14,875 bases of DNA, taken from Candidatus Caldarchaeum sp. GTDB taxonomy: Archaea > Thermoproteota > Nitrososphaeria_A > Caldarchaeales > Caldarchaeaceae. The stretch's first letter is position 1; every line of letters begins with the position of its first letter. The DNA lies in contig JAWBKB010000026.1 in assembly GCA_038831915.1 (NCBI GenBank), forward strand, positions 1-14,875. The letters are read 5' to 3'. The notes below the pieces were generated by a model, which was not told the DNA's origin, did not search any database, and worked only from the letters and a program-made list of their open reading frames with translations. Positions 1-14,875 of the stretch are shown here, piece after piece. A program made the position numbers and the translations under genes.

Positions 1-120
1 ACGATAGAGTCTTGGTTCAGCAAGCTCAAGAGAAGAATAAAACAGTTCAACACATGCTTCCCAACATACAGGCCTAAGGTATCAGAGAAGTGGATAAGGT
101 CATGGATGACCTTAAGTTGA
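1..120 (+). CDS. IS6-family transposase, C-terminal 39 codons (5' truncated by window)
   Basis: Open frame from base 1 to TGA at 118-120; contains the E-x6-K/R helix motif (IESWFSKLKRR). Absent from the ORF track because there is no start codon in the window. Confidence 0.75.
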   Translation, partial: TIESWFSKLKRRIKQFNTCFPTYRPKVSEKWIRSWMTLS

Positions 121-127
121 CAGTCCC
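1..127 (+). mobile_element. Right end of an IS6-family insertion sequence (transposase C-terminus plus terminal inverted repeat)
   Basis: Frame +1 reads TIESWFSKLKRRIKQFNTCFPTYRPKVSEKWIRSWMTLS* (stop 118-120), resembling the IExWFxxLKxRxKxFxxxFP C-terminus of archaeal IS6 DDE transposases. The stop lies inside CTTAAGTTGACAGTCCC (111-127); its reverse complement GGGACTGTCAAC matches the IS6 GGNNCTGT end motif. Confidence 0.8.
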
Positions 128-145
128 GTCCGGCCTCCTGAACTA

Positions 146-153
146 TTTATATA
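146..153 (+). promoter_or_regulatory. TATA box of the Lrp/AsnC gene
   Basis: TTTATATA about 30 nt upstream of ATG 183; SD-like GAGGT at 175-179. Confidence 0.65.
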
Positions 154-182
154 CCGGCGTGGAAACAATTAAACGAGGTATA

Positions 183-416
183 ATGCCTTCCGCGTTTGTT
201 CTCATCAACACGGAAATAGGCGCCGAGGAGGAAGTTGTTAACGAGCTGAAGAAAATCTCCTACATCAAGGAAGCCTATGTCGTCTACGGTGTTTATGACA
301 TCGTTGCCAAAGTCGAAGCAGATTCGATGGAAAAGCTGAAAGAAGTTGTTTCATGGAGCATCCGCCGCCTCGAAAAAGTCAGGTCAACCCTCACCATGCT
401 GGTCGTCAGCTCCTAA
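183..416 (+). CDS. Stand-alone Lrp/AsnC ligand-binding (RAM) domain protein, 77 aa
   Basis: MPSAFVLINTEIG...EAYVVYGVYDIVAKVEA...IRRLEKVRSTLTM is the typical archaeal AsnC C-terminal domain with no HTH. Start moved from 90 to ATG 183 because 90-127 lies in the IS and a TATA box/SD precede 183. Confidence 0.9.
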   Translation: MPSAFVLINTEIGAEEEVVNELKKISYIKEAYVVYGVYDIVAKVEADSMEKLKEVVSWSIRRLEKVRSTLTMLVVSS

Positions 417-504
417 AACCAAACTATTCGTTCTACAAGATTACGGTCTACCGTGTAAACTACCGCCGGACGGAAAAACTGTTACGCGATGGTTTTCCCC
501 TCAA

Positions 505-556
505 TCAGCTATTTCAGGCGAGCGATCAAGTGGCGTTACCCGGTTGCGTTCATCAC
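505..556 (-). ncRNA. Possible box C/D sRNA
   Basis: Intergenic; the minus strand reads GTGATGA (perfect C box) ... CTGA (D box) over 52 nt. Internal D'/C' boxes are degenerate. Confidence 0.25.
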
Positions 557-621
557 GCACTATTGGTCTAGACCAAGAGAATGTTTCGACAGGAAATTAT
601 GGTTGGAAAATGAGTTGAAGT

Positions 622-1320
622 TTAGTCCTTTGTGGTTGTTTTGTTTGAGGTGTTGGTTTTTCCGTTGATAGATTGTTTTGTGAATAATGGGTTGTCGATG
701 CTGATGTGTCCGATTTGGATAGCGGGTTCTGGGTTGCCTGTTCTTTCGACGACGGAAACTATGAAGTTTATGGCTTCGTCGAGCTTCATGTCGGGGTTGT
801 ATTCGGACTCGATGATGTCGAGTGCTTTGTCGCTGTTCGCTCCGACGGCGAAAGCGTCTCCGTAGAAAGCTGTGCCGCTTGGGTCGACTTGGTAAAGCTG
901 GACACCAAGTTTGTCGACGCCCGCGATGATGACCGCCACACCCTGAGGTCTGACGGGGTAAAGCGTGTAGCCGTGGAAATAGCCGCTAACCGAGTCTACC
1001 AGCGAACCGATGTCCATCGCCGCGTCATACAGCAGCCTGTGGCGCTGGGTTTCGAGTCGCATGTGGTCGACTAAGCGGTAGAGGTCGCTGATGTAGCCAG
1101 AGCCCGTTATGCCGACGTGGTCATCGATGATGAATACTTTGTCGCTGGGTTTCATGAGTTTACGTGTTGGCTTCACCATGCTTGCTACCACTGCGTATCT
1201 TGGGAATCGGAGGCCGATGCTGATGGAGCCGCGCATAACGGCTTCCAATGCTCTGTCGACGAGCGTCATTCGTCCTTCAGGGCCGTAAAACATCTGAAAA
1301 CGTGAAGGGTCGAAAGCCAT
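622..1320 (-). CDS. psmA: 20S proteasome alpha-type subunit, divergent paralog
   Basis: GPEGR..V..A.EAV.RGS.SIG, KVFIIDDHVGITGSG..SD, RPQGVAVIIAGVD, LYQVDPSG and AVG motifs of the alpha family. Confidence 0.9.
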   Translation of the reverse strand: MAFDPSRFQMFYGPEGRMTLVDRALEAVMRGSISIGLRFPRYAVVASMVKPTRKLMKPSDKVFIIDDHVGITGSGYISDLYRLVDHMRLETQRHRLLYDAAMDIGSLVDSVSGYFHGYTLYPVRPQGVAVIIAGVDKLGVQLYQVDPSGTAFYGDAFAVGANSDKALDIIESEYNPDMKLDEAINFIVSVVERTGNPEPAIQIGHISIDNPLFTKQSINGKTNTSNKTTTKD

Positions 1321-1887
1321 TTACTCAACCCTCCTGACCGGAATTGTCAACACGTCGACGCCGTTGCCCGAGCCAGGGTCCCGCTGCATTGCCGCTTCAA
1401 CCGCTTTAACAGCGATGTTTTTCGCCTGCTCGAGAGTGATGTTGGGTGAATAGAGGCTTTCGAGGACACCGTAGGCTACGGGTGAGCCGCTTCCCGACGA
1501 AACAAATTCTTCAGCCATGATGGAGCCGCTCATGTCGCTGCTGTAAACGTGTGGGCCTTCGTCGTCGACACCTGCCACGATAAGCTCCGCAAAGTATGGA
1601 AGATAATTGCGCATACCGCTGTAGAAAAGGTTGGAGATGAGTTTGCTTGATTCCGCCACGGACATCGGATATCCTCTCCGCAGGGCTATGAGTTTGCGTT
1701 CGGCTCTTACGACGTTGACGAGGTAAACCGCGTCGGAAACAAGGCCCGCGATGGCCACGGCGAGGCTGTCGTCGACCTTCAAAATTTTCTGCGTGGTCTT
1801 GGACGCTATGAAGAAGCCTTTGCTCGCACGTCTATCCGATGCCAGAACCACTCCATCAACCGCTTTCAAACCAACAATTGTTGTCAC
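1321..1887 (-). CDS. psmB: 20S proteasome beta-type subunit (Thr protease), no propeptide
   Basis: TTIVGL...D17...K33, AGLVSDA, SGSGS and RDPGSG catalytic motifs. GTG start directly before Thr1, preceded by GAGG. Confidence 0.93.
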   Translation of the reverse strand: MTTIVGLKAVDGVVLASDRRASKGFFIASKTTQKILKVDDSLAVAIAGLVSDAVYLVNVVRAERKLIALRRGYPMSVAESSKLISNLFYSGMRNYLPYFAELIVAGVDDEGPHVYSSDMSGSIMAEEFVSSGSGSPVAYGVLESLYSPNITLEQAKNIAVKAVEAAMQRDPGSGNGVDVLTIPVRRVE

Positions 1888-1953
1888 GTTTCCTCGACAA
1901 ATACATGGAAAAGGAGGTGTTTAGCGACTGACTTGATGTGCAGTTGGTCACAG

Positions 1954-2550
1954 CTATGCGGCGATTTTGAACGGGCTTGCAACTAATGCTTTAACGGGTG
2001 ATTGGTCGTCGATCAGCGCGAGTTCGTATGCTTTGCGTAGGATGGCTAAAGCGGCTCGAACGGCTTTGCGGTCGTTGACGTTGCTTTCGATGACGAGTCG
2101 GCTGTTTTTGAGCTTGAGGGTTATGGTCATCGAACCGTCGTATGAAATCCAACGCAACACATGGCCGTCTTCTTCGACACTGTATCCATGCCAGCGGAGC
2201 TCGTCAAACCATCTTCCTCGGAGGGCCACTACGCCGGCCAAGACAAGGCCCATGTCTTCGACCTGCGAATCAACTATCACATGTGATTGGCTGGGCTTGG
2301 TTTGTTCTACAAATCGACGGGCTTTTCCGCTCAGCCTGTAGCCTGTCTCGGTGCGGTCGACGAGGCCGTGTTTTTCCAGCCTTTTTAGGATGCGGGAAAG
2401 CTTTTCCTGATGCATGCCGAGGGCCCTACGCATTCCGCCGAAGCTTATTTCACCTTCAGAAGCCGTGGAAAGGGCTTTCAGCACTTCGGCCTCGTCTTCA
2501 CGGATATCTATGGAAAACTCGTCTCGCAACTTTTTCTCAACCGGGTTCAT
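1954..2550 (-). CDS. Winged helix-turn-helix (MarR-like) protein with an uncharacterised C-terminal domain
   Basis: EVLKAL...ISFGGMRRALGMHQEKLSRILKRLEKHGLV...GYRLS is a wHTH; GAGG precedes the ATG. Confidence 0.75.
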   Translation of the reverse strand: MNPVEKKLRDEFSIDIREDEAEVLKALSTASEGEISFGGMRRALGMHQEKLSRILKRLEKHGLVDRTETGYRLSGKARRFVEQTKPSQSHVIVDSQVEDMGLVLAGVVALRGRWFDELRWHGYSVEEDGHVLRWISYDGSMTITLKLKNSRLVIESNVNDRKAVRAALAILRKAYELALIDDQSPVKALVASPFKIAA

Positions 2551-2660
2551 CGCCTCGACATTATTAAGATGTGGTTGCTACAACGGTGTTTACGTCGTTG
2601 GCGGTTTTGCTTGTTGTTGGTCGGGAATGCTTAAATTTTAGGTTCAGCCTAAAACTGTCG

Positions 2661-3224
2661 ATGGTCACGACACAACAAAAACACCAAACCCTCTTGAAAG
2701 CGACAGAGGTTGCAGGCATATTCTTCATCGTGTTAATGGGGTCTCTGCTGCATTTCACCTACGAATTATCTGGAGAAAACGTTGTCGTCGGGTTGATTTC
2801 AGCCGTCAACGAAAGCGTTTGGGAACATCTCAAGCTGCCTTTCTTCCCAGCTCTTTTCCTCGGCGCCGCACAGCACGCGGTGATGCGGAAAACATATCCG
2901 AATTTCTGGCTCGGCAAAGCCGTCGGCACTTTCTCGATGCCGCTTATCATCGTCGTCGGGTTCTACGCATACAAGGCGGTTTTCGGAGGACACAACCTCG
3001 CATATGACATCGGGTTGTTCATAGTATCTGTCATGATCGGCCAACTCGTTAGCTATCGACTCATATCCCAGACAGGAGCCAAGCCCTTCAACATCCTTCC
3101 GCTGGCAGCGCTCATCGTCATGGCGGTCATCTTCATGGTCTTCACCATCGCACCACCCCGGCTTGAAATCTTCCAAGACCCGTTAACAGGTGGATTCGGC
3201 TTAGAAGGCCACAGCCACCTATAA
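2661..3224 (+). CDS. Integral membrane protein (DUF6512-like), about 5 TM helices
   Basis: GSLLHFTYELSG and AVNESVWEHLKL conserved-looking motifs plus hydrophobic helices. ATG 2661 preferred over 2571 because TTAAATTT lies at 2631-2638. Confidence 0.7.
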   Translation: MVTTQQKHQTLLKATEVAGIFFIVLMGSLLHFTYELSGENVVVGLISAVNESVWEHLKLPFFPALFLGAAQHAVMRKTYPNFWLGKAVGTFSMPLIIVVGFYAYKAVFGGHNLAYDIGLFIVSVMIGQLVSYRLISQTGAKPFNILPLAALIVMAVIFMVFTIAPPRLEIFQDPLTGGFGLEGHSHL

Positions 3225-3280
3225 CAAACAACCCATTCCTTTTTTACGCAGCCGTTTTTAACCACCAGCCTCATGTATTG

Positions 3281-4030
3281 ATGACGGTCGGCCGACGTAA
3301 ACTGCTCAAAAACAGCGCATTCATCTCCCTACTCGTCGGGGCCTTCGTGACGGGCCTTGTTTTTCTACCCGGGTTTATAGTTAGGCGAGAACAACAACCA
3401 ACTGTGCGAACCGATTTGAAAACAGTGGTGTTGCCTAAACCCCGTTTGTCGGGGCCGATGTCGGTTGAAGAAGCGATTCAGCGAAGGAGGTCGCGTCGAG
3501 AATATCGTAACGAGCCTTTGAAGTTGGCGGAGGTTTCGCAGTTATTATGGGCTGCTCAAGGAGTAACCGCTCCTCATCTATGGACGGGCCTTCGTTCCGC
3601 TCCTTCCGCGGGAGGCCTCTACCTGCTTGAAACATACGTTGTCGTCAAACGAGGCGGAGTCGAGGGCCTCGGACCCGGCACATACCACTACAACCCTCAT
3701 CGCCACATCCTCACCCAAGTCGCTGAAGGAGATTTTAGCAAAGACTTGATGAACGCATGCGTTGATCAGGAATGGGTTGGAGCCGCGGCATGCAACATCG
3801 TTTTCACAGCGGTCGTCGAAAGAACACGTGTGAGATACGGTGACAGGGCTTTGCAGTATGTTTTTCAAGAATCGGGGCACGCGGCTCAAAACGTGTATCT
3901 TCAGGCTAAAGCTCTTGGTTTTGGATGCGTGGTGATTGGAGCGTTTTACGAAGACGAGGTGAGGCGAATCTTGAACGCTGAGTCGGATGAGCTTCCTGTT
4001 TACGTGATGCCCATTGGCAGGCCCGCTTAA
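3281..4030 (+). CDS. SagB/ThcOx-type FMN-dependent nitroreductase-family protein with N-terminal twin-arginine signal/anchor
   Basis: LPKP..SVEEAIQRRRSRREY, LSQLLWAAQG-like, RSAPSAGGLY, ESGHAAQNVYLQA..LG.G..IGAF motifs. N-terminus is GRRKLLK followed by a hydrophobic helix. Confidence 0.88.
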   Translation: MTVGRRKLLKNSAFISLLVGAFVTGLVFLPGFIVRREQQPTVRTDLKTVVLPKPRLSGPMSVEEAIQRRRSRREYRNEPLKLAEVSQLLWAAQGVTAPHLWTGLRSAPSAGGLYLLETYVVVKRGGVEGLGPGTYHYNPHRHILTQVAEGDFSKDLMNACVDQEWVGAAACNIVFTAVVERTRVRYGDRALQYVFQESGHAAQNVYLQAKALGFGCVVIGAFYEDEVRRILNAESDELPVYVMPIGRPA

Positions 4031-4586
4031 CACCCTACTTCTCTACCGAGGCGTTTTAGTTGTTCTGCTCGGAATAGTTGTTTACTTTCTCGTCTCTGGG
4101 TTCGGGCCCCTGTTGACGAGTCCGCGAATCAGCTTAGATGTTTTGGACTGGAAAGGCGGTGGATGGGCTGGCTACAGGCTTGGCTACGCCGGAACGGTCA
4201 TGCTCGTCATCGCGCAAGCCTATCTATTCAGGCCCCGCATACTCAACAAGCTCATACTACTCAACATGCACTGCTACCTCACCACAGCAGGCGGAACACT
4301 CATTCTACTACATTCAGGGTTTCCCTACTCGTTCACATACTGGAATTTCCATGAAAGAATCTATCCATCGCTCGGGGTGTACGGCTTGGTCGGAATGCAG
4401 GGTCTGGCGGCTTGGATGGTGCTTCTTCTCATCGCCAGCGGCTTCTACGGCAGGTATCTATACGGCAAAACCCGCGCTTTCAAGAAATGGCATCTGTTTC
4501 ATTCGGTTTTTTCCGCTGTTCTCTACGTAGCAGGCGTCATCCACCTCATGCTCGTCGTAACTCTGAAACACGTTTCGGCGGTTTAG
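4014..4586 (+). CDS. Multi-pass membrane protein, putative di-heme cytochrome b / ferric-reductase-like
   Basis: About 5 TM helices; two H-x13-H pairs (MHCYLTTAGGTLILLHSG and FHSVFSAVLYVAGVIH); SGFYGRYLY motif. TTG start overlaps the upstream gene by 17 nt. Confidence 0.7.
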   Translation: MAGPLNTLLLYRGVLVVLLGIVVYFLVSGFGPLLTSPRISLDVLDWKGGGWAGYRLGYAGTVMLVIAQAYLFRPRILNKLILLNMHCYLTTAGGTLILLHSGFPYSFTYWNFHERIYPSLGVYGLVGMQGLAAWMVLLLIASGFYGRYLYGKTRAFKKWHLFHSVFSAVLYVAGVIHLMLVVTLKHVSAV

Positions 4587-5710
4587 ACGGCAGTCAAGAT
4601 ATACGCGGCGACGGGCCCGAGCAAAATTTTTCTCGATGAGGTGACTGAGTAGCCCGCGGCTTCGAGGGCTTTGGACGCTATGGTTGGCTTGTTGACGATT
4701 ACTGTCAGGGATGCGTGTGGACATGCCTGATGGATGCTTTTGAATGCGTTGGTGTAGAATTTTTCCGGCTCCTTCAGCCTAATCCGCAGCCCGAAAGGAG
4801 GGTTGCACACCACTTTGTCAACTTCGGTCGTCAACACTTCGACGAGCCGCATCACATCAGCCACGCCAAACCGCACAGAATCACCTAAACCCGACGACAG
4901 CCTGCTTGACTCCGCCACAGCAATCCACAGAGGCGAAACATCAAACCCTAAAACATTCAAAATCTCGCCAATTTTTTCACGACGAATCAAAGATTCACGG
5001 ATTTTTTCAACAGCTTCACGGCTGAAGAGAACAAGCTTCTCTAATGCTAAGTGTTTGCGGAGGCCCGGCGACACCTCCAAACCGTGCACAGCGGCTTCCA
5101 AGGGAATGGTGCCTGAGCCGCAGAAAGGGTCTATCAGACATTCATCGCTCTTCCATCCAGATAATTTCACCATGGCGTTGGCCACGGTTGGAGAAAGAGC
5201 CGCACGATGATACGCGGTCCGATACCATCTTCTGTGAAGCGATTCACCCGACATGTTAACGCCCATCAACAACTCTTCACCGCGTAGAATCACGTAAATC
5301 TCGACGTCGGGGTTGTTCAAGTCCACACACAACCGCACACCGGTAATCGCCTTAAACGAATCGATAACAGCCTTCCCGACACGTGCGGCGATGTCAAGGC
5401 TTGTGAAATCGTGAACACCGATTCTTTCGGCCTGGACGGCGAAGCTCTGTTTCCGCCCAATTACCGAGGTGTAGTCAACAGATGCAGCGGCTTTTTCGAT
5501 GTCGTCGAGGCCTGTGACTTTTTCACGAAGCAGAAGAAGAAAAACCCTGTTTACTGTCTGGCCTGCGAAATTGACCTTTACGCAGTCCTCCAAACTTCCC
5601 GAGAAAAACACTTTCCCAACATCGGCTTGCACATCATTTAACGAAAGCCGCATAAGCTCCAAAGCAACGACATCCTCTAAACCGGAAAACGTCGTAGCGA
5701 AAAATTTCAT
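4583..5710 (-). CDS. trm14: THUMP-domain SAM-dependent RNA methyltransferase, probably tRNA (guanine(6)-N2)-methyltransferase
   Basis: N-terminal FATTFSGLE, THUMP (SFAV...HDFTSLDIA...VDLNNPD), GESLHRR, DPFCGSGTIPLE and NPPFG motifs. Confidence 0.82.
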   Translation of the reverse strand: MKFFATTFSGLEDVVALELMRLSLNDVQADVGKVFFSGSLEDCVKVNFAGQTVNRVFLLLLREKVTGLDDIEKAAASVDYTSVIGRKQSFAVQAERIGVHDFTSLDIAARVGKAVIDSFKAITGVRLCVDLNNPDVEIYVILRGEELLMGVNMSGESLHRRWYRTAYHRAALSPTVANAMVKLSGWKSDECLIDPFCGSGTIPLEAAVHGLEVSPGLRKHLALEKLVLFSREAVEKIRESLIRREKIGEILNVLGFDVSPLWIAVAESSRLSSGLGDSVRFGVADVMRLVEVLTTEVDKVVCNPPFGLRIRLKEPEKFYTNAFKSIHQACPHASLTVIVNKPTIASKALEAAGYSVTSSRKILLGPVAAYILTAV

Positions 5711-5758
5711 TCAACCAGATGAAGAGAAGAACTGGACGGCTAAAAACCTACTTAATTA

Positions 5759-7336
5759 TTAGATGTAGTTGTACGCTATCGGTGGTGTGAATTCGATGAA
5801 TTCGCGGTTTAAGGCGGTTTGTCGGAGGATTTCAGCGGCCTGTTCATATTTTGTTTCATGGTAGAACGCTCCAGCTTCCTGCCTGAATTTCTGAAGGATT
5901 TTCTGCAGTTCTTCTTCGAAGAGCTGTGGTGTTACTGTTCGTCCGTCGCTGAGCTTGACGCAGTGTCTCACCCACTGCCAGACAAGGGCCCGGGCTATTT
6001 CGAATGTCGCGGCGTCCTCCATGAGGTTGTTGATGGCTACGCATCCGTTTCCACGCAGCCACGACTCGAGATAACGGAGGCCCACCTCCATGTTAGCTCT
6101 CATACCTTCGACAGTTCTCTCGCCTTCAGGAACCTTGAGTAAATCATCCGCGGTTACAACGAGGTTTTCATGCTTGACGTGTAGCTGATTGGGTCCTTTG
6201 ATGTTTTCCACGAAAAGCTGTTTGACAACGGGGACGAGGTCGGGGTGAGCTACCCAAGCCCCGTCGAATCCTTGTGAAATTTCCCGAAGCTTGTCCTCGC
6301 GGACTTTGGCGAATGCTTTCTGCTGTGCTTCAGGGTTTCCACGCAACGGCACTTGTGCAGCCATTCCTCCGATGGCATACGCTCCACGGCGGTGACACGT
6401 CTTGACCAGCAGCAGAGCAGCCGATTTGAGGAAATGTTTATCCATGGTGAGGAGGCTTCTGTCCGGCATGATGTAGCGCGGGTCATGACCCAGCCGTTTG
6501 ATGAAGCTGAAGATATAATCCCATCGCCCAAGGTTTAGGGCTGTGATGTAGTCGCGGAGCTCGTAGATTATTTCGTCCATCTGGAATGCGGCTGTGATTG
6601 TTTCGATGAGTACGCTGCATTTGATTGTGCCATGTGGCAGGTTGAGGGTTTTCTCGGCGTCGGCGAAAACGGTGGCCCACCATCGTGCTTCACGGTAGTG
6701 TTCGAGCTTTGGAATGTAGAAGTAGGGCCCTGTTCCACGTTCCCGCAGCTCAGCCGCGTTGTGAAACAGGTAAAGACCGAAGTCAAACAACGCCGCCGGA
6801 ACCGGTGTTCCGTTGATTCGCATGTTTTTCTCCACGAGATGAAGACCTCGAGGCCTAACAACCAAAGTCGCTGTTTTTTCGTTTAAACGGTATACCTTTC
6901 CGTCAGGTCCCTTGAACTCGATGGTTTTCCGAACAGCGTCCATTAAGTTAATCTGGCCCGCGATGGTTGAATCCCAGACCGGTGAAAAACTATCCTCGAA
7001 ATCAGCCATGTAAACGTTAGCCCCCGAATTCAAAGCGTTAATCATCATTTTCCGGTCAACGGGTCCAGTGATTTCGACGTGTCGCACTTTGAGGTCTGGG
7101 GGAATTTCGGCGACCGTCCAGCCGCCCGCTCTTACGTCAGCTGTTTCTGGTGGAAAGTCGAGTTTGCCGCCTTGATGAAGGATCGCGGCTGTCGCTTCAC
7201 GTTCTTTCAACAGCGTCGAAAGCTGTGGGCCGTGTTTTTTGACGAGGGAGACGATGAAGTCAACTGCTTCCCCTGAAAGAACAGCGTCGATGTTTTGTTT
7301 CGTTTTGGTGTTTACCGACACCGCGGTCATCGTCAT
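5759..7336 (-). CDS. aceB: Malate synthase A
   Basis: VEITGP, MADFEDS, VRPRGLH, YIPKLE, LIET, LNLGRWDYIFS, GFDGAWVAHP and LMEDAAT motifs; 525 aa, MSA-sized. Confidence 0.96.
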   Translation of the reverse strand: MTMTAVSVNTKTKQNIDAVLSGEAVDFIVSLVKKHGPQLSTLLKEREATAAILHQGGKLDFPPETADVRAGGWTVAEIPPDLKVRHVEITGPVDRKMMINALNSGANVYMADFEDSFSPVWDSTIAGQINLMDAVRKTIEFKGPDGKVYRLNEKTATLVVRPRGLHLVEKNMRINGTPVPAALFDFGLYLFHNAAELRERGTGPYFYIPKLEHYREARWWATVFADAEKTLNLPHGTIKCSVLIETITAAFQMDEIIYELRDYITALNLGRWDYIFSFIKRLGHDPRYIMPDRSLLTMDKHFLKSAALLLVKTCHRRGAYAIGGMAAQVPLRGNPEAQQKAFAKVREDKLREISQGFDGAWVAHPDLVPVVKQLFVENIKGPNQLHVKHENLVVTADDLLKVPEGERTVEGMRANMEVGLRYLESWLRGNGCVAINNLMEDAATFEIARALVWQWVRHCVKLSDGRTVTPQLFEEELQKILQKFRQEAGAFYHETKYEQAAEILRQTALNREFIEFTPPIAYNYI

Positions 7337-8616
7337 TTGAACTGCATGTTTTCCGTTGATTCGGCGAGGGCCGTAACTGTTTCACCGCCTTCAACCGTTA
7401 GCAAAACCTCGTCATAGTAGTGAACTCCGACGAACCTCTGATGTTTGAACGCTCGGTAGCCGATTTTCTCCAGCTCCGATTCATGTGCCTGAAATTCGGC
7501 GTAAGCTTTCATGCCTTGTTCAGCCAGCTTCTTCGCGAGCTCATACATCGACGCGTTCAAGGTGTGGAACCCAGCCAACGTGATGAACTGGAATTTGTAA
7601 CCCATCTGCCCGAGTTTTTTGTTGAATTCGTGGAGCTCATCAGCATCGACGACTTTCACCCAGTTGAAGGAAGGCGACATGTTGTAGGCGAGAAGTTTGC
7701 CCGGATATTTGCGGTGAATCGCGTCAGCAAACTGTTTAGCTTCTTCGAGAGAAGGCCTCGATGTTTCGAACCAAAGCAAATCCGCGTAAGGAGCATACGC
7801 GAGGCCGCGTTCAATAGCCATTTCCAACCCGCTTTTCACTTCGAAATATCCTTCAGCCGTTCGCTTACCCGTCATGAATTGTTTGTCGACGGGATCCGCG
7901 TCGCTCGTAACATACTGTGCACCTATCGAGTCTGTTCTCGCTATCAAAACCGCTGGAACTCCGACGATGTCCGAGGCAAGCCTCGCAGCCGTCAAAATGC
8001 TTATGAACCGTTTAGTCGGCACCAATACTTTTCCACCGAGGTGGCCGCATCTTCTTTCACTCGGCGACTGGTCCTCGAAATGAACGCCGGCAGCACCTGC
8101 TTCGATCATTGCTTTCATCAACTCGAAGGCATGAAGCGGGCCGCCGAAGCCTGCTTCGCCGTCGGCGACTATCGGGACCATGTAGTCGATTTTGTTGGGC
8201 CTGTTTTCGAGATGCTGTATCTGGTCAGCTCGTTGAAGTGCTTTGTTGATTTTTGCGACGAGGTCGGATGTGCTGTTGGACGGGTAGAGGCCGAGGTCGG
8301 GGTACATGTGACCACTGTGGTTGTTGTCGGCAGCGACCTGCCAACCGCTGACGTAGATGGCTTTCGCACCCGCCTCCACCAGTTGGATGGCTTGGTTGCC
8401 TGTCAAAGCCCCTGAGGTGAAAACGTAGTCCGAATTGTTCAGCAGTTTCCAGAGCTTTTCAGATGTAAGCCGAGAAACGGTGTAGTCGATTTTCCACGTT
8501 CCACGCAGCTTCAGCACGTCTTCCGCCGAATATCGTCTGACAACCCCGTTCCAGCGAGGGGTTCTCCAAATTTTTTCCAGCTCTTCAGGTGTTTCCGCTT
8601 CGAGTAATGGGTTCAT
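7333..8616 (-). CDS. aceA: Isocitrate lyase (short prokaryotic type)
   Basis: IYVSGWQVAAD, YPD..LYP, PIVADGEAGFGG, HFEDQ, CGHLGGKVLVP, ARTD, YN.SPSFNW and QFITLAGFH motifs. ATGA overlap with aceB. Confidence 0.96.
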   Translation of the reverse strand: MNPLLEAETPEELEKIWRTPRWNGVVRRYSAEDVLKLRGTWKIDYTVSRLTSEKLWKLLNNSDYVFTSGALTGNQAIQLVEAGAKAIYVSGWQVAADNNHSGHMYPDLGLYPSNSTSDLVAKINKALQRADQIQHLENRPNKIDYMVPIVADGEAGFGGPLHAFELMKAMIEAGAAGVHFEDQSPSERRCGHLGGKVLVPTKRFISILTAARLASDIVGVPAVLIARTDSIGAQYVTSDADPVDKQFMTGKRTAEGYFEVKSGLEMAIERGLAYAPYADLLWFETSRPSLEEAKQFADAIHRKYPGKLLAYNMSPSFNWVKVVDADELHEFNKKLGQMGYKFQFITLAGFHTLNASMYELAKKLAEQGMKAYAEFQAHESELEKIGYRAFKHQRFVGVHYYDEVLLTVEGGETVTALAESTENMQFK

Positions 8617-8725
8617 GTCTGGGAATTACTGCATCGTATTCTCGTGCTTTTATACATATCGTTTGTCTCAACGACGCTGTTGACTATACATAACGCATAT
8701 ATTACGCAAATTACGTATCAGCCGT
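8617..8725. promoter_or_regulatory. Divergent promoter region aceA / AbrB-PhoU
   Basis: TATAAAA on the minus strand at 8648-8654, about 32 nt before the aceA ATG. AT-rich CATATATT near 8696-8703 for the plus gene. Several short repeats. Confidence 0.55.
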
Positions 8726-9718
8726 ATGTTTCATCGGACAATACAGAGGACAGCCGGCGGCACATACGTCGTCACCCTGCCCAAAGAATACGTCAAATCA
8801 CTGGGTCTCGACCGTAAACATGTCGTCAAGATAACATTGGAAGACGACCGGATCATCCTTCATCCAACAGGCACAAAGCCCGTCATTCAGAGCAAAACCA
8901 TCCGAACAGCTGATTTCCGCGACCCGAAGCTTCTCGGACTCGCCATCGTCAACTTCTACATCATGGGTCACGACATCGCCGAAGTTGTTTCAGAAGGAAA
9001 AATGACGCCGGCACAGAAAAAAAGCGTACGCGAAGCCGTGGAAAACCTCATCGGAGTCGAAATCGTCGAAGACTACGCCGACCGTGTCGTGTTGCAGTCG
9101 CTCGTCGACCCTTCAAAGTTCGAAATCGATGTTTTGCTCGAAAGGTTTACGCAGTTTTCACGGGCGATTATGCGGGACGCCGCCAAAGCACTGAGCAACG
9201 ATGACAAACTTCTCGCCAGAGACGCCTACGAAAGAGGAGTCGAACTCACCCGTCAATACCGGCTGATGATGCGAATCTGTTTCCAAGCGCTTCGAAGCAG
9301 CACAATTCGCGAAACCATCAAAGTTGGAGATGTTTCGAGCCTCGTCGTCCGCATAATAGCGGTTCGAGAACTCGGCCGCGTCGCGTATTACTGCATGAAA
9401 ATGGCTGAAAGAGTTGAAGAAGCCGAAAAATCAGGTGGAGAAATCTCGATGATAATCGACGAAATGGTTCAGTTGGTTGACAACATGCTTGAGGATGCTT
9501 TGCAGGCGTTGTTGAAGCACGACCTCGGGTTGGCGAGCGAAGTCATCGACAAAATGGAAAACGTGCGAAACCTCTACGCCAAAGCCTACAAACAAATTAT
9601 CAAGAAGCCTGAAAAAGAAGCTTATACTCTGGGGTTGATTATACGTGCTGTCAGGGCCATCGCGGGATACAGCGTAGCTTTAGCCGATGATGCAATTCTT
9701 GAAATTTTCTCAAAGTAA
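8726..9718 (+). CDS. Archaeal AbrB/SpoVT-PhoU family regulator
   Basis: N-terminal RTIQRTAGGTYVVTLPKE (AbrB-like), YIMG, LIGVEIVE, then helical PhoU repeats (ELGRVAYY, AIAGYSVALAD). Confidence 0.88.
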   Translation: MFHRTIQRTAGGTYVVTLPKEYVKSLGLDRKHVVKITLEDDRIILHPTGTKPVIQSKTIRTADFRDPKLLGLAIVNFYIMGHDIAEVVSEGKMTPAQKKSVREAVENLIGVEIVEDYADRVVLQSLVDPSKFEIDVLLERFTQFSRAIMRDAAKALSNDDKLLARDAYERGVELTRQYRLMMRICFQALRSSTIRETIKVGDVSSLVVRIIAVRELGRVAYYCMKMAERVEEAEKSGGEISMIIDEMVQLVDNMLEDALQALLKHDLGLASEVIDKMENVRNLYAKAYKQIIKKPEKEAYTLGLIIRAVRAIAGYSVALADDAILEIFSK

Positions 9719-9738
9719 AACCAAATAAGCAACCGGAT

Positions 9739-10539
9739 GTGTTTAACGTCGTGCCAACAGATATCGACTCCCCAAGGGCAGTTATATGTGGGGACAGAGA
9801 AGTTTATTTTTTCTCTGTTCAGCTCAAAGACGAGCCTGGCTCTCTCGCACAGGTTTTGTCAGTTATTGCCACTTATGGGTTGAACATTGTGAGCATTTAT
9901 TCGAGCGAAACAAGTTCTGAGCAACGTCAATTCATCGAAGTCAACATGATGTTGGATTTCACGGGAAAACCGTTTTCGGTCGAGCAAGTCAAGAAAAGCA
10001 TCGAGCTTCTGAACACGGTCAAAAACGTCCTCTACAGTGGTAAACAGTTTCCAAACATGATCTTCGATGATTTTCATTATCCAGTTAAGCTGATGGGAGA
10101 CCGCATCATCATCTACAGGGAATATTCCTACGCAGCTTTGATTCATGGCATTCGCCGCCAACTTGGAACCGCGGGTGAAGCTCTTCTCTACCACATCGGC
10201 TACAACATCGGCAAAGGCTCGGGACAGAGACTCAAAACTCTTCTGACGGGACACTCTGAATTCATAGACAAAGCCCTGAAATATTGGATGCTGATTCACA
10301 GCGCGGCAAACATATCAGAGGTTCAAATAGACCCAGGAGCTAAGAAAGCGTTAATCAGAGTAGCTGACAACTATGAATGCAGAACCGGCCTCAAAACGGG
10401 TAAGCCATTCAGTAACCTGTTTCGCGGAAATCTTGCGGGGATTTTGGACGAGCTGTTCGGAATAGAGACGCTTGTCGAAACGAAATGCATCGCGGCCGGC
10501 GACCCCTACTGCGAATTCGTCACACCTGAAAACACGTAG
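9739..10539 (+). CDS. ACT-domain + V4R-domain small-molecule-binding protein
   Basis: LKDEPGSLAQVLSVIATYGLNI (ACT); LLYHIGYNIG, YEC, FRG.LAG and VETKCIAAGDPYCEF (V4R). Confidence 0.85.
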   Translation: MFNVVPTDIDSPRAVICGDREVYFFSVQLKDEPGSLAQVLSVIATYGLNIVSIYSSETSSEQRQFIEVNMMLDFTGKPFSVEQVKKSIELLNTVKNVLYSGKQFPNMIFDDFHYPVKLMGDRIIIYREYSYAALIHGIRRQLGTAGEALLYHIGYNIGKGSGQRLKTLLTGHSEFIDKALKYWMLIHSAANISEVQIDPGAKKALIRVADNYECRTGLKTGKPFSNLFRGNLAGILDELFGIETLVETKCIAAGDPYCEFVTPENT

Positions 10540-11794
10540 AAAGAGATAAAGGCATCGATAAATGTCGACGGGCTGAAATAGCGACCTCATACACGCCGGG
10601 AGAAACACCGCGTGGGAGAATTATTGTTTCAGCCGCTTCTTTCGGCAGCGAGATATCACATCTCCGACATCGATATCCCTGGTTTTTGCCGGCTGACTCC
10701 ATTCTCCGATAGCAATTTGGACACTGTGGGGGCCTTTTAATCGTAACGGTGATGAGCTGCTTAACTTCGAGTTTTTCGATGTTTAATGTCAAGCCTTGTG
10801 GCTTCGGCTTTACGGCGCCCATGACCGTTACGACGTCTCCAGGCCTGAGGGCCAAAGCAGCGTTTCGCAGCTTACCAGTGGGAGCGTAGGCAGCACATGT
10901 CACCGACCCCGTATCGTCTCCGACTTCGAAAAACACATGTCCACCCCGCTTCATCTCCGGCACATTCAAAACACGGGCCTCGACGACGGCGTTGATGAAA
11001 GGCCGCAGCTCAGACAACTTCACCTTAACATAGTGCATGTCCGTGGCCTGATTGGTTTTGTAGACCGTTTGCATCGCAACCTCTTCGAAGAACCGCAGCA
11101 TGGAAAGGCCTTTCAAAGCTTTTTCAGCCGACGTAGCTCGGACGCCGGCGAGAACCGGACAAGGTGTATGCGGTGTTACACGGATTTCTTTTTTCTCGGG
11201 GTCGTAGCTGTCGAAGCTAAGGCCAGAAAGATAGAGTTCTTGAACCGAGGCTGGGTCGATGCGTCTCACGGTTCCCCAGTTTTCTCGGACACGGTAGGCG
11301 ATGGCTTCGAACGTGTAGTGTTCGAGTGGAAGCGCGACGGCGGCTAATGCACCGATTACCCCTCGGCCTCCGTTAAACATGTAAACCATCGCTGTATATT
11401 TTTCGGCGAGGTCGAGAGCTTCCTTCAGCGAAACGATGTCAACAACCGCTTTCTCGGCGAACCTTCTCCATTCATCTGGAATTTCCACTCCTTCGTAAAT
11501 TACTATGCCGGGCTGCGTGTTTTCATATCCTTTCTCGTAAAGTGCTTCAACTGTTTCGACGACGGTTTTGACGACTTTGTCCACGTTGTCTTCGGATGTT
11601 TTGATGTGGAGTGATACGGCGGCGTTTCCACGGGTTTTGAACGGGCAGTTCGGGTTGAGGCGGACGAGATGGCTGTAGTCGATTTTTTCGCATCCCATTT
11701 CCAAAAGCTTCCGCTCAAGCACTGCTCCTACGTAGGTGGTGCACATGCCGTTCGGGGAATCCGTGTCGTCGACGCCTATCCTGAGAACCCGCAT
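10520..11794 (-). CDS. tiaS: tRNA(Ile2) 2-agmatinylcytidine synthetase
   Basis: IGVDDTDS..GMCTTY, LVRLNPN.P.KTRGN, GRGVIGALAA, PHTPCPVL.G.R, TNQATD.H, OB fold and C-terminal CPNC/CRRC zinc ribbon. ATG 11794 fits the TATA at 11819-11826; the ORF track start is 11806. Confidence 0.95.
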   Translation of the reverse strand: MRVLRIGVDDTDSPNGMCTTYVGAVLERKLLEMGCEKIDYSHLVRLNPNCPFKTRGNAAVSLHIKTSEDNVDKVVKTVVETVEALYEKGYENTQPGIVIYEGVEIPDEWRRFAEKAVVDIVSLKEALDLAEKYTAMVYMFNGGRGVIGALAAVALPLEHYTFEAIAYRVRENWGTVRRIDPASVQELYLSGLSFDSYDPEKKEIRVTPHTPCPVLAGVRATSAEKALKGLSMLRFFEEVAMQTVYKTNQATDMHYVKVKLSELRPFINAVVEARVLNVPEMKRGGHVFFEVGDDTGSVTCAAYAPTGKLRNAALALRPGDVVTVMGAVKPKPQGLTLNIEKLEVKQLITVTIKRPPQCPNCYRRMESAGKNQGYRCRRCDISLPKEAAETIILPRGVSPGVYEVAISARRHLSMPLSLSTCFQV

Positions 11795-11806
11795 CAAGGA
11801 AAACAC

Positions 11807-11889
11807 CGCGTCATCACCTTATAAAAGGAAAACACGTAGCCAAGGCATGCATTAATATAACGGCGTTAACGCTGGCATGGAGAAGGTGG
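11807..11889. promoter_or_regulatory. Divergent promoters tiaS / moeB-rhodanese
   Basis: TTTTATAA on the minus strand (11819-11826), TTAATATA on the plus strand (11852-11859), and AGGTGG just before TTG 11890. Confidence 0.6.
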
Positions 11890-13041
11890 TTGACACTCTC
11901 AATCAGCGAGCCGAGCCTTTCCCTCGAGGAGATTAGGCGTTACGGTAGGCATCTAATCATCCCAGAGGTCGGTCTCGCAGGCCAGAAAAAGCTGAAAGCC
12001 GCGAGGGTTCTGGTCGTGGGCGCGGGCGGCTTGGGCTCGCCGATTTCGCTTTACCTCGCAGCAGCTGGTGTTGGACACATCGGGATTGTGGATTTCGACG
12101 TCGTCGACGAAAGCAACCTCCAGCGCCAAATAATCTACACCACGAAAGACGTGAAAAAACCTAAGCTCCAAGCCGCGAAAGAAAGACTCACAGCCATGAA
12201 CCCCTACATCGAAGTCGAAACCTATGAAACACGTCTGACCTCCGAAAACGCCCTAGACATCATCAAGAACTATGACATCGTGGTCGACGGCACGGACAAC
12301 TTCCCCACCCGGTATCTCGTCAACGACGCATGCGCTCTTCTCGGCAAACCCAACGTCTACGGTAGCATTTTCCGTTTCGACGGACAGGTTTCGGTTTTCG
12401 ATGCACGTAGGGGCCCGTGCTACCGCTGTCTCTACCCTGAGCCACCTCCTCCAGGGCTTGTGCCAAGCTGTGCAGAAGGCGGTGTTTTGGGTGTTTTGCC
12501 CGGTGTGGTCGGCGCGTTGCAGGCGATGGAAACGATTAAGCTCATCGTTGGAATCGGCGACCCCTTGATAGGCCGTCTGCTTCTGTTCGACGGCCTGCAC
12601 ATGTCTTTCACAGAGCTGAAGGTGAGGAAGGACCCGAACTGCAAGCTCTGCGGACAAAACCCAACCATACGCGAGCTCATCGACTACGAAGCGTTCTGCG
12701 GCGTATCACCGTCCCAAGACACAGGCATGCATATCACACCCGAAGAACTACACGGCAAACTTCAGAAGGGTGAGAAAATCTTCCTCCTCGACGTCCGCGA
12801 ACCTGTTGAATACGAAATCTGCCATCTCGAAAACGCCGTGCTGATTCCGTTGTCAAAGCTTCCTGAAAAAGTCAACCAATTAAGCCTTACCGACGAGATT
12901 GTCGTCTACTGCCACACCGGCGTCCGCAGCAGCATGGCTGTTAAACTTCTCCGCGACCTTGGGTTCCGACGTGTGCGCAACCTCGCCGGCGGCATCGATG
13001 CATGGGCTGAACGCATCGACCCCGAAATGCCTCGTTACTGA
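11890..13041 (+). CDS. moeB: E1-like ThiF/MoeB adenylyltransferase fused to a C-terminal rhodanese (MoeZ/MOCS3/Uba4-like)
   Basis: RYGRH, VVGAGGLG, SNLQRQ, DGTDNF, CYRC/CKLC zinc pairs, PSCAEGG active-site Cys, and rhodanese LLDVRE...YCHTGVRS...LAGGI.AW. Confidence 0.93.
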   Translation: MTLSISEPSLSLEEIRRYGRHLIIPEVGLAGQKKLKAARVLVVGAGGLGSPISLYLAAAGVGHIGIVDFDVVDESNLQRQIIYTTKDVKKPKLQAAKERLTAMNPYIEVETYETRLTSENALDIIKNYDIVVDGTDNFPTRYLVNDACALLGKPNVYGSIFRFDGQVSVFDARRGPCYRCLYPEPPPPGLVPSCAEGGVLGVLPGVVGALQAMETIKLIVGIGDPLIGRLLLFDGLHMSFTELKVRKDPNCKLCGQNPTIRELIDYEAFCGVSPSQDTGMHITPEELHGKLQKGEKIFLLDVREPVEYEICHLENAVLIPLSKLPEKVNQLSLTDEIVVYCHTGVRSSMAVKLLRDLGFRRVRNLAGGIDAWAERIDPEMPRY

Positions 13042-14159
13042 TTTTGCGGTGGCGGCGGAGGCAGTGGAAGGGCCGGAGTCTGCAAATTATTAGGTCTACG
13101 TGTCCGCCGAGCCACTCCATAAACCGCTAAAGCCGTGAAAAGAACTAAAAGGGCAAACGCTTCCGCAAACGCGAGGTTACGGTGTAAAACGTTTTCATCA
13201 TTCAGCATATTGTAACGCATCCGCAAATCCGCTAAACTTCGCTGAGTTTCATCGAGCTGAGACTGCAAATACCCGATTTGTTGTTTCGCGGATTCGTGCC
13301 GTGTTGACAAGTTTTCATAAATGGTTTGTAGCTGGTTGTAGGATGCCTGAAGCATGTTGTATTCTTTGGTCAGGTTCCGGTAGTCGCTGAGAAGCAGCCG
13401 GTAGTTGTCCATCAAAGCAGCGTTTTCACGTCGAAGCGATTCATACAGCGTTTCAAGGGAACGCAGCTCGCCCACGACGCCGACATACCGGTCGTTTAAC
13501 CGCGCGTATTCGTTGGAAAGGTTTTGAAAACTTTGTTCAAGCCTTTCATATTCTCGACGAGAGCTTTCAAGGCTGGATACAAGCCTCGCCGCTTCCCTCG
13601 AAACTTCCTCTACTCGGGCCCTAAGCCGCGTTATTTCGCTCTGAAGCTCCTGAACCGTCCGCTGTAACGTGTTTATCTGGTTTTGAGCTGCTTTGAGGTC
13701 GTTGACGACTTCGTCATAGGTTCTGTTGCGAACCGTTGCGAGATACCACTTATGAGTTAATGGTTTGTAGGACGCGTCTCGGGTGTAGTTGGTGTAGACC
13801 GTGGCTTCGACAAGAGGGTCGCGTCTAACCGGAGTCGGAATGCAGACAGAATATGTCTTTGAAATCATCTGTCCCACGGTAAATGAAGTGATTGTGGAAA
13901 CCAGGGTATCGCTCACCAAAGTCACGCTACCGGCCTCAGAAACATAGACCATCGAGAAACGCAGCTTGTCTACGTTGACGTTTCCGAGAAAAGTAATTTG
14001 GAGACCGACCGTGAAACACGCGCCGATTTTCACCTCGACAGGGTAATGTAATGAAATTTTCAAACGGCCGTCGTCAACTATTGACGAAAAGCCCTGCGAA
14101 AAAACCGGCACCGGTAGCAGAAGCCCGACCAACACAAACACGGCTAAAATTTTTTTCAT
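13035..14159 (-). CDS. Secreted, C-terminally membrane-anchored coiled-coil surface protein
   Basis: Sec signal MKKILAVFVLVGLLLPVPVFS from ATG 14159, beta-rich domain, long heptad coiled coil, TM helix, RRTRR stop-transfer and Pro-rich tail. Confidence 0.8.
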   Translation of the reverse strand: MKKILAVFVLVGLLLPVPVFSQGFSSIVDDGRLKISLHYPVEVKIGACFTVGLQITFLGNVNVDKLRFSMVYVSEAGSVTLVSDTLVSTITSFTVGQMISKTYSVCIPTPVRRDPLVEATVYTNYTRDASYKPLTHKWYLATVRNRTYDEVVNDLKAAQNQINTLQRTVQELQSEITRLRARVEEVSREAARLVSSLESSRREYERLEQSFQNLSNEYARLNDRYVGVVGELRSLETLYESLRRENAALMDNYRLLLSDYRNLTKEYNMLQASYNQLQTIYENLSTRHESAKQQIGYLQSQLDETQRSLADLRMRYNMLNDENVLHRNLAFAEAFALLVLFTALAVYGVARRTRRPNNLQTPALPLPPPPPQNQ

Positions 14160-14279
14160 CCCGAGGAAGTCGTTAAGCGATTTATTTAATCTGTGGCCAG
14201 TCATACGCCTTGGAAATATAAAGGGGAAACTTGTTTGATGGTGGGATAATTTAATTACATCGCTGGCTGTTTCGGAGAT

Positions 14280-14875
14280 ATGGCTAATGTTTTGCTCGAG
14301 GAGATGTTTCGGATTAACTACGCCGCAACGGCTGAAGCCATCATTTCCTTCATCCGCGAAACCGTGAATTCATCTAATGCTTCCGGCGTTGTTCTCGGTT
14401 TGAGCGGCGGCGTTGACTCTTCCGCCGTCGCTGTTCTTTCCGTTAAAGCTCTCGGGCCCGACAGGGTTTTGGGAATCATCATGCCCACGGATTTCACACC
14501 ACGTCAAGACGTAGAACATGCGGAGATGCTGGCCCGCAACCTCGGAATCGAAACCTGCTACATCCCCATAACATCCATCGTCGAAGAATACGCCAGGCAG
14601 CTGAACGTCCCGCTCAGCCACGTCGACGCCAAAATACCATACGCCAACCTAAGGGCCCGAGTCAGAATGTCCATTCTCTATTTCCACGCCAACCTTCTCA
14701 ACCGCTTAGTCGCCGGAACAGGAGACCGGAGCGAAATCCTGCTGGGATACTATACGAAGTACGGCGACGCGGGAGTTGATTTTCTCCCCATCGGCAACAT
14801 CTACAAAACTCAGCTTCGCCATCTCTGCAAACATCTGGGACTGCCAGACGAAATAGCGTTTAAACCCAGCAGCCC
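14280..14875 (+). CDS. nadE: NH3-dependent NAD+ synthetase (3' truncated by window)
   Basis: Manual translation from ATG 14280: MANVLLEE...[12 protein letters not shown]...[10 protein letters not shown]...[16 protein letters not shown]; GGAG SD upstream. Absent from the ORF track because there is no stop in the window. Confidence 0.95.

Follow-up and report, generated by a model that had tools for sequence, protein, structure and literature searches.

The window, i.e. the whole 14,875-nt stretch of DNA from the hot-spring archaeon Candidatus Caldarchaeum analysed here, carries on its minus strand a gene for a regulator with a winged helix-turn-helix (wHTH) domain, followed by genes for a beta-type and an alpha-type proteasome subunit, hereafter referred to as beta' and alpha' (Table 1). 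An earlier description made from the letters alone (the sequence-only reading) had noted a zero-gap junction between the two subunit genes and a wHTH gene 66 nt upstream on the same strand. Both observations were confirmed: the TAA at 1323–1321 is immediately followed by the ATG at 1320–1318, and the spacer at 1888–1953 is 66 nt long. The beta' gene lies directly upstream of the alpha' gene in all 80 loci. Both ORFs were called in 78 related loci, and in 74 of these the gap between them is between -8 and +6 nt. The zero gap, together with the AGGAGG sequence within the 3' end of the beta' gene, suggests that translation of the two subunits may be coupled.

Table 1. Features of the locus in the window.
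Feature	Position	Strand	Description
Two-domain regulator (wHTH) gene	1954–2550	minus	198 aa; ATG start; TAG stop at 1956–1954
Regulator–beta' spacer	1888–1953	minus	66 nt; contains operator candidate, TATA-like box, and GAGG
Candidate operator GTGACC-N16-AGTC	1926–1951	minus	half-sites TGAC and GTC(A/G); GCTAAAC directly after
GAGG	1895–1892	minus	4 nt ahead of the beta' GTG start
beta' gene	1321–1887	minus	188 aa; GTG start; TAA stop at 1323–1321
AGGAGG	1330–1335	minus	within the beta' 3' end, 9 nt ahead of the alpha' ATG
alpha' gene	622–1320	minus	232 aa; ATG at 1320–1318

The beta' protein matches the proteasome family model PF00227 with 175.7 bits (Pfam cut-off, 22.4) and the archaeal beta model TIGR03634 with 220.3 bits, marginally below the cut-off of 224. 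For structural comparison, we take A. fulgidus 1j2q, T. acidophilum 1pma, and M. jannaschii 3h4p as the solved canonical archaeal 20S particles. In an end-to-end alignment with the mature A. fulgidus beta subunit (1j2q_H, 144 bits), residue 2 of beta' corresponds to Thr1. The protein thus begins with M-TTIVG and carries no propeptide; the ORF offers no possible start before the GTG directly preceding the Thr-Thr pair, and the Met-Thr-Thr start is kept across related loci. Thr1, Asp17, Lys33, Gly47, the GSGS segment, and Asp166/Ser169 are all retained, where the catalytic set is assumed to consist of Thr1, Asp/Glu17, Lys33, and Ser129/Asp166/Ser169. In HslV, the catalytic Thr likewise directly follows the initiator Met, activation consists of removal of this Met, and the enzyme works with HslU and without an alpha partner. 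beta' resembles HslV in its Met-Thr start, but it matches HslV models only weakly (24.4 and 22.3 bits), is archaeal by score and tree, and is always adjoined by alpha'.

alpha' is more divergent. It matches PF00227 with 126.7 bits but reaches only 152.5 bits on TIGR03633 (cut-off, 287.35) and 162.9 bits on NF003075 (cut-off, 219). The N-terminal alpha signature PF10584 (YDR...SP.GR.YQVEYA) gave no match in alpha' at E<=0.01 and is replaced by FDPSRFQMFYGPEGRMTLVDRALEAV. In our alignment of 15 alpha sequences including canonical alpha (alignment A1), alpha' has P-S-R in place of Y-D-R and R at the position equivalent to Tyr26, so that the gate cluster has lost Tyr8-Asp9 and Tyr26 and retains the Arg10 equivalent alone. 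The Asn/Thr/Lys-rich tail is alpha''s own and is not conserved. From residue 10, alpha' aligns to solved archaeal alpha subunits with 113–114 bits; alignment A1 contains 35 invariant columns, and many alpha' positions are common with canonical alpha. The equivalents of Pro17 and Lys66 are retained, and we assume for them the roles assigned to these residues in known archaeal alpha subunits. The latter residue, K61 of alpha', is invariant in 15 of the 15 sequences and corresponds to Lys66 of T. acidophilum, which belongs to the HbYX pocket where activators dock.

The sequence-only reading had likened the locus to the actinobacterial prcBA operon, in which beta precedes alpha and beta bears a long propeptide. 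The likeness holds for the gene order but not for the sequences, which are of archaeal type: beta' scores 76.7 bits on the bacterial beta model TIGR03690 (cut-off, 191.9), as compared with 220.3 bits on the archaeal one, and lacks a propeptide, and the bacterial alpha model TIGR03691 gave no match to alpha' at E<=0.01.

The Candidatus Caldarchaeum genome contains five PF00227 genes in all. The canonical alpha gene is followed by the SBDS and Rrp4 genes (exosome cluster), and its product matches PF10584 with 49.9 bits and NF003075 with 290 bits. Two canonical beta genes, located elsewhere in the genome, adjoin FttA and RtcA genes; their products have N-terminal leader residues of the propeptide type and score 234.1 and 217.5 bits on TIGR03634 (cut-off, 224). 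Because the genome also has this canonical alpha and these two canonical betas, the window genes are not its sole alpha and beta copies but an additional pair beside housekeeping subunits, as had been proposed. Exactly three PF00227 genes were found in each of the four relatives without alpha' that were checked (G013, G018, G019, and G020), and the pair-carrying genomes have five (five genomes) or seven (one genome). The pair and the canonical PsmA/PsmB set of this genome share the PF00227 fold for both subunits, but the canonical genes are scattered and beta' and alpha' form one operon with its own regulator; beta' lacks a propeptide, and alpha' lacks PF10584 and falls far under the NCBIfam cut-offs. 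Excerpts of PMC13736083 describe a core particle of Sulfolobales with one alpha and two betas, and the canonical set of this genome likewise comprises one alpha and two betas. No match to PAN, the proteasomal ATPase, reached the model cut-off in this genome.

In a maximum-likelihood tree of 47 sequences, the window pair stands apart from the canonical orthologs, with alpha' (support, 98/96), canonical alpha (95/91), and beta' (100/100) forming clades of their own. All five subunit clades have one internal order, (Methanomethylicia, (ammonia oxidisers, Caldarchaeales)), and both the alpha' and the beta' clades, which are common to Caldarchaeum/HR01, ammonia-oxidising Nitrososphaeria, and the methane-cycle Methanomethylicia, have long stems. 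In a larger alpha tree of 111 rows, including 90 representatives drawn from 1.84 billion proteins, the alpha' clade comprised 12 rows (support, 99), and only three further sequences (P0146, P0148, and P0194) joined it besides those attributable to these three groups. The separate clades and a branching order matching that of the canonical subunits indicate, at the sequence level, that alpha' and beta' are old paralogs that were later lost in some lineages, and the same mirrored order favours vertical descent with loss over recent transfer. Pairwise dN/dS values within the genus are ~0.035–0.078, with dS saturated. Of the 15 genera in the window's class, two carry the pair, as do 5 of the 64 f5 family genomes; alpha' was found in 30 of 401 genomes of a phylum-wide sample.

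The regulator matches the MarR_2 and MarR models with 30.3 and 29.9 bits (cut-offs, 27 and 24.6), respectively. It consists of a MarR-like winged helix (residues ~1–85) and a conserved alpha/beta C-terminal domain (~90–180), which has the invariant motif G-x-W...R-W...L-x-W in an alignment of orthologs (A3). AF2 models of the whole protein and of the isolated C-domain have pLDDT values of 82 and 84, respectively. In the model, the N-domain superposes on MarR-family chains with Z scores of 10–12 and rmsd values of 1.3–2.4 over 68–79 residues, and the protein appears to differ from the one-domain MarR plan with helical dimerisation arms by its separate beta-alpha-beta4-alpha C-domain. No Pfam family matched the C-domain, a search of the ESM Atlas with it gave no usable match, and a Foldseek search with the whole model returned low-TM matches, solely to wHTH or two-domain regulators. 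The C-domain was not assigned to a known fold, as its matches to unrelated TBP-like, KA1, COR, and START-type domains have Z scores of 6–8.9 (VIA-align; 7–8.9 for the best ones), which are within the commonly seen range. One might speculate that the C-domain serves as a sensor. Among the best 120 of the 2,234 matches in a profile search with the regulator, all organism-named rows are from Nitrososphaera or Thermoproteota.

The linkage of the wHTH gene to the pair is kept over three classes. A wHTH homolog is present in 49 of 62 informative loci; in 46 of these it lies upstream on the same strand, 24 times at 58–115 nt from beta' and 22 times at 151–4000 nt, and in three it lies downstream on the other strand. 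The trio is colinear in all 11 Methanomethylicaceae loci, and each of the 30 alpha'-positive genomes in the 401-genome sample contains a gene with the regulator C-domain. In 13 of the 62 informative loci, the regulator gene is absent within at least 3 kb, which counts against the reading given below. The family also occurs without the pair: in three of four loci of the Bathyarchaeia-like family f14, a regulator homolog and an operator variant precede a gene for a Trypsin_2+PDZ (HtrA-type) protein. In family f31, all three loci contain an orphan homolog with neither a protease gene nor the motif, which again speaks against that reading.

Of 74 related loci, 71 have a conserved element, GTGACY-N15-18-RGTC, at most 120 nt before the Met-Thr-Thr start, against a background of 56 matches in 1.42 Mb. 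The distance from its GTC to the start codon is 29–53 nt; in 65 of the 71 loci it is 29–40 nt, a spacing compatible with a promoter for transcripts with a short leader or none. Among the 62 distinct sites, 50–62 show complementarity at the TGAC/GTCA positions, and the element is followed by a TATA-like or AT-rich box. When nine Caldarchaeum/HR01 spacers were aligned, GTGAC, AGTC, TA, and GAG were invariant; in the window, the beta' start lies 34–37 nt beyond the operator/GCTAAAC. The strict motif occurs once in this genome, and in four of five other genomes tested an extended motif has a single match, which lies at beta'. Taken on the window alone, the core motif is not beyond chance, as at least one match was found in 74 of 200 shuffles; what lends the motif weight is that its position is conserved among loci, not the single match in the window. 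Five of the 11 Methanomethylicaceae loci lack the strict operator, which is evidence against the reading given below.

These data bear on the promoter of the pair. The sequence-only reading had seen no clear TATA box in the spacer and had proposed a single wHTH-beta-alpha operon. The spacer indeed lacks an AT-rich octamer, but it contains the conserved GTGACC-N16-AGTC-GCTAAAC where orthologous spacers have AATTAAT or TATAAG. With a conserved operator in the spacer and a TATA-like element as far from beta' as a promoter would be, a single promoter-less operon is improbable; the three genes are probably a regulator gene and a two-gene operon under its own control, as judged from sequence conservation. 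The proposal that the pair has its own regulator gains support from the same operator, so that the interpretation offered in that reading is partly supported. The TATA-like GCTAAAC in the window is weak, and some read-through from the regulator gene may therefore occur. A scan for sigma-70-type promoters and terminators was uninformative, the model being bacterial and the organism an archaeon.

A wider regulon and autoregulation were also considered and were not adopted. A looser motif has 27 matches in this genome, nearly all within ORFs, and the single HtrA-like gene of this genome has no operator. GTGACC occurs upstream of the regulator gene in the window, but it has no second half-site and is not conserved in the genus. 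A second operator copy is present in HR01 and f5-type loci, and in Nitrosotalea-type loci a small zinc-ribbon gene lies after a second operator.

Metatranscriptome X15, available as contigs only and covering a 0.05 fraction of words, contains parts of the beta' and regulator genes and just 41 nt of alpha', and a diverged 889-nt metatranscriptome contig includes a 5' portion of beta' as well as a portion of the wHTH gene. These contigs, which cannot reveal transcript ends and could stem from DNA carry-over, give at most a hint that the module is expressed.

On balance, we consider it fairly probable that the locus represents an old, self-contained accessory proteasome module, consisting of a beta'-alpha' operon with its own promoter and a dedicated upstream winged-helix regulator, and that its products form a second particle. 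The regulator would bind the inverted repeat, a candidate site predicted from sequence, probably as a dimer; the two half-sites are about two helical turns apart and cover the region between the BRE position and about -58. Depending on a signal perceived by the C-domain, most plausibly proteotoxic stress, this binding would activate or shut off beta'alpha' transcription. Produced at equal levels from a single transcript, alpha' and beta' would assemble into a second 20S-type particle in which beta' is activated through removal of Met1 instead of autocleavage. The gate of this particle would be unlike that of the housekeeping one, and activators could still dock via the retained pocket lysine. 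A more specific version, which we put forward only tentatively, is a proteotoxic-stress switch: the two-domain wHTH family, not described before, would sense damaged or unfolded protein through its C-domain, or be a substrate of its own protease in an Rpn4-like loop, and turn on a lineage-specific 'emergency' protease. The latter would be a propeptide-less, differently gated 20S particle without a maturation step in Caldarchaeum, soil ammonia oxidisers, and Methanomethylicia, and an HtrA-type protease in Bathyarchaeia-like archaea.

alpha' and beta' might instead be alternative subunits that join the canonical rings and yield hybrid particles with altered gating or specificity. Mixed or alternative particles are known from archaea that encode several paralogs, as in the cases of Haloferax alpha1/alpha2 and Pyrococcus beta1/beta2, as well as in Sulfolobales; the overall alpha fold signature is preserved in alpha', as are many invariant positions (35 columns in A1), and beta' is near-canonical by its score (220.3 bits; cut-off, 224). 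The known cases, however, are single extra subunits in the housekeeping particle, and what is found here, as far as the genes alone tell, is a full extra alpha and beta pair that is co-inherited and separately regulated. The two genes always occur together, in 80 of 80 loci, and their translation is probably coupled, which fits a mutual 1:1 partnership; both subunits are long-stemmed and evolve as a pair, and their transcriptional control is probably separate, and we therefore regard hybrid particles as unlikely. Redundancy with the housekeeping proteasome would be expected if the pair were a dispensable, patchy remnant or a horizontally moved accessory, and its spread is indeed patchy (2/15 genera, 5/64 f5 genomes, and 30/401 genomes), many lineages having lost or never had it. 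This explanation appears very improbable in view of the intact catalytic residues, the low dN/dS (~0.04–0.08), the conservation of regulator and operator over three classes, and a branching of alpha' and beta' that mirrors the canonical subunits.

It is just as doubtful that the three genes form one constitutive operon, with the wHTH protein acting as a structural partner, assembly factor, or substrate adaptor and the spacer element as an RNA or translation signal. The shared strand and close spacing (58–66 nt in 22 loci), a window spacer without a strong TATA, the 889-nt contig extending over parts of both beta' and the wHTH gene, and a C-domain without a recognised ligand-binding family would all agree with this arrangement. 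The element nevertheless stays before beta' where the regulator gene is distant (22 loci), downstream on the other strand (3 loci), or absent from the locus (13 loci), and an inverted repeat with an AT-rich box 29–40 nt from the start has the geometry of an archaeal promoter. Furthermore, the N-domain is predicted to have a MarR-type DNA-binding fold, and the f14 homologs and a site variant precede an unrelated protease.

Transcription factors devoted to protease genes are known from other organisms, namely Rpn4 with its PACE element in yeast and CtsR or HrcA in bacteria. The logic proposed here is the same, and it gains support from the fact that the family described here precedes either beta'alpha' or an HtrA-type protease gene, but the proteins and sites are unrelated. 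A closer parallel is provided by CCTF1, an ArsR-type factor of Sulfolobales, which, in the excerpts of PMC13736083, represses the ATPase gene pan via an AT-rich palindrome, binds several other promoters as well, and is tied to the cell cycle. In both cases, a winged-helix protein and a palindrome are located at a promoter of the proteasome system in a TACK archaeon, binding being predicted in the case described here; the window regulator differs from CCTF1 in its extra conserved C-domain and in its candidate site, GTGACY-N16-RGTC, which is found a single time per genome and lies before core-particle genes. A description of the extra pair and regulator module was not found in the literature searched. 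The lineages carrying the pair are not mentioned in the excerpted text of a survey of proteasome homologs (PMC8665760), and none of 11 'proteasome' passages from the C. subterraneum genome paper (PMC3082918) concerns an extra pair. The conserved operator and TATA-like box upstream of beta' in related loci are new here.

Archaeal proteasome core genes usually count as housekeeping genes that have no transcriptional control of their own, and beta subunits are usually regarded as being synthesised with a propeptide, which shields the active site until the particle is assembled. The module thus bears on how archaea switch proteolytic capacity, on safe proteasome assembly without a propeptide, and on the behaviour of a gate without the Tyr-Asp/Tyr cluster. 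If the stress-switch version were true, the module would be the first regulon in archaea that is dedicated to a core proteasome, and would provide a second proteasome that is ready to fire. Given the importance of ammonia oxidisers in the soil nitrogen cycle, a stress-specific proteasome in these organisms would also be of ecological interest. The regulator–operator pair is, in addition, a compact and portable candidate for an archaeal genetic switch. Cultured carriers of the module exist, as the proteins of two carrier genomes are identical to Nitrosotalea devanaterra and Nitrosocosmicus franklandus records.

The ORF, Pfam, and NCBIfam calls bore out the layout described in the sequence-only reading, i.e. 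a winged-helix (wHTH) regulator gene, a 66-nt spacer, and beta-type and alpha-type proteasome genes (beta' and alpha') joined with zero gap on one strand. The beta' stop codon (TAA, 1323-1321) abuts the alpha' ATG (1320-1318), and AGGAGG is present nine nt ahead of this ATG. The alpha' product falls below the NCBIfam cut-offs (TIGR03633, 152.5 vs 287; NF003075, 162.9 vs 219), and the Pfam search of the window ORFs yielded no PF10584 signature for it.

Features of contig JAWBKB010000026.1 and related genes elsewhere in the same genome (C numbers, contigs)
Feature	Position	Strand	Description
alpha' gene	622-1320	-	232 aa; divergent alpha type; PF00227 126.7 bits
beta' gene	1321-1887	-	188 aa; GTG start; PF00227 175.7 bits; TIGR03634 220.3 vs cut-off 224
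Candidate operator	1926-1951	-	GTGACC-N16-AGTC
Regulator gene	1954-2550	-	198 aa; MarR-type winged-helix protein (Pfam/NCBIfam)
DUF6512 gene	2571-3224	+	GTG start annotated at 2571
DUF6512 row	2571-4586	+	DUF6512, SagB-type dehydrogenase (TIGR03605 134.4 bits), unassigned 190-aa ORF
Inverted repeat	2636-2654		perfect, TTTTAGG-N5-CCTAAAA, then TTTAAG
Glyoxylate shunt genes	5759-8616	-	tandem malate synthase A (699 bits) and isocitrate lyase (654.7 bits)
Regulator-like genes	8726-10539	+	AbrB/MazE-like domain fused to PhoU domains (330 aa), then ACT + V4R protein (266 aa)
Canonical alpha	outside window		244 aa; full N-terminal signature (PF10584 49.9 bits, NF003075 290 bits); then SBDS and Rrp4 genes
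Canonical beta 1	outside window		223 aa; N-terminal leader residues (propeptide-type extension); adjoins FttA/beta-CASP gene
Canonical beta 2	outside window		205 aa; N-terminal leader residues; adjoins RtcA gene
Cdc48-type ATPase	C13:3993-6176	+	727 aa; double AAA; C-terminus ...SMAYIG
Cdc48-type ATPase	C5:57933-60113	-	726 aa; double AAA; C-terminus ...PLMMIG

A whole-genome PF00227 search identified five genes in the 1.59-Mb genome (95.6% complete; the window is its contig C26), three of them outside the window. Exactly three PF00227 genes were found in all four relatives checked that lack the divergent alpha, and genomes with alpha' contain five (five genomes) or seven (one genome). The beta'-alpha' pair is thus additional to a canonical alpha and two canonical betas, confirming the proposal that housekeeping subunits are encoded elsewhere. 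This canonical set matches the one-alpha, two-beta composition given for Sulfolobales in PMC13736083. One canonical beta clade reads G-A-T-(T/A/V) and the other G-T-T-T, with alanine at the usual cleavage position in 11 of 11 sequences, one encoded on contig C7 (L003:1465-2082) and the others being its orthologs from 10 further genomes. This G-A-T-type subunit may be the inactive beta known from Sulfolobales. In the same genome, no PAN model reached its cut-off (best score 330 bits vs 500) and no Lon_C domain was found, and the C-termini of the two Cdc48-type ATPases show that the penultimate residue is not tyrosine.

A careful maximum-likelihood (ML) tree of all 47 PF00227 proteins from 11 genomes placed alpha' and beta' in clades of their own (supports 98/96 and 100/100), apart from the canonical alpha clade (95/91) and the beta clades with GTTT (82/80) and GAT(T/A/V) (98/96) N-termini, in agreement with the divergence claimed previously. 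The internal order of all five clades is (Methanomethylicia, (ammonia oxidisers, Caldarchaeales)), and the placement of beta' relative to the two canonical betas has low support (69/24). When the alpha' profile was searched against 1.84 billion representatives and a 111-row FastTree was built from the matches, the alpha' clade comprised 12 rows (support 99) within an unresolved comb of archaeal alphas; beyond Caldarchaeum/HR01, the ammonia-oxidising Nitrososphaeria, and Methanomethylicia, only three representatives without a name (P0146, P0148, and P0194) joined it. We read this as an old duplication, which would date back to the common ancestor of these three groups or earlier and would have been followed by many later losses.

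Ten of the 12 other genus members contain an alpha' ortholog (81-88% identity), which in one case is only a contig-end fragment; the two genomes without a match are 76% and 82% complete. Close homologs are named Candidatus Caldarchaeum; in a neighbouring genus, where the homologs are named archaeon HR01, identity is 62%. At the class level (completeness ≥80%), 11 of 64 genomes, belonging to 2 of 15 genera, contain alpha', and in an even sample of the phylum 30 of 401 genomes contain a match at E≤1e-40. By family, these matches occur in 9/12 (f1), 5/64 (f5; 4/63 without the unpublished genome G411), and 13/23 (f11) genomes and in two genomes of f55. Exact-sequence matches link f11 proteins to records named Methanosuratincola/Methanomethylicaceae, and those of genomes G363 and G208 to Nitrosocosmicus franklandus and Nitrosotalea devanaterra, respectively. 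Among species-representative genomes, 479 candidate stretches included 182 relatives, the best 80 of which are Caldarchaeum, HR01, many Nitrososphaera, Nitrosopolaris, Nitrosotalea, and other ammonia-oxidiser MAGs. The dN/dS values within the genus are approximately 0.035-0.078 for all three genes, and are rough because dS is saturated.

Residue 2 of beta' aligns with Thr1 of the mature Archaeoglobus fulgidus beta, and Asp17, Lys33, Gly47, the GSGS segment, and the Asp166/Ser169 segment are in place in the same alignment; the roles of these catalytic residues are known from the Thermoplasma literature. Because inspection of the window revealed no in-frame start upstream of the beta' GTG and the start codon directly ahead of Thr-Thr-(Ile/Val)-Val is kept in related loci, beta' has no propeptide, and removal of Met1 would expose its nucleophile. 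The alpha' protein aligns with solved alphas only from residue 10 onward. In an alignment of 15 alphas including the canonical one, the canonical Y-D-R is P-S-R in the window protein and x-(S/G)-R in its family, the Tyr26 equivalent is Arg or Ser, and the equivalents of Pro17, Arg10, and Lys66 are invariant. The gate-stabilising cluster has thus been remodelled, with the lysine of the activator pocket retained. A distinct N-terminal motif, SRYPYFYGPEGRLVLVDSALEAV, is conserved across the family; the Methanosuratincola alpha', which gives a partial PF10584 match (28.7 bits), occupies an intermediate position.

In 80/80 loci, alpha' immediately follows beta' on the same strand; among the 78 loci with both ORFs called, 74 have a gap of -8 to +6 nt. 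The linkage of the whole trio, also part of the sequence-only reading, held in most loci: of the 62 informative loci (nine others have too little flank and nine lack the beta' start), 49 contain a homolog of the winged-helix protein, with 30-38% identity in ammonia oxidisers, and the trio is colinear in 11/11 Methanomethylicaceae loci, but no homolog occurs within 3 kb or more in the other 13 of the 62. The homolog is upstream on the same strand in 46 loci, 58-115 nt from beta' in 24 of these, and downstream on the opposite strand in three loci of the Nitrosotalea type.

Aligned spacers of the three groups share the element GTGAC(C/T)-N16-(A/G)GTC, directly followed by an AT-rich box (GCTAAAC, AATTAAT, AATAATA, or TATAAG). 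Of the 74 loci with 110 nt or more upstream of beta', 71 contain the core motif no further than 120 nt from the Met-Thr-Thr start (the three misses are off by one base), against 56 matches in 1.42 Mb elsewhere in the same loci. The distance from GTC to the start codon is 29-40 nt in 65/71 loci, which, by known archaeal promoter geometry, places the box where the TATA box of an mRNA with a short leader, or none, is expected. Complementarity between the TGAC and GTCA positions is seen in 50-62 of 62 distinct sites, and the inner positions are conserved (TT...A) yet asymmetric. The strict pattern occurs once in the entire genome of the window; four other genomes each have a single occurrence of an extended pattern, always directly ahead of beta', and this pattern is absent from the HR01-type genome, whose box differs. 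In Methanomethylicaceae, the strict core was matched in only 6 of 11 loci.

A second copy precedes the regulator's own transcription unit in HR01 and five f5-type loci (one from G411, its only other contribution); no such site occurs at the window's own regulator gene. In four of these loci (L156 from G411, L157, L158, and L160; Nitrosotalea type), the second copy reads GTGACT-N16-TAGTC and is followed, ahead of the regulator gene and on its strand, by a small Cys-rich ORF of approximately 90-113 aa, zinc-ribbon-like (RCKG.CYRFAAKKP...CS.CG...RCPCCNNKLR), which is a possible third regulon member.

The AF2 model of the regulator (pLDDT 82) has a MarR-like winged helix (Z 10-12, rmsd 1.3-2.4, 68-79 residues) and a separate beta-alpha-beta4-alpha C-terminal domain (pLDDT 84 when modelled alone), a possible sensor or dimer interface, with middling fold matches only (Z 8.9-6 to COR-B, phosphoglucomutase C-domain, KA1, and START-like folds). 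Among the 401 phylum genomes, a profile of this domain matches a single gene in each of 52, with all 30 alpha'-positive genomes among them. In the Bathyarchaeia-like family f14, in which the homolog shares 68% identity with a protein named Candidatus Bathyarchaeia, it is followed by GTGAC(G/T)-N17-AGTCA and a Trypsin_2+PDZ (HtrA-type) protease gene in three of four loci (L176, L180, and L184) and stands alone in the fourth (L177); these genomes contain 2-4 PF00227 genes and no adjacent pair. Family f31 has an orphan homolog in 3/3 loci, with neither protease gene nor motif there. As a single factor family and a single type of site are linked to two proteases that are unrelated, we consider a regulator of protease genes more likely than a structural proteasome partner.

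As a regulator, the winged-helix protein would bind the inverted repeat spanning the BRE position to about -58 and control, positively or negatively, a leaderless or short-leader beta'alpha' mRNA. Coupled translation would yield the subunits 1:1, and these may form a second 20S-type particle with an altered gate and without the need for autocatalytic maturation, the likely trigger being proteotoxic stress. Contigs of one metatranscriptome, which are uninformative on transcript boundaries, hint weakly at transcription of the locus: they show 95-99% likeness over part of beta' (1682-1855) and of the regulator gene (1999-2232 and 2247-2494), a diverged 889-nt contig extends from the beta' 5' part into the regulator gene, and alpha' is covered for 41 nt only.

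The components are of known kinds, i.e. archaeal alpha and beta subunits and a winged-helix factor. In the literature, we found no description of their combination into a full second pair with a beta that lacks a propeptide, an alpha that lacks the N-terminal signature, and a dedicated regulator, together with a genome-unique candidate operator conserved over three classes. The closest described regulator of an archaeal proteasome-system gene is CCTF1, which represses pan in Sulfolobales through an AT-rich palindrome (PMC13736083).

The perfect inverted repeat between the regulator gene and the divergent DUF6512 gene is kept (TTTTAGG...CCTAAAATATA) in three of seven aligned related loci, with a variant form in a fourth; it probably represents either a separate operator or a TATA region used in both directions. 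As the Pfam match to DUF6512 does not begin until residue 45 of the ORF, the true start of this gene probably lies downstream of the annotated one. The row of genes starting with DUF6512, linked to the trio in some genus members only, is possibly a small peptide-modification cluster beside the proteasome module. Further along the window, malate synthase A and isocitrate lyase form a complete glyoxylate shunt pair in this Caldarchaeum, and the AbrB/MazE-PhoU and ACT + V4R proteins have unusual regulator architectures.

Follow-up and report, generated by a model that had tools for sequence, protein, structure and literature searches.

What does a flavoprotein of the SagB family do when its N-terminus carries a twin-arginine motif and its gene runs into that of a small membrane protein with paired histidines? 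The question arises from a 14,875-nucleotide stretch of Candidatus Caldarchaeum sp. DNA (contig JAWBKB010000026.1 of assembly GCA_038831915.1; hereafter the window), in which a sequence-only reading had proposed an architecture like that of MsrPQ, with a flavin rather than a molybdopterin catalytic subunit. That proposal is supported here as an analogy and not as family membership, and tests of the RR motif, the histidines and the synteny all left it standing. The two genes probably encode a two-subunit, membrane-bound flavo-cytochrome with FMN on the outer side, through which electrons would pass in one direction or the other (Table 1).

The gene pair and its distribution

The genes for the flavoprotein and the membrane protein overlap by exactly the 17 nucleotides first read from the sequence, which points to one transcript and possibly to coupled translation. 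The frame of the downstream gene is closed by a TGA at 4005–4007, and TTG 4014 is the earliest start available to it. Overlapping or abutting gene order recurs in homologous pair loci. Within the order Caldarchaeales, 27 genomes have a strong cytochrome match, and in 25 of them the SagB gene is the immediate upstream neighbour of the cytochrome gene. A scan of metagenome loci with a narrower cytochrome alignment (A4) finds this order in eight of nine; in the ninth, the sequence breaks off 74 nt ahead of the cytochrome. The genes flanking the pair vary from locus to locus. Losses are shared too: both genes are absent from close relatives such as G010 and G066, and in G058 no more than the last 23 codons of the SagB gene survive, next to a cytochrome gene that carries a frameshift.

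Each partner also occurs without the other. Among 30 loci, 16 with RR-anchored SagB homologues have no neighbouring cytochrome of this kind, and the A2 cytochrome alignment has matches in none of seven g4 genomes and none of 14 g9 genomes, whose SagB genes mostly retain RR anchors. The neighbours of these cytochrome-less homologues are housekeeping genes only, for example for tRNA methyltransferases and peptidases, and so offer no functional clue. On the cytochrome side, all six loci of distant relatives from Thermoplasmata and similar archaea lack an adjoining SagB gene, and no SagB gene lies beside a diverged paralogue in G026, so the cytochrome family is not dedicated to a SagB partner. No fused SagB–cytochrome protein was found among proteins of 376–2000 aa, which is weak evidence.

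Upstream of the pair lies a gene for a DUF6512 membrane protein. It adjoins the pair in two of 11 other pair-bearing genome-contig loci (L005 and L010) and again in L027 of the loci from the genome search; we considered it as a constant third subunit and rejected it because it is adjacent in a minority of loci only. A literature search on DUF6512 returned nothing relevant. The TTTTTAA element ahead of the flavoprotein gene may be an archaeal TATA-like box. A divergent MarR-like gene at 1954–2550 is a candidate regulator of the pair. The host is described as a hot-spring archaeon, and the pair is a conserved two-gene unit.

Table 1 Features of the gene pair and its upstream neighbour, in window coordinates
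Feature	Position	Strand	Basis or detail
DUF6512 membrane protein upstream, membership of the unit doubtful	2571–3224	+	PF20122, E 2.3e-32
TTTTTAA, possible archaeal TATA-like box, 20–26 nt before ATG 3281	3255–3261	+	inferred
SagB-type nitroreductase-fold FMN protein, predicted outer-face catalytic subunit	3281–4030	+	249 aa; PF00881, TIGR03605
Twin-arginine motif G4-R5-R6-K7-L8-L9-K10	3290–3310	+	direct reading
Hydrophobic h-region S12–V34 (23 residues), probably an uncleaved membrane anchor, followed by basic R35-R36	3314–3382	+	direct reading
Nitroreductase/SagB catalytic domain, residues 66–247	3476–4021	+	Pfam envelope; whole 167-position model covered
17-nt gene overlap	4014–4030	+	stop of upstream gene at 4028–4030
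Five-helix membrane protein, predicted di-heme cytochrome b without a Pfam model	4014–4586	+	190 aa
H86 and H100, helix 3, H-x13-H	4269–4313	+	codons 4269–4271 and 4311–4313
H163 and H177, helix 5, H-x13-H	4500–4544	+	codons 4500–4502 and 4542–4544

A SagB-type flavoprotein with a twin-arginine N-terminus

The upstream product matches the Pfam Nitroreductase model PF00881 (E 4.3e-31; 108.8 bits against a cut-off of 23.5) and, over the full length of the model (1–173 of 173), the NCBIfam entry TIGR03605, 'SagB family peptide dehydrogenase' (134.5 bits against a cut-off of 78.4), and is a member of the SagB/ThcOx family by this curated cut-off. Residues R69, S71 and R73 and the segment P108-S109-A110-G111 are invariant across 45 aligned homologues; we take R-x-S-x-R, the phosphate site, and the PSAGG segment to be the FMN-binding motifs of the nitroreductase fold. 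The closest solved relatives, 3EO7 (E 3.8e-45), 3HJ9 (6e-19), 8CQS (2.5e-16) and 3HOI (BF3017; 2e-11), are structural-genomics nitroreductases without assigned function or partner, and a literature search on 8CQS found nothing on that protein. The alignments to 3HJ9 and 8CQS cover the LPxP segment of the flavoprotein, and the match to 3HOI begins at residue 47, just ahead of that segment.

The TIGR03605 match raises the classical sense of SagB, that of an azoline dehydrogenase for a thiazole- or oxazole-containing RiPP, and CyaGox, BmdC and McbC are indeed further PDB relatives. Lys-Tyr is the active-site motif of azoline dehydrogenases, and Y186, invariant in the 45 sequences, aligns with the Tyr of this motif in CyaGox. 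The position preceding Y186 differs: CyaGox WKY lies opposite VRY, and the Arg found here is replaced elsewhere in the family by K, H, Y or V. YcaO (PF02624) has no match anywhere in the 95.6%-complete assembly and nothing resembling a precursor gene was noticed from 1900 to 4800, which bears out the initial remark that neither lies nearby, and the neighbourhoods scanned contain no precursor or cyclodehydratase gene. With the enzyme also predicted to lie outside the cell, azoline oxidation is a highly improbable function.

Location of the enzyme is suggested by its N-terminus. The protein begins MTVGRRKLLK, continues with the hydrophobic segment S12–V34 (NSAFISLLVGAFVTGLVFLPGFIV) and then reads RREQQ, with no small-x-small cleavage site; the GRRKLLK motif, the helix and the missing AxA site that had been picked out from the letters are all there. 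GRRKLLK fits the Tat consensus S/T-R-R-x-F-L-K. In the 45-sequence alignment, which was chosen mostly from RR-bearing matches, R6 is invariant and R5 is kept in at least 90% of sequences. RR and anchor are present together in all 14 cytochrome-linked loci among the 30 SagB loci of the genome search, in ten of ten genome-contig loci and in seven of seven metagenome loci that include the N-terminus, so that conservation of the motif, a point on which the Tat proposal might have fallen, extends to every cytochrome-linked homologue with an intact N-terminus. In an unselected count of the best 120 homologues, 62 carry RR and a hydrophobic segment, a further 32 a hydrophobic N-terminus and three a lipobox. 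With an N-terminal hydrophobic segment in 97 of these 120 nearest homologues, most of the subfamily looks extracytoplasmic, and the earlier premise of a typically cytoplasmic location for SagB-like proteins fails for this subfamily.

The host genome encodes TatC (E 2.6e-34) and two TatA proteins (7.2e-12 and 1.9e-6), all above cut-off. A crude motif scan of the genome gives 29 RR candidates, many of SRRxFL type, and the h-region of the flavoprotein, with a hydrophobicity of 2.59, exceeds most of the others. By its conserved RR motif, its h-region and the Tat genes of its host, the flavoprotein has the sequence hallmarks of a Tat substrate, and insertion by Sec or a YidC-type route as a plain signal anchor is a conceivable alternative.

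The residues around the anchor suggest its orientation. Net charge is +4.7 on the N-terminal flank and +1.4 on the C-terminal flank, and the N-terminal flank is the more positive in 42 of 45 homologues, which predicts that the N-terminus is inside and the catalytic domain outside. In a NOX-like arrangement, an anchored flavoprotein domain would instead remain in the cytoplasm, oxidize NAD(P)H and send electrons outward through two hemes to an external acceptor. Such an arrangement finds some encouragement in a Pyrococcus homologue, P0118, that its source names 'NADH oxidase (noxC)', and in the NOX5 and NOX2 membrane domains that appear among weak Foldseek rows for the partner protein. Set against these are the strong asymmetry of flanking charge and the good, conserved Tat consensus motif, together with three lipobox-like homologues and others with signal-peptide-like N-termini, which point to an outside domain. 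We therefore regard a cytoplasmic NAD(P)H-oxidizing domain as very unlikely and retain the prediction of a catalytic domain on the outer face.

The five-helix membrane partner

The membrane protein contains seven histidines, and verification of the codons bears out the two H-x13-H pairs reported from the sequence, H86/H100 and H163/H177, which lie on model helices 79–100 and 153–183. In an alignment of 21 homologues reaching down to 27% identity, only eight columns are invariant and four of them are these paired histidines, so the pairs are more than chance, and the predicted ligands come through the conservation test intact. Net charges of the loops follow a positive-inside pattern (+3.5 for loop B and +4.7 for loop D; +0.2 for loop A and +0.9 for loop C), which would place H86 near the cytoplasmic end of its helix and H100 at the outer end.

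Family searches with the protein itself gave no Pfam match at E ≤ 0.01 and no NCBIfam match at E ≤ 0.1, and comparison of its sequence with PDB chains gave chance rows only (E 0.05 to 0.6). DUF4405, Ni_hydr_CYTB, cytochrome b561 and Ferric_reduct form one Pfam clan. A profile search with the A1 alignment recovered 109 relatives, some of them above the DUF4405 cut-off: the profile reaches P0142 at E 5.5e-17, P0142 scores 30.5 bits against DUF4405 (cut-off 26.7), and P0143 also passes. Other matches of the relatives, to Ni_hydr_CYTB, are sub-threshold. The window's protein, with no family match of its own, is thus linked to DUF4405 only transitively, through profile relatives. In PMC11334425, a DUF4405 protein with four central histidines is reported to bind heme b, as judged by a pyridine hemochrome assay and redox spectra, and DUF4405 is described with six helices, against five in the window's cytochrome.

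The AF2 model (pLDDT 87.5) has five helices, and its best fold matches are cytochrome b561 (4o6y; Z 10.8 over 157 residues), Dcytb (5zlg; Z 9.9 over 167 residues; identity to these two is 10–11%) and CybB (5oc0; Z 9.8), with a designed two-heme protein (Z 9.3) and FdnI (Z 7.9) further down, all of which fall below the Z of about 13 under which helical bundles may share merely a common arrangement. Foldseek searches of the PDB with two models gave no match at E ≤ 0.001, FdnI standing at row 26 among the weak rows, and an ESM Atlas search returned unnamed clusters only. On its histidine pattern and modelled fold, the protein is most likely a member of a new family of di-heme cytochromes b, with heme binding as a prediction. 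Searches of the 95.6%-complete genome turned up neither HemB nor HemC, which would make import of heme necessary; since the genome does carry a COX1 gene, heme is evidently obtained somehow.

CybB is the superoxide oxidase of E. coli, and its place among the best fold matches lends some weight to a reading in which the two proteins are co-expressed and make no direct electron contact. The cytochrome might then act alone, for example as a CybB-like superoxide:quinone oxidoreductase, or with some other partner, and the flavoenzyme would use O2 or a quinone directly. Cytochrome relatives without a SagB gene, and the many SagB homologues without a cytochrome, are also as this reading would have them. 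Adjacency in 25 of 27 genomes, overlapping frames, joint absence and joint decay in G058 nevertheless exceed what co-regulation needs, and we consider it unlikely that the two proteins lack contact. A prediction of the complex (two flavoproteins, one cytochrome, two hemes and two FMN) gave scores of 0.20 and 0.11, where the mark is 0.32; run without controls, it is neutral on binding.

Electron flow and relation to known systems

In the flavo-cytochrome that we propose, the SagB-type protein would fold and bind FMN in the cytoplasm and then cross the membrane in folded form via Tat, probably as a dimer, the usual state of the nitroreductase fold. It would stay tethered by its uncleaved RR signal anchor, with the catalytic domain outside. 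A search of the genome for ApbE came up empty, which suggests that the flavin is not attached outside by the ApbE route. The five-helix partner, with its N-terminus in and its C-terminus out, would hold a stack of two b hemes spanning the membrane, the inner one ligated by H86 and H163 near the cytoplasmic side and the outer one by H100 and H177. Electrons could then move between FMN, the outer heme, the inner heme and the quinone pool, with a cytoplasmic partner as a possible alternative to the pool. Nitroreductase-type FMN usually performs two-electron chemistry and hemes one-electron chemistry, so direct transfer would need a usable semiquinone. The motifs and their conservation, the synteny, the Tat genes, the remote homology and the similarity of fold form the base of this reading, and from them we infer export, loading with the cofactor, subunit contact, coupling to quinone, direction and substrate.

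As to direction, we slightly favour oxidation of an extracytoplasmic substrate at FMN, with electrons passing inward to quinone as in a redox loop, over the opposite course; taken together, this direction and the flavo-cytochrome architecture fall a little short of an even chance. The preference comes from the lack of NAD(P)H outside the cell and from the many RR-anchored homologues that work without such a cytochrome, which would fit an oxidase or dehydrogenase that has here gained a respiratory outlet. Run in reverse, in the manner of MsrPQ, the same architecture would draw electrons from quinol or a cytoplasmic reductase and deliver them through the inner heme, the outer heme and FMN to an oxidant outside; quinones or humic compounds, Fe(III) chelates, nitro or azo compounds and oxidized molecules of the cell surface are examples. 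We judge outward flow possible, with a probability well below one half. All of the evidence on architecture fits it equally and enzymes of the nitroreductase superfamily are mostly reductases, but the cytochrome-less RR-anchored homologues (16 of 30 loci, and those of g4 and g9) would have no outside electron donor, and the step from quinol to a nitroreductase-type FMN would run uphill by their midpoint potentials. In L006, a Peripla_BP_2 gene extends over the start of the SagB gene, which would also suit reduction outside, although this neighbour occurs in just one of the six Caldarchaeales loci scanned. Peripla_BP_2 proteins bind iron chelates, heme or cobalamin, and the Pfam name is just 'Periplasmic binding protein'.

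Literature searches returned nothing relevant on SagB with twin-arginine export, on DUF4405 with nitroreductase, on periplasmic or signal-peptide-bearing FMN nitroreductases, on SagB with an archaeal membrane cytochrome b, or on a SagB subgroup of the nitroreductase superfamily. Redox enzymes outside the membrane need a transmembrane wire, and the known solutions join di-heme cytochromes to molybdo-, iron-sulfur or covalently flavinylated proteins; the pairing described here would add a Tat-delivered nitroreductase-fold enzyme with non-covalent FMN. Tentatively, the pair may represent a new class of archaeal respiratory enzyme, in which a Tat-exported, anchored FMN dehydrogenase of nitroreductase fold oxidizes an extracellular or cell-surface substrate and feeds a new family of five-helix di-heme cytochromes b and, through it, the quinone pool. 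If so, it would stand beside formate dehydrogenase-N or hydrogenase-1 as their flavin-only counterpart and would be the first nitroreductase-superfamily enzyme shown to work outside the cytoplasm within an electron transport chain. The large, uncharacterized group of signal-bearing SagB-like proteins that includes 3HJ9, 3HOI and 8CQS would acquire a function, and a cytochrome b family outside all Pfam models would be defined. The very many signal-bearing proteins annotated 'SagB/ThcOx family dehydrogenase' in archaea and bacteria, which are unconnected with peptide antibiotics, would gain a first functional handle. Within Caldarchaeales, the pair would constitute an accessory respiratory module whose genes come and go together inside a genus.

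Each half of the pair has relatives from which it departs. The flavoprotein shares its NCBIfam family, FMN motifs and invariant Tyr with SagB, ThcOx, McbC and BmdC, but is a single 249-aa domain with an N-terminal RR anchor and a predicted place outside the cell, is accompanied by neither YcaO nor a precursor, and does not conserve the Lys of the KY motif. The cytochrome has its best fold match in the cytochrome b561/Dcytb group, in which two hemes lie on either side of the membrane; the eukaryotic proteins differ in having six helices and using ascorbate, and show no significant sequence match to it.

For the pair as a whole, the nearest models are two-component systems. MsrPQ (YedYZ) of E. 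coli combines a Tat-exported periplasmic reductase, the molybdopterin enzyme MsrP, with the di-heme membrane protein MsrQ of the Ferric_reduct family. Like it, the Caldarchaeum unit consists of two adjacent genes, for a cofactor-loaded subunit with predicted Tat export and for a small multi-helix partner with four histidines predicted to ligate heme and carry electrons across the membrane. Here, however, the catalytic subunit is an FMN protein of nitroreductase fold that apparently stays anchored, the partner has five predicted helices, and electrons may flow the opposite way. Membership of MsrQ or MsrPQ is ruled out by the partner's lack of a PF01794 (Ferric_reduct) match and by the nitroreductase fold of the flavoprotein, leaving an analogy of architecture only. 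Formate dehydrogenase-N (FdnGHI) and hydrogenase-1 (HyaABC) are dehydrogenases exported by Tat, and their di-heme cytochrome b belongs to the Ni_hydr_CYTB family. They would share with our favoured scheme oxidation outside and the reduction of quinone on the inner side, as well as a membrane-spanning stack of two b hemes on helices of H-x13-H type, as predicted here; they differ in that the Caldarchaeum pair has no iron-sulfur subunit in between, uses flavin as the catalytic cofactor and gives no PF01292 match. The flavinylation-associated cytochromes described in PMC11334425 (DUF4405, PepSY-like/FoxB and MsrQ-like), the main text of which has 0 occurrences of the word 'nitroreductase', offer a third parallel, a small four-histidine cytochrome serving an extracytosolic flavoprotein. 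Where those systems depend on ApbE flavinylation, the flavin here is presumably non-covalent and exported by Tat within the folded protein, and the host is an archaeon. The logic of the flavo-cytochrome pair is like that of MsrPQ, of formate dehydrogenase-N and of the cytochromes linked to flavinylation.

The gene pair and its surroundings

The closest database proteins to those encoded in the window bear the name Candidatus Caldarchaeum sp.; archaeal genes for the proteasome and TiaS also lie in the window, whose source is a Caldarchaeum-like archaeon. Gene 1 encodes a nitroreductase-fold protein that matches both PF00881 (Pfam, E 4.3e-31) and TIGR03605 (134.5 bits, cut-off 78.4), in agreement with the SagB-like identity assigned by the sequence-only reading. 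That reading had also described a GRRKLLK opening followed by a hydrophobic helix, a 17-nt overlap with a membrane protein gene, and two H-x13-H pairs in the membrane protein, and all of these are present. The gene 1 product begins MTVGRRKLLK, continues with a hydrophobic segment (S12–V34) and then RREQQ; its stop codon lies past the start of gene 2 on the same strand; and the seven histidines of the gene 2 product include H86/H100 and H163/H177, with 13 residues between the members of each pair.

Features of the window discussed in the text
Feature	Position	Strand	Description
MarR/ArsR-like regulator	1954-2550	-	divergent
DUF6512	2571-3224	+	membrane protein
Gene 1 (SagB)	3281-4030	+	249 aa; nitroreductase-fold, SagB type
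Gene 2 (putative cytochrome)	4014-4586	+	190 aa; first possible start codon after in-frame TGA 4005-4007
Malate synthase	5759-7336	-	glyoxylate shunt
Isocitrate lyase	7333-8616	-	glyoxylate shunt
ThiF-rhodanese fusion	11890-13041	+	E1-like sulfur-carrier or ubiquitin-like activating enzyme type
389-aa protein	13035-14204	-	matches coiled-coil families only, all under cut-offs

The DUF6512 gene lies just 5′ of the pair, with the regulator beyond it. One homologous locus (L005) repeats the order MarR-DUF6512-SagB-cytochrome, and DUF6512 adjoins the pair in two others (L010 and L027) and nowhere else; searches of open-access PMC and bioRxiv returned no mention of this family. Downstream, malate synthase and isocitrate lyase overlap by 4 nt as a glyoxylate-shunt pair, and the 389-aa protein is encoded beside the ThiF-rhodanese gene. 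A malate synthase gene also adjoins a distant cytochrome relative in a Thermoplasmata locus (L017), probably by coincidence.

The membrane protein as a putative cytochrome b

The gene 2 product has no Pfam or NCBIfam match. The four paired histidines are invariant in all seven close homologues found, and 109 relatives at E ≤ 0.001 emerged when 1.84 billion representatives were searched with a profile. In an alignment of 21 sequences reaching down to 27% identity only eight columns are invariant, and H86, H100, H163 and H177 account for four of them. Among 37 relatives scanned, several match DUF4405, Ni_hydr_CYTB, Ferric_reduct or cytochrome b561, and two exceed the DUF4405 cut-off of 26.7 bits (P0142, 30.5; P0143, 26.9). 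PMC11334425 reports experimental evidence that DUF4405 binds heme b, places its four histidines centrally, and groups it with the PepSY-like (PDB 7ABW) and MsrQ-like cytochromes, whose partners are flavoproteins outside the cytosol.

An AF2 model of the gene 2 product reached pLDDT 87.5 with the 21-sequence alignment versus 67.8 with seven sequences. In an exhaustive fold comparison the best match was cytochrome b561 (Z 10.8 over 157 aligned residues), ahead of Dcytb (9.9), CybB (9.8) and a designed protein with two hemes (9.3); the tool cautions that values in this range do not settle the matter for helical bundles. Foldseek returned nothing at E ≤ 0.001. From the loop charges (B +3.5 and D +4.7, against A +0.2 and C +0.9), the N terminus is predicted to lie inside and the C terminus outside. 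H86 and H163 would then sit towards the cytoplasm and H100 and H177 towards the outer side, a predicted placement that corresponds to a transmembrane stack of two hemes.

Heme supply speaks against this reading: a search of the source genome (95.6% complete) found neither HemB (ALAD) nor HemC (porphobilinogen deaminase), although a COX1 heme-copper oxidase gene is present. HemB occurs in only 16 of 76 Caldarchaeales genomes and 1 of 12 genomes of the genus, and is missing from 99%-complete single-contig genomes. Heme is probably imported, and heme auxotrophy is possible in much of the lineage.

Two distant cytochrome relatives (P0140 and P0151) have weak PepSY-like matches at their N termini, and a third (P0213, 782 aa) is fused to 4Fe-4S dicluster domains.

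Conservation and limits of the pairing

A contig scan for gene 2 yielded 18 loci, 12 of them close relatives (L004–L015), and SagB lies directly 5′ of the cytochrome in 11 of the 12, including one in which SagB is split over three frames (L011) and one cut by the contig end (L014). The twelfth (L015, also L054; G058:C25) is a decayed copy of the pair, with the last 23 codons of SagB directly 5′ of a frameshifted cytochrome gene. In G306, too, SagB is spread across three frames, and the cytochrome gene of G273 contains an in-frame TAG; these disruptions may reflect either genuine decay or faulty assembly. Across the order, the cytochrome profile matches 30 of 76 genomes, 27 strongly, and by coordinates SagB is immediately 5′ in 25 of the 27, counts that overlap the contig-scan loci and come from interrelated genomes and so are not independent events. 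The two exceptions are the decayed copy in G058 and a diverged paralogue in G026. Metagenomes gave the same arrangement in eight of nine loci, whose cytochromes range down to 35% identity; in the ninth the sequence breaks off 74 nt 5′ of the cytochrome gene. Flanking genes vary (TPP enzyme, peptidase M20, BtpA, aminotransferase, TiaS), and both genes are absent from some same-genus genomes of 97–99% completeness (G010, G066). This adjacency speaks against an unlikely rival reading in which the cytochrome acts independently of the flavoprotein; SagB was not found near six distant cytochrome loci (30–34% identity; Thermoplasmata and similar archaea).

The reverse is not true: 123 genomes out of 301 in the phylum have SagB homologues, and the cytochrome is present at only 14 of 30 SagB loci examined. 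Two genera, g4 and g9, have SagB, and the cytochrome profile matched none of their 7 and 14 genomes, respectively. No fused SagB-cytochrome form was found, which counts weakly against the two proteins acting together.

Other arrangements were seen around SagB. At one of six Caldarchaeales loci scanned, a gene for a Peripla_BP_2 substrate-binding protein overlaps the SagB start (L006:3351-4202, Caldarchaeum); members of this family take iron chelates, heme or cobalamin as ligands. At two cytochrome-less loci (L044:2142-2348 and L048:1289-1495) the SagB end is overlapped by a gene for a protein of 68 aa that has two hydrophobic segments and no Pfam match, possibly an alternative small partner in the membrane. 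Related genomes also encode proteins of about 510–528 aa with two SagB-like halves, about 30% identical to the window's SagB (G306:C7, G301:C305, G313:C13, G307:C118, G322:C187), which resemble the tandem PDB entry 3EO7.

Predicted export of the flavoprotein and possible direction of electron flow

The GRRKLLK motif of gene 1 agrees with the Tat consensus S/T-R-R-x-F-L-K. The source genome has genes for TatC and two TatA proteins, and a crude scan found 29 proteins with RR and a hydrophobic stretch, many with textbook SRRxFL motifs; against Tat, the h-region of gene 1 is more hydrophobic (2.59) than most of these other candidates. Among the best 120 of 2727 homologues, sorted by script, 62 have RR and a hydrophobic segment, 32 a hydrophobic N terminus without RR (part of them resembling truncated gene calls), 3 a lipobox-like signal and 23 no hydrophobic N terminus; of these last, some are truncated, and a 234-aa group, some members labelled Nitrososphaerales, looks truly cytoplasmic. 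In a 45-sequence alignment picked mostly among RR-bearing homologues, R6 is invariant, R5 at least 90% conserved, and the FMN-site motifs R69/S71/R73 and PSAG 108–111 invariant. The RR anchor is present at 14 of 14 SagB loci that have the cytochrome.

An unlikely NOX-like rival would keep the flavin domain cytoplasmic. For gene 1 the N terminus is predicted inside and the catalytic domain outside, because the anchor is more positive on its N-terminal flank (net charge +4.7 versus +1.4; N exceeds C in 42 of 45 sequences). No ApbE gene was found in the source genome, so that flavin could not be attached covalently on the outside in this way; Tat export of the protein already carrying FMN would then be the simplest route.

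We consider it probable that two b hemes connect an outer, Tat-anchored FMN subunit with the inner side of the membrane. It would oxidize an outside substrate and pass electrons inward through the hemes to quinone, a direction towards which we lean only slightly, because NAD(P)H is unavailable outside the cell and because many homologues are anchored yet lack a cytochrome. As reductases these would have no donor; an oxidase or dehydrogenase could turn directly to O2 or quinone. A strong rival shares this architecture and runs in the MsrPQ-like reductive direction; it leaves those homologues without a donor, and we regard it as only somewhat less likely. A role as a RiPP dehydrogenase is the weakest reading, since YcaO, earlier noted as missing nearby, was not found anywhere in the source genome.

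Open-access PMC and bioRxiv articles yielded no description of a Tat-exported or periplasmic SagB-like nitroreductase or of its pairing with a cytochrome b, and both the combination and the cytochrome family appear undescribed. The proposed pair follows the same design principle as MsrPQ, Fdn-N and Hya, and the flavinylation-linked cytochromes.
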